This document shows positions 1 to 64,000 of a DNA stretch of 64,000 nt, in pieces. A program made the translations under genes and the position numbers. Every line of letters begins with the position of its first letter. Within the stretch, counting starts at the first letter, position 1. The stretch spans positions 496,001 through 560,000 of the forward strand of contig OZ287074.1 of assembly GCA_965645245.1 (NCBI GenBank). The letters are read 5' to 3'. The notes below the pieces were generated by a model. The model made no database searches and was not told the DNA's origin. It was given only the letters and a program-made list of their open reading frames with translations. Source of the stretch: Massalongia carnosa. Lineage: Eukaryota.

Positions 1-1155
1 TCGGCTCATTGTGCTAGGTACGCTGGCACGCTGGACAGAGGTACTCAGTACTGACCTTCGTTCAAAGGGAAACCAATGACCTAAATATCTGCAAGTCTTA
101 CTCAGCTGACAAGGATGGGAAACAAGAACATCAGATACTGGAAGGGCTGAACTTCATAGATCTCCAAGGCAAGACGCAGACGCAGATGGAAACTGTAGAA
201 CATAATCTGTACATAGATGGCTAGGTAGAGCCGTGGTTGCATTGCACCAAGAGGTACGGAGTATTTGTGGGGCGGACCGCCGCGTTGGGTACTCAGTATT
301 TTATGTGAACGCCGATGGAACGGCATTCGAACGTTTGATAGCTGATTGGATGGACGCAAATTATACTAGCGAGGTCGGTATCCGATATCTCAGTGCTCGC
401 TTGCCCTAACACCCTAATGCCCCGATACCATTGTATAAAATCAATTCAGTGGTGATCTTAGGGTTGCTGTATCTTAGTCGAGCTAATCAGGTATCTAACC
501 ACCCAACCTAACGAAGCTACGGAGTAAAAGATGCAGGGCTTTGGGGCAGTGCACCAACACAAATATACTCCGTACAAGCATACGACTGATCTCCGCCACC
601 CCCGCATCAAGATAAATACCCGGGAAGGCCGAGGTTCATCCTGACAAATGTTTGCTTCAGCCAATCCCAGTCAATAGCGTCATCGCATGAGGTACTCTGA
701 AGTGTGTACATGTACACTGTACTCTGTAAAGTGTACTTCGTATCGATTTACCCGTATTGCACGAGAATCCGCCTTAGCGTAGACGTGTATATCTAAATTA
801 CCTTAGCCTCAGAAAGCTAATAACAAGCACGGTATGTGAACATTGAGTAAAATCTTCCAGAGTATTGCGAAGGGGTGCTGTATGGTTTTGTTGAAATAGG
901 TATATGATTATGACTATATGGCTATGTAATAAATGACAATGTGTATGACCCCCTGATGTATAACTAAGATGAAGAGTTGCTATGGAGCAGTCTTAAGTGG
1001 TCACCCTCTACTAAGCGAAGTGATAATAGTTTATCCGAGCCTAGGTTGCCACGGTTGCCACGCCCCTGAAAAAAAAACTGGCAACGTGTAAGCGAGCTTA
1101 CCCCACTAAAATTTACCCCTTTTTATCAACATTTCACCTTTACATTGCGATAACC

Positions 1156-1250
1156 TTGCCTCAGTACCTCAGACGTGCGTGGCTCTATGAGCCGGCTAAG
1201 CCCCTCCGGGTTAGCCTATTTTCGCTAAGCCCCTTCGGGTTAGCGTCGCT
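1156..1250 (+). repeat. Left TIR of the AcademH-like element
   Basis: TTGCCTCAGTACCTCAGACGTGCG... is the reverse complement of 7090-7184. Confidence 0.95.
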
Positions 1251-1769
1251 AATTCCCTTCGGGTTAGCGGCCCTTTAGCTGACTACGCATGCTACGGGCG
1301 GCACGTCTGAGCGCAAAACTCTGTATTTTTGTCAGATCCGGCTTATTTTGGTGCGCGCTCATACAAATTTTTGGCTTAACCTCAAAAATCATCAAGAATC
1401 AAGTTGACGGCGGAATCAACAACGCGCAACGACATTTCATAAATTATGTAATAATAGAAATGATGCTTTGATATACATTCTATCGATTAATCAATATTTT
1501 AATTACATATCGATGCAAAATTGAGTCGCAATATCGATCTCGCGACGAGGACTCGACTTTGACTCGAAATTTCGACACCACCACAGCAGACTCAACGGGT
1601 CACTAGCTCCAGTTTTTCATTGTCGGCGCTTCTGATCATTAATCTGATCCTCCGAGCGTTGTTTTCGAAAGCCTAAAATCGTTGAATGTGATGAACTTGC
1701 TTGATGTGCGTTTTGCGGGCTAAGAATCCAACTCGCGAATCGTCGAATATCGCTCGCGAACACATCGAA

Positions 1770-3947
1770 ATGGACGATCCTATAGCGTCGATAACTCGCG
1801 AGCAGGTGACGACCGTGATTTTAAGTAAATTCGGCTTTTATCCAAAGAATGAGCAAGTTGACGCTATCATGACTTTAGCACAAGATCAAAAGGATCTGAT
1901 ATTTATCGCCAAGACTGGATTTGGAAAGAGTATTATCTTTCAAGCTATGCCATTAATGTTCTCTTGTCTTAAGATCGCTTTAATTATCATGCCTCTCAAG
2001 ACCTTAGAAGCTCAACAGTGCAAGAAATTGAGCGTTATCGAGGGATGCAAGCCTTTCGTGTTGGACGGTGATAGTAATAATTCTTCTAATTTAAAGTTAA
2101 TTCGTGAAAACAATTATACGCATGGTGTATATTCAAATTATGATTGAGATAAATATAAAAACTTACTCGTTAATATGAATAGTTTTTACTAGCCCAGAGA
2201 TAGCGACGTCAAAGCTGTTTAATCAGGAGGTTCTGAGGCATCCAAGTTTCTTCTTGAATTTATGTCTTTTAGCTCTTGATGAGATGCATCTTGTATCCGA
2301 ATGGCGAGATTTCCGGCCCGAATACTTCAATCTCGGTGTGCTTCGTACACGATTACCAGATGGTATTCCTTTTCTGGGTGCGTCTGCAACGCTGGATCCA
2401 AGAACCCTAGAGAGCGTTAAAGATCGCTGTGGCTTTGATAACGAAAGTACTGTTATTCAAACAGCGCTTGATCGTCCAGAGATATACATACAGACAAGCA
2501 GTCTACAGCGGCCTATGAACAGCATGATCGATCTTCAACATCTTTTACCAACACGGGCTGAGAGTCCTTTTGATATTCCGAAAACGATTATCTTCATGGA
2601 TTTTCAATTTCATCTATCAAAAAGGCGTGTGCGCTAATGAAAGTATGGATGAATCAATTGTCCTATCCAATTGAGGCTGCTAGTTGGGTCGCGCCTTTCT
2701 TTTCCGACATGGCCACCCAAGACAAAGAAAGGATTGCGGCTCGCTTCGAAATGCCCTCGAATCAATGTAAATTTCCTCGAATCCTGATCGCAACGGATGC
2801 ATACGGGCTTGGTATTGATAATCCAGACGTTATGAGAGTTACGCAATGGCTGCTACCCTCGTCAATGGCGAAGCTATACCAACGTTTAGGTCGTGCTTTG
2901 CGTTGCGGTCGAGGACAGGCGCATTTTACTCTTTTGCATCCTTCTTGGTGCATGGGTCCAAGAAGCGGATCAAAAATGGACGAACAGGACGGATATGACG
3001 CGGGAATCGAGATTGAATCCAAGGCCAGTAAACGCCGCATCAATCAAAAGGATGCTGATCGGCGACGAGATATGCCACCGGGTCTTTGGGAGATAATCAA
3101 TGTGCCTTCAGATGGTTGCGTTCGAGGTATTGGCTTGAATTTCTTCAATGATAAAGTGTATCCAACGTCGGCCTATGTTAAGCCGCAACCTTGCTGTTCA
3201 ATTTGCGATCCAAGTTTTCAGACATCAACAGCCGCCAATGAGATGTTAAATAGAACGGCCGAGCGTGACTCGTCTAGGCGGCCTTGGTTCACCCTTAAAC
3301 TTCGAGAATGGAGGGAGGCCAAGGCGCAGGAAAAGTTCCCAAATTCACATATGCGATACTTCCCATCATTGATAATGCCCGATGAGGTACTGAATTCTTT
3401 GACCACTTGGGCGGATCAGATTGTGGACGAGCCCACCATGCGGCGATGGATTGGTAACACATGGACTGGTATTAGGCCCTACGGCGCCGAGCTTTTAGAA
3501 ATTTTAAAGCGGGGTCAAGCAATGAGATTAGACGAGGGAGACATGTTCGAGGAATGGAAACGACACAACGACATAAAGAGAAAACGATTACCCAGCCTAA
3601 CATGCAACTCCGCCAGTATTGAATTTGAGGAACGGAGGAAAAACTGGATGATCAAACAAGGATATATGTCGAGAAAGGTTTTTAAAAAGCGAAATGCGGT
3701 CAAGAAGAAAGTCTCGAAGGAAAGCGAGAGCACGGAGCCATCGGGCGAGAATCCTGCGCCTAATCACAATATCTCCGATGCGGCGCTCGTTGTTGACAAT
3801 GTTGATGCTCTTAAATCATCGATGAAGGCATCAAAGACCAAAAAAGCGCCTCGAGATCCTATGGAAGCGTTGTCGCTGAATGTACCCATGGCCCTTCCTC
3901 CGACACGATCTAGACAAGAAAGAAAGTGCCCCGTCCGCTACCTCTGA
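1770..3947 (+). pseudogene. Transposon-borne RecQ-family SF2 helicase, frameshifted near 2602
   Basis: Motifs AKTGFGKS (I), DEMH (II), SAT (III), ATDAYGLGID (V) and QRLGRALR (VI), then a Cys cluster (CVR...CCSIC) and an HRDC-like LREWR segment. GT-AG intron at ~2124-2181. The frame changes in the T-run at 2601-2604. Confidence 0.85.
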
Positions 3948-4006
3948 CTCTGTAAAGCCGCGCGGCGCGGATTTACATGACTAGGCTATCTCGTGGTATC
4001 GATGAT

Positions 4007-6685
4007 TTAATCAAAAAACATACCGCCGGATATCTCGAGACGGGCCATTGAAATGACAGGGCTGTCGGGGACCTGCTTTGTTTCATTGACAAAATCGGGC
4101 TCGGCTTCATACTTACCCTCAAGGTCGTCTGTTGAAATTTCTTTTGAAATTTCTTCGGAAAGATACTGCTGATTGTATTTTAATACATTTTCTCCAAGTT
4201 TCTTCAATCCCTCAACATAAAGATTAGCTGTTGGATTAGTTGAAAATCGATCATAGCTTCTTTTACAGAGTGAATTATGCGCTAGTGCCGTAGCCATGCC
4301 CCACACATCCTCTGCGGCCGATTTTGCTGGATGCCTTGAAGAGTTGACTCTTCCAAAGTAAAACTCAACGATTTCTTTGAGCTTCATAAGATATGGACCG
4401 TTGAGTGCCCAGTTCTCGAGCAAGGTGTCACTATACTTTGAAAAATAAGATCGCTCGTGCTGGAACGTCTTGAGGTTATTGTTTAGTATCTCTAAAAGCC
4501 GATCAGTCTCAAAACTCGACTCTTCGTCACCGCGTAAATTGACAAGACTATTCATTAAAATACTTTCCTGTAGCCTTATGGTCGCTGCGGAAGAATCAAT
4601 CGCATGAAGGGTGTATAGAAGAGCTTGCGCATATTTCGGGGTGCCAGCTACGCTTGCCTGAAAGATCACCGTTGCGTGGCGCAATGCGTGACGAAGTAGT
4701 CCAATATCCGCATATTTGATTGCGTATCGAAGTGTTAGATACGATTCAACGTGATCACAGAAGTTCTGATGATTCTGAAATTGTTGATCAAGCGTTGGAG
4801 GAAGCATATCTATTGACGTTGAGGGTAATTCCGCGTGAAGTTTGCGAGATATCCTGCCCAACATATTCATCCAGGTGCCATCCTGCCCGCAAGTCTGCGC
4901 TGTGAGCCACGAAATAGTTGCTTCGATTCGCTGCGGAGCATATCCATCCTTTCGTAAAAACCTAATCCACGTCCCAACGATTCTAGCTTGATAGCTCTGA
5001 ATGATCAGATCCTCTAAGGCCTGGAAATCGTTCGGCTGCACGACACGAGCGCGGCCCCACCGATCGGCGGCATATTGAAGAGTCGAAGGATCAACCGGCT
5101 GGGCCTCTCCCCAATGTATTTTATGAATAAGCTGCAGCATGTTAAAGCGAAGATGCCATAACCCTAATCCCGGTAAAATCCAGTCGAACCGATCGAAAGA
5201 TTGCTCCGATATCCCACGACGTAATTCCTTGACAGATTGCATTCTCGACCATGTCTTGAGGTCACCATAGATAAGCCGAATGACGCTCGCAAACGTCGAG
5301 TCATCCTCCTTGAACTTGAACTGTCGCACAAATATATCCTCCAATATTTGAATATTATTAGATGTTGTGCTCTCATCCTTCATGACTGGTTTGATAGGAA
5401 TGTAATTGGTCTTGTATTTTTTCATCTTATTCAGCACGGGCATTGCAGTCGACCAAGGAAGTTGAACGTCGCCGATCTCTGGGCCATAAAGCGCTCGAAT
5501 CGCTGACTCTAGATGATGAAGACGAATCTCGGTACGCGGTGCATTAGCGATTGAGCGCGGTATATACACCTCGTCCTGTATTGAACTCACCTGCATCTCG
5601 AGATCACCAGTCTCCAGCTTTCGCGCAATTCTTTCAGCTGATAAAAGATGCGTGGCGGGGCGCCACATATCCTGCCTCAAAGCGCCGGCATCGAATCCTT
5701 GCCCCTGGAAAATTAGAGCGGTAGTGATTGATCTGACGTCTCTATTATCCCCCGTGCGCTCTCCTCGTTTACCTTCTGCGAAGTCAAAGTTATCGTATGT
5801 CAAGATCATGTTTGAGCCTTGTCCTAGCATCTGAACCTTTCGTTCGGCCTCCTTAATCAAGGACAACATGCGCCGCTGCAGGGTAGTATATGACATCGTC
5901 AGGTCAAAATGACAGAGTGTATCTAGAACTCGCCGCCTCGCCCCACCTTGATAAATATAAAGGCCTAAGACGGACTGAATATTGGTCGCCTTATTTGGTC
6001 GCAATTTGTGACAAAGCATTGCCAATATAACGGTGTGCCGGCCGCTGGGAGAATCCAACGTCACATCGAGAGGTTCCTGCGGGCGAGCCTCGCGACAAAC
6101 ACTATCAATTAGCTCAAGCCATCGTGGCGCCAACTGCTTGGCGGCAGATGCAGCAAGTTTAATAGCCTCCAAGGTCCCAAACTCGACTGTCGCAGAGGGC
6201 GGCTGGAAAGGGCCAAAGGCTGCGTGATCTGCCAAAGCTTTGATTTCTTCACGAAGCACATCCGCGGCCCAAACCCATCCTCTCTCGCGAAGGATAGTGG
6301 ATATTCTACCAGGCCCAATGAGGCTTGAAAAGTCTTCTTGCCGCACAATATCGACATAGACAAAATCGAAGAGCTGGCCTTGCGCCTTTCGCATACTATG
6401 ACGGGCTCGATTCTTACAAAGTGTTGATAAAAAATCTTTTACCGACCAATTTAGAGAGCTCAGAAATTTAAGCACCTCAACCAGCTTGTCGTAATCTGAT
6501 ATGCGCCGGCGGTGGCGTTTCGCGCCTCCATTTTTTTCAGGTAAGGCAGGAGGGGAGGAGGAAGAGGGTGAGCTATCATTACTGCCTGACGGCGATGGGT
6601 GGGGCCGCTTGAGCGCACCGGCGGGAGTCAAGGGACTTGTCCGTAGGTCGGTAAGTGGCGAGGAGGGGCCCCCGACAAGAGCCAT
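4007..6685 (-). CDS. Academ-type (DUF6589-like) DDE transposase, 892-aa ORF
   Basis: Uninterrupted ORF inside the TIRs, with motifs YDNFD, YGDLKT, GLWH and DRLLE that fit the Academ catalytic pattern. A possible in-frame intron lies at ~5528-5590. Confidence 0.75.
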   Translation of the reverse strand: MALVGGPSSPLTDLRTSPLTPAGALKRPHPSPSGSNDSSPSSSSPPALPEKNGGAKRHRRRISDYDKLVEVLKFLSSLNWSVKDFLSTLCKNRARHSMRKAQGQLFDFVYVDIVRQEDFSSLIGPGRISTILRERGWVWAADVLREEIKALADHAAFGPFQPPSATVEFGTLEAIKLAASAAKQLAPRWLELIDSVCREARPQEPLDVTLDSPSGRHTVILAMLCHKLRPNKATNIQSVLGLYIYQGGARRRVLDTLCHFDLTMSYTTLQRRMLSLIKEAERKVQMLGQGSNMILTYDNFDFAEGKRGERTGDNRDVRSITTALIFQGQGFDAGALRQDMWRPATHLLSAERIARKLETGDLEMQVSSIQDEVYIPRSIANAPRTEIRLHHLESAIRALYGPEIGDVQLPWSTAMPVLNKMKKYKTNYIPIKPVMKDESTTSNNIQILEDIFVRQFKFKEDDSTFASVIRLIYGDLKTWSRMQSVKELRRGISEQSFDRFDWILPGLGLWHLRFNMLQLIHKIHWGEAQPVDPSTLQYAADRWGRARVVQPNDFQALEDLIIQSYQARIVGTWIRFLRKDGYAPQRIEATISWLTAQTCGQDGTWMNMLGRISRKLHAELPSTSIDMLPPTLDQQFQNHQNFCDHVESYLTLRYAIKYADIGLLRHALRHATVIFQASVAGTPKYAQALLYTLHAIDSSAATIRLQESILMNSLVNLRGDEESSFETDRLLEILNNNLKTFQHERSYFSKYSDTLLENWALNGPYLMKLKEIVEFYFGRVNSSRHPAKSAAEDVWGMATALAHNSLCKRSYDRFSTNPTANLYVEGLKKLGENVLKYNQQYLSEEISKEISTDDLEGKYEAEPDFVNETKQVPDSPVISMARLEISGGMFFD

Positions 6686-7089
6686 GGCTTTCGTCAGATA
6701 GCTTCAATCTAGATAAATCATACAATACCATTGATTGGCCGTCGTTATTCATATCATCATGATCTTTGTAACTCAATGTAATCGCGCCACATGAAAATAA
6801 TCAGTTCATCAACCTCAAAATTGAGCGAAAGCGAACAATTTATCACTTAATCGACTTTCACATCGCTTTTCTTAGCCTGACAGTAGTTATAACACATGAT
6901 TATCGAGTCATCCATCTTGAGAGGTGCGTTTTTGGTATAAAATACAGTCTCTGGTAAACTAATACGACCCTAATCATTGTATTAAATCCATAAAAGGAAT
7001 GGTTGCACTGCTAAAATTTTTATTACGCGGATCTGGCCGTAATTTTGAGTTTTGCGCTCAGACGTGCTATCGCACTGATGTTAGTCAGC

Positions 7090-7184
7090 AGCGACGCTAA
7101 CCCGAAGGGGCTTAGCGAAAATAGGCTAACCCGGAGGGGCTTAGCCGGCTCATTGAGCCACGCACGTCTGAGGTACTGAGGCAA
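7090..7184 (-). repeat. Right TIR of the AcademH-like element
   Basis: Reverse complement of 1156-1250. Additional subterminal similarity between ~7028-7067 and ~1301-1340. Confidence 0.95.
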
Positions 7185-7194
7185 CGATAACCAG

Positions 7195-8067
7195 TCAATT
7201 GAATAGCCGGATAAACCCATTAGCCAGGTGAGCATCGAGGTAGGCCCTTAGCACTGTGAGCTCTGTTTCTGATAGGCTATAAATAGGTCCATACGGAGGC
7301 TGCTTTCCATCCACGAGGTCGATCGCATGATCATGTAGCCCGTGCTCTGGTAGCTCGGCTGCACTATCTTCCGAAAAGACATCTGCGAAATCCTTATAAG
7401 CCTCAGGGACCTTGATTTCTTGTACCTTCACTGAGGCTATTCTAGCTCGACGGCTCGAATGGATGTTATCTACACCTAGCGCCTTAGCATGGACCACGTA
7501 GGTCGGTGTATCTTCTGATAACGCCTCTTCTATGAAGACTTCTGGTTCTATAATCTCTATCCGATGAGTAGTCATCAGGGCCGATTGAACGCTTAGTTCT
7601 CGCCAATTCAGGGTCCTTGCTGACCAATCGATATCGGGATTGGCTAGCTGCAGGAATGGCATGCCCAACACGATATTATGAGGTATATCTGCTATTAGGA
7701 ATGTTTCCTCAAAGAAACGTTGCTGACCTAATTGATCAGTTACCCCGAACACCAACAGACCCATGCCATGTGTCATGACTTGCTGGTGATTAATAGCTTC
7801 CAAACTGACGCTGGAGTGTAACACTGTCAGAGCGTATATATTTGCGTAAGCTCTAGAAATAAGGTTAACTTCACTTCCGCTGTCAATTAGTGCTTTTGCT
7901 GTTTCTTTAGCGTGTGTTATTTCGTACTCTATGCAGGGTGCGACTTCCAATGTCTTAGGACTTGCCGATGCCTCTTTGATAGTAGTCGCCGGTAGGGAGG
8001 CAGCAGCGGCGACTATGCTTTTTTTGGATGGGGACAGTCTTTTACCCAAGGTTCGAGGGATCCACAA
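7195..8067 (-). pseudogene. Ty3/Gypsy pol fragment: aspartic protease plus pre-RT region, truncated
   Basis: ALIDSGSEVNLIS protease motif, IVLGMPFL and DHAIDL...PPYGPIYSLS...NGFIR, then an abrupt end before the RT core. Confidence 0.9.
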
Positions 8068-8899
8068 TTATAGCAGCTATTTTTGTTATTGTCTTGTATC
8101 TCGGTCACAGTGCCTGCGGAATGGCATTGCTATTGGTCGACGGCGCGCTAGTACCAGCCGGAGCCGCATTCCTGCCGCCTCGGCCTCTTCCGCCTCTATT
8201 GCCTCTTCCGTGGTGACTACCTCGATGACCTCTTCCGCCTCGACCTCCGCGATGATTAGTTGGATATGGTTCTCGGCGGCCCTGATCGTTAGAAGCCGGG
8301 GCACCTTGCTCCCGCTTGGAGTAGCCTCTACCTGTTGATGATGGCAACACAGCCGCTCCCTCAGCTAGTTGTGCATCACTGATGAATTCCGCTATGGTAG
8401 CGGGATGTCGATGACCTAGTGCTAAGGAATTCCGAATTATTGGTATGACTCCCGTACGAAGCTTCTGGACCATCTGTTCTTCGGTAATAGGATGTTCCGG
8501 ATCTGCATCGGCTAATATTGTTCGTAGGCGTTGTAAGTAGGCCGCAAAGGATTGAACAGTATCATTGGGACGTTGTTGTGCATGATGGTACTGCATCCAG
8601 GTTCGATCTTTGAAAACTTCTGTAGAGCCTAGTTGATTCATGAGGTTCTTTTTGAACTCCTTCCAGGTAAGATTCAGATGACCCCCTCGTGATAGTATCT
8701 CATGCCAATTGTCGCTAGGGGTGTCTCGAAGGTAGCTGCCTGCATAGGCTATACGACGATCTTGTTCCGTTTCAGGCATGCCACTAGTGTTAAAGACAGC
8801 CTCGCATTGTCTGGTGAATTCGAACAAGGTCTTATGGTCCTTGCCATAATACGGGTCGGGCGACTTAGCTTTGAGGTTATACCTGACAGATCGTTCCAT
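8013..8899 (-). pseudogene. Ty3/Gypsy gag fragment (capsid, Gly/Arg-rich linker, degenerate zinc knuckle)
   Basis: Retrotrans-gag-like ORF 8105-8899 (PDPYYG, TWKEFK, QQRPNDTVQSF). The knuckle CYNCGSLEPWVKDC (His replaced by Pro) is in another frame, ending at TAG 8013-8015. Confidence 0.82.
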
Positions 8900-8926
8900 G
8901 GAGCGAGGAGAGCTATTTACATCAAA

Positions 8927-10033
8927 TTAATGACCAGTCATGGCCCCCTCAGCTGAGATGACGTCCTTTAGCCGTTGAGGCATTGATCGTACTCTCTCAT
9001 TAATAAACTCCTGACTGACTGTCGCCCAGCCCTCACAAATCAATGCTTTTAAGCTCGCTTCGTCCCAATGAGGATACTTTTTAATATGCTGCTTTGTGGG
9101 CTGCCAGCTGTTTTCAATAGGAGCCAAATCAGGTGAAGAAGAGCAGTTGAAATAATGCTCTAAACGATGATCCTCCTTCCATTTCTTTACTGCGTTTCTC
9201 GTCCTGCCTGTGCCATGCCCGGAATCACCATCTTCTTCGAGCACAAAATCATCCCCTCGCTCTAGCCACGGCTTGACAACGGGCTCAAGTATTGAGTTAA
9301 TGTATACTTGATGCGTCATCTTGCCATTGCTGTTGCCCGGCACTTCGTAGAATATAATATCCGACTTGAAGTTGTAGCCTACAGCCGCCCAACAATGCAG
9401 TCTCTTTCGATCTTTCTCCGCTGGCGCATCACGATGTTGTATACAATCCCATCTATAGCGTGTGCCTGGCTGACGTATGATGCGTAATTTGCCCTCGGGC
9501 CCGTAGGAGAAATGAACTTCGTCACTAAATCGTACTCGATACCAATCTTCTGGTTTAGGATATTTGGCCAGCATTATATGAGCGTATTCCACCCGTTTTT
9601 GCATAGGAGGGTCGGCCAGCCATCCTTTGACGCAGGCTAGACATTTCTCGTAATTCAATGCAGCACGTAGCACGTTATGCATTGTACGACCCACAACATC
9701 TGCTCCAACTTCCATCGCAACTTGTTCCCATGTCAAGCGTTTTCCTTCGAGTTGTAGCTCATCTTCCTGAAGCAGCCGATCAGCCTCTCGTACTTGCTCG
9801 CCTGTGATTTTTGATCGTCTTCATCGCGTTTCTACAAGCTCTGTATGATGACGAGTACGTGTCGAAGCTCCTTTGCGAATAATTCTGTAGCCAGCTCGTT
9901 CCGAAACGCCATACTTCTTGAAAAGATTTCGTGGATCATGTACGATGCCTTCATCAAGAAGATATTCATGAATTCCTTGAAGTTTAGCTCGAATGGGAGT
10001 ATCGTAGTGAGTTGCACGTTGCTTACGAGGCAT
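8927..10033 (-). pseudogene. Tc1/mariner-superfamily transposase (DD38E spacing) with one in-frame stop
   Basis: ORFs 9821-10033 and 8927-9736 share a frame and are separated by TGA at 9821-9823. Motifs FSDEVHF, EEDGDSGH and SPDLAPIEN; 38 residues counted between the second D and the E. Confidence 0.88.
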
Positions 10034-13000
10034 GTTGGTGTGGATGGTTGATGAAAAGGGGGGAATTTTAATGGGGTAAAATCGCCTACACGTTGCCAGT
10101 TTTTTTTTCAGGGGCGTGGTTGCTTAAGACACCGCTAAAAGTCTTATGTAACCGATACGGTTAGACTGGATCTGATCTAATCTAATCTGTTGTGCTGGTA
10201 GAAGTTGAACATTCAACAGGTTTCTTGTAGTGGTCATATTATCGTTCTGGCATGTAGTTAGCTCTTGCCATATAAATATTGAGATGAACGGGTAGACTTA
10301 TAAAAAAATCTAGCTGCCCTCACTCTCTTCAAGATAGAGAGCAAGAACAGCAGCACTGCCTCCTCAGCCATTCCCAACGCTACTTCCCCACCCCGAAGAT
10401 GGCGTCCACCACCACGAATGACCACATGTGCACAAACAATTCTATGCTTCGACCCATCATCTACCTGCCCCCAGCGTTTCCCAGCTCCTCAAGTAAAGCC
10501 TGTCATCATTACCGCCAGCCGATGCTATCACCCAGTGCCCGAACTTATCATATTGGCCACCGATAGATTTTCAGTCAAAAAAAGCTTCGCTGACAAGCAT
10601 GGCGGTGAGTCGCACAGAGCAAACGCCTGGTACAGACAAGCCTAAGCTTTGATCCTCACTCGAGAGAGGTCCCGCTCGGGCGCTTGTGATCTCTACACGC
10701 CGCAGAGCCATGATTACCAGCAAAGAACGTCCTGACCTTCGGTCTATTGGTACCTCTATGAATCATTGATGGCCATTATGGGAAGAGCAAAAGGCTCGCT
10801 GCTAGACGAACTTATCGGGTAAAGCAGCGCAAAAGCTCTGGAATGTACCAGAGGGAGGAGATTTGGTGTATCCACAAGGTCTTTGCTAGTGCTCCTGTAG
10901 CTAGACTGATGGAAAATGCGAATCTCTGACATCGCCATACCTCTCTGATCGCAGAACCTTTTTGCTCAGCCATGCTTGCCTTGTCGTCATCATGTATGAA
11001 CCATCATTCCACATTCCGGCTACCTCACCGATCACACCTCCTCACAACGGTCAACTCTGCAAGTCCAATAATTACTCAGAGTCTCAACATCCAAACCCCC
11101 AGTGCTCTTACGAGCAAGGGACGATCTCTCATTTCGTAATGCAATACCCTCAGAGACTAGTCTTTGTTTCCTCTCCTTACCTTAAAAGGCAGGAGGGCAT
11201 TTAAAAGCGGACAAAGTACATCCTCAAAAACCGCTTGCATCTCATATTGAGAGGTATGGATGTCTGCATAGCCATAAAGGCCATACAATCAAGATTATCG
11301 GCGCTCACCATCGACTCGTGTGCTAAAACACACGAGGAGGTAATTATCGCGACTGGTAGGGATAAGCTATCTTGCGAGGCTTCTACGCCGATGGCTGGTG
11401 CCGTGGCGTAGGTTTTGCGAGCTTGCTTCATCAAAATAATGATGTGATACCAAAAGATGAATTAGACACGAGGTTCCACAAGAATTCAAGAACTCTCTTG
11501 GAGTAGGGGCCATGTACGGAACGTCTTCGCCAGCGGCCTCAGACATGATTCATCATACAGAATCTAAATCCCTTGTTAGGCCCCACATGCTTATGAAAAA
11601 TCGGGGACAATTGCACCACGCTACGCAGCTTTTCGTTGTCTGCATGTGACCTTCCAAAGTCTATATGCTTCAACTTGCGCCTTAAAAACGCCAGAGTTGT
11701 CCAGAGCAGATGTCTCGCCAAGAGCTTCACAATGCCAACACTGGAGCCAGTAAAAACAAAGAAAGCGGTTACAAACCACAAACGTTCATTTCGTGAGCAT
11801 GAAAATCTCGCAGCATCATCCTTGTCAGGCCTCGAGGGCTTGAAACAGGTATTAGACAAACGCAACCAGCGAGTAGATTCCCAGCTTTTAGCATAGGCGA
11901 AAAGTCCTAGCTCGAAACGAATGTAGTTTGAACCTCACGTAGGCTGAACTGCTTGACGCAGCCAGACATGCTCGTTGCTCTCTCAAATTTACAGACAGCA
12001 AAGCCAAAGAGAGAACGACTTCGGAATTTACAGCAAACAGTAATGAAAAGCGGCCGAAGCGAGCCACCCACGCTCAAAGCACATTTTAGTTAGGCTTCAC
12101 AAAGAAGATAGTCGCAGGATGACATCAAGGCAAAGTCTCACTAGCTCGTGAAGATCCCAAAGACAATTCTCACAAGGAGGTGCCTGTCATATCCCATCTA
12201 GTGTCTTTCATGACTTTGGATCATGTAAGGCATCGAAAAAAACATCCCATATATGACCAGAGCATAATGCCCAGAAGAAAGTACTGACGCGCGTCCTCGA
12301 CTGAAGATCTTACCAATTGCGGCGCATAGTAAGTCCTGTCAACGTCCAAAGGACACTGGACGCCAGAATCTCCTTTCACTTCCTTCTGTCCCTATCACAC
12401 CGGCCGGAGCCAGAGTTCAACAGACATCGAGAGACTAATCAATGATCTGACAGCTTTTAATTGCGAAGCTTAGTCCTCACAGAGAACTGAAACCGACGAA
12501 TACTTAGGGTTAAGTTCCGAAACCTATCCTCCCCACATTACCCTTTACGGTCTCTCGACCGCAGCACATTGGGCACAAAATACCGTCTCCCATGTGAGAC
12601 CATGCTATGAGGCTCAGGAAACGGCACGTATACCAAATGGGCAGGTGCGTGCGGGGGGCGTTTAGACATTCCTGGCTCGAAGCTGGAAGATGGGGTTCGG
12701 GAAACTGTGGGGAAGGTGAACTGCTTGTATTGTGTAGAGCGGGCGAGAGACGTTATGGATAAAGAGACATTTGAGGACGTAAAGGAAGGCTGTGGAGAGT
12801 CTGCCATTCTGATTTGGTATGATGGTGAGGATGAGCTCTGGGGTATGGTCTGGTCGAACTTGATAACAAGGGCAGGATGGAACAATACACGGCGGTTGGA
12901 AGAAGAACTGAGAGGAAACGGGGGCTGAAGGTGGAGAGTTGGTTAGGTACGCGTCAACAACTTAGCGTGTTTTTTTTTGGTCCTGGCGCTAGTACTCATG

Positions 13001-13523
13001 TCGCCTAGCTTTAATAGGCTAACCCAAAGAAAAGAACCGAGCACTTCACGACGAGTAACGTAACTGACCACTACATTGGACATTTTGAAGTTACTTTATC
13101 ATTCTGATTTATCTTCATCATTATCATATTAAATTGTACGAAAGAGCTCAGATAATGTGTAAATAAATGGAATATCTCGCGTCGAGCGAGATTAGTTTTA
13201 TCAAAATAAGCTGCATTGTGATTGTTTAATGAGCAAAATTTGATCAAATATTGAAGATACTTCGGAGTGTTTGAAGTAATGGTAGGTAACGAGCTATTGG
13301 TTAGTTACGTTACAAGGCACCTTGTACTCATGATGAAAGCGAAAAACATCACTCTGTACGGAGGGAAGGAGTAGTTAGTGCCCTCAACTTGAGAGTTCAT
13401 GAATTTTAGAAAAGGACCTTATTTTTTCCACCTCTCGCTGCCGTTCCTGGCCTTATAGGCCCGCAGGATACACCTTCGTCTCTTAGGATCCTACTCTACA
13501 ACCAAGAACGGCACCTTTCCAAC

Positions 13524-16500
13524 ATGTCTATTAAGGACGTGTTTGCCACGGCAAGCTCGTTCCTCGCTCCAGTCCTGCGTCACGGTGATTTTCCGAAATG
13601 GCTGCTTTCTATGCTACCTAACTAACAGCAGGAACTAGACTCCATTGTCAAAACTAGGGGTCAAACTCTTATACAAACTCTTAGCTCGAGCCGTCCCATA
13701 GAGGATCATGAATATTGTAGTTCAAGACGCAGAGTCATCAGACATGCTCTTTCCCTACTCCTAGACATTCACGACAGACTCACCCAAGACCGTCCACTTT
13801 CACTTTCTTCTGACGTGTCTCAAAACTTGTCCGATCAGAAGATTGTGAATGCACTATTGGATTTGATTTCTTTAGAAGGCATCTATCCATCTCTATCCCC
13901 TGGCGTGGGTGTCCCTACTGAAAGACGTGTCAAATCTGTTTTACAAGTCGGTCGTGTTACAAGACCCTCGTTGACAGATGACAATCGGGATGAGGATCTT
14001 TTAGGTGAGGTTTGTAACAGACTTCGGCTGGTCGCGGAGGGCGAGAGCAGCTGGTTGATTACATCTTTACAAGAACGGATTCTGGTGGATTTAATCGCTG
14101 GCTTGGGAGAATTGGCATATAATAATTCAGTTAAAGATGAGATTTCAAGAATATTATATGATCGTAGGTTACGGTCATTATTAGATAGGTATGTATTATC
14201 TATTCGTAATTAATATATCGTGCAAAGCAGACTTGGAAGTCATCAAAGTTTTCCATCTATATATCAGTGTTTACCTTATTGATATGCTTTAGGACTTCTG
14301 CCCGACTTCTTTTTCCTATAATGACTTCGTTGCTTCAGCCTGCCACACCAGGCTGGTTTCGCCTTCCTCTATCGTCGTATCTTTCCACGCTAGCTATACG
14401 ACCTCAAGGAGTCAAGCATTTAATAGAATTCATTGCAGACAATGCTCCCGAGCACCCAAGCGTCCACTCTGGTGGCCCAGATATTCAATCCTCTGGCCCA
14501 AGCCTCTCGCTAGAAGTGCTAAGCCAGGCATCGAAACTTTTATCCTCTGTTCCGAGTTCAATGACTGCAGATGCCTATTTTGCATCGCTCGGGCCGCAAA
14601 TTTTGCGGTTATTAGACAATAAAAACCTTGACGAGCGGAGAGCAGCAGCTTATATTATCGGAAATGGTATTTTGGGACGACGAAGATATGGTTTTCCTGG
14701 GACTGTGGGATGGAAGGTTTTTGCAGAGCCCATCATGTCTAGTTTCAACCCAGTTAAGACAATGAAACCAACATCGCGATGGCTAGATTCGGACGAAAAT
14801 GGATTAGAGCCTGCAATAACTTCGGAACTCTTGCTTGAAGTTAGTCTAGAGCGCCTGGTTTCATTGATGCTCTTTCACCCGAACCCTGGACTTGCCAAAC
14901 GTCTGATATCTCCATGTATACAATCTCTGTGGAGCCTCTTATGCTATTCAAAAGAGATCAACCGGTCAACTTGGGTTGATAAAGTAGGTCAGATACTGCG
15001 AACCTATTTTCAAGCCTCTGTAGGTATACAGCAGCTGATTTCCTTAAGCGATAACATTTTACGGGATGGAGAATCATGGTGGACTTACGCTCCAGGGCCC
15101 TATGGAGGCATTGAAATACGGAAACGATCCGAAGACGCATCCCGGACACATAAGTTGCTGCAGACTATCGATGGTCGAGTTGAGGAATTCATCAAACTGC
15201 TCAAAGTAGAGGTTGCCGATGACCATGATATAGGCGCTTTGTTCGTACATGTGAGTAAGCATTGGCTTCTGGATGGAAAAGGTAAGCTGGACGCTACGGA
15301 AAATGATCCTCTGCATTCGCTTGTATATGCCAAGCTTACCCAGAAAATGCTGGAAGAGTACAAAGACAAGCTGGCAGGAACTCCGAAAAGCATCATTGAG
15401 CTTCTCAACCAACTTCTTGCTGCGCATGCTATAGAGCGGGAAGAGCTCGAGACCTGGCAGAGGAAAAGTTCTAAGCCTTCGTTGGCTGGACTTGGAGCGA
15501 TTACCCATGGCGGTATGGAGAATTCAGCAAATATGAATGTACCTGATGGTCTACATGATAAAGCTTCGACTGAAATAGTTTCTATTGCTTTGAGCCTTCT
15601 CACAGCAATTATTTCCTCGCCTGAATTCTCATTAGATCCCCAATTGTTCAAGCTCCTGGGTGCTCTCCGAACAAACCTCAAACACTTAACAACGTCCGGG
15701 AACCCCTTTCCAACCTCTTTAATTATGACAGCCACAAATATCCTCGCTATTCTTGATTTCCACACCTCTCTTCCTCCCCCTACCCTCGAAACCTCAAGTC
15801 GACATCCAGATCCGCACGTTGCCGACCGAAAGTCCCATCATCAAGCTTTAACCCACCTCACTGACCCCTTGCCGCCAATCCGTGCCCAGGGTCTCTCCAC
15901 TCTAACAACGCTCATCGGCAAACTTTCGCCCATTCTCGACATTCCCTCCACCACCATTTTGCTTCAATCACTCCTGCAAGACGACGATGAATTCATTTAC
16001 CTCTCCGCCATCAAGGCGCTAGGCCTCCTCGCATCGCGGCACCCGAAAACAGTGCTCAAGCGGCTTGTGGAGCAATACATCGACCCTGATGAAACATCTG
16101 GATTAGACGTACGGATCCGGGTCGGCGAGACGCTACTCAAGACCGTAGAGCAGCTCGGTGCCGCGCTAGTCGGCGACGCGGCGGTGCTGGTGGGAGAGGG
16201 CATGATAACCGTTGCAGGGCGAAGAGGGAAGAAACCCAAAGCCGCGGAATCGAGGCGGCGCAAAGCTCAGCAGGCAGAAAGGGCCAAACGGGAAGCGGAT
16301 GAGGCCTGGGGAGGAGAAGCTCCCTCGTCCGAACGCCCCGAAGAGGAACAGGACGCCCACGACAACGACGAGGAGGAAATGCTTCAAGCTTGGAATACCC
16401 CCGCGGGCGAAGAAGACGACATCCGAATCCGCTTCTCCGCGCTCTCGATACTTGGCGTCGCCATTGAAACGGACATCGCCGCCCTCGGCTCCAGCCGCAT

Positions 16501-16906
16501 TTCCACCGCCATCGACTTGGTGCTGTCAATCCTAAAGCTAGAAACCGCACCAGCGGCGGCCATCCTGCGCCGCGCGGCGGTATTGGTGCTCATGAGCGTG
16601 CTGAAAGCGCTCGACACGGCGGAGGAGCGCGCGCAGCGGTTGGGTTTTGGGCTTGCGGGGGAAGGGTTGGGAGAGGTGCTGCATGTGCTGAGGGTGGTAG
16701 AGGGGAGGGAGGGGGATGGGGTGGTGGTTGGGCATGTGAGGGCTGTTGTTGAGAGGTTGGAGAGGTGGCGGACGAAGATGTTGGTTGGAGGGGGAAGAGG
16801 GAGGGAGCTGGGCCTGGGGCTTGGAGGCGGAGGGTTGGCGGGGTTGTCAATGAATCCAGGAGATAATGGGGTGGGCGGGAGGCCTAGGATCAAGGAGGTG
16901 GAGTAA
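13524..16906 (+). CDS. RTP1: RNA polymerase II nuclear import/assembly factor Rtp1 (TANGO6-like), multi-exon
   Basis: ARM-like protein with DLISLEGIYPSLSPGVGVP and LTDPLPPIRAQGL...DDDEFIYLSAIK. Introns at ~13585-13630 and ~14189-14292. Confidence 0.82.
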
Positions 16907-17191
16907 GTAGTAGGAGGAACACCATGTACGGCCTGGAAGACGATAGCGGAGGATCTTGTAAGAAAGAATTGGGTATCAGATGGAGAAATAGTCCGCGGCA
17001 AACATGGCTTCTTCTCTTCCCACCCTTTCTTTGCCAACAACTCGCCAGACACAAATCGGTTAGCGTGGCTTCTCCGTTTTCTCGAACTTAACCGTTACCC
17101 AACCGTTCGTTGCTCCTCCCACCGCAATGTAGTGAAAATCACATATCCTCCATCTCCATCTTCAACCAACTTGGTTGGCGCCCATCATCAA

Positions 17192-17892
17192 TCACCCTTC
17201 CATAGCCGTATCCTCCTGCTTCAAGTCCTTGGCGCCAGAAATCCACAGCACGTTGTTACACCTATTGATTCAATCGTTCTCACCGTCAGCTAGGTCCTCC
17301 CCTTTCCCTGTAACATCGCCACACAAACCACTCCCTCCGAACCTCTCATCCCTTTACCTAACGCAACCCCTCCACCCCCCCCCTACCCCCAAAACCTAAA
17401 CTCTTTCGAGAACAAAACAGAAAAGAAAAATAAACCCACCTGATCAGCACCTGCCCCAAACTCCCCGTGCTCTTCCCATCCACAAACTCCTCCGTGCCCG
17501 CCAGCTGGATGTTCATGTACGAGTCCACGCTCACGAGGCGGCCCTTATACTCCGTCTGCCCCCATTTCAGCCGGATGAGCACTGGCGAGTTGATCCTGTG
17601 TTGCGGAGGGTGGGGTGGGTTAGCTTTTTTGGGGGGGGGGGGGGTCGCTTAGTGGTGAGTCAAGGATGATGAGGGATGCATGGATGGAGGAGAGAGATTT
17701 CTTGGTAAGGGGAGAGGCGCTTGCGCTGGAGGAGGGAGGTTGGGAATTGGAGGCGTACATACAGGGATTGCAGCATCGGCCGAGGGTTGAGGGGGACGAA
17801 CTGTCGGAATCATCAGCTTGGCTGTCTTGTAGATTTATTCAATCAACGAATGGATGGGGGAAAGTATGCATGAGGGGAGGACAGACACTCAT
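17192..17892 (-). CDS. SMX3: Small nuclear ribonucleoprotein SmF, 4 exons
   Basis: [12 protein letters not shown] / [27 protein letters not shown]...LGQVLIR / CNNVLWIS spread across GT-AG introns. Confidence 0.92.
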
Positions 17893-18720
17893 TTTTTTCC
17901 GTTTTGGGGGGGGAGGGGGGACTAGGAGAAGAGGGAGGGAGAGCAGGGAGGGAGGGAGGGATGGCTCCTTTGGGTAGAAGAAGGTGCAGTGGAAATATGT
18001 GTTGGGTTGAGTAGAGAGGGAGGAAGCGGATGGGAGCCAATGAATGGATGGAGGATGAAAGGGTTGTTTTGGGTTTCTCTCGCGGAATGAAAGTGCGGCT
18101 GATGAGTAAGCCAATATTTGTTCACCATGGAAAAAATCCCTGTCAAGCTAACCTCCTTATCCATTACCTTGAAGTTTTCCAATCTACATTCACGCGTAAG
18201 CATCACCATTGTGAATCTATGCAAAAATGTCACAAAGCAACAAAGTTGTGCTTTCAGGCCCATGCTTCTCGTCTCTGCTCTGTATAGCCTGAAAGGATGG
18301 AATCTGGTATTGAAAGTCGTGAACTTGGGTAGGTAGATAGGGGCACTTGGGGGCACTTGGGGGCACTTGGCGATAGGACAACCTATCACTCTCTAATATC
18401 TACGATAATGCGTAATGCAAGTTAAACTGAAAACCAAGTAACTCTTTTTTGGAAACACTGTTCGTTAACGGAGAGTTGGTAGAAAAGTGGAGGTTACGGT
18501 ACATAGGTGAACACAGGCACTTTGACCTGACCGAAAACTGGTAAATTTGGATTAGCTTCGGAAGCGACCATAAAGGATCGTGTTTTCCAGGTTTGAGATA
18601 CAATTTTTCCTTAGCTAAAACATGCCTTTGAAGTTTTGTGGCATTGATGGGATGAAAAGGTGCATCGCAAAGGGCTGTTAATGTTAGATAGTCCGAAACC
18701 TTTGCTGGAGGTTTCACATT

Positions 18721-19468
18721 CTACGCATGGTGGATTTCCCATTTCAGATCCTTGATGCTAACTTCTTCGCCTACCTTCTCGTCGTAATCGAACCACTCTC
18801 CTTCTTGCAAGTCGATCCCTAAGAACTTGGTGGGGGATTCCAGTCCTTTGGCCGTCCACTCACCCTGGCGCAACCCATGAGTGTGAGCAACGGAAGCAGC
18901 AGTTTCGCATCTCTGATACCGGGTTTGGTACGTACATCCGCCTTGAATTCCGTAAAGTCCAATCCCCGGCAGTCTAACTCAATGATGTTTTGTTTCATGG
19001 CTGGAGAAGAGTGAACATAGGGGCTTGGAGAGTTCTTGATCGTGGCGCTTGATTCTCGCTATGTGAAAAGACCCTTCGTATCAGGGGTTTTAAAAACTGA
19101 AGAGAAACTGAAAGAGGAGAGGAGAGATATAATAGTTACTTTGCAAGACCTGCATTTCCAAACAAAATTCGCCTCTCCTCTACTGCCAGACATTTCATTG
19201 TTTTCCTGAAGGAGCCCTCATCAGCCAAGATCTCTTAATTACTACAGGTATTGAGGCCAGGACTTACGTAACGACTGATGTTTATCCAATTTGGGTGCAC
19301 TTCTCTGCAAGAAGTACATTGTACTTTGAACGTGTAGAAATAAGGGTCTTCAGGTGTATCGACGGGGAGGAGGTCGGTGACACTAAGAAAACTCAGCAGG
19401 TAATGGCTTGCACTCCGAATAAGGTGAACGCACCCGGTCAAGTCTGCTATTAGGGTCAACGCCAACAT
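18721..19468 (-). CDS. DUF866 / CXXC zinc-binding protein (UPF0587), multi-exon
   Basis: YFYTFKVQCTSCREVHPNW, SGSRGEANFVWKCRSCK, ELDCRGLDFTEFK and WFDYDEKVGEEVSI. Confidence 0.88.
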
Positions 19469-19961
19469 CTTGACAATATTTCTATTTGATGTCCATTATC
19501 GTTGAGGAATTCTGGGTACCCTGGATAATAATAACAGAATATCTAAACGAGCAACGATCGCCAACCGCAATGCCAGAGAGTAATGGCACGTGACTAGCTC
19601 GGTTGCCGTTTCGTCAACTTAGCGCTTCTTTCAACCCCCCTCCAACAACCCCTCTGAGTTTGCCTATGATGGTTTACTTACTCTGTGGGTTCCAATATTT
19701 GAGGAAAGCTTTCCCGAATGACGGCCCAAGAGCCTTCAGCAGCTGGCCCCATTTGTGTCTAATCACTTCCGCCATGATCCGATTTCGAGAATGGCTTTCC
19801 TTCTGTCTTCACGCTCTGCTTGCTTCCCTTGCTATTGTTGCTTTTGCTTCCTGCTCGTCTTACTAGCTTTTGCCTCTGTCAGGCGAGCCACATATTCCAT
19901 ACAGTTCCTCCGTACACGTTGTTAGTTATCTGCTCGCTACATTGGCATTAATTCTATCACC

Positions 19962-20922
19962 ATGTCTTCTGATCACGACGAAGGAGTGGTAGATCTGCAA
20001 GCTGTGGAGACCGTGCATGAGTTTCCGCTTAACTAGTTTATTGAGAACACTGCTGTTCGCAGCAGCGGAGAAATCCTTGTTACGGTACATAATCGCAACG
20101 AGCTGGTTCACCTAGTGCCTGGTCAGCATAAGCAGCAGCCCATCGTCATTCATACATTCTCTGCAGGCGCCTCCGGAATTGTTGAAGTTGAGAACGACAT
20201 ATCTTTATGTCAGTATAGGGACTATTGCAGAGAAAGGCAGCTATGCTGTCTTTAGGGTGGATATGCCCGCTTTCAAAACTGATGGCAATGGCAACCCAAC
20301 AACGCTTGCTAAAATCAGCAAAGTTGCCGACGTACCCGATGCATTGTTCCTGAACGGCTCCGCGGTGCTGAATCGCGAAAAGGGCATCATCCTCCTCGCC
20401 GACTCCATCCTAGGAATGGTTTGGAGTTTGCAATTGTCTTCTGGGAAATTCGACGACTGGCTCAGGCACAAACGGCTGGAGAAAGTCACCGAAAACCCCA
20501 TGATGCCTGGTGTAAACGGCATCAAAGTCTACAATGGCTACTTGTACCTTTCGAATACCGACGACAAGACATTCCTTCGTACCGGGATTACAGCTTCTGG
20601 AGCATGGGCTGGGGAGCTCGAGCTCCTAGAAGAGAGATTGAATGTTGACGACTTTGCTTTTGATGTGGATGGATCCTCATATCTCACAACTCACGTCTTT
20701 CAATCAGTGGTCAGACTCCGCAGCGATGGTACTCGGAGCAGAGTTGCTAAGGGGGCTGGGGATAAGACATGCGCCGGGACAACCGCAGCTGCCTTTGGGA
20801 GAACAGTCAACGACAGGTCCAGTCTGTATCTTACCACAAACGGAGGCATGTCATATCCTGTGGATGGTGAGGTCGGCTCGGCCAGGCTGTTGAAAATAAA
20901 GGTTGGTCATGCCGGAGCTTAA
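19962..20922 (+). pseudogene. SMP-30/gluconolactonase-like six-bladed beta-propeller, disrupted
   Basis: FIENTAVRSSGEILVT, FLNG, GVNGIK, DDFAFD and GTTAAAFGR motifs. TAG at 20034-20036 and a frame change near 20200. Confidence 0.72.
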
Positions 20923-21328
20923 GGCTGTTTTATTGAGAGGTGGTGAGAAACTCAAGGACGGGATGATCAAATCGGACAATTTTCTCTGTCATTTTCCGTA
21001 TTTTGAAGCATAAACTTGTCAAGCATACCTAGTTATTTCAGAAGAATACTTCATGACATTGTTAAAGGCAGGTATTAATACTTGAGGTCGTAGACTTGTA
21101 GGAAATTATTATCAGAAGGAAGTCTATACCTTATATTACAAAGAAATAATTTACCGCTAATTACATATGTTACCACAAGTCAATAAGGTACAAAGTACTG
21201 TACAGATTACTTGGTCATTCAGGGTAATTGGTAACTGCAATCAATGCCTTGCAAACTATTCTCACGGAGAAGGATCGTTCTGTCATTTTTGAGAGAAGGC
21301 TGATGTTCATTCTTCTAGCCTCAAGGTT

Positions 21329-23806
21329 ATGCAAACTCTCTGGGCCCGGGCGGCACAAACAAGGTGTACCTGCAAGTATTCATCTTATCTATCAAACACA
21401 ACAACTTTGGCAAGACGAACGACCACCGCTGCGTCCAAAAACCGACTACGACCTAAGAACATTTCTACAGTTTTCTATTCAACAGTGTTTGCCGTTGCTG
21501 CTGTTGTGGACTCAAAAAGAAAAGATGCGCGTAGGAAAGAATGGGACATAGTCATCGGAGAGGCAAGGGAAGATCTGAAATTTTTGGAGGATGAACAGCA
21601 AAGGCGGTTAGAAGCTCTGTCTGGTACTCCTGATGATTTACGAAAACTGGCAAGAGAAGGGATGTGCACCTGGGAGGATGTGTTTGAATGGTCCAATAAA
21701 GAGATTCGAGCAAGAAATGCCCTGGGTTTCCAAGATTGGAAGGGCATTCCATTGGGTGTTCTGAAGACCCTCTCTACATCAGAAATCGAAGACACGCTAA
21801 ACAATGACGGGATCTTTCACCGAAGAATTGATGACCATAAAGGCAGTGGATCACAAGAGTATGTGCTTCCAACGAAGAAGCTTAAAACATTGGAGTGGTC
21901 AATCGCGAAGTTAGCATATCGACTTCTTCAACAAAACTCAAGAAATCAAACAGCGCGGGATAATCAAACAGCAATGTGCAAGGAATTACCACATACTAGT
22001 ACAGCAGGATGGCTAGATCTATCTCAGGAGAGTAACGAAGCTCATCGACGACTGATAGAGTTGCGACAGCGATACTCATTCTCAGATGAATTCGATGGAT
22101 TTTCTTCTCCAAACCTCCCAAAGTATAGCACGAATCGCTCCATTAGTCCTCAAAAAGTTGCAGTGCTCAATTCATCTATAAAAGATACGTTTTTCAATTG
22201 TTCTTGCAACGGTGATACGGCGGATGCTTTAATAGCAAAAATCTGCTATCAGTTACTGATTTCTGATGTGCCACCAGATATCTATACATATACTCTCTTA
22301 ATTACTAAGTTTACTTTTCTTGAGCATTATGACCTAGTTAAAAGCGTTCTGGTTTCAATGAAGGAATGCCATATACGGCCAAACGAGGAATCGCTTATTG
22401 CATGCCTAGACTATTATACAGCTGCCAAGGATGTTCATGGCTTCAAGAAGCTGGTGGGCCAGATGAAAGGATTCAATGGAGGTCTTTCTGTGGCTCCTCC
22501 GGACGCTAAAATCACACGTGCCACCGTTGGGCTCTACCGTTTCTACTCCGGTCTCAAGAAGGATTCTCCACGTTACGTTCCAAGTAATAAGGACCCTCGC
22601 AGAATTAAAAGATCGCTTAACATGGAGCATTGTGTTCACAGCGTTAAGATCATTCGCAAGGCGCCAATGAACCAAGCTATATATGGAGCACTTATTCATG
22701 GCGCGCTGAAGCTTTTTGGTTCCAAACAGGCCATGGTAAACTACATTAGTATGATTAGCGAAGGTATCGAGCCTAGTCTCGAAATCTTAACGTCCATCCT
22801 CCAGTCCTGCTGTCATGCCAAAGATTGGGTCTCCGGCCGACTCGTTTGGACTTATATCCAAAACCTTACTCGAGGAGCCGACCATTTGGCGTATCATTGG
22901 ATGCTGCGTCTTTGTCAGAAGTGTCGTGAAAAGGGCACCTTCTGGAAAGTAGTTCAAGAAGGGGTCCGACGTGGCGTTATTCTTCCTACAGCGAATGAAT
23001 TTCGCAAACTAATAGCCAATTTAGAAGCGGATGCTCTCATTAGCTACGCTAGAGAGCGATTTGAGCTTTATCAAGGGCCGAGGTGCGGAAGCTCACTTAC
23101 AGAAACAAGAGAATGGATTGAAAAAATGCTGGTGGTAAGAGCGGAGAAAATGGCGTCGACCGCAAGGCTTTTCGGTTATTGGGAACTTGGGCAGCGTTGT
23201 TCTCCTACCATTGGGCACTGGATCTCGATTAAAATTGAAGCCCTCCATATAAGTGATTATTCCACACCTGTTAAGCCTCTCCCTAGCAGGATAGTCCCTT
23301 CTCTTCACGCCTGGCTTCAGTGGATCGCGCATGAGATTGCAAAAACGGCAGAACTTGTCGGTAACATGGATTTTTCTTTCCGCGTGGCATCTTCTGTTAG
23401 ACACACGCTCCCCCTAAGAACACAGGCAGATTCAGAGGTGGATTTTACAGCTTCTCCGACAACAGCCAATACGCCGCCCTTGTTGACTAAGGTTAGCAAG
23501 GAAGAGTTAGAGCTAGGAGTTGAGTGCCAGGAACAGAAGCGGAAAGAAGACGGAACAAGTCTTGAGAGTAACGCACTAGAAGCGCAACGCATAGAGAGCC
23601 AACCACCGTTGGTTGTACTGAAAAATGTCTCTTTGATGCAATCCTTGGTACATGAGAATGATAGAGCACCGCCCATGCCTTCCAAACCCCGACCTGAAGC
23701 TGCAACGAGGACATTCATCACACCAGTATTTCATTGGAATGCCAACGACCGACCTGAAAATCGGAACGCGCAACAGTCTTTTTCTGGTGCGTACCCAGGA
23801 AGGTAG
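21329..23806 (+). CDS. Probable mitochondrial pentatricopeptide-repeat protein, 825 aa
   Basis: Presequence-like N-terminus and PPR-like units (PDIYTYTLLI, RPNEESLIACL, IYGALIHG, EPSLEILTSIL). Confidence 0.7.
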   Translation: MQTLWARAAQTRCTCKYSSYLSNTTTLARRTTTAASKNRLRPKNISTVFYSTVFAVAAVVDSKRKDARRKEWDIVIGEAREDLKFLEDEQQRRLEALSGTPDDLRKLAREGMCTWEDVFEWSNKEIRARNALGFQDWKGIPLGVLKTLSTSEIEDTLNNDGIFHRRIDDHKGSGSQEYVLPTKKLKTLEWSIAKLAYRLLQQNSRNQTARDNQTAMCKELPHTSTAGWLDLSQESNEAHRRLIELRQRYSFSDEFDGFSSPNLPKYSTNRSISPQKVAVLNSSIKDTFFNCSCNGDTADALIAKICYQLLISDVPPDIYTYTLLITKFTFLEHYDLVKSVLVSMKECHIRPNEESLIACLDYYTAAKDVHGFKKLVGQMKGFNGGLSVAPPDAKITRATVGLYRFYSGLKKDSPRYVPSNKDPRRIKRSLNMEHCVHSVKIIRKAPMNQAIYGALIHGALKLFGSKQAMVNYISMISEGIEPSLEILTSILQSCCHAKDWVSGRLVWTYIQNLTRGADHLAYHWMLRLCQKCREKGTFWKVVQEGVRRGVILPTANEFRKLIANLEADALISYARERFELYQGPRCGSSLTETREWIEKMLVVRAEKMASTARLFGYWELGQRCSPTIGHWISIKIEALHISDYSTPVKPLPSRIVPSLHAWLQWIAHEIAKTAELVGNMDFSFRVASSVRHTLPLRTQADSEVDFTASPTTANTPPLLTKVSKEELELGVECQEQKRKEDGTSLESNALEAQRIESQPPLVVLKNVSLMQSLVHENDRAPPMPSKPRPEAATRTFITPVFHWNANDRPENRNAQQSFSGAYPGR

Positions 23807-24885
23807 TATCAGCATACCACTACGTACTCCAAAGACTCTCAAACTCGTTTGATAAGCCGTCCTTGGACCAAGAAAACGGTCATCAAAAGTCAACCGCTCT
23901 CAGTGCGGCTGTTCTTTGATGTTGGACGTCTTAAGCTGCTAAAACACCCTAGATAGGCAGAAGTCAGGTCTCAACACGCAGCCGTGAAGAATCACACACT
24001 CAATTGGCCACAGTAACATGCATTATTTATCCCGTGCTTGGTCATTTAGTATTCATTCAAAGAGGAGAAGGACTCTTGAAGTCTGTGGCAAAATATTTGA
24101 TCATGCTATGACCTTTTCCGAGAAGCGGAAGGCATTATACCTTGCCCACCGATCAGAGGCAGCTCCATAGAGCATACTAATTTTGATACCATAAGCGATC
24201 TAATCAGTCGATGCGGCAACAAGGTCATTCTTTCATCTATCTTATTGAAGCCTATTTTCAAATCGTTCGAACAGCTAGTTCTTACGCCACTTATCGGTCG
24301 AAAATTTCTGAGGAAGTATTAAATCCTGATTTTAGCCGGGGAAGGATCAAGCATCAGGCCAAACTAATTTCCCCTCGTACATTCTACGACCTTAGATCCT
24401 ACATCATTTCCAAATTCCCGAGTACGCTGATGAACTCTTCCAACGTGACAGCCCTTGAACTATCAAAAGTACAGGGAGAGGGGAATCCATCCTCTCTATA
24501 AACTTTATGCCAACAAATCGCTCTTCCGAAAGGCAATTCTGCCGTCCACTTTGATTGAAGTTACTGAGCACTGGATCGCATGTCCTTTCCCAAGTCTTAT
24601 TGCCCTCCTACCTGACGGCATTCTCGCCAGCCCTTTCTCAATCGGTGGTCGTGCTCCGTCTCTTGTATTTCTTTCTTGCACGAGCTGGACCTTCCCAGTT
24701 TTTGTCTAGCGTCGGCAATGGGTCAAGAGTGTAGAGTTTCAGTGGAAAAGAAGTCTGATACTTGTTGTCCACGTGATGTTGGCCCAGTCAGAGGCAGATT
24801 CACAAGGGAAACAGACCTATAAGACGGTCTCTCAATTAGGATCCTCCTACCAATAATTGCGAGGAAATAACAGAGAAAAACCTCA

Positions 24886-25467
24886 TCACGTACAATGGCC
24901 ATGCCACTTATGAGGGCAAATTCCTTCATGTTTATAAGCCATTGTCTGGCTTAAATGCTCAGTTACATTTGCTAGTCCGATCTCGTTCCGGCAAATGTCC
25001 CGGCACACCTCAACCGCCTTGTGCGCCAAGTGCTCGGAGTCTGCCATTGGTGTCATTTTCCGTGTTTTGCCGCGATACGAATACCGCGCGCTCTCTTGAG
25101 CAGGGTGGCGCCAATAACATAGCTTCGCTCCGTCCTCGTACGTATGGCAATGTCTGTTCAGACGCGGCTGTCGCAGGTTTGTCAACTTGCTCTCCCAAAC
25201 GGACCCAACAACTACGTGGTGCGACTTGATCTTCACCAACGGGTAAGTCTTGTTAAGGTGCCGGTTCCAGTAGCTCATCCCGAACCAGCTGCCGGACCTG
25301 TACTGCATGGGCGCGAGGCCAGCCGGATCGATCATCTCGTGGCAATAGCATTTGGTCGTGTTAAAGTGATCATGATGGCGTTCTTGCTCCTTGATTAAGT
25401 TGACACCGGCCACGCCGAGCGGTAAGAAAATTCCTAGGAATAGGAGGAAAACGGTTGGGGGTTTCAT
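24886..25467 (-). CDS. Small secreted cysteine-rich protein, 193 aa
   Basis: Signal-peptide-like start MKPPTVFLLFLGIFLPLGVAG, 8 Cys, single exon. Confidence 0.65.
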   Translation of the reverse strand: MKPPTVFLLFLGIFLPLGVAGVNLIKEQERHHDHFNTTKCYCHEMIDPAGLAPMQYRSGSWFGMSYWNRHLNKTYPLVKIKSHHVVVGSVWESKLTNLRQPRLNRHCHTYEDGAKLCYWRHPAQESARYSYRGKTRKMTPMADSEHLAHKAVEVCRDICRNEIGLANVTEHLSQTMAYKHEGICPHKWHGHCT

Positions 25468-27437
25468 AGCTGAAGGCGTAAGGTCACATTGATTGAAGTG
25501 TTGCTGGTGTGTATAGAGCCGATTACACTTTAATTAAAATAAGAATATTTAGTTTGTATGCAAGGAATCTTCCAAACCAAGTCTTGCTCTGAATTCCTCT
25601 TGTACAGCAGAGGGGGGAATTGCCTGCCTACTTATACTCCTCACTGGGGAAGAGCAAAGCAGCATCCAGCGGCTACTTATCTGCATCGGTACCGAAGACC
25701 AGGATTTCGGAATCCCAACAGTGAAGATTGAAAAGCCATCAAGATAATAATACTTACCCGCCAAAAAATGAAGAAGGGTCAACTCCCTTCCAAGAAGATC
25801 CGTCGAGCTGGTTTCCTTCTTCCATGACTGATAACTCGGTCAGAATCCCCCCCAGAGGCTTGGCTCCTTAAGAAAAAGGAGCATTGATGAACCAAACCCC
25901 CCCCCCCTTTCGGAAGTTGCAGCTTCTTCCTTTCCCCCCCTTCCCTCCCAATCCTGTGCAGTCCCCCCCCGTCCATCTCGATTGCGTGCGTCCCAACTAC
26001 CGAAGTAGCTAGGAAAGGGGGGCGATCGAATAGCACCTCCGATGCGCAGTAGAAGGTGAGGTTTTGCGAAGCGGACTTTTCTTACTTGGGTTATTTCTTA
26101 CTTTCTGGGGGTGGGGGGAGCTTTGAGTGCTTCTTTTTGGTTCCGATTGTTGATGATGGGGGAGGTGGGGAATATGAAGGTATGTCGCTCTTTGCGCAGT
26201 ATGGTTGAGGTTATGGGTTTTTTTTTAGTTCTACGTAGTGGAATAGACAGACATGCCGACATGCCTTCTTTTGTCCATTCCAAGAGACTTTGGAATCGGA
26301 TCTTTCCCTTGGGATTCAAGCATCATCATCACTATCATCGACCTTTCTCCCCCAAAGATTTCCCAATTCCTGCTAATTTTTTTTTTCTTTCTTGGTGGTA
26401 TATTTTAGACTTTTCCGTCAAACCGTGGTGGGGGTGGTGGTAGTGGGAACAAACCCCCGGGGAAGCAAGCAAAGTCAGGCGTTCTATGGGAATTTCTGTT
26501 TTTTGGGGGGGGAGACATCACGCTTTTATGAGGTTATGAGGTGCGTTTCTTCCGGGGAGTTTTCTATAGAATGACAGCATCAGCTGTGACTCAACTCCTT
26601 CGTTGCTGACTCTAGAGCGACAGACACAGACATACCCACAGAGGCAACCATCCTTATGATTACTCCGTACTCACGCGCAAGACTTGCTTAAAGGAAGGAC
26701 GGGGTTGGCGATATCTCTAGCTTTATGCCAAGCTTCTGGTCCTTTTTCAAAAATTAAATAAATAATAAGAAGTTTTCGCAAGCCTTGTAGTAGATAGAAA
26801 ACACACACACATTATCCATCTACACCAATAGTTTTCCCTGTACTGGAGATTATGTCCTGGGAAGAAGGTTGGTGAGTCCTCTTGGCTCATAGTGTCAAGG
26901 GGCTCTACTCTAGTGCTCACTCAACGGGGGAGAATATATACAGCAAAATAACGGGAAAGGGGGGAGAGGACTGACCGGTTTAGTTATGGAGGTAGGATAA
27001 CTTAGTTAAGCCATTACGTATGTACACACGACCGATGCCGCGGAAAGTACAGTAAACTGTATTGTATCAAGACGGATTCATTCGGGTTTGAAAAGGAGGT
27101 TCGGAGTTACTGACGGGGTTGTTCGCTTCAACGGATGAGGTTGTTTGTTCTGTTTGTTTTTTTTGTTTTTTTTTTTTGCATAGGTGGTAATCGATAGAGT
27201 TGCATTGAATGTATTTCTTTTTTGGAAACCCCCCACATTACTTGGACGTAACTTTCGAATCACACATTTCTTAACGTTAGTTAATGTCTCGAAGGCAAAA
27301 AGTGGTCTAGTGGATCAAGCTTCGCATGTTCGGATACGATCTGATATCAAGGGTCCTCTGATTTGATAGTAAAGAGTTGATCTCTTTCAACTAACTCTAT
27401 CTTCGACAGCTAGAGTTTCGCCCAAGAAAAGAAAAAG

Positions 27438-28276
27438 ATGAATTCAGAAATCCCCCCCTTTGCAAGTCTCACACTCGACCGACATGAAAGCGTCTTTGTT
27501 ATCACCCTACAAAGCCCCCCCGAGAACCGCTTGACCTCCTCCCTATGTCAAGAAATCATCCGCGCCTTTGGTGCGATCCAGCGCATCCTTGGCCCCGGTG
27601 CTGAAGGGGCTGTCGTCACCCAAGGCAATGATGCGAAGTTCTGGTGTACGGGGGTGGCGCATGAGGAAAGCGATGAGAACCCATTCGCATACACGGATGG
27701 ATTTTACCCGATGCTGCACACGATCTTGGTATAAAGTTCTCCCAAACCTCAGCCTTGACTCTCGCTTCCCCAGCGAAGAGGTTTGTTTTTCCCCCAACAC
27801 GTTTGCCGATACATGAATGCCCCAAACAGGATTTCCCATACCCCACCGTCGCGCTTCTCACCGGCCACACCTTTGGCGGCGGATGCATCTTCGCCCTCGC
27901 GCACGACTATCGGGTCATGAACGTCGCCCGCGGCTTCTTCTCCATGCCCCCCGCAGACCTAGGCCTGCGCCTGGAGTCCGTCGGCGCCCTCCCGCGACTT
28001 AAGCTTCACCCTCGCGTCGCGCGCCGCATGCTGCTGGAAGCGCATCGATGGACAGGCGCCACTGCGCTAAATGACGGCATCGTCGACGCAGTCGCCCCCC
28101 CGGGAGACATTTTTGGGGTGGCGATGGCGATGGCGCGACGGTGGGCGCCCAAGGCGAAAATGGGGGTGTATGCTGTCTTGCGGGCGGAGCTGTATGGGGA
28201 TGCGGCGCGGATGTATCAGCGAGTTAGCCATGTGCATGGGAGGATCGCAGCTCGGCTGCCGAAGGCGAAGCTCTAG
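27438..28276 (+). CDS. Enoyl-CoA hydratase/isomerase (crotonase) family protein, PTS1 -AKL
   Basis: PPENRL, KFWCTG and PTVALLTGHTFGGG...LAHDYRVM. Intron at ~27729-27829. Confidence 0.88.
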
Positions 28277-29282
28277 CAGACGGTGTGTCCGAGAGGGAGA
28301 TGTTGTTCTAGCTTGACAGCGAGGCCTATTCCTAGTGTAGTGTGGCTACACGAAAATCGACATGAATTCATGATCTCATCACTTCGTGCCCGCTAGTTTC
28401 TAGGAAAGTTCGCAACTAACAACTCTCTTCACGTGACACTTCTCACATGTGATGATGTGACTGTTTTTTGTTGGAACTGTGACTGCAACAGGCGGAATGG
28501 TAGCACTGGGCAATTGATATGACTAGTTCGACAAACGAGTTCTTGCACATGCAAAACAAACTGGGAGAAACGATTGACTTTCTACCACTACGTAGGGTAA
28601 AACGGCTCCTATTTATGCCCGTCCACCAGCGATTCCAGAAGCTTCCATTTCCATCTCATCGGTTCCCTCTTCCGATGCGATTTCTGACTTCATACAAATT
28701 TGCCACCGCCACAAGCCTTTCCTTGCCGAGGTAGATGCAAATTGCTTTGTCAGCTGGTTTCGGTACTCCGTACTTGGCATCGGTTGCCGTTTTAACATTT
28801 TTTTTGCAAGAGCCAAGCCCCCGATCTAGTCATCCACATTTCGACCATTGCGTACGAGAATGTTTATTTCCTCCGACACCCCAAAATTCCTACGCCCCTC
28901 GCTATTCCGAGCGTGTATCAGCGGGGTTATTGGATGTGCTAGACGTGTCGATTTGCACGAAGGATCGGAGCGCGGAAGCGGATGCAGAACTTTCGAGAGT
29001 TCGCAGCTTCAGCTGCAGCTGTATTTCACTTTAAGGGGTTCGAAAATGCCCCTGAGTATTAGCGACATTCCTATGGAAATGTAGCTACTCCCTCAAAATT
29101 TGTGGGATACATGCGACAGACTACGGAACGAGGTTAGGCTGGCCGGGTTGCTGTCAAGTGAAGAGTTGGAGATCAGGGAATTAGCGTAGTTATTAATAAG
29201 GGGATCGAGAATCCTCCCCCAAAAAGTCCTTAACGTTTTATATTGCAGGACACCCCTCATCAACGCTTGTTCTGACCTGGAT

Positions 29283-31188
29283 TTACAGTTTCATTGAAAT
29301 TCCAGAACGTTTGTTATGCCACGCCTGCACGTCGTGGATGCAGCTCCAATGAGGAGGGAAGAGCTTTGGACCGAGGACTCTCTTCAATACCTTCCCACTC
29401 GCCGTCTTCGGAAGCTCTCCATCCACCACCCTCAGTAGAGTCGGCATCTTGTATTCCGCTAATCGACGTCGTAAATCCCTACGGAGATGGTCCAATGTTA
29501 TAGTTCCATCGCCAGCCTCGACACCCGAGCTGAACTCGTTGTGGCTTTTTCGTAGGCTGATGGCAGCCGCGACCCGTTGTCCAAATTCCTCGTCCGCAAC
29601 GCCAACCACCATGGCTTCAGAAACGTAGGGAAGGTCGAGGCACTCGCGCTCGATATCTAGAGCCGAGATCTTATACCCACCGGACTTAATAATGTCGAGA
29701 GAGGCGCGGCCAACGATAAAATAGTAAGAGCCTTCGCGCCTCGCTATATCACCGGTCTTGAAATAGCCTTCGGCATCATGTGCCTTGGCCGTAGCTTCGT
29801 CGTCGAAAATGTATCTATCAAGTTAGTTGAATTGATAAGGTATATGTATGACGGAAGGTCCAATTACCGCGAGAACATGAATGGGCTTTTGACAAGCAAC
29901 TCACCCTCCTCTCCATTTGAGAGCTTTACGTCAACCCCAGGAACGACTCGGCCCACCGATCCGTCTGGCGTATTTTCAGGATTTAATGAAACTTTAAAGA
30001 CACCCCCAAACTCTGTAGCACCGTATCGGGTCAACAGGATCTTACCCCCTCTAATTGTCGTCCAAAATTGCTGCATCGATCTCGGCAACGCGCACGTCCC
30101 GCACAACATACCCCGAAATTGCCTTGCGCCAGCAATATACTGCTCCAGAATATCAACTGGGAGTTTTGCAAGATCTTGCTCGTAGAACCTCATCATGCGC
30201 ATATACATAGTTGGTACACCAGAGAAAAACGTCAGGCCGCCTTGGCGCCATCGCTCCCACAACCAGGCAGAGTCAAAGCTACCGCTGCGAAACTCGATGC
30301 AGCTGCCAGATATAAGGAAAGGGAAAAAGGTATTTCCCATTCCCGTCGAGTGGTGTACCGGAAGGACATGAAGAATGGTATCATTTCTAGTCAGTTCATA
30401 ATGATCTGCGACAGCCAGGGCGGAATCATGAATGAAGGCTCTTCGCATTGCGGCCCCTTTTGGTGGGCCAGTAGTGCCAGAAGTGAAAATGACTACACCC
30501 GTAGCATTATCATCGAGGTATTGATCGGAAGAAATCGCAACTCTTTCTGGCAATAATGGGAAAACTTGTAGAGAAGGTGCGATAGATATGCAGGACATGC
30601 TCATGTTTGCTTTTAGATTGACAAAATCCACAAGGGCTTGGCCCAAAACCGTTGCGCTAGCCGATGCCAAAAGAGCACTTTGGCGAGATTTCAATACGAA
30701 ATATGCTGCTTCTTTGAGTGGTAGTGCGGTGCCTACTCCTCAGTCATCACGACGTCCAAAAACGAAATTAAATAAAACTTACTCAAGGGAACTACTACAG
30801 CACCCATGGCGAGCACTACGAGTACTGCAACCGCGAACTCATAGCCACCAGGCGCCAGAACACCAATATAAACATCTCCTCTGTTTTCAAGTACTGTTCG
30901 GGTTGTAGAGCTTAAAGATGCTTCCACCGTTTTGCGAAGTGCAAGGACATCCGTAAGCAGCTGAATATGTGTCTTTTCAACGTCGAGGTTCACGTCTTTA
31001 ATAACCGTTCTAGCTGGCTTTCCATGGGCGTATCGTAGCAACCTGCTAAATAAAGGGGAGTTTGGCAAGGTTTCATTGTTGACATGGCGAGGAACAAAGT
31101 GAGTACGATCATGATTCGGCGACTGCGGGCCAGGGAATACAGCAGGAGAAGTTGCTGGAGCCGTTTCCCCGCTCATTCTTGTCGTCAA
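29283..31188 (-). CDS. AMP-binding acyl-CoA synthetase (ACSF3/malonyl-CoA ligase-like), 3 exons
   Basis: FTSGTTGPPKG, RYGATE, YFKTGD, IIKSGGYKISAL and PKTASGK. Introns at ~30735-30783 and ~29815-29868. Confidence 0.9.
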
Positions 31189-31518
31189 CCAAAGGATATC
31201 GATATGAAAACGACTGTAAGAGCGAAGAGCCAGGGAGAGATCGCATTCTATGTGTCCAGTATTAACTGATTTATCAACAATCTGTTCATAGGATTTAGAA
31301 TCCTCGGCTTGCGTCTTATCGCTTTGCTTCTAAGACTCTGCAGACGTGATCGTCGAGAGCCCACCAAAGTAGCTTCCATTCTACATGCCATTCCCGAAGT
31401 TGCAGGGCGGATCTGAATGAAACCTTAGCAGTTATTAGCGATGACCGTGCATACTTAATGTAGCGTAAAGAGGTAGGCAGATCTAATGCTCTCTATGAGA
31501 ATCAAATCCCATTGAGTA

Positions 31519-33392
31519 CGGAGGCGAATCTCAAAAGTAATGATAATACGCTAAAAGCTAGTGCCGTAATTTAAATTTTCCGTACCGAGCAAATTTTCCC
31601 CTTTTCTTTCCCCTTTTCTCATCCCAAATCATTTACGAACCAACATTTGATCAAATCATCATCATGGTCAATAAATCAGCTGATATTTCTTTGCGGGCTC
31701 AGGTCTTGACGTTGTCTTATTGCACCCCGGCCTCAATTGAATTTATTGCAGCTACTACAGGTTATTCTGTCCCCAACATTTATCGTATTCGTCGCATTGC
31801 CAGGGATCGAGGATTTGATCCCGCCATTTCTTTGCAGGTGCTTGATAAATACGCCCGTCATGAAGAAAAATCTGGTCGACCGAGAAAGGCTACTACTGAG
31901 AAAGAAGATGAAGTCATTGATCTAGTCATAAAAGACAGATACGCCCGTGAAAAAACCAGTGCCCAGTTGGCAAGAGAAGTTGGACTGTCCAGATGCACCG
32001 TGTGGAGAATCCTGAAACAAAGAGGCTATAAAAAAGTCAAACCGTCGTATAGACCAGGGCTTACTCCTGAAATGAAAGCGGCTAGACTGGCTTTTTGTCT
32101 CCTGTATAAAGACTGGACCGTGGAGGATTGGAAGCGGGTTATTTGGTCAGATGAAACAGCAATAGTGCTTGGTCACCGTCGCGGAGCTGTCAAAATTTGG
32201 CGTACAACCAAGGAAGGAAGAAGACCAGTCAAATCCACCGTACGTGCCAGGTGGCATGGGGCTCATGAATTCATGTTTTGGGGATGCTTTTCCTACGATT
32301 GGAAGGGGCCATGTCATTGCTGGAAACCGGAGACAAAAGCGGAAAAAGCGGAAGCCAAAACCAAACTTGACGAGATGAATGCTGCATTGGAAGCCAGTGA
32401 GAGATTAAATTGGGAGCTGACCAATGGAATGAGACGTCTTTCAACTCGCAATTTACTAGGAAAAAAGCCGCAATGGAAATGGGATGAGGAACATGGAAAG
32501 ATGATCAGAAAAGAAGGTAAAGGAGGCATTGATTGGTGGCGGTATCAAAACGTCATACTTCTGCCAAAACTGATTCCTTTTGCTCAGCAATGCAATGCAA
32601 AAAGAAGAGAAGCCGGATTGTCTGAAATGATCGTACAGGAAGATAAGGCTCCGTCTCATGCTTCCAAGCATCAGATTCCCATCTTCTCTCGTCATGGCAT
32701 CGAGCGTCTTTTATGGCCCGGAAATTCTCCTGATCTCAACATGATTGAACCCTGCTGGCCCTGGATGAAGCGACGTACAACTGCCAAAGGTCCTCCTAGT
32801 TCTCGGTTAATTGCTGAATCTATGTGGCATCGCACTTGGGACGATCTACCTCAGGAGAATATTCAGGCATGGATTGAAAGAATTCCACGTCACATTGCAA
32901 AAGTCATTGAATTGGAAGGTGGAAATGAGTATTGCGAAGGACGTTTGGGCGTTGATGGACGGACCAAAGAAGGAAAAATGCGACTTCAACAGCTGAGGGA
33001 AGAATTGCTCAGTAATACAGCAAAACCAGCTTCTTCTTCTTCTTCTTCTTCTTCTTCTTCTGTGGCGTCAACGAGACCATCATCCAGACAATCAAATGAT
33101 GATACACCCAGCCCGTTGAATGTCAGGGCACTTACCCCTGAGCCCCCTACACAGAAGCCATTGACACCCCCCTTATTGAGAAAAAGAGCCGTTTTATCTC
33201 CGAAAAATCACCTTCCCCCACGCATTCAGAAGGTTATTCGTACTGCAGCCAGTTTCAGACCAAAAAGACGTTGATTAGATGGTTGGTAATGGCATTTGTA
33301 GATAGTTGGTAGAATTTCAGGCTCGGTATGGAAAATCTAAATTACGGCGCTAGTCTTTAGCGTATTATCATTACTTTTGAGATTCGCCTCTG
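31519..33392 (+). mobile_element. Full-length Tc1/mariner DNA transposon, 1874 bp
   Basis: ~72-bp TIRs (31519-31590 and 33321-33392, a few mismatches). TA on both sides (31517-31518, 33393-33394). Confidence 0.93.
31664..33274 (+). CDS. Tc1-family transposase (DD34E), intact, 536 aa
   Basis: HTH with SGRPRK, then WSDET, QEDKAPSH and SPDLNMIE (34 residues from D to E). Poly-Ser comes from a (TCT)n tract at ~33030-33061. Confidence 0.93.
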   Translation: MVNKSADISLRAQVLTLSYCTPASIEFIAATTGYSVPNIYRIRRIARDRGFDPAISLQVLDKYARHEEKSGRPRKATTEKEDEVIDLVIKDRYAREKTSAQLAREVGLSRCTVWRILKQRGYKKVKPSYRPGLTPEMKAARLAFCLLYKDWTVEDWKRVIWSDETAIVLGHRRGAVKIWRTTKEGRRPVKSTVRARWHGAHEFMFWGCFSYDWKGPCHCWKPETKAEKAEAKTKLDEMNAALEASERLNWELTNGMRRLSTRNLLGKKPQWKWDEEHGKMIRKEGKGGIDWWRYQNVILLPKLIPFAQQCNAKRREAGLSEMIVQEDKAPSHASKHQIPIFSRHGIERLLWPGNSPDLNMIEPCWPWMKRRTTAKGPPSSRLIAESMWHRTWDDLPQENIQAWIERIPRHIAKVIELEGGNEYCEGRLGVDGRTKEGKMRLQQLREELLSNTAKPASSSSSSSSSSVASTRPSSRQSNDDTPSPLNVRALTPEPPTQKPLTPPLLRKRAVLSPKNHLPPRIQKVIRTAASFRPKRR

Positions 33393-34787
33393 TATATCGG
33401 ATTTTATGAAGAGAGATATGAGATGAGGATGCATTGCATTGGCGCCATCCAAGTCTTTCCGTGTCCAGCTCCGTACCAGGCATATCTGCGTAGGTGTGAG
33501 GTGATAAACGGAGTGTGATAGGTGATCATGGCGAGGTGCAGCAGCCTAACGCTACCTCTGAAACGCCAGAGATCTTAGACAACAGCTGAATAGCAAAGGT
33601 ACGAAGAGAAGAAATATGAGTTTGCCATCTACCATTCATTTGTATTTTGGAAAAAAGGTAAATGTATCACGTGTGATCTTTACCAATTTGCTTTCTAAAC
33701 GAGATTAAAACATAAATTTTATTTGAAGGAGAAAAAAATCCAATGAATTATGAACCTAGGGGTTATGAAATATCATCATCATCATATAGCTGAGCTCAGC
33801 CTATTACAATAGAAGCAGTCATCCACTGCAGCCATACAGAGTACCCACTTCGGATGCCCGTACAGAATACTACAAAAGTATATATGTAGGAGATGTTCGG
33901 ATGAGAGAGAGCGTGCAGGGTCTGGCCTCTCCTTGTCTCCGCCTGCAGAACACTCTCAGTACCTATACCTAACTAAGGCAGCTAGCTAGCTGACCTATCC
34001 TTCTCCTTTACTCCGTACAGGTGACTCTAACTAGTCTAAAATGACGGTGAGATTTCTTTGCTACTACAGAATACTGAGTACTCTATAGAGCCTTTTGTTG
34101 AACAAAAACATCAACCAGGCATACGGCAGCGGGATGCAGGAGAAGAGGGTCTAGGGCTATCAAGGATAGGCAAAGAGAAGTGCTTGGCAAACGTGATGCA
34201 GGTACTCCGTATTTCCAGTGAAGATACTCCAAATTTAGCTATCTGCTGAACTGAATTCTGGACGACTGAATAGCTAAATTACACGAGGAATCACCGTCTC
34301 TTTATACTGCTTGAGGGCCTCCATCTCGGCCTATATCAAATGCATGAACCTGCTTCCTTTGAACCTTTCAGCTGGGCAAAATACACCTTATTGCTGACCG
34401 GAGACACCGAGACACTCAGTGATCATGAACAGCTGAATTGCCTCCGAAATGTAGCATTTTTGCTGCATACCTTTGCCTCCTCGTAGTTGCCGAAGTCGTG
34501 CCGATCTGAAGCTTTTCGCATAGCATATGATTGCCTAATCTGGAAATTAGTAAGCAGGAGGCAAAAGAACCTCGGTCGCAAATATTCAGGTATCTCGGCA
34601 AATTCCAATACCTTTCGTACCACTTTCTCCAGTGGCCAACCTCATAACTAGCCTGAAGTCCTTCAGGCCTAGGAAACAATGGAAGCCACCTGAGAGGCCG
34701 TTCTGTTGGCGAAACCTCCTCCATTAGTGTGAATGAGCATTCTAAGCATTTCAACCTCTTCCACCGTCAAGATTAGGCCCTGGTATC

Positions 34788-36347
34788 ATGATGATTACCA
34801 CGCAACAAACTAGCAATGATGAGCACGCGGATGAAGAGACCTCTTTAGTCAGAGAGCGGTATTCTGCCTTTAGTAAAAGCCAAAAAAAGCTCATCATATT
34901 TACGGCTGCGCTCGCATCCACCTTCTCGCCATTTTCTGCAAATATTTACTATCCTGCTCTTAACTCGATAGCAGCGGACCTACACGTTAGCGCCTCGCTG
35001 ATGAACTTGACCATCACGACTTATATGGTGTTTTCCTCCTATGCCTCCTATAATCTTATCGTCTTGATGCCAAAGAACTGACAAGAAGCTTAGATTTTGC
35101 AGGGTCTGGCGCCGACTTTCGTGGGTTCTTTGTCGGATACGGCGGGAAGAAGGCCTGTTTATATCATCTGTTTTGGTATCTACATCGGTGCAAATATCGG
35201 GCTAGCTTTGCAGAGGAGCTATGTTGGGCTTCTCTTGCTTCGTGCCCTTCAGAGTTCAGGCAGTAGTGGCACCGTGGCCCTTTCAAATGCTGTTGCTGCT
35301 GATCTTGTAACATCATCAGAACGCGGGATATATCTCGCCTTAGCTTCACTGGGTGCGATCCTGGGACCATCTCTTGGTCCGATTCTCGGGGGTCTACTGA
35401 GTCAAAACCTTGGTTGGCAATCGATATTCTGGTTTCTAACCATCTTCGCTGTAATCTTCTTTGTGCCTCTCCTTCTATTCTACCCCGAAACATGTCGGAA
35501 TGTGGTAGGAGATGGATCGATTCCGCCGCCAGCGTGGAACAAGTCTTACCTGTCCTATTTGAACGAGAAGAGGAGGGCCAAGAAGGGGACTCCAATCGAT
35601 TATGCCGGACGAGATATTCTTGCCCAAAACCGTCACATCAAGTTTCCTAATCCACTCACTACGCTCAGGCTACTTGTGGAGCTTCCAACCGGACTCGTTC
35701 TCCTATGTAACGGCATAGTGTTTGCGGGACTGTTCACCGTAACCTCAAGCATCCCCTCGCAATTCAAACTTATCTATGGGCTCAACGATCTACAAGTCGG
35801 ATTTGTGTTCATTCCGATAGGCCTCGCAACAATGTTTTCCGCAGTCATAAATGGATATCTGATTGACTGGAATTATGAAAGGATAGCCAGCAGTAGAGAT
35901 ATGCTAGTTACTAAGGGCAGAGCAAGCAATTTTCCAATCGAAGAAGCGCGCCTGCAAATCGCACTTCCCATGCTCTATTTCGGGGTTGCGGTTATAGTCA
36001 CCTACGGATGGGTGCTCCAAGCCCAGACGCATATTGCAATACCTCTAGTTCTTCTTTTGTGCATAGGCTATTCTATTACGGCTTGTTTTGATATTATGAA
36101 CGTTTTGATTGTCGACCTGAATTATGATTATCCAGCCACTGCGACTGCGGCTAATAATCTTGTAAGGTGCTCCCTTGGAGCTGGGTCTACAGCCATGGTT
36201 ACTCCAATGATTGATGCGATAGGCCGAGGGTGGGCATTTACAGTTGTTGCCACTATATGGCTCATCATGAGCCCACTATTACTAGTGATCTCAAGACAGG
36301 GACCCAAATGGCGTGAGGATAAAGACGCCAAACGAACAAGAACATGA
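34788..36347 (+). CDS. MFS drug:H+ antiporter (DHA1, Qdr-like)
   Basis: [28 protein letters not shown] and PET motifs with many hydrophobic segments. Intron at ~35028-35093. Confidence 0.92.
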
Positions 36348-37098
36348 AGAGGGATCATTTACCGAAGAGATCTTGAGGGTGAGCATACTATTGAGGAGAC
36401 AGGCCTATTGGGCATGGACGAAAGAATTGGTTGTTGACGAAGGCAGCTGGTAAAGCCAGCAAGCAAGTAGAAAATTTGTTGTTGCATTTGTACAGTTTCA
36501 GATTGAGCTCAACTTAAGTAACACCGTTTAGGCATTTTCTTTCTTTCTGATACTACGAGGCAAGGAGTGATGATATATAACAGCGGAAATTGCGCGTCAG
36601 AGCCAGATGTGTCTTACTACCCTGTATAGGTTTAACTTATGCCTGATATCAATCTAGGAGAGCACTTTCAACCATTTAACAAACAAAAAAATCCAAAATA
36701 ACGGGAATTTCCCATCTGCATCATATTACTACCGAAAGAGCCATTCCTATGCATTTCCTACTAGGCCTTACTTTACACCAATGACCCTTGCAACCCTTTG
36801 CGATCTTGGTACTAAGTCTTCTTTCCCCGTGGCAGGTTTTTCTTGCATAGTCTAGATTTCTCTTAACCTTGTCTACTTGCTCTAGATACCTACCTATACA
36901 CTATTCATGGGGTATGATCGATATATGGCTTAGCGTGTGCCTTTAATTTTTCTGGGCTTTTTTGGGGGGGATGAACAATAAAGTCTTACCCGGGGAGCTC
37001 AGTCCAAATAATACGGTAGTCATCCTAAAGTGAAATACGATCACACCAACGGAACACACGGATCACTCTGGAAGCACTCGACTGTGTCGGATTATATA

Positions 37099-37170
37099 GG
37101 CCTGCTAGGTCAGAAACCTCTACGTGGTGCAGGCTATCAACACCTCCTCGGAGGTGGCCAATATCTGATC
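37099..37170 (+). ncRNA. HDV-like self-cleaving ribozyme (predicted fold)
   Basis: P1 GGCCUGC/GCAGGCU with a G1-U wobble; P2 GGUCAGA/UCUGAUC; P3 ACC/GGU around L3 UCUACGU; P4 CACCUCC/GGAGGUG; J4/2 CCAA. G1 is the first base after the TSD. Confidence 0.8.
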
Positions 37171-37251
37171 ATCGCCAACGCTGAAGCCCACCTCGGTGGC
37201 CGTTTGAAAGATCAACGTCTCTACTGATCATTCATCACTTCGAAGGCATAC

Positions 37252-37573
37252 AAAGCCCATTCATTCGGAATGGCCACACCCCTCAGGCGGAAGCCTTTCA
37301 CCTCATCGAAAAAGTCCATTCAGTCGGAATGGCCACACCCCCCAGGCGGAAGCCTTTCACCTCATCGAAAAAGCCCATTCAGTCGGAATGGCCACACCCC
37401 CCAGGCGGAAGCCTTTCACCTCATCGAAAAAGCCCATTCAGTCGGAATGGCCACACCCCCCAGGCGGAAGCCTTTCACCTCATCGAAAAAGTCCATTCAG
37501 TCGGAATGGCCACACCCCCCAGGCGGAAGCCTCTCACCTCATCGAAAAAGCCCATTCATTCGGAATGGCCACA
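37252..37573 (+). repeat. 59-bp tandem repeat, ~5.4 copies
   Basis: Unit AAGCCCATTCAGTCGGAATGGCCACACCCCCCAGGCGGAAGCCTTTCACCTCATCGAAA with few substitutions. Confidence 0.97.
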
Positions 37574-39475
37574 TTTTCACATCTTCATTTATACGACACC
37601 ACGATCTGCCCTCGATCATGGCCAGTCTATCATCTATTGAGCCAAAACGGTTAAAGAGAGAGAATGTTCGTCGAACGTGTGGAGATACACTGTCTAGTTC
37701 ATCGGGTCTATAGGATTCCTAGCGCTTGAATATCTGGGTGTATGCACCGCGTGGTAGAAGAACGATCTCGTTGCGTTCAATATGGAATAAAAGGGAGTGG
37801 TTTTACCCTGGGGGCCAGTTTTCCACTTCCGGACTGTTGTTTATGTACATAAATAGCAGTCACAGCGTCATATCCTAAGGATGCATACGCTTAATGAATA
37901 AATAAAAAAATAAAAATAAAAAAAAAGTCGGATTATATATGTGCCCAAGGAGTAGAACATGATAACTTTCCGACTTCAAAACTTTCCGAATCTCAGCAAA
38001 GAATTAATTCTCTGCTTGATTTGCTCCCAAACGCGTCAGCGAGGCCTAGATTTGACTTACCTACCGCTCTTCCCCCCTCACTAGAGACGCCTACTCCGGA
38101 ATAATCCCGCTCCCTTCATAAAGAACTCTGTTCCACTTCCTCCGCCCCCGCGTGTTTCCATTTCGTTCCCAAAAGCCCAGTATTCCAAACGTGGAAGATT
38201 TTAAAAAGGGGTTTGCATATGGACAGGGGGAACGGCAAGAGCCATGAAGGCGTGGAAGCTGGGCGTCTTGAGATTAACACCCCTTGAACTAAGACTAGGA
38301 AATGAGAAATCTATCGCTCTTGCTATGAGGACGCTGCCTGTCTCCTTTATCATGTGTCGAAGACTGCGCAAGAGGCATGTGCCTTTTCATACACACAAAA
38401 AGCGGGTAATCGCTGTAGACAACCTCGTTCTTCTGCAAGGCAACCAATATTTTTAATCAATTCGTATAATTCTACATGCCAACTTGAGGCTTCTTCCAAG
38501 CAGGTTCCGCGATCAGCAGTTACTCGACCGATATGGCACTACGTTACATTAGGAACAGCCCATACAACATGAGTGTAAGTGGAGGAATCTCCGATGAAAG
38601 GAGTAGGTAAACAACCTCCACATCTCTGGGATCGGATGGTTCAATACCGAGTTTACTCCAGCATTTTGTACTCCGCCTTAGGTCATAAAAGCTTTTCTGC
38701 TGCAGTTTCCTTTTTGATTTCTCGTATGATGTTGATTACCTTAGAGTATTAATTATATTTGCTTGGATTACCTGTCTTAGTACTTCGTACTTGAGGCTAG
38801 TACTAGCTCTGTCTGGCCATGTTTGTAGCATTTAGCGACCGGACTAGCTTGCCTCGAGCTCGGAAAAGGAAGACCCCAATACCGTTGCTGGGAGGAAAAC
38901 AGAAAATATAAAGAAAATTGCGGACGCTTTGGCTCATAAATTTTTCATGCGTTTCACCTCTCTTACTTCAGCTATTCGCTGCTGGAGAGATCCTTTTTCT
39001 GCTTGAGCAAAGAAATGCCCATAGGATTGAAATAAAAAATTATACATGTAAAAAAATACCCTACATATTGGAATAGAATAGAACCTTCAATCCCACAATC
39101 GGACAGTCTCATCCCGGGGGAGCCTAGCGCGCCCATCGCGATGAGTCATCCATTCGGGACCACGATTTCTTTCGTGATGATCTTTCCAGCAATGCTTTAC
39201 CACGTCCTCGTGGGGATCGCGCCCTAATACAAGCGACCGAAATTTTGCATGGCATGGGTGAGATGGTGATAACTTTCTGTTTGAAAATCGAGCCGAAAGC
39301 GCATGATTGTCGTTGAAAACGAGCTCGTAATCCCCGCATTTTCCCTCTCAAGTCAAGTCACGGTTTTTCCCACTAAAGGGACCAGAGGTTTTTTTTGAGA
39401 CTGTCAACTTTTGATCTTGAAACTGACTTCACATTTGCCTGTAGCGCCCGCAATTTACGAGCACGGACGACTTCA

Positions 39476-39615
39476 CAACGAAAACTGACAGTCTCAACGA
39501 AAACTGACAGTCTCAACGAAAACTGACAGTCTCAACGAAAACTGACAGTCTCAACGAAAACTGACAGTCTCAACGAAAACTGACAGTCTCAACGAAAACT
39601 GACAGTCTCAACGAA
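39476..39615 (+). repeat. 19-bp tandem repeat, 7 perfect copies plus a partial copy
   Basis: (CAACGAAAACTGACAGTCT)x7 followed by CAACGAA. Confidence 0.97.
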
Positions 39616-39813
39616 TTTTCTACGAAGCTCGTTTAAAACGAGCCAAAAATTACTTGCAGCAGCAAATTACTCACCCCAAAACTTTTCTTACTCGCATACC
39701 CCCATTTTCTTACTCCTATAACCCCCATTTTCTTTCGATACTGAATAACCTCATCAGTCAATGCATACATCTGGTCAATCAACTGCGACGTTTTCATATT
39801 CAGAATTGCAGTA

Positions 39814-41093
39814 TTATACATGAAAAATGCTGACGAATTGTCTATTACAACAGGAATGATTCAATATCAATCCTCTGTACATCATCTCTATTCTCTCCAA
39901 CCCTTTATCTATCCGGGTCACCTTAACTATCTTCTGTATCTTCTTTCTATACCCTCCTCTCCTCTTCACTGGAGACGCAGGCGGAGACTCCGTCCTTGCT
40001 CTCTTCAACGCTCTAGCCGATGGTCCCTCCTCATTTGCCCACACCCGACCCTTTCCCGTTAGTTTTCTGACTCTTCTGGTCCTCGTCAATGACTCAGACG
40101 AAGCCTCGATCGAGTCATTGACAACAGCATTCGGCGCGCTTGATGAACCAGACGAAGCCTCGACAGGATTTCGATGTGGATTATTCGACATCCGGCATGC
40201 CGGATCATGTCGCCTCCAATAGCCGGCACCTCGCGACGATCGCAGTGGGTTGTCGGGATATTCTTTCGTCGGATCATATCTAGCCCAGGCCTCAAGACGA
40301 TCTCCATAATTATGAGACCATGGCGGACGCTTAAATAAGCCATCCTGAGGATAATCGGGAGGCTCGGGTATATCATACTCCCTAGTGGCATCAAAGTATT
40401 GCTCTCTGGTAAGACGAGGACCAATGCCGGTGTCGAGAGCAAGACAACTTCTTTTCTTTCGCATCTCGTTGGCTGCGTCTTCTGGATATCTCTCTTTATG
40501 CTTCAAATGCTTTGCCAACTGAGCAGAAAACTTAGCACTGAAGCCCCCACTTTTCTCAATGTAGTGGGTTAATTAGGCAACATCAGGATCCTTAGAAACA
40601 GCCCACTGAGCCTTCAATTCACGATCATCCTCGCTGGCGTCATCTTCAAACGGCAAATCCTCTTCTAAATCTGCAATCAATGAGTTGATAATTTTTCAGA
40701 TAAAATAGATATTGGAGTTGACCTACCTTCTGACAAAGAAGTGCTCTTGTACAATCGTATTTTCATCAACACCCACATCTTCATCCCCTCTTTCTCATTA
40801 GCACTTATATTTCTAATTCCTCCATTCTTATTCCCATTCTCATTCCCATTATCATTCCCATTACCACTCCTACATCCACCCCTTCCATTCTAATTCATAC
40901 CCATATTCCAATACCCAAACTGCTTCGCTTGATCATTTACATTGGAAGCAATAATCGTCGCATCCTCACCAGAAAAACTAGAAGAATCAGAAAACCCAGG
41001 GCTTTCTGGATTAACATGATAATCAGAAAAGCCAGCGAAACTACTCTCCGTGTCATTATCTATGGTGCTATTCGCTGTGGAGCTGTCATCCAA
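39814..41093 (-). pseudogene. Degenerate multi-exon orphan gene (acidic N-terminus, basic C-terminus)
   Basis: ORF pieces 40890-41093 and 39814-40518, with intervening acidic segments flanked by GT/AG and branch-like motifs. An in-frame TAA at ~40573 and inconsistent exon phases indicate decay. Confidence 0.35.
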
Positions 41094-41433
41094 ATCCTCG
41101 TTGTTATCATTGTCTCGGCATCTCCCTTGAGGCGAAATTTCCTAATCACATCTGCGTCGATTGTGATCCGTACTTTAATATTTTTATTGCTGAAGGGTGT
41201 GGGTAATAGCATGAACGGTTTGGGAGGAGTGAGAGTGAGACAATTAGCAACGAGATGATGAGAAGGAATACAAACACGATACATCTTGCTATTACCTCTC
41301 AAACCACCTGGAAATGTAGTGAGTAGCATAGGGGTTCATTACGCTGTCATCCGACCTTCTCATGGTGAAACCCAAAGGCTGTTGGTGCATGTTCGACATC
41401 TATGGGTACTCTCAACTCTACCCTTTCGGGCTC

Positions 41434-43966
41434 TCACATCAGCGCTTTCAAAGCCTCAACTCCAAGCTCTAGAACTGCCCGATTTTTAGATTCCTGTAAA
41501 ATGGATTTCAGGATCTTGATTCCCCGGAGTTCTCGAATCTTGCCTTTAGCCTTGTCGCCAGTCGGACCGTCCGTCCAGGCAAGGTTTCTGAGACACACAA
41601 TGCCGCGATGAGAGATACTTTCATCTTCGTCTTCACAAAGCCCAATTAAGATCTCCACGCCTCTGTCTCTTGCAATCACCCCCTTGACTGCACTTTCGAA
41701 CTCGGTGATGGTGGCCAATACACCCCCAGAAGCTCTTCTCGTTGCCTCATCTTCCACGTCAGCCAATGCAAGCAAAATATGCAGCCTTCGCGCTGCAGCT
41801 TTGGACTCATCGGCGAAAGCTTCAATTCCAGAAGGGCAAGTCACAAGATTGCAGACAAGCTCTGTTGACGCACGTTGGATCATCACGTTGTTGCCAAGCA
41901 TCAGATCTTCAATTGTGGGAAAGGCGAGGCGGCAGATCATCTCAGCTGCTTCAGGGGACGGGACAGAAGCAAGGTTTGTAAGGGCAAGAAGAGCTTCGAA
42001 GATTGGTAACAAATTACGAGGACCTTCTGCATCGTGCTCCAAGTCTTCTGTTAAAAGCGATAGCAATGGGCGTATAGCGGACGTCAAGGGTGGTGAACTA
42101 GATGTGAAAACCAAGGAAGGATCTACAGATATAAGAATACGAGCAAGCGCATGGGCTGCAGTCCGCCGATTTTGAGCCTCTGGTGCTGTTTGTCCAGAAG
42201 TCGATGTATACCATTGTAAAAGCATCTTAACCCCGCCCTGCTGGGCGATTATACCGCGGTGCGAAGACGTCCTCGAAAGAGATAAGAGGATGTTAAGTAC
42301 AGTTCTAATCGAAGATGAAGAGAGATTCTTGCTAATACCTGCAAGAGCCGAAACAGCGCCAGCATTAACAACAGCGATGCAGCGCTTCGTGACGGCTGCG
42401 TCTTCATCGAGAAGGTCTGGCTTTGTAGAAGCTTTCGAAGCATTGGCGTAAGCTTTAAGCTGCGAGATACGCTTCTGTTCTTCGGATAGGATGGGCAGGT
42501 ATCTTGTTAAATTATCGATGACTGTCAAGGCCCCAAAAACGATGGACGAGCTAGCTTGGCCATTACATAACGTAAGAAATATGCTTTCAAGAAATGCTCT
42601 ATCATTTGAAAGCTGTTCTTTCACCTTTGGCTGAACAGTGGCATAAGCAATTCCCTCAATCGCGCTTTGCTTGTGGCTTTCATCCTTTTCCACCATCATT
42701 TGCTTAAAGAGTGGCATGAGCCCATCAACACCCTCATCGCTGCCCCCAGCTTTTTCTTTGTTCGCTCCGGATGAATTGGCTGGAGGGCCTTGAACCTTTG
42801 CTAGAATAACAGCAGCGGAGCCTGATCTCAAATCTCCCTCTGTATCCTTTACATGTTTTAGCCAGCTGGTACAGTGCTTGCGTATGGCTTCACGGCATGC
42901 TGTATCGACGCACGCAGCATTTAGCATATCTAGTGCTGCTTGTTCCGCCTTCTCCGACTTGAAATTTTCGCTTATAAGGGGTATTAGGGATGGAAGGAAG
43001 CCGTCAGACAAGAAAAAAGCTGATGCCATCGAAGGTACCAATGGGAATATCGCAGCGGCCACAGAAAACGCGAGTATAACGTCTTCAAGTCTATGCCGTG
43101 ACAAACGAGTGGTGATGAACTTAGAGAGAATAGGTTGCCCACTGGCTTCAGTAGCTTCAAGGTACTTGACAGTTGCGAGTGTAGCTTGACTTCGTACTTC
43201 GACGGGGAATTTGTTATCTAAGCGCCCCAAGATCGCACCGAATGCGTCTTCATCGATAATTCCGTGTAGCTTATTCGCATCTGTAATCAACAACCTGGAT
43301 ATGCCTCCTAATGCCCTACCGTCAAGCTCATGGTGACCTCCCATCAGCTGTGCTAAAAAAAGCTGAAACGCATCTTTTTCGCAAGCATTTCGGATAGATT
43401 CGCCTGGCCATGCCGTTTTATCAAGCAAGACGGCTGCCAACGCGTTGGCAGAACCATCCCCAACTCTGTAGACCCCTTCAAATACTGCTGTAATTGACTC
43501 TTGCAGCTGTGAAGCCAGACTTGCTCTGGCCGCCGAGGATTCTCGTAAGAGGCCAGAGATGATACCATCCTGAATGTCTCTCTCGTGAATATTGCGGCCC
43601 TTTGAAACCAGCGAGAAACACTCTTCCGCGACGTCCGCAGGTACATGTTTAAGTTTTGCTAGATATACAACAGCGTCCTTCCCAGCTTGACTATCCTGTT
43701 CGAACACGAACTTCGAGCATAGCCTGTATAATATGTGTATGTGATCCTCGGAGTGAATGTGTAGGAATGCCTCCTTGACTTTATCGTTATGTGGCGCTAG
43801 GGAGACTGCTTCATGTAACGCTCGAGAACCTTCCTGCCCAAATACAATCAGCCCATGCCACGGGCCTTTCAGAAGAGTGATTGACCTCCGATTGACCACT
43901 AGCTACAAGCTTCAAGGCACGGGCCGCAAGATTGATAGCTCGAGTCTCTGCTTCAATTTTTGACAT
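41434..43966 (-). CDS. SHE4: UCS-domain myosin chaperone (She4/CRO1/UNC-45)
   Basis: LSEEQKRISQLKAYANA, RGIIAQQGG and FEALLALTNLAS. First exon 43886-43966, intron 43834-43885. Confidence 0.92.
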
Positions 43967-44947
43967 TGCATTGAACAATCGGGTTGATTGGAAATAAGTT
44001 GGGAGAAAGTAAACCAGGTCAGAAGTATTCCCGCTCCAATGCTAATTCCATGCAAGTCGCCTCATAGATCCAAAATGGTAACACGCCTTAAAAACCATTC
44101 GGAATATGATGCTTGTGAGAGTACAGATGAGGTAGTACCTTGATTGAAGTAGTTACCCTTGCTACCTTAGTTTTGTAGGGATATCCCGTATACAGAGTAA
44201 CTTTATCTTAACTTCAACTATCGCTAGCGTACCTTACTAGGTTTGATGATATCTCTACCCTACCACTACCTACCTACTTAAGCTGCTCTACTGGTGCCAG
44301 GCTCAGTCACAACTCACAGAGCTTACGGCGGAACGAACAATCTTTAAGAAAACAATATAAACTGTGCGGTTGCCGAAGTACACCTCCAAACGGCTTGGGA
44401 GTATCTGCTCTGGCACTTCTCGATATCCTAAACATCACAATTAAAAGCGGATTATAGAGACTGTTCATTATGGCCTGTCGAATCTTTGTCGTAGAGCAAC
44501 GCTGTATCCTAAAGGTCTCGGACTCCTGATAGCTCAATCGGCTAAGAATATGCACTTGTTCAAATGCATTACTCGTAACCAGAATACTCTAACTAACTCT
44601 AGAGTGATTACAATCTCATGAATCAGCTTGAAGGAAATTATGAAAATGTTCTTAGAAACGGTATCACACGAAGTCACGTGAGTGATGCTTAGTGGGCCAA
44701 CCTATGCCGGGGGTCGAACACTTTTGAAGGGCTTTTAGCTATCAAAAGAGAAGGCTCTTTTGATGATTCACAAAGATTCTCAGCAAGATATCCTGCTTCT
44801 GATTGTAAGCACACAGCTGATTTGACCATTCTTTTACAAATCCATGCAAGCGTAATTTTTTTTCATGACTTTCGTCGTAGTCTCTTTTCGTATGCCAGCT
44901 TCCTGGATCAGATATACTTCGATCGCATAATTATTTTGAGGCCTGCT

Positions 44948-47921
44948 ATGGCTGATCCCTTCTCCTTCACGGGAACCGCGGTTGGTATCGTTTCTTTGGT
45001 CTTAAGCGTCTGGAATGGGCTGCTGCAGTATTACAGCGCCTGGAAGGATTTTGATAATGATGTCCTAGACATATATAACCGATTGGAGGACCTAAGCAAG
45101 ACATTTAAACTACTCGGCTCTGTAATTAAAAATTGGCCAATTTAGCCCAGATGTTACAAGCATGGTGGAGAAGAACCGGAGTTCATGTCGAATAGGAATC
45201 CAGGCATTGGAGAAAAGGCTGGGAAAGGTAAAACCGCGAACCCGGTTGGATTACGGGACAAAGTCAACTTCCAGACTTCAAGAGCCCTCTTTCCGTTCAG
45301 AAAGAGCACTCTCATCAGATTCAGAAGATAATCGCGAATCTTCGCGATAATTTGGGACTCGCTTTAACGTCTCTTCAGATGTTAGTGAAGCTTAATTACT
45401 CTTGGTTTCTTATGATATCTATTCTCAGGAAACATCTTTTGGCTGATGCTTGCTTCTGTACCTAGCGATGTTTCTGCTGTATCTCTACAGCGCTTAGAAG
45501 ACATTGTTGACCATTTCGGTATCCTTGAAAAGCACTCTACTACAACCTGGGCACATCTAGAGAACCTGACGGATAACATGGAGATATTGAATATAGTGGT
45601 TAGAAATGCTCAAAGAGAAGCGCAACAAGAGAAGATTTACGAATGGTTATCTCCCCCTGATCCGTTCTCGAATCATAATACCGCTCGTCAGAGACACGAA
45701 CCCTTAATGGGCCACTGGTTCATCAATGGGAAAGAGTTCGAAGAATGGAGATCCAGGCCGAATTCGATAATCTGGCTGCATGGCATCCGTAAGCTTGGCC
45801 TAAATCTTGACCATGGGCTTTGCCGATACTATTTAATTTGGCTGGATGCGGTAAGACCATTATTACGTACGTATCTGAAAACCAACTGGATTTACAACTG
45901 CTAGAACATAAAAAGGTCTACAGCTATTGCAAACCTTCTTGAATCATGTGCTTCGTCTTATGATGCGACGATAGCGCATTTTAATTTTGACTTTAATGAT
46001 GGCAGAAAGCAAAACCTATCTGATCTCCTGTGCTCCCTCGTTGCCTAGCTGTCAACACATAATTCTGTAACTTTGAGGCCTCTAAACGAGCTCTTCAAAC
46101 AGGTAAACAGGAAACCAACTACTGAGGATCTTATACATATCCTTGAGTTGGTTTTGATGGGTTTACCGCGTGTATATTTCATAATTGATGCTCTTGATGA
46201 ATGTGAAGAGATAGAGGAACTCATGAAGCTGATCAATAAAATCACCTCATGGAAGAGCCCTAGTAAGCATATTCTGATTGCCAGCCGAAAAAAAGATGGA
46301 GATCGAGGACGCCCTGGATGGTTTAGTGGTGAACAAATTTTGTATTCAGAGTTCTTCGGTGAACCAGGATAAAAAATTATATGTCAAAAATCGCTTAACC
46401 AGCAATTCGAGGTTGAAGAAATGGTATAGTTATGCGGAAATCAGGGTTGAAATCGAGTCTTCTATAATGAACAGGGCAAACGGAATGTATGTTTACCCGC
46501 CAACCTTTGGATTGTGTAGCATACTAACCGTGTCCAGGTTTCGGTGGGCAGTCTGCCAATTGGGCGAACTCTGAAATGTTTGACTTTAGCTGCTCTCAGA
46601 AAGGCTTTGAGGTCGCTGCCAAAGACATTATACGAGACGTACGATAAGATACTAATGAGCATCGATGAGTCATTCCACGATCAAAACTTGCAAGCTTTAC
46701 GGTGGCTGGCATTTTCCAAACGGACCCTCAGCACCACAGAGCTTGCAGAAGCGGTGGCAGCGATACTTGTATCGGCGGGCCAACCACCGATATTCGACCC
46801 TTTGAATCGCTTGTCTGCAGTGAACGACATTTTTTATAATCTGCTCAAGTTTGGTAACAGAAATTCTGCATGACTCGTTCTGGGGGACATATCAAACCAA
46901 AGAATTTACAACCATGGTTCTAGCGCATTATGCTGTCAAGGAGTACTTGACGTCAGATTACATCCTCCGGAGCTTCCAAATTTTCCGTTAGGCAAATTCT
47001 AACCGATATCTCCATCGCGCAAACCTGTGTCGCTTATCTTTCTCATTTCCAAGACCCTCTTTGGAAAGCATCAAACACTAGAGCAGAATTTCCACTTGTG
47101 AACTATGCTCTATATCATTGGTACTACCATGCACAGACTCAGAGTGTATCCAGAGAGTCGGAAACTTTTGAACTCTGGTTATTGGCTTGATCCAGGCTCC
47201 AGGATATTTATCATGTCTACACTCGTGTAGTGATGTCTAGGATAAACCAACCCGATTTCTAACCACTCATGTTCCTAGTCCGACTCTGCACTATTCATCG
47301 GTGTACGGCTTTGTTGCAATATGCAGACAGCTGCTGGACATGAATGCTGAAATCAATGCGCGAAATAGTCGACAAGAAAGTGCGTTACATTGGGCGACAT
47401 CCGGTGGATATCCAGGTGTGATCCAGTTGCTTTTGGAATGAGGAGCCAATCCGAATGCACAGTCCGATATATATGGGTCACTGACGTATGCAGTAATACT
47501 GGGTTCTGCGGATATAGTGTAGATGCTACTGAGAGCTGACGCCGATATCTGTGTGCTAGACCAATAGCCCTCCGTACTCCACTGGGCTGCATTTTTTGGC
47601 TATGAGATTGTTTTAGAGACCCTATTGAGAAATGGAGCTAATATCAATGCGATGGCTTGGAATCTAGGCAGGCCACTTTTTATCTCATGTAGAACAGCGA
47701 TGGATCATATCGTCAAGTTACTTTTAAGCAATGGAGCCGATGCAAATATTGAACATATCGACGATAACGCCTCACATCGCGCGGTAAGATATGGTCATTT
47801 AAACACTGCCAACATGCTTCTAAAGCACGGCACCAGCACAAATTCAAAAAATAAAAGAGGGAAAACTCCATTGCAGCTGGCACAGGATTATGGCCGAAAA
47901 GATATCGCACGGCTGCTTTAA
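44948..47921 (+). pseudogene. Fungal NLR-like NACHT-ankyrin gene, fragmented
   Basis: N-terminus MADPFSFTGTAVGIVSL; WLSPPDPFSNH; WLHGI/GCGKT P-loop split by an intron; IIDALDEC; LPKTLYETY; ankyrin repeats. Several in-frame stops (e.g. 45143-45145, ~46046) and frameshifts. Confidence 0.85.
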
Positions 47922-49049
47922 GGTAAGGGCGTTATCGTTGGCGATTGAATGACAATCCCTTCTGGCAATATTCACAATGTCGGGCGACATTCAGCAGAGC
48001 GTTGGCTGCAGCTCTTGCCAATTCCGATAAACCATCCGAAAATTTTCTGGTGATTGTTGAGTACATGCATGAGATTTATATATTAGATTAAACGTCTGAG
48101 AAGGAACATATGCTCCAGGATCACTTTGCGGAGACAAAGCTGACAAGGAAAAGCATTGATCGAAGTCTCCATCATTTGGATGATGGACCTGGATTAATAT
48201 ATGAAACCGGCGAGAGGCCCTAACAACGCTTAATTCACTGCTATACTGGACCAAACACTATAATCAGTCAAGGTATTGTTTGATGTCAAAGACCAAACGG
48301 TAAATTGAGAAGTATGCGGGGACCATTGTTGTCCCAAAGGAAGGATAAACTCAGCAAAAGCTCGCCAGTCTACAAATGCCTTTTTTCCCGTCTCTTTTCA
48401 GGCTGAAACGCCCTCACTGGAGGTATCTGGAGGTTCTCAGACAACATGACTTCGAATCGCTATTTGCTTCTGGCAGACTAGGCTTCACAATTCAGCTTCA
48501 CGGTATCAAAACAAGATGCTTGATCTTGGACCTTCATTCGCTTCCATCATTCTTGATTGCCCACTAAGAATCCAAGTTGAGATCACTTGCGCTGAGATCA
48601 ATCATGTATGAGAAGGGAATGTACTAGCTGACTTCATGTATTGATCACACTATGTCAAACCGCCTAGAAAGGTCCTTCGGGAGCTCTATGTCTTCGATAG
48701 CTATTCGTTCACACGCTGCTTAAACCCATCGCCACTTAGAGTTTGCACTTCGCTGTAGATAATCAGTTCTACATGCCTATCTTGATGAAGTTTTTTATTG
48801 TCGGCATAAGGTAAAGATAAAAGCTTAGGGGTGCAGGACAGGATGGATTGATGGTCACTGGCTCTTTAATGTTAAGTATATATATTTCTTGTCAAAATGA
48901 AAAGTACTTTATGATTTGGAAGCATCATTCTACGAATGGCCTTGGAATTTCCCTTGACCGGTGATAGGGGCATTATAGTTTAGATATGCACCTTGTATGT
49001 AACTTAACTTTGGTATAGTATTCAGTTAGTAACTATCCGTGGGAACGTC

Positions 49050-50330
49050 ATGAACGCCGTAGATGGCTCTGATCATTACAGCAAGACCTCGGATGGTTTG
49101 TCTTCTGTCTCCGAAACTCTGCAGTTAGGTCCCCTCATGCTAACAGGCTCATTCATCAACAAGAACCGCCACCTTCCCTCCTGACAATTATTCTCGATAC
49201 GAACCCCAACGCCTGGGCCCTCCTTGCCGACACGCTCCCTCTGTCCCAGGCCATCGCCAACCTCCTTGTCTTCATCAACGCCCATCTGGCATTCAACCAC
49301 GCCAATAAAATCGCCATAATCGCCAGTCATACCCAGCGCGCGGAGTTTCTCTATCCAGACCCGCTTCGCCCCCTGCATCAGGCCTCGACAAACGGAACCC
49401 ATCTAGCCCATAAAGATGCCTCCTCCAGCGCCCACAATGACTCCGATACAGAAATGGCCGACAAGCCGCTCCCTCGACCGCCTACTTCCACAGACGACGC
49501 AAATAAATACCGCCCCTTCCGCCTCGTCCAGGAAACCCTCCTCGCATCCCTCGCCCACCTCCTCACCACTACCCCCCCAACCTCCCTCCCCACAATTCCC
49601 ACCACATCAGTAGCAGGTGCCCTCACCCTCGCCCTCGCCTACACCAACAAACAAACTACCCTCCTATCCTCCCTCCCTCCCTCCACTACTAACACCGACC
49701 TCCCTCCTTATTCCTCTACCTCCCTCACGACTTCCCGCGCCCCAAGCCTCCTTTCGCGCATCCTCATCCTCTCCGTCTCCGGCGACCTTGCACACCAGTA
49801 CATCCCCATTATGAACACCATATTCGCCTGCCAGCGCCTCGGCATTCCCATTGACATCGCCAAGATTGCTGGCGACACCGTGTTCCTGCAGCAGGCCTCG
49901 GACGCCACCCGCGGCACGTATATCAAGCTCGAGCGCCCGCAAGGCTTGCTGCAGTACCTGATGATGGCCTTCTTGCCGGATCAGACGAGTCGCCGAAACC
50001 TAGTCATTCCGACGCAAGTCGGGGTCGATTTCCGCGCGGCCTGTTTCTGCCACCGAAGGGTGGTGGATGTAGGGTTCGTATGCAGTATTTGCTTGAGCAG
50101 TGAGTAAACAACCCCCCCCCCCCCCCCCGAAATTTTCTTGAGGATACATTCCATTTTACCAGCCACAACTAACCAAACCCACCGCACTCCTCCCAGTCTT
50201 CTGTTCCCCCCCCGAAGGCGCTCTCTGCCTCACGTGCGGCACCCACCTGCGCCTCGGCGACTACGGCGGGAAACCGGCTGTCGTGCGCCGAAGGAAAAAG
50301 AAGAAGCAGCCGAAGCCTAGGGCGGACTGA
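49050..50330 (+). CDS. TFB4: TFIIH subunit Tfb4, multi-exon
   Basis: LLTIILDTNPNAW, QYIPIMN, FLQQASDAT and VDFRAACFCH...GFVCSICLS. Confidence 0.93.
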
Positions 50331-50907
50331 GCTGGAGAGACTTACGGAAGACGTGAAAGGGGAGGGGAGAGTAGAGGTAATGGGGAACCTCCTAAAGGAA
50401 TCGACGGGAGGGTTTTTTTTCTTTTTTTGAAAAAAAGGGTCGTTTCTGACTCATTATTTGGGGTTCTGGGGCTACGATGTGAAGAAAAAAGGATCTACAT
50501 TTTGGTATAGGTATATCGTTTTTAGCGAGGGGGGCGTATAGGGATGTGGGTAGATGCTAATTTATAGAGCTTCGTCTCACACGGGCACAGATGGATTTCC
50601 CAGGTACGGCAGAAATCCGGATATCTAGCGCTCGTAATATTTACCTTGCCCATTTCCCCTCTCCCCTCGAACTCCCTCCCTGCTTTCCGTCTATTGACAT
50701 TTTGCTGAAATTAGTCCATCCCTTTTCTCATCACCCCAAATCGCATCTAATTCACGTGTTGCGCAAACCCACGAATGATACACCGTCGTAAAGAATGTTC
50801 TCCTTCTACACGTCTATCTATCTCAGGTAGCGCTATCCCACTCAGCCAGCAGCGTGCTGACGAATTTCCAACTTGATTAAGCACATGTCATGCCCACGGT
50901 GGTCGAT

Positions 50908-53072
50908 TCATCCGGTACCACCTCCTCTACCCCCTTGGGCCCCCACGCCAATGTCTCCACCGTGCCCCGCTTTAAATCCGCCTTCCCCATGATAAATTCC
51001 ACGCCCAGCCCCCGTCCCGCCTGACGATCCTGCTAGAAATGCCCACGAAGGCACCGACCCTGCCGTTGCTCCGGCCGTCGGAATCCGTTTGCTGGCCGAG
51101 GAGCGAGCACCGTGCGAGAACCGTGACTTCTTCGATTTAGGAGGCTCGTCTGTAGACAACGATTCTGAGGGAGGGTTCAGCGCAGGATCGGGGTTGGCGA
51201 ACCAGGTGGATTGGGTGACGCCGGACCAGCCGTGTTTGGGCCAGTGCTTAATGGATCTACCGCCTGTAATGACCTTGCTGTTACCCTTGTTGCGCGACAT
51301 TAGGGACTTGGGTTTTGCATCATCGGAGCCCATGGATGCAACGGCCTAAGAAAAGAGTGAGAAGTTAATGTGTGATAAGGCTGGAAGTTCCTTCATAAGC
51401 TTACAAAGGTTTCTGTATTGTGGGCAAAATAGAGCCATACGCCATCCACAGTCTTTTTAACCCCTAATACACCAATAGCTCCGGCCGAGTGGCTGTGTAT
51501 CACGCTTGGGTGCGCTGTGCCCGAAAGCCAGATCAACTTCTGATACAATGTCAATCGCGCAACAGGGGATGACCTACCCATGAAGTCCCTTTCAACAAAA
51601 GATTTGATGGCTCGGTCGTCATCAGTCAGCTCAGAGCCCCCGTCCAAGGTCAAACGAGTCGACGTATAGATGCGCCGTGCACAGGTGTTCGCAGCCACAG
51701 TGGTTGCCATGTGCTCCCCAGTGCCACTGACCACGGTCGCCACACAGGTCTTTTTTAGATCTCTAGCTTCAATGGGTATTATCGCAGTTCCTACACCTAC
51801 CAGCGCGGCGGGGCCAACACGACCTTGGTGTTTCATACCAATGCCCCCTGAAGACGATCCTGCTGCAATGTTGCCCAAGCAATCAATCGCAATAGCTCCA
51901 ACCGTGTCGGTGATAACATCTTCGTCAAGACGCTGTGGTTTCAAAGCTCTAAACTTTCCCAACAGTGGATCGTCATCGATGAAACTATCACCATCTTCTT
52001 CATAATGATCGTAGTTGTGGCTTAAATAGCCTTGACCATCACTACCTACCGAGGAATCGATGACATGTCCGCGCGGTTGTAAAACCTCCTCTGCGTACGG
52101 GTCAGGCATTTGTGCAGCTTCTGAGGTATCAGATGCGACGAGCTCAGGCGAATAAGGCTGGCTTTCATTCCAGCAGCTCTCGAGCGTCTTAGGTTGTTGC
52201 TTTGCATTAGTACCATCTGCCTCCTGACCAGTTTGCACTTTCTTTAAATCCGCTTTCCACCTCAACCAACGTTCTCCTGCAGCGAGAGAAACCAAGTGAT
52301 CATTATGGACCACGGCTATGCCTTGTTGAAAAGCGAACTCGATGGCACCTGGCCCCACGAGTAGATTGGGAGGTACACGCTTCAAAGTAAGTGGCTTGGT
52401 AGACTGCTCGAGAACGAGGCGTGCCAAATGGATGGGATTCCGGATCTGCCCAACCGCACCAACCGCACCACTTCGCCCATAATGATCAACCAGAGTAGCA
52501 TCGCATTCAACAAGGCCGTCAATTGATAAGTTGCTGCCATATCCAGCGTTTGTGATCTCCCGGTCTTCAAGAACCTTGATAGCAATCTCTACCGCATCAA
52601 CGGCATCACCTCCATTGTTTAGAAAGGCCATAGCGCAGCGTGCCGCACTATAATAATATTAGAACGTGAATTTCAGACCCATGCTCAGTCTGCGATGGCT
52701 GATGTAAAAGCCTAAGGAGCTTACTCACTCCTCGCATACTTGGAGATGTGTTCGTTCGTTCTGCACACTATGGAAACCTGCACCGGCATGAACAAAGATA
52801 GCACAGACATCCCCGGCAACACGGCGGCGACGAATAGACATAGATTTCATCCAATCTTCAGCTTGGCCGTCGACTTGACTGGTTTGCCGGCTTGCGGTGT
52901 CTTTTTTTTGTGTTATCTTACTCCTGCAGAAGAGCTTCTGACAATAGTTACGAAAGCGCTGTTGGAGCTGGGCGAGCTTACAACTATGCATATATTTAGG
53001 TTCTAAACTTTGAAGTGATAGATAATTGGGTTCTGAAGGACTAAGGGCGAGAATGTGTGGCGGTGAGACCAT
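50908..53072 (-). CDS. Threonine aspartase (taspase-1-like, asparaginase_2 family), multi-exon
   Basis: IFVHAGAG, TNAGYGSNL, DTVGAI (nucleophile Thr), SSGGIGMK and SGTGE. Confidence 0.9.
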
Positions 53073-53890
53073 ACATTGAAGATATTAACTCTACCGAGAG
53101 CTTAGGTGATTGAGAACTAGGACGAATAGGTGTGGAAAGTGATGGCTAAATGTAATCGCATCAAAAAGCGTTTGAAAACGAGCGATACAGCGACGGAACC
53201 TTGAGATTCCGCATCCACGTAACCGTGCAACAACAGGGTCAAGCCTGTGGAGCTTAAAAGAAGTGATAAGGATAGTAAAGTCAACAAACGTTCTATTCAC
53301 TAACGAGTGGACGTGAAATGAATGCTGCGGAAGAGGCGAAGAAAGAGAAGTTGGACGAATGATCCAGCCAGAACGCATAGGGAGATTGATCAAGTAGAAT
53401 GGTCGGGAAGCCTGCCCAAGTAGGTCTCGATTAATTTAAAAGCGACTAGCAGTTACAATTAGTCACTAACTCAGCCATAGTCAGTCGTTCCTTCCAGAGA
53501 ACTCATCATGGCATTACAGCGGTGCTGGTGAGTCGGTTGATGTTACTCAAAGGTTGAAAACTCCTCTATAAAGCAACTTCCATATACAGACAAAAAGAAC
53601 CGTTAAGTCGCTTAACCCAGAGTAATGGTAATCCGATAAGGCTGGTGGCGCGCGTCTATTCAGTCAAACTAAATCAACCCCAATGGGGAACAGGTTTTGT
53701 GGAAGAAGTTATAGAACTTCATCTCAAGCAGAGAGACATCCTATGCACGACGTAGTGACGGAAAAACAAAAAGACATCAAGAAGTGTATCTAGAGCTAAA
53801 TCCTCTGTGGCCATGACAAATTCATGTCATTGCTCTGGCTAGCCATTGTTGATCTGTATCCATCTACCTTTTCTATTCCACTGGTCTCTC

Positions 53891-55546
53891 ATGACCTCCC
53901 AAACCCCAGCCGTTGTCATTGACAAGTGAGATGCCTTCTTCTCACCTTGCACGTCAGGAAATACAAATGTTAAATATTGCTGACTGTTAACAGCGGTACG
54001 GGATTTTCCAAATTAGGTATGTAACGTGCAAGGCTCCTCGCTGCTGGATTTATGTATCTGACATGTTCGAGGTTTTGCTGGTAATGATTCTCCTTCATTT
54101 GTATTTCCAACGGCGATAGCTACAAAGGGCGGGGTTGGTGGTTCCGGAGGCTCAGGGTCTGGAAGACCAGCAGTCGCAAACAAGCCATCATTCTTGACTG
54201 GAGGTACCGGCTCTGGAGGAGCTTTGTCTGCAAAAAGAGGCACAGAAGATTTGGATTTCTTCATTGGAGATGAAGCGTTAGTGGCAGCGAGCGGACCTGG
54301 TATATACACTTCGAGGTTCCGATTTGAAGAATAAGATGTTTGCTAAGGCCCGTCTAGGATATGGCATACACTATCCAGTGCGGCATGGACAAGTGGAGAA
54401 TTGGGTACGCTTATCGATGTGGAAAGTGAAGTTATTACGCTGACGAATGAGTGTAGGATCATATGGAACGGTTTTGGTCGAATTCTATATTTAAGTACCT
54501 ACGAGTTGAACCTGAAGACCACTATTTCCTGCTTACTGAACCTGTGTGTGCCTACTATCCAAAGTAGCAACTGTCCGACTCATCTTTTGAACAGCCTTTA
54601 AATCCCCCGGAGAACCGCGAAAATACCGCCGAGATCATGTTTGAATCATTCAACTGCGCCGGGTTGTACATCGCTGTGCAAGCAGTCCTTGCCCTAGCCG
54701 CATCCTGGACCTCTTCCAAAGTCTCGGATCGTTCACTTACCGGTACCGTCATAGATTCTGGGGATGGTGTAACTCATGTAATTCCTGTTGCTGAAGGATA
54801 TGTCATCGGTAGTTCCATCAAAAGCATACCTATTGCTGGTAGAGATATCACCTACTTCGTACAATCTCTTCTGCGCGATCGAGGCGAGCCAGACAGCAGC
54901 CTTAAGACCGCGGAGCGGGTGAAAGAAGAATACTGCTATGTTTGTCCCGATATGGTCAAAGAGTTTTCCCGGTTTGATAGGGAGCCAGATCGATTTATGA
55001 AGCACACGGTAACATCTCCAAATGGGCGGAGTGTTACTGTCGATGTGGGATATGAACGCTTCCTGGCGCCTGAGATTTTCTTCAACCCCGAGATATATTC
55101 TTCTGACTTTCTGACCCCACTCCCTACTGTTGTGGATGGTGTCATCCAATCCTCACCTATCGACGTTCGCCGAGGGCTATATAAGAATATTGTCCTATCT
55201 GGCGGCTCTACTTTATACAAAGACTTTGGTAGACGGTTGCAACGAGATATACGACACCTGGTCGATGCAAGAATCCGTGCATCAGAGGCTCGAAGCGGAG
55301 GAGCGAAAAGCGGGGGCCTGGAGGTGCAGGTTGTGACACATAAACGGCAAAGACATGGACCTTGGTTCGGAGGAAGCTTGTTGGGGCAGACGCCGGAATT
55401 TAGAAGTTATTGCCATACGAAGGCAGAGTATGACGAGGTCGGACCAAGCATTGTGAGAAGGTAGGTACTTACATGTCTCAATATTGCGGATAGTAGCTGA
55501 CTTGGGGGATAGATTTGCGTTGCTAGGAGGACCTGGTAGTACTTGA
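53891..55546 (+). CDS. ARP3: Actin-related protein 3 (Arp2/3 complex), multi-exon
   Basis: [37 protein letters not shown] and [16 protein letters not shown]. Confidence 0.97.
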
Positions 55547-56295
55547 TGAAGGTGATATGCTTCATATATCTCGTAGCAAACCACGTGGTCGAAAAGTTGA
55601 TAATCCCGTGCTTTTTCTGGTGAAATGACTTTATTTGGTGTATGCTGGTGTGGAAAGTGGTTAAATCCTAAGGGAAGCGCTGAAGGGGTACGTGTGGATA
55701 TACTCTGAAAGCACGCAGTCACGGATAGAGTAACATACTCGCAAAGGGGGGCACTAGGAACTCCTCAGTAGTCTTTAGATGCCACTTAACAGCGATCTCC
55801 CACCCTTCGTTACCCCTGTTTGGTTGTCGCTCATTCGATTTCTGGTCTGTGGGGCTGGTGAACCTGCAACTGGACCAAAAACGTAGAGTTCAAACTACAG
55901 AGTAGTTGCGTTGTAAGCATTTGGCTGAAGGTCGATTTCAAATCATCATCTATTCAAAATTCCAAATACAAAATACACAGTTACGACATAACAAATACAC
56001 TCCTTAGAGTGAGAATATATTGTTGCAGCTACTTGAGAACTCCTTGACTTGACTCGAAGCTATATTCACTTTTAGTCTTCATCTTCATCCTTATACCTTC
56101 GTCATGTTGCAGCTACTCTACAAGGAGTAAGTGGAGTTGTTACTCAAGCCCGATGGCTTCGCCAGTGCATTGAACCTACACTCCTACACCAATCGAACAA
56201 CCAACGGGAACAGCAATCACGCCAGCGCCGTGGCTTTAAGTTTGACACGTTCTTGACTTCTGTTTGATTTGCCGACTGTCACTTCGCTGTTCGTC

Positions 56296-58411
56296 ATGAC
56301 GCAGCTCTTCGGTTCATCCTCGAGCAACTCGCAGTCGTTACCAAACGAGAAGCGGAATTTCTCTGGCTTTTCAACCTCGTCCAAAGCCAATGGCTCCAAT
56401 CATTTTCCCCAGAGAATACGAAACTTTTTCCGCATCAACAGCGTTAGTAGCGATGGCGGATCCAACTCGAAATCAGACGGTAAAATCAGGCAATCAAGGT
56501 TTCTTGGTAGCATTGGTCGTAACCGGTCCGCCACGGTAGCAAGTGAAGGGAACCCGTTAGAGGAGGGCATTTCACCTACAGCACATGCCAATCCATATTT
56601 TGCGCACCAAGGCCCTCCTACGTTAAGACACCACAATGACGGCAGCGTGCCACCCTCGCCTCCAGACTCACCTCACACCAAACTCGACGCCGCTGGAGGG
56701 GCCAACGACCAAGCTACGATAGCAGGGAAAGAAGAGCTGGCAAGAAAGCTTAGACGTGTAGCGTCTGCTCCGAATACTCAAGGCCTCTTTCAAGGGCCCA
56801 AGTCTAACGAAAGGCCGTCGACGGCACATCTAGGCAAGGAACCCTTGGTGCAACACAAGAATGAATCGACGTTGAGCATGGTGGATAATATGAAAGGGCA
56901 TACGCTCCCGGTACCGGCTACGAACGGGATACCTTCTCCAGGGCAATTAAGACAATCCATAGCTTTCAGGAGAACTTACAGCTCGAACTCGATCAAGGTG
57001 AAGAATGTTGAGGTTGGGCCTGGTAGCTTCGACAAGATCAAGATGATCGGAAAAGGAGACGTTGGCAAGGTCTATCTAGTTCGGGAGAAGAAGTCTAGTC
57101 GGTTGTATGCTATGAAAGGTAATCGAGCGACCCTTGATTGACTCTTTCTAGCGGCTGACAGAACTCAGTGCTGAGCAAAAAGGAAATGATAAAGAGAAAT
57201 AAAATCAAGCGGGCTTTGGCAGAGCAAGAGATCTTAGCAACCAGCAACCACCCATTCATAGTGACTTTGTATCATTCATTCCAGTCAGAGGATCATTTGT
57301 ACTTATGTATGGAGTATTGCAGCGGAGGGGAGTTTTTTCGAGGTGTGTCGGTAAAGCTCAGGACGTGTAATGTGGCTAATGAGTGCAGCGCTGCAAACTC
57401 GTCCTGGGAAATGTATTCCAGAAGATGATGCTCGGTTCTACGCGGGCGAGGTGACGGCAGCACTCGAGTATCTCCACTTGATGGGTTTCATTTATCGAGA
57501 CCTGAAGCCTGAAAGTATGCTTGGCGATTGTGCTGCATTGGAGCAAGCTGACACCAGCAGACATTCTTCTCCACCAGTCCGGCCACATCATGTTATCTGA
57601 TTTCGATCTCTCAAAACAATCGGATCCTGGAGGAGCGCCCACTATGATTGTCGGCCGTAATGGAGCTACTCCTACCTCGTTGCCCACCATTGATACAAAA
57701 TCCTGCATCGCCAATTTCCGCACTAATTCTTTCGTTGGAACAGAAGAATACATAGCGCCAGAAGTCATCAAAGGCTGTGGTCACACCAGTGCAGTGGACT
57801 GGTGGACCCTTGGTATCCTTGTGTATGAAATGCTCTATGGTACTACACCGTTCAAAGGAAAAAACCGAAATGCAACGTTTGCAAACATTCTTCGTGATGA
57901 CCCTGTTTTCCCTGAACACTCCGGCATCCCCCAGATCTCAAAGTACGTAATACTTATCTTAGCGCCCCTCTTGCAACCAATCTCAAAATTGACACTACTC
58001 CTTAGTCTCTGTAAATCTCTCATACGCAAACTGCTCATCAAAGACGAACTCCGCCGCATCGGTTCTCGTGCAGGTGCCTCCGACGTGAAAACTCACCCCT
58101 TTTTCCGTGCCACACAATGGGCTTTGTTGCGGCACATGAAACCACCTATGATCCCCCACCAAGGTCGCGCCATCGACACGGTCAACTTCCGCAATGTCAA
58201 GGAGAGCGTGTCAAGCGTGGACATGGGCATTGGCGGGAGAGATCTAGGGGTAGTCGGGGTGCGAGAGGCAAAAGGGGTGCCACTGGATAGCGGGCTTGCA
58301 ACGCCTGGGAACGAGATTGTGGATCCGTTTGAGGAGTTTAACAGCGTTACGTTACATCATGATGGGGAGGATGGGGGGCAGCAGGATGGGGAGATGGATC
58401 ATGCGCGATGA
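56296..58411 (+). CDS. nrc-2: AGC Ser/Thr kinase, nrc-2/FPK1/KIN82 family, multi-exon
   Basis: [36 protein letters not shown] and [15 protein letters not shown]. The start codon is uncertain. Confidence 0.92.
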
Positions 58412-59220
58412 AGACGTTAGAAGTAATGGGGTGTAAACAACGGAGGTAGTCTTTCATAGGGGGGGGCTTTTTTTATTGTGTTGGCGACGGTTTCACGATT
58501 GGTGTTCGGGGCTTCAGGGAGGATGGACCCATGTGTATCATGCCGTTTTCTGTCTCTAACATATGTCAGTACGTTATTGTATCTTTGACGATTGGCACTT
58601 TTTCCTGGCAGGTGGCCTCCTTCTCCTCAACCTTTCCTATCGTCTTCGTCGTCGTCTTCTTCCTCTCCCTCCCTTTGCTAAAGGTTTTACTTGGCTGCCC
58701 AACTTAAGCTAATTAGGCAGGTAGGTAGTTATCATAGCGTCTACCTCATCTTCTACTGAAAAATCCCGGACGATTTCCGGCTGGATCTACACTGCCAGAT
58801 TTTCTTCTACTTCTTTTCCTACTGACCCCCCCTCCCCCCCCTAAGACTTCCCTTCTCGCTTTCCTCTTGCTTGGGAAAATTTTTTTTTTGGTTTGTTTTA
58901 CTTGGCTTTATTAAATATATATCCATCCTGGGCTAGCTGGTCGATCTCCGAATTACAGGGGGGGGGGATGGGGGAAGATGGGGGTGGAGTTTGGTCTTTG
59001 GGTTCTAGGGCTTATGTATATAATGGCGTTGTGTTATGATTGTATGGCCAGGGAAGGGGGATGAGAGAGGGGGGGGTTCTTAAAAAGGAGGAATGGAAGG
59101 ATAGGTTTTGGAGGGTTTATAGGAAGCCAACAAAACGTGTGGAGATCTAATGCGTAGGCCAGTATTAACTACATAGCTAGCTGGGCAAGGAAATGTTAGC
59201 CCGTCCACAGCTACCAACTC

Positions 59221-61035
59221 TCAAGTCACGCGATTTAGCACCGCCACGCCTTCAACGTGTCCCGTTTGCGGGAAAAAATCAAAGCCGCGTAGACTTTCGA
59301 TCGAGTACCTGCATGTTCCTCGCTTTCCCCCCTCGGACCCCCCGACTCCTTCGATGCCCTCCACCAACACACCGACATCCCTCGCTTGCGTGTGCACGTT
59401 GCAACTCACATACACCACTCTCCGCGGCCCATACCGCAGGAGCTGTCGCAGGAACGGCTCGTCGCAGCCTTTCCTCGGCGGATCGATGACCACGACGGTC
59501 TCGTCGGGTGGGAACCTCACTTTCCCAAACAAGGCGGCCGCGTCGGCGGTCATGAAGGATGCGTTCAGCACGCCGTTTTGTAGAGCGTTTTGTTTTGCAA
59601 AGGCGATCGAGGACGCGGAGATGTCGATGCCGAGGGAGGAGACGAAGAGAGAGGAGAGCGTTATGGTAAAGAGGCCGGAGCCGCAGTAGGCGTCGATGAG
59701 ATGTTGGATCTTGGGTTTTGGGGAGGAGGCGCTAGGGAAGGAGGAGGGGGCAGGGAGGATTTGAGAGCGGATGTAGGCGGTGAAAGGAGGGAGGATGGAA
59801 TTATTGTTTTGAAAGAAGGCTCCCGCTGGGTTCGAGAATTGGAAGTCAGATATGTATTCTGTCGTTGTGGCGTTCTGGTCCGTGACGCAGATTTTTTCTT
59901 CGGTGTAAAGGGGTTCGACGGTTGAGATGGATTCTGGCAATGCTTCAGGCTTAGATAGGGATTCCTTTATTGGAGCACTTCCGCTGGGTGATTTAGTCTC
60001 TTCTGCGACTTCTGCTCTAGAGGATACATCGAGTATTTGAGCAGGGCTTTGCTTTGGCGTTCGTATCGTGCTCTCCCTTAACAGTAGCGTTACTCCTTTC
60101 CGGAAACTGGCGATTTCTTCCGTCACCCGTTTTCTCTCACTTGCCATACCCAACCTAATAGCATCAGTACCGATCGGACAATCCTCTATGTCGATCGTCT
60201 TCCGTGTTCCTTTCAACATGAAGCCAATAGGCGGCACTTCCGCGAATACTTTCCTCGCTGCTCCAGGGAGTCTCGATCTTTTGCTCATGCTGCCGGGTGG
60301 CCCGTCAAAATGAGGGGTCAGTTTTGTACGATAGCCATACTGCAGCGGAGACTCGATAGTATCGCCGACGATAGGTATGACATCAGGGGTCAAGGTGGAG
60401 AAATTTCGATACGCTCGCTCGATGACTGATCGTTTGTGGGCCAGCTGATCCTCGTATGGCAACATTTGAAACTGGCATCCGGAGCACTTTGAGAAATAAG
60501 GACACTGCACGAGGCTATCATTACGCTTCGGAGCAGGTACAGCCACCTTGATGAAATCCGTCAATGTATATTGATCTTGAGCGAAGTAATTGATAACTTT
60601 AGCCTTGACGATATCGCCAGGAAGAGTAAAAGGTACAACGTAAACATGATCCGACCCAGAAGAAACACCAAGACCATCGCCGGCAGCAGATAGCTCTGAT
60701 ATTTTCACTTCAACTTCCGTGAAGCGGTCTGGTGGTACGTAAGGAGAAAGAAGAGGCTTGGGTATAAGTTTTCCATCACCATTTTCAACTGATGGCTCAT
60801 GGAGGGTTTGAACGGCTAGGAGTCTCCGAACATCTTCAAGAAGCACCCCCTCGCTCGTACTGCCATCTTTCTTGGCCTGTGATTTTGTTTTTTGCCTTTT
60901 GCTTGAGTGACCTCGACGGGATTTTGGGCTTGTCATGGCTTTCCAATTATGCGGTTGATAGTTTTCCGCTCTATAGGTCTTAAGTAATCCATTGAGGACA
61001 CTCCGTGACTGGTAGGCCCTACGCAGACCCAACAT
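59221..61035 (-). CDS. TRM2: tRNA (uracil-5-)-methyltransferase
   Basis: TRAM domain, CPYFSKCSGCQFQ, FFQNN, DAYCGSGLF, DPPRKG, YVSCN and DFFPQTGHVE. Confidence 0.93.
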   Translation of the reverse strand: MLGLRRAYQSRSVLNGLLKTYRAENYQPHNWKAMTSPKSRRGHSSKRQKTKSQAKKDGSTSEGVLLEDVRRLLAVQTLHEPSVENGDGKLIPKPLLSPYVPPDRFTEVEVKISELSAAGDGLGVSSGSDHVYVVPFTLPGDIVKAKVINYFAQDQYTLTDFIKVAVPAPKRNDSLVQCPYFSKCSGCQFQMLPYEDQLAHKRSVIERAYRNFSTLTPDVIPIVGDTIESPLQYGYRTKLTPHFDGPPGSMSKRSRLPGAARKVFAEVPPIGFMLKGTRKTIDIEDCPIGTDAIRLGMASERKRVTEEIASFRKGVTLLLRESTIRTPKQSPAQILDVSSRAEVAEETKSPSGSAPIKESLSKPEALPESISTVEPLYTEEKICVTDQNATTTEYISDFQFSNPAGAFFQNNNSILPPFTAYIRSQILPAPSSFPSASSPKPKIQHLIDAYCGSGLFTITLSSLFVSSLGIDISASSIAFAKQNALQNGVLNASFMTADAAALFGKVRFPPDETVVVIDPPRKGCDEPFLRQLLRYGPRRVVYVSCNVHTQARDVGVLVEGIEGVGGSEGGKRGTCRYSIESLRGFDFFPQTGHVEGVAVLNRVT

Positions 61036-61291
61036 ATATCAATACATCATTTGATCCTGTATGTGGATTAGTTGACATTGACGATGGCGAAAGGAGAGTG
61101 AAATTCCAACTCATGGCAGTCACGGGTTAATCGAGCCACGTGACCTTGTACGGGCACGCTAACTTTTATTTAGCAATTCATTTATTCATATATTGCTCAG
61201 AAGAGTATGTCACCTCTTCTGATCTCGACTGATTTGTCCTATCGGGCAGAAAGATAGCGGCGGTGGAGTGGTCCATATATTATTAAAAGTC

Positions 61292-62543
61292 ATGAACGTT
61301 TCCCGCCCATTCCGCTGCCTATTCGCGAAATCAGCCACAGCGTCTTCATCATGCCTGCGCCGAAGCTTTCACTCTTCCAGCTCTCTACAGGACCGCCCGA
61401 AGCCCAAACACCGAAGTATCAAAGCCTCAAAGCTGACAGCAGCAAAGAAGATTACCGCCAAAGACTTCTCGCCCTATTCAGATGCTGAAAAGGCTGCATT
61501 GGCTAATCAATACACGCCCGACCAATGGGCTGCTATCGAAGCTGGAGAAGCAGCAATAGATCCTGCTGATCTAGCCCAACAGGCCGCGATCCGCGAGGAC
61601 TCTATGGCCCTAGAATACATCGACGATCTAGCTTATATCCATCCTGTCGTCGACAAACCCGTACGAGCACCCGAAAGTAACTTTGATCCTAATCTGCGGC
61701 TCAAAGAAGGGGACGAGTTAGTCGACGATCTTGCCCATTGGGTGCAGAACCTACCCCCAGATGCTGACAGGCTGGATTGGATAAAGTTCCGTGACAATGT
61801 ACGCTTGACCGTGGGGAAAGAAGAGGCTGAACGCAACCCGCGATCCTCCCTTGCTCCCGAACTTCCCGAAATCCCTGGCTATAGAGAACGATTTGGCGTT
61901 AAAGATGGAGTCGAAGATATCGACCCTGCTATGCGCAGGCTCATGCGTCAGACAGGGTATTCAGTAAGAACGATTCGGAAGTTTCGATTCAAACAGTTAG
62001 TCACTCGGAAGGTGGTGAACCAAACGAGGCTAGGCAAGGTGGTTAGCATGTATTATCTAACTGTCGCCGGAAATGGAAAGGGAATGATTGGAATTGGAGA
62101 GGGGAAATCCACCGAGGTAGAGACGGGCAAGATGCAGGCCCAGCTAGCCGCAATAAGGAATTTAACACCCATACCCAGATATGAGGATCGGACCATCTAC
62201 GGAGACGTCACAGCGAAAGTCGGTGCTACGGAGTTGGTTCTTATGAATAGAGCACCTGGTATATTGCTAATCCCTTTCCTATCCCAAAGACATCACCCGG
62301 GAGACATCAGGCTGACCAATCTAAGGGTTCGGCTTACGATGTCAATCACTCATATTCGAGATGTGCAGATGTGCCGGTATAGCGGATATAGCGGCTCGAG
62401 TTACACGGTCAAGGAATCCAATGAACACTGTTAAGGCAACAATGCAGGCGCTTTTGAGCCAGGAGCTGCCGGAGGACCTAGCAAGGGCACGGGGAAGGAA
62501 GCTTGTCGATGTACGAAAGGTGTATTATAACGGAAATGTGTAG
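61292..62543 (+). CDS. MRPS5: Mitochondrial ribosomal protein uS5m
   Basis: VVNQTRLGK, VAGNGKGMIGIGEGKS, IPRYEDRTIYGD and SRNPMNTVKA. Intron at ~62259-62325. Confidence 0.93.
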
Positions 62544-62761
62544 CATTGAAGCGGTGCGATTTGTAAATACAGCGTTGGCCTCGTTCCTCTACCGTAAAAC
62601 CTTGAATCGAATTAAGCGATTTGGAACGAGACATCTCCCTGGGGCTCATAAGATCTTCAGCACCACATCCTCATCGAACGATTATCACATTATGCTTATT
62701 TCGTTATCGTAAACATCCACAAGTACTTGACCCCTTCCATCTCTGCCCCCCCTCCCAAAAA

Positions 62762-63084
62762 TCACCCCTCTTCCTCCCCCCCATAAATCTGCTGCTGCAG
62801 CACAATGCTATATACGCTCGCCTTCAGCAGCGTAAACACCAAACTCGTCTTCCGCTCCAGCATCCGCAATCCATCCAGTACCTCCGCCGTTGGGCGGTCA
62901 GCGAGCGCGTCCAGCTGTGCTGCGAGCTGTCCACAACGCCAGTGATTGAGTGTACGAAGGTAGCTTGAATGAAGGAGTTAAAGAAATTTACCTTGTTGAG
63001 ATTTGAGAGTAGAAGAGTGTATTCGTTGAGGACTTCTTGCTCCAGCGGGCTGCAGGCAGGGGTGGAGGAATGTGGTTCTGCCAT
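62762..63084 (-). CDS. DAD3: DASH/Dam1 complex subunit Dad3, 2 exons
   Basis: SPLEQEVLNEY...NLNK / ...VLDGLRMLERKTSLVFTLLKASVYSIVLQQ. Confidence 0.92.
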
Positions 63085-63403
63085 TGGGATAGATTTAGGC
63101 GGACTGCTGGGTGCAGGATTTTAGTTGTGGGGTGTGGTATAGACGATGTTGGGGCATTTTGCAAGAGATCGAAAGTCTTGTTATGGATGGATGAAGCGCG
63201 TTTGTACTTATTATAGGACTTTAAGTAGGGTGCTGCTAAATCTTGGAAGCCAGGTTCAAATGCAGATGTTCAGCCTTACCCGCATTCTTTCCCGGCGCAG
63301 GAGCTCCCGCAAAACCCTGCATATTTAGCTTGTACGATGGAAGGCTTGCCTGATTGGCCTCAGATCTGCCTAGAAAACTTCAGGCAATCTCAAGATATCG
63401 ATC

Positions 63404-64000
63404 ATGAAGTCAAACCCTAAAACCATTATTTTCTTCCATCCCGACCTCGGGATTGGTGGCGCGGAAAGGCTGGTCATTGATGCGGCTGTAGGCTTGCAGA
63501 ATCTCGAGCATCGAATCACCATCTTCACTTCTCATTGCGATCCCAGCCATTGCTTCGATGAAGCTCGAGATGGTTGGTAGCTCCATATGCTCCCCCAGAT
63601 ATTCAACCAAACTTTCCAATCTTCTCTGTTTATAATGGAAACTTGTATATATTAGGTACCCTAAACGTTCGAGTGCGAGGGAACTGGCTCTTCCCCGCCA
63701 CCATTCTTGGCCGCTTCAAGATCCTCTTCACCATCCTCCGCCACATCCATCTCCTCACTGCAATCACCTGGAGCGGCGAACTGGCTTCTCTCGCCCCCAC
63801 GGCGTTTTTTGTGGATCAGTTAGCTGCGGGGATACCGCTGATGAGATGGTGGTGGCCGAACACGAGAATCCTCTTCTACTGCCACTTCCCGGACCTGTTG
63901 CTCGTGAGCGGGAGGAAGTGGTGGTGGAAACGGGTGTGGAGGGTCGGGTTTGACTGGTTGGAAGGGTGGGGGATGCGGGGGGCGGATAGGGTGGTTGTGA
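63404..64000 (+). CDS. ALG2: Alpha-1,3/1,6-mannosyltransferase Alg2, 5' part (runs off the window)
   Basis: FFHPDLGIGGAERLVIDAAVGLQ, HCFDEARDG and ILFYCHFPDLLL. Intron at ~63573-63655. Confidence 0.93.

Follow-up and report, generated by a model that had tools for sequence, protein, structure and literature searches.

Copies of an AcademH-like transposon of Massalongia carnosa mostly lie at a fixed distance from a Yap1-type sequence motif

RESULTS

The window analyzed here, a 64,000-nucleotide stretch of contig OZ287074.1 of Massalongia carnosa, carries at positions 1156-7184 a DNA transposon of 6,029 bp, whose family in this genome inserts mostly at a constant spacing from a target motif, a finding that is strongly supported by the counts given below. 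Insertion at a fixed offset near a transcription-factor-type motif, seen in roughly 60 to 85% of the distinct sites bounded by a target site duplication (TSD), is a surprising feature.

Target motif at a fixed offset

Offsets were counted from the element end with the TSD included, so that 24 to 26 bp corresponds to 16 to 18 bp past the TSD. A genome-wide scan for an exact element end followed by 10 to 40 bases and then T(T/G)A(C/G)T(A/C)A revealed 60 core matches outside the ends, 53 of which lay at 24 to 26 bp (3 at 24, 38 at 25, and 12 at 26), with 7 spread over the remaining 28 offsets and a chance expectation of ∼0.4 to 0.75 matches over the three offsets; of the 281 exact ends in the genome, only 53 had the exact core at 24 to 26 bp. 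The 8-bp core T(T/G)ACGT(A/C)A gave three matches over the 31 offsets, at 25, 25, and 24 bp. An unselected set of sites was also assembled from the first 25 loci of the copy search together with 60 regions that took in the first 100 ends listed, chosen blind to the motif; only TSD-bounded insertions were kept, and similar sites were merged because some flanks recur. Among the 38 distinct sites so obtained, the exact core was present at 24 to 26 bp in 23 (versus 0.28 per control window) and a 7- or 8-bp core, exact or with one mismatch, in 32 (versus 2.28 in the control), leaving 6 without an exact or near motif at these offsets. Full-size copies showed the exact motif in 16 cases of 20 and a near motif in 19, the window copy being the exception, and an unrelated transposon used as a control had the motif at 24 to 26 bp at 0 of 21 ends.

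The motif is a palindrome, (T)G(C/A)-T(T/G)A(C/G)T(A/C)A-(G/T)C(A), as derived from 56 distinct, partly motif-selected contexts. Exact cores were found in 41 distinct contexts, one of which, for example, was shared by five ends. The motif stands on either side of the insertion and in either orientation (facing element end, 17 versus 20), and one motif site had been hit from both its sides. The flanks of the element were mostly other transposons, and the surviving copies may therefore reflect a selection filter; a scan of open reading frames in the flanks (98 of 99 listed frames) returned mostly transposon families and no matches to stress genes. Among relatives from other samples, a near match at 25 bp was found in only 1 of 11 flanks, which is about the chance level, and the targeting is therefore a finding for one genome.

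Structure and coding capacity of the element

The features of the window copy are as follows.

1148-1155, no strand: left TSD, 8 bp, CGATAACC, single in 11/11 empty sites
1156-1250, plus: left terminal inverted repeat (TIR), 95 bp, starting TTGCCTCAG, with repeated CTAAGC/GGTTAG half-sites inside
1278-1288, plus: Yap-like motif GCTGACTACGC in the subterminal region, differing by one base from the target core and conserved at the helicase end in three sister families
1301-1340, plus: inner inverted repeat, left copy, 83% match to 7028-7067
1770-2124, plus: RecQ-like helicase exon 1, Walker A GFGKS
2125-2182, plus: predicted helicase intron, 58 nt, GT...AG, donor +5 base differing in the window copy and copy L002
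2183-3947, plus: helicase exon 2, frameshift at 2601-2602 in the window copy
4007-5527, minus: transposase exon 2, DUF6589, with D475, H511, and E732 (892-aa frame numbering)
5528-5590, minus: predicted in-frame intron, 63 nt, GTGAGT...GCTAAT..., acceptor GAG here and TAG elsewhere
5591-6685, minus: transposase exon 1, helical N-domain, first catalytic residue D298 in YDNFD
7028-7067, minus: inner inverted repeat, right copy
7080-7089, minus: Yap-type motif GCTGACTAAC in the subterminal region, matching the core exactly and conserved as TTACTAA in two sister families
7090-7184, minus: right TIR, 95 bp
7185-7192, no strand: right TSD, 8 bp, CGATAACC

An earlier note, made from the letters of the window, had described 95-bp TIRs with TTGCC ends, an exact 8-bp TSD, and two convergent genes with stops ∼60 bp apart, all of which was borne out: the TIRs (1156-1250 and 7090-7184) differ by one mismatch and end in TTGCC...GGCAA, CGATAACC stands on both flanks and cannot be extended to 9 bp, and 59 bp separate the two stops. 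All 11 of the other fetched copies of the Tc1-like target element have the octamer once, and because these empty sites hold a single CGATAACC, the TSD length is 8 bp. A 9-bp reading of the window-copy TSD was considered and was unsupported, the flanking octamer not being extendable.

The minus-strand protein, which the earlier note took to be DDE-like and proposed for profile and structure searches, had DUF6589 as its sole Pfam match at an E value of ≤0.1 (E = 3e-62). Its structure model (pLDDT 87, pTM 0.83) matched the folds of the P element (Z = 9.4, rmsd 6.2, 353 residues aligned), Hermes (Z = 9.0), and ISCth4 (Z = 8.4), the likeness to the P element and Hermes being at 8 to 13% identity. 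In the alignment rows that have a residue at the position, D298 was kept in 51 of 53, D475 in 79 of 83, and E732 in 79 of 82, and H511 was also conserved. Since the model matches DDE transposases and these four residues are conserved, the DUF6589 protein here is, going by its modeled fold, a DDE transposase; the proposed searches therefore upheld both DUF6589 and the DDE/RNase H fold, and the superfamily is not named by the fold match. In a fold search, no match to the N-terminal exon reached Z ≥ 5, and atlas searches returned DUF6589 or unnamed fungal clusters only. A bZIP domain inside the transposase or the helicase was considered and was unsupported.

The single 892-aa frame assumed previously did not hold for the family, being open only in the window copy and L002; all other full-length copies carry an in-frame TAG at 5528-5530. 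This TAG closes a 63-nt stretch with a GTGAGT donor and a GCTAAT branch site, homologues lack the corresponding 21 residues or break there, and the confidence of the transposase model drops at the same place. Because of these four observations, the frame probably holds a 63-nt intron, and the real protein is predicted to have 871 aa; intron retention in the other copies would give a truncated transposase of 386 aa. Truncated proteins arising from intron retention act as repressors in the P element.

The plus-strand gene encodes DEAD and Helicase_C domains (Pfam), and with an intact sister copy as the query its best solved-structure match was E. coli RecQ (E = 9e-17), in agreement with the RecQ-type helicase first proposed. 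The window element cannot be called complete as it had been, its helicase being frameshifted by two extra T at 2601-2602 that are confined to the window copy and L002 and absent in 24 of 26 aligned copies; the spliced helicase frame of the window copy ends at codon 270 of 705. These two copies share four derived changes (2129, 2601, 4274, and 5530), which include the splice signals of both genes and the helicase frameshift. They occupy different insertion sites with different TSDs; therefore, a helicase-defective copy moved at least once, presumably in trans.

Family size and recent activity

A DNA search, in which 25 of 272 candidates were scored, recovered at least 21 near-full copies with 99 to 100% identity in the same genome. 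A 19-nt terminal pattern marked 319 ends genome-wide (control, 1), and the exact terminal 13-mer marked 281. The mean pairwise distance among 26 copies was 0.33%, which accords with the young age assigned to the element earlier. Also present in the fetched stretches were non-autonomous derivatives (0.2 to 0.8 kb) as well as two sister families, which share the termini and have about 55 to 70% protein identity. An exact 8-bp TSD bounded 19 of 21 full copies, the other 2 having none; across the fetched loci, all 46 exact TSDs were 8 bp long, making this length family-wide, and the 9-bp TSDs named beforehand as the case against it were absent among them. Sixteen both-ended fetched loci had no exact TSD, three of these having an 8-bp TSD with one mismatch. 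Both frames were open after predicted splicing in 8 of 26 copies. A recently active, AcademH-like cut-and-paste DNA transposon with non-autonomous derivatives is the best explanation. Four sequencing runs showed the majority alleles, possibly from the same organism and hence not as independent support.

Several copies had unusual surroundings. Five of them (L014, L015, L035, L086, and L009) were nested in or adjoined the ends of their own relatives, several at 25 bp from a subterminal motif. Both ends of L084 had identical flanks in inverted orientation, and the flanks of L019 and L021 did not match, which suggests rearrangement between copies.

Landing site of the window copy

The window copy lies within another transposon, and three features describe the site.

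1059-10118, minus: Tc1-like target element of the window copy, PF13358 DDE_3
7204-8910, minus: LTR-retrotransposon fragment, 1.7 kb, with gag, protease, and the start of RT
8917-8924, plus: TTACATCA, one mismatch to the 8-bp core (post hoc, weak)

The Tc1-like element (L171-L180) is 1.3 kb long, with CACG termini and, in place of TA, variable 5-bp TSDs; of its 10 both-ended copies, 8 have an exact TSD and 2 have one mismatch. Its CAC ends and 5-bp TSDs resemble those of Transib and are unusual for a Tc1-type transposase. In a post hoc comparison, 10 of the 11 intact copies of the target element carried a TTACATCA-type core at a distance of 25 bp from the insertion point. In the window, TTACATCA may since have been displaced by the retrotransposon fragment, a weak, post hoc suggestion. 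The fragment lies 11 bp past the right TSD, with no target bases lost and no evident duplication, and could be a repair-associated capture. Elsewhere in the window, a pair of 74-nt inverted repeats (92% match) 1.7 kb apart at 31517-33394 is likely a TIR element, and tandem arrays occur at 37193-37632 (59-bp period) and 39454-39634 (19-bp period).

DISCUSSION

What reads the motif

The accessible part of one study of the stress regulator Yap1 gives its sites as TGACTAA, TTAGTCA, TTACTAA, T(T/G)ACAAA, and the YRE-A TTACGTAA (PMC6545440), and all of these types, including the 8-bp TTACGTAA, occur at the element offset. A Yap1 gel-shift probe contains ATTAGTCAGC, according to the accessible part of its source (PMC4257542), and this sequence fits the target consensus including the flanks. 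The host genome encodes a Yap1 orthologue (PF08601, E = 2.7e-77) in which the bZIP is present. Overlapping half-sites with a 1- or 2-bp center are typical for bZIP dimers. Because the consensus matches Yap1 sites, the host has Yap1, the 1-/2-bp center is bZIP-like, and Tf1 offers a precedent, we favor, with a probability of about 55%, the reading that the transposon is tethered to a bound Yap-type bZIP factor, which would steer the landing site. In such a process, a host Yap1-type bZIP dimer would bind the palindrome, the transpososome would dock on it directly or via the helicase, and the cut would fall ∼2.4 helical turns from the palindrome center, the 8-bp staggered joining of the target being evident from the TSDs; close to the two ends of the element, the motif might have a role in assembling the ends or in expression tied to stress, and helicase-defective copies would have moved in trans. 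The further proposal that the host oxidative-stress bZIP is a base-pair-precise target selector, with the helicase possibly an adaptor or spacer like TnsC of Tn7 and the whole a natural "calling card," is tentative and, in our estimate, short of even odds.

The element itself also carries the motif, 97 to 129 bp inside both ends in all three families, with the helicase end one base off, and CTCAG/CTAAGC half-sites resembling half of the target motif are found in its termini and subterminal repeats. Since the element ends are so rich in motif-like half-sites, the transposase may read the motif directly; it, or the C-terminal part of the helicase, would then read the palindrome via end-binding domains, and the likeness to Yap sites would be coincidence or convergence. 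Dada transposons are argued to recognize their target sequence themselves, in the accessible part of the source (PMC8869645), and direct reading would fit the fact that three families with 55 to 65% protein identity have all retained the motif near their two ends, the one-base departure of the conserved helicase-end motif from the Yap core, and the insertion of L014, L035, and L086 by their own relatives, 25 bp away from the subterminal motif of the latter. The targets, however, reproduce the Yap repertoire, with cores of 7 and 8 bp as well as T(T/G)ACAAA, and the transposase model is without a long basic zipper helix. Overlapping half-sites with a 1- or 2-bp center are a trait of bZIP dimers and likewise speak against direct reading, which we regard as the main rival, though an unlikely one.

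A bound bZIP factor could instead bend or open the DNA, so that insertion would take place at the edge of its footprint without protein contact. The symmetry about the motif, the free orientation, and the match of the motif to a host factor would suit such a process, but the placement is too precise for it (a single base accounts for 38 of 53 matches and two bases for 50), a single motif dominates, and the unrelated transposon lacked any such offset (0 of 21 ends), so we consider it improbable. The idea that selection, or repeated insertion or duplication within a small number of repeat families, has produced the offset artificially has very little to recommend it: some flanks do recur (e.g., five ends in one context) and flanks are mostly transposon DNA, but 23 of 38 sites survive merging against 0.28 expected, the exact contexts number 41, and selection would not explain an offset held to 1 to 2 bp.

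Significance

According to the accessible part of one account (PMC8869645), little is known about how eukaryotic DNA transposons achieve target specificity, for which Dada, Pokey, and CryptonV serve as examples. No eukaryotic DNA transposon that inserts a set number of bases away from a bZIP-type site was found in the literature covered, which included the accessible parts of PMC8869645 and PMC6719617 and lay mostly outside subscription papers. The confirmed 8-bp TSD is a modest novelty, and the target choice is the new result. Whether a host bZIP factor or the transposase is the reader, the system offers a direct assay for the unexplained AcademH-like helicase, a route for preferential mutation of stress-regulated DNA, and a possible targeting tool. 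If the tethering reading is true, the insertion site, and perhaps its timing, would be linked to stress, and the AcademH helicase would gain a testable role. The targeting can be tested experimentally because intact copies exist (8 of 26).

Relatives and comparison with known systems

Where close homologues are named, they come from lichen-forming ascomycetes. A transposase profile retrieved 2,203 cluster representatives at an E value of ≤0.001, a helicase match lay near the transposase in 12 of 26 related metagenome loci, and one close relative had the same terminus. A distant DUF6589 family (∼27% identity) had similar termini, TTACCTCAG, and a 9-bp TSD in its one both-ended copy (L156). Low-complexity "TSD" matches in AT-rich related loci were rejected as chance.

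AcademH, as reportedly set out by Kojima in 2020 in Mob DNA, is the lineage of the Academ superfamily with a helicase. As far as the accessible descriptions go (PMC10045372, PMC10799480), the present element shares with it a DDE transposase, a separate RecQ-like helicase gene, TIRs, a long non-specific TSD, and a fungal host, whereas the TSD is 9 to 10 bp there (PMC10045372) and 8 bp here (46 of 46 exact), AcademH is described as low-copy against ∼300 ends here, and a fixed-distance target motif is not mentioned in the accessible parts for AcademH. Because its TSD differs from the stated 9 to 10 bp and its placement within Academ is only putative, we call the element AcademH-like rather than a member of AcademH. 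KolobokH, in the accessible part of its description, is likewise a fungal DDE transposon with a RecQ helicase, but Kolobok has a 4-bp TTAA TSD and RR...YY termini (PMC9587614) in contrast to the variable 8-bp TSDs and TT termini seen here. KolobokH identity was ruled out by the TSD and termini. The KDZ/Zisupton, hAT, and P groups have 8-bp TSDs; in the Pfam search, the one transposase profile matched was DUF6589 (E ≤ 0.1), and the structural resemblance to P and Hermes comes with 8 to 13% identity.

With regard to target choice, Dada and Pokey are also eukaryotic DDE transposons with target specificity, but, going by the accessible accounts, they insert inside multicopy RNA genes at a recognized sequence, whereas here the motif is outside the TSD and the sites are dispersed. 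The insertion spacing of Tn7 from its recognized site is set in the TnsD pathway. That pathway, as far as its accessible descriptions go, resembles the present system in the set distance and the element-encoded ATPase and differs in being bacterial, with one site, a fixed orientation, and an element-encoded target reader, where the insertions described here are symmetric and unoriented. Atf1 of the Tf1 system is a bZIP protein. Tf1 integrase, according to the accessible parts of the sources, binds Atf1 and Sap1, and the Tf1 LTR carries a Sap1 site (PMC5371812, PMC7175516); Tf1 thus differs in using a retrotransposon integrase and another factor, without a helicase, yet, like the present element, it inserts beside sites of a host DNA-binding protein and carries such a site in its own ends.

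Follow-up and report, generated by a model that had tools for sequence, protein, structure and literature searches.

The plus strand of the window, the 64,000-nt stretch of DNA analyzed here, carries at 37099-37926 what is very probably a copy of a high-copy, non-coding, non-LTR, SINE-like ascomycete retroelement, with an HDV-like ribozyme as its first 72 nt and self-cleavage by that ribozyme making the 5' end of the element RNA. The observed part of this reading comprises the fold itself, the coincidence of its first base (G37099, G1) with the element boundary, a TSD, an A-rich tail, multiple copies with diverse upstream flanks, an empty site, and low variation of the ribozyme among the variants listed. 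All coordinates are collected in Table 1.

Table 1. Features of the retroelement, its ribozyme, and the surrounding window (window coordinates)
Feature	Coordinates	Strand	Basis or detail
Left TSD copy, 13 bp, GTCGGATTATATA	37086-37098	.	exact direct repeat, 841 bp apart
HDV-like self-cleaving ribozyme (predicted)	37099-37170	+	direct reading, Rfam alignments, scripted fold test
P1, 7 bp	37099-37105 with 37129-37135	+	GGCCUGC with GCAGGCU
P2, 7 bp	37108-37114 with 37164-37170	+	GGUCAGA with UCUGAUC, one G·U among the pairs
P3	37116-37118 with 37126-37128	+	ACC with GGU
Loop L3, 7 nt	37119-37125	+	UCUACGU
P4, 6 bp	37141-37146 with 37151-37156	+	loop CUCG
Predicted catalytic cytosine (C75 equivalent)	37158	+	first base of J4/2 CCAA, directly after G37157
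Element body, 5' part common to family copies	37171-37251	+	high summed contig depth; variants at 37182-37239
Tandem array, 59-nt unit, 5.5 copies	37252-37573	+	TRF, 96% matches; variable or absent in other copies
Element body, 3' part common to family copies	37574-37899	+	high summed depth; variants at 37574-37831
A-rich 3' tail, 27 nt (24 A, 3 T)	37900-37926	+	sequence; depth at flank level from the bin starting 37928
Right TSD copy, 13 bp, GTCGGATTATATA	37927-37939	.	exact direct repeat of left copy
Frame with DUF6589, 898 aa	4010-6703	-	Pfam (E 3e-62), fungal family
Ascomycota telomerase RNA segment	11155-11234	-	Rfam RF02462, 55.5 bits
Frame with partial AMP-binding enzyme domain, 291 aa	29867-30739	-	profile positions 78-381
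Tc1/mariner-like DNA transposon	31562-33271	+	570-aa frame, Tc3-type HTH and DDE_3
MFS transporter ORF	35094-36344	+	nearest upstream same-strand gene
Perfect tandem repeat, 19-nt unit, 7.4 copies	39476-39615		100% matches

Boundaries, copies, and variation of the element

The insert measures 828 bp and opens with the first base of the ribozyme. The flanking 13-bp TSD, together with the A-rich tail, defines 37099-37926 as an insert that starts at G1; the TSD 13-mer has only two matches in the window at a tolerance of one mismatch, against 0.08 expected. Two body segments common to family copies flank the 59-nt array, the 3' segment presumably serving recognition by a LINE reverse transcriptase. 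The element is SINE-like without being a classical SINE, as no tRNA-, 7SL-, or 5S-derived head was found. ARAGORN detects no tRNA in 36000-39000, and the only Rfam match in 36900-37400 besides the HDV models is an sR44 snoRNA on the minus strand (15.5 bits, cut-off 45); a window-wide Rfam scan adds no further match elsewhere in the element. ORFs of at least 150 aa in the element occur only across the 59-nt array, and the one tested (37228-37710) has no Pfam match. Pfam finds no reverse transcriptase in the 14 long ORFs searched, out of 45 in the window, and no second element copy is found within the window by blastn.

Ten public runs from eight studies contain part of the window, none of them on record as RNA. 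Contigs of four runs (X1, X4, X5, and X6) were placed on the window at 80% likeness, yielding 1981, 120, 212, and 26 pieces, respectively. Summed contig depth, which is not equal to copy number, is 832 in the flanks and 1.1e5-6.1e5 in the element in X1, 25.7 and 633-12,036 in X5, and 5.1 and 63-886 in X4; in X6, the flanks have none and most of the element has 1.4-28. The depth rises at the bin holding 37099 and drops back at the bin starting 37928. The element is a high-copy repeat family in several labelled organisms.

Upstream breaks fall at 37098/37099 in all four runs, in 8+11 contigs of X1, 2+6 of X4, 6+10 of X5, and 1+2 of X6, and the consensus agreement of the upstream flank is only 0.42-0.73 in rows with at least two contigs. 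This poor agreement among the upstream continuations points to many different insertion sites that have G1 as their common 5' boundary. An empty site of a related genome is present in a 16.8-kb contig of X5 (record 16), a lichen-metagenome run, in which the sequence runs continuously from 37096 to 37934; its flanks differ by ~2-3%, and it departs in length by 4 nt, within a TA run, from what is simply expected. The filled site is seen in X4 (record 9), where a contig spans the 5' junction without differences. Recent activity of the family is possible, given its abundance and the difference between related genomes in carrying this insertion; if so, it would provide a useful marker as well as a system for studying how promoter-less retroelements get transcribed.

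These copies also bear on a very improbable reading in which the ribozyme has a function for the host locus, such as processing the 3' end of the upstream MFS transporter transcript, with the repeat boundary being incidental. The transporter ORF does lie on the same strand and ends ~750 bp before the element, but the ribozyme is part of the repeat, with depth up two orders of magnitude from 37099 and many different upstream flanks, and the same locus lacks the ribozyme in X5. The presence of a ribozyme at this site is explained instead by its place in the retroelement, of which it forms the 5' terminus.

Within the element, none of 30 variant positions falls in 37099-37181 (among the 40 of 106 variant rows listed for the four runs), an outcome with a chance of ~0.03 if the listed variants were spread evenly over 37099-37831. 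The ribozyme is the least variable part of the element among the variants listed, and rarer variants inside it may exist among the 66 further rows. The array is far from constant, as many contigs in X1, X4, and X5 skip or replace it, for instance by joining 37279 to 37575, which removes 295 nt or five units. In X4, four contigs match the ribozyme through 37170 and then diverge (agreement 0.6), a hint that the ribozyme module may also head another body, possibly that of an autonomous partner.

The ribozyme fold and its departures from consensus

Direct reading of 37099-37170 locates every pairing of the HDV-like double pseudoknot that the earlier note had described, each helix at the coordinates given there. 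The helices follow the order P1-P2-P3-P3'-P1'-P4-P4'-P2', the nested double pseudoknot of HDV-like ribozymes. A purine-pyrimidine pair, G37099·U37135, forms the base of P1 at the predicted cleavage site, which lies 5' of G37099, and an A37140·G37157 pair adjoins P4. The minimum-free-energy fold calculated by ViennaRNA, which cannot model a pseudoknot and thereby checks only the nested part, contains P1 and P4 at -26 kcal/mol (z -2.4), with 2 of 200 shuffles being as stable.

The segment G37156 G37157 C37158 C A A aligns with GGCUAA/GGCGAA of the Rfam models, sharing their GGC-N-AA frame, and the position of the putative catalytic cytosine is the same in all five aligned AU-type ribozymes described below. 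By analogy with the known mechanism of the family (PMC13635239), C37158 would act as the catalytic cytosine. In L3, U37119 and G37124 occupy the positions aligned with the metal-binding reverse wobble (U20/G25 equivalents).

Two departures from the consensus distinguish this fold. J1/4 consists of A37136 and U37137, confirming that P1.1 can contain only a single Watson-Crick pair (U37121-A37136), with C37120·U37137 as a possible second, non-Watson-Crick pair in place of the two G:C pairs of HDV. The other departure is A37115, which is unpaired between P2 and P3; the bulged A that had been placed in P2 is valid as an alternative arrangement, in which A37115 pairs with U37162 and A37163 bulges.

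The earlier note had left it between a natural variant and a partly decayed copy. Crystal structures of the HDV-like ribozyme of C. briggsae contain a P1.1 of U:A + C:U, and this ribozyme is reported to be among the fastest nucleolytic ribozymes, while the P1.1 of an Ackermannviridae phage ribozyme is U:A over U:U (PMC13635239). The window ribozyme resembles that of C. briggsae in the pair types of its predicted P1.1, with U:A and C·U for two G:C, and in having the predicted catalytic C in J4/2; the C. briggsae host is a nematode, and the likeness lies in the described P1.1 pairs and the position of this C. Three features are reported for the fungal HDV variants, an additional base separating P2 from P3 among them, and members of that group from P. 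chrysogenum and A. niger cleave in vitro (PMC5640933). The lack of a frequent variant among those listed within 37099-37181 indicates that AU in J1/4 is the family's own state. Together, the C. briggsae match in P1.1, the recurrence of the core in four other ribozymes, and this lack of a frequent listed variant favor the natural variant over decay. The comparison supports the view that both departures belong to a natural variant type that is active elsewhere, and catalysis by this copy is predicted from it.

The weak P1.1 also speaks for the main alternative, an unlikely one, in which the fold is real yet non-cleaving in this family or too slow to matter. The 5' boundary would then reflect an internal promoter whose transcripts start at G37099, with the fold retained for reverse transcriptase or protein binding or for RNA stability. 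A transcription start at G1 would produce an equally sharp 5' boundary without cleavage, and in L1Tc/NARTc, the same 77 nt are both promoter and ribozyme (PMC3383444). P1.1 at 37099-37170 has just one Watson-Crick pair, and a weak P1.1 of the CPEB3 type is associated with slow cleavage (PMC13635239; PMC4836649). However, the catalytic-core positions are all intact, a P1.1 of this type goes with fast cleavage in C. briggsae (PMC13635239), and no frequent variant is present in the ribozyme among the variants listed. The same core is moreover found at tRNA 3' ends in phage and metagenome DNA, where cleavage alone makes sense. A cleaving ribozyme at the head of the element remains the preferred reading.

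Chance controls and recurrence of the core

The earlier note had proposed covariance models as a check, and the HDV models align to exactly the same coordinates, with scores under both gathering cut-offs. The best Rfam match, RF02682 (HDV-F-prausnitzii), covers 37099-37170 end to end and scores 31.4 bits, with 44 required (E 5e-4 when 501 nt are scanned, 0.063 across the whole window), and RF00094 (HDV_ribozyme) reaches 25.6 bits, with 50 required; no Rfam family attains its gathering score at the ribozyme site. The P3-L3-P3' segment of the window, ACCUCUACGUGGU, fits the RF02682 consensus, as does the CAAC ... GGC-N-AA frame, whereas J1/4 is AU (2 nt) in the window ribozyme, AGG in the RF02682 consensus, and GG in the theta rows examined from PMC10879173.

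The window sequence passes a scripted full-fold test that 0 of 57,000 flank-shuffled controls around the same core pass, and 0 of 56,000 such controls pass a second, relaxed test. The fold begins precisely on the first base of the mobile element. The HDV-like fold at 37099-37170 is confirmed as real and beyond chance. A chance resemblance of ordinary repeat DNA to HDV helices, for which the sub-threshold Rfam scores and the window-wide E of 0.063 would speak, is extremely improbable in view of both sets of shuffled controls, the start of the match on the exact element boundary, and a 27-nt core held in common with ribozymes that covary elsewhere.

Public metagenome and viral contig collections were scanned for the core carrying AU in J1/4, revealing its recurrence in four independent phage or metagenome ribozymes in which P1, P2, and P4 differ yet pair. 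Among metagenome contigs, one of nine loci (L004) has the complete HDV fold; the other eight are protein-coding look-alikes without the fold, and no fungal copy was recovered from this nine-locus scan. L004 shares an identical 27-nt core with the window and has different P1, P2, and P4 helices. Its ribozyme (561-634, minus strand) begins on the base right after a tRNA-Met gene (635-707, minus strand), on a contig carrying three tRNA genes, and it likewise scores under the Rfam threshold (39.2). Among viral contigs, 4 of 10 distinct AU-type hits fold and amount to three independent sequences (L013/L015, L014, and L016), and L013, like L004, directly follows a tRNA gene.

In a five-sequence alignment of the AU-type ribozymes, all 75 cells of P1, P3, and P4 are paired and 13 of 16 pairs are changed on both sides, which 0 of 500 shuffles match; the set was preselected for pairing and the alignment fitted to the structure, and the independent weight lies in the pass rate against shuffled controls. 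P2 differs among all five ribozymes and pairs in each. The sequences were aligned by means of a covariance model derived from the window ribozyme, as a MAFFT version mis-registered the helices and was not used, and a wider alignment with AGG-type hits, in which some rows are misaligned, was left out of the counts.

Combinations of L3 and J1/4 differ in how often they accompany a fold. L3 CU with J1/4 AU folds in 4 of 10 distinct hits and L3 CC with J1/4 GU in 3 of 6, all of one family; neither L3 CC with AU (0 of 2) nor L3 CU with a 2-nt J1/4 of AG (0 of 3) does so, and the canonical AGG form folds in 5 of 7 under the relaxed test. P1.1 appears to covary between L3 and J1/4 in the phage hits, the numbers being small. 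The GU-type hits include three IMG/VR contigs (L039, L041, and L042) with HDV-like ribozymes carrying L3 CC, J1/4 GU, and J4/2 CUGA; their P1.1 would be C:G + C·U, a covarying counterpart of the U:A + C·U in the window.

Adjacency to a tRNA gene gives L004 the appearance of a theta ribozyme, but the theta rows examined in the supplement of PMC10879173 carry GG in J1/4, so that the theta-ribozyme search of that study would likely miss L004. The window copy itself is not a theta ribozyme: no tRNA adjoins it near 37099, and it heads a eukaryotic retroelement.

Proposed mechanism, known relatives, and surroundings

In the mechanism that we infer, the element would be transcribed within a longer read-through RNA, or else from an internal promoter, and the ribozyme part of the transcript would fold into the nested double pseudoknot. 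C37158 would serve as the general acid, with Mg2+ held near U37119/G37124 and the G37099·U37135 region. Cleavage 5' of G37099 would be the in vivo origin of the 5' end, releasing an element RNA that starts with a 5'-OH G37099 and retains the ribozyme. A putative helper LINE would then provide, in trans, the reverse transcriptase that copies this RNA from the A-rich tail by target-primed reverse transcription, and the insertion would yield a 13-bp TSD and full-length copies starting exactly at G1.

The scheme is the one established for several known elements. R2 and its SIDEs, L1Tc/NARTc, RTE, and baggins carry an HDV-like ribozyme at the 5' end, where self-cleavage of a longer transcript sets the exact 5' end, and their non-coding derivatives keep the ribozyme together with the 3' end for the reverse transcriptase (PMC6765202, PMC3414825, PMC3383444). 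The window element resembles them in having a ribozyme as its first bases. Unlike the R2, L1Tc, and RTE systems, it resides in an ascomycete, an assignment of the window that follows from its Ascomycota telomerase RNA segment, and one run with the element is labelled lichen metagenome. The window element is not rDNA-specific, its 13-bp TSD lying at an ordinary intergenic site beside an A-rich tail.

HDV-like ribozymes are already known in fungi, where variants described by Li and Breaker (2017) cleave at the base of P1 in vitro and have "widely variable gene associations" (PMC5640933). The window ribozyme shares with these variants a fungal host and the extra unpaired base between P2 and P3 (A37115). 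In the consensus of the fungal variants, the cleavage-site pair is C-G and P4 contains an E-loop, in contrast to the G·U pair and plain 6-bp P4 of the window ribozyme, which stands nearer to the classical consensus. With only the extra base present out of three features, the window ribozyme was not assigned to the fungal variant class.

PMC5640933 contains no word starting with "transpos" or "retrotransposon". Searchable full-text literature, whose scope takes in few subscription journals, yielded no fungal HDV-like ribozyme linked to a retroelement and describes ribozyme-headed retroelements for metazoans and trypanosomatids only. The window element would extend the partnership of ribozyme and retroelement from animals and trypanosomatids to ascomycetes. 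It would also give a fungal HDV-like ribozyme a biological context, the formation of retroelement RNA 5' ends, where the main fungal survey gave variable neighborhoods only. To the weak U:A + C·U core of P1.1 lately seen in crystals, the set described here adds natural, covarying cases.

A wider reading, which we put forward tentatively as a possibility, holds that fungi harbor a class of promoter-less, ribozyme-headed, SINE-like retroelements whose 5' ends arise by HDV-like cleavage of read-through RNA, and that the fungal HDV-like ribozymes reported earlier are largely the heads of these elements and of their LINE partners. If this is true, the X4 contigs that diverge after 37170 would mark an autonomous partner or the shuffling of modules between elements.

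The surrounding window holds other mobile and repetitive sequences. The Tc1/mariner-like DNA transposon lies ~4 kb upstream of the retroelement, and the perfect tandem repeat occupies an intergenic position downstream of it. The DUF6589 frame belongs to a family that we take to be possibly transposon-related. On the minus strand, the frame with the partial AMP-binding domain lies where ORFs of both strands overlap and may represent a gene fragment or an exon, and the telomerase RNA segment matches model positions 1285-1381 of 1858.
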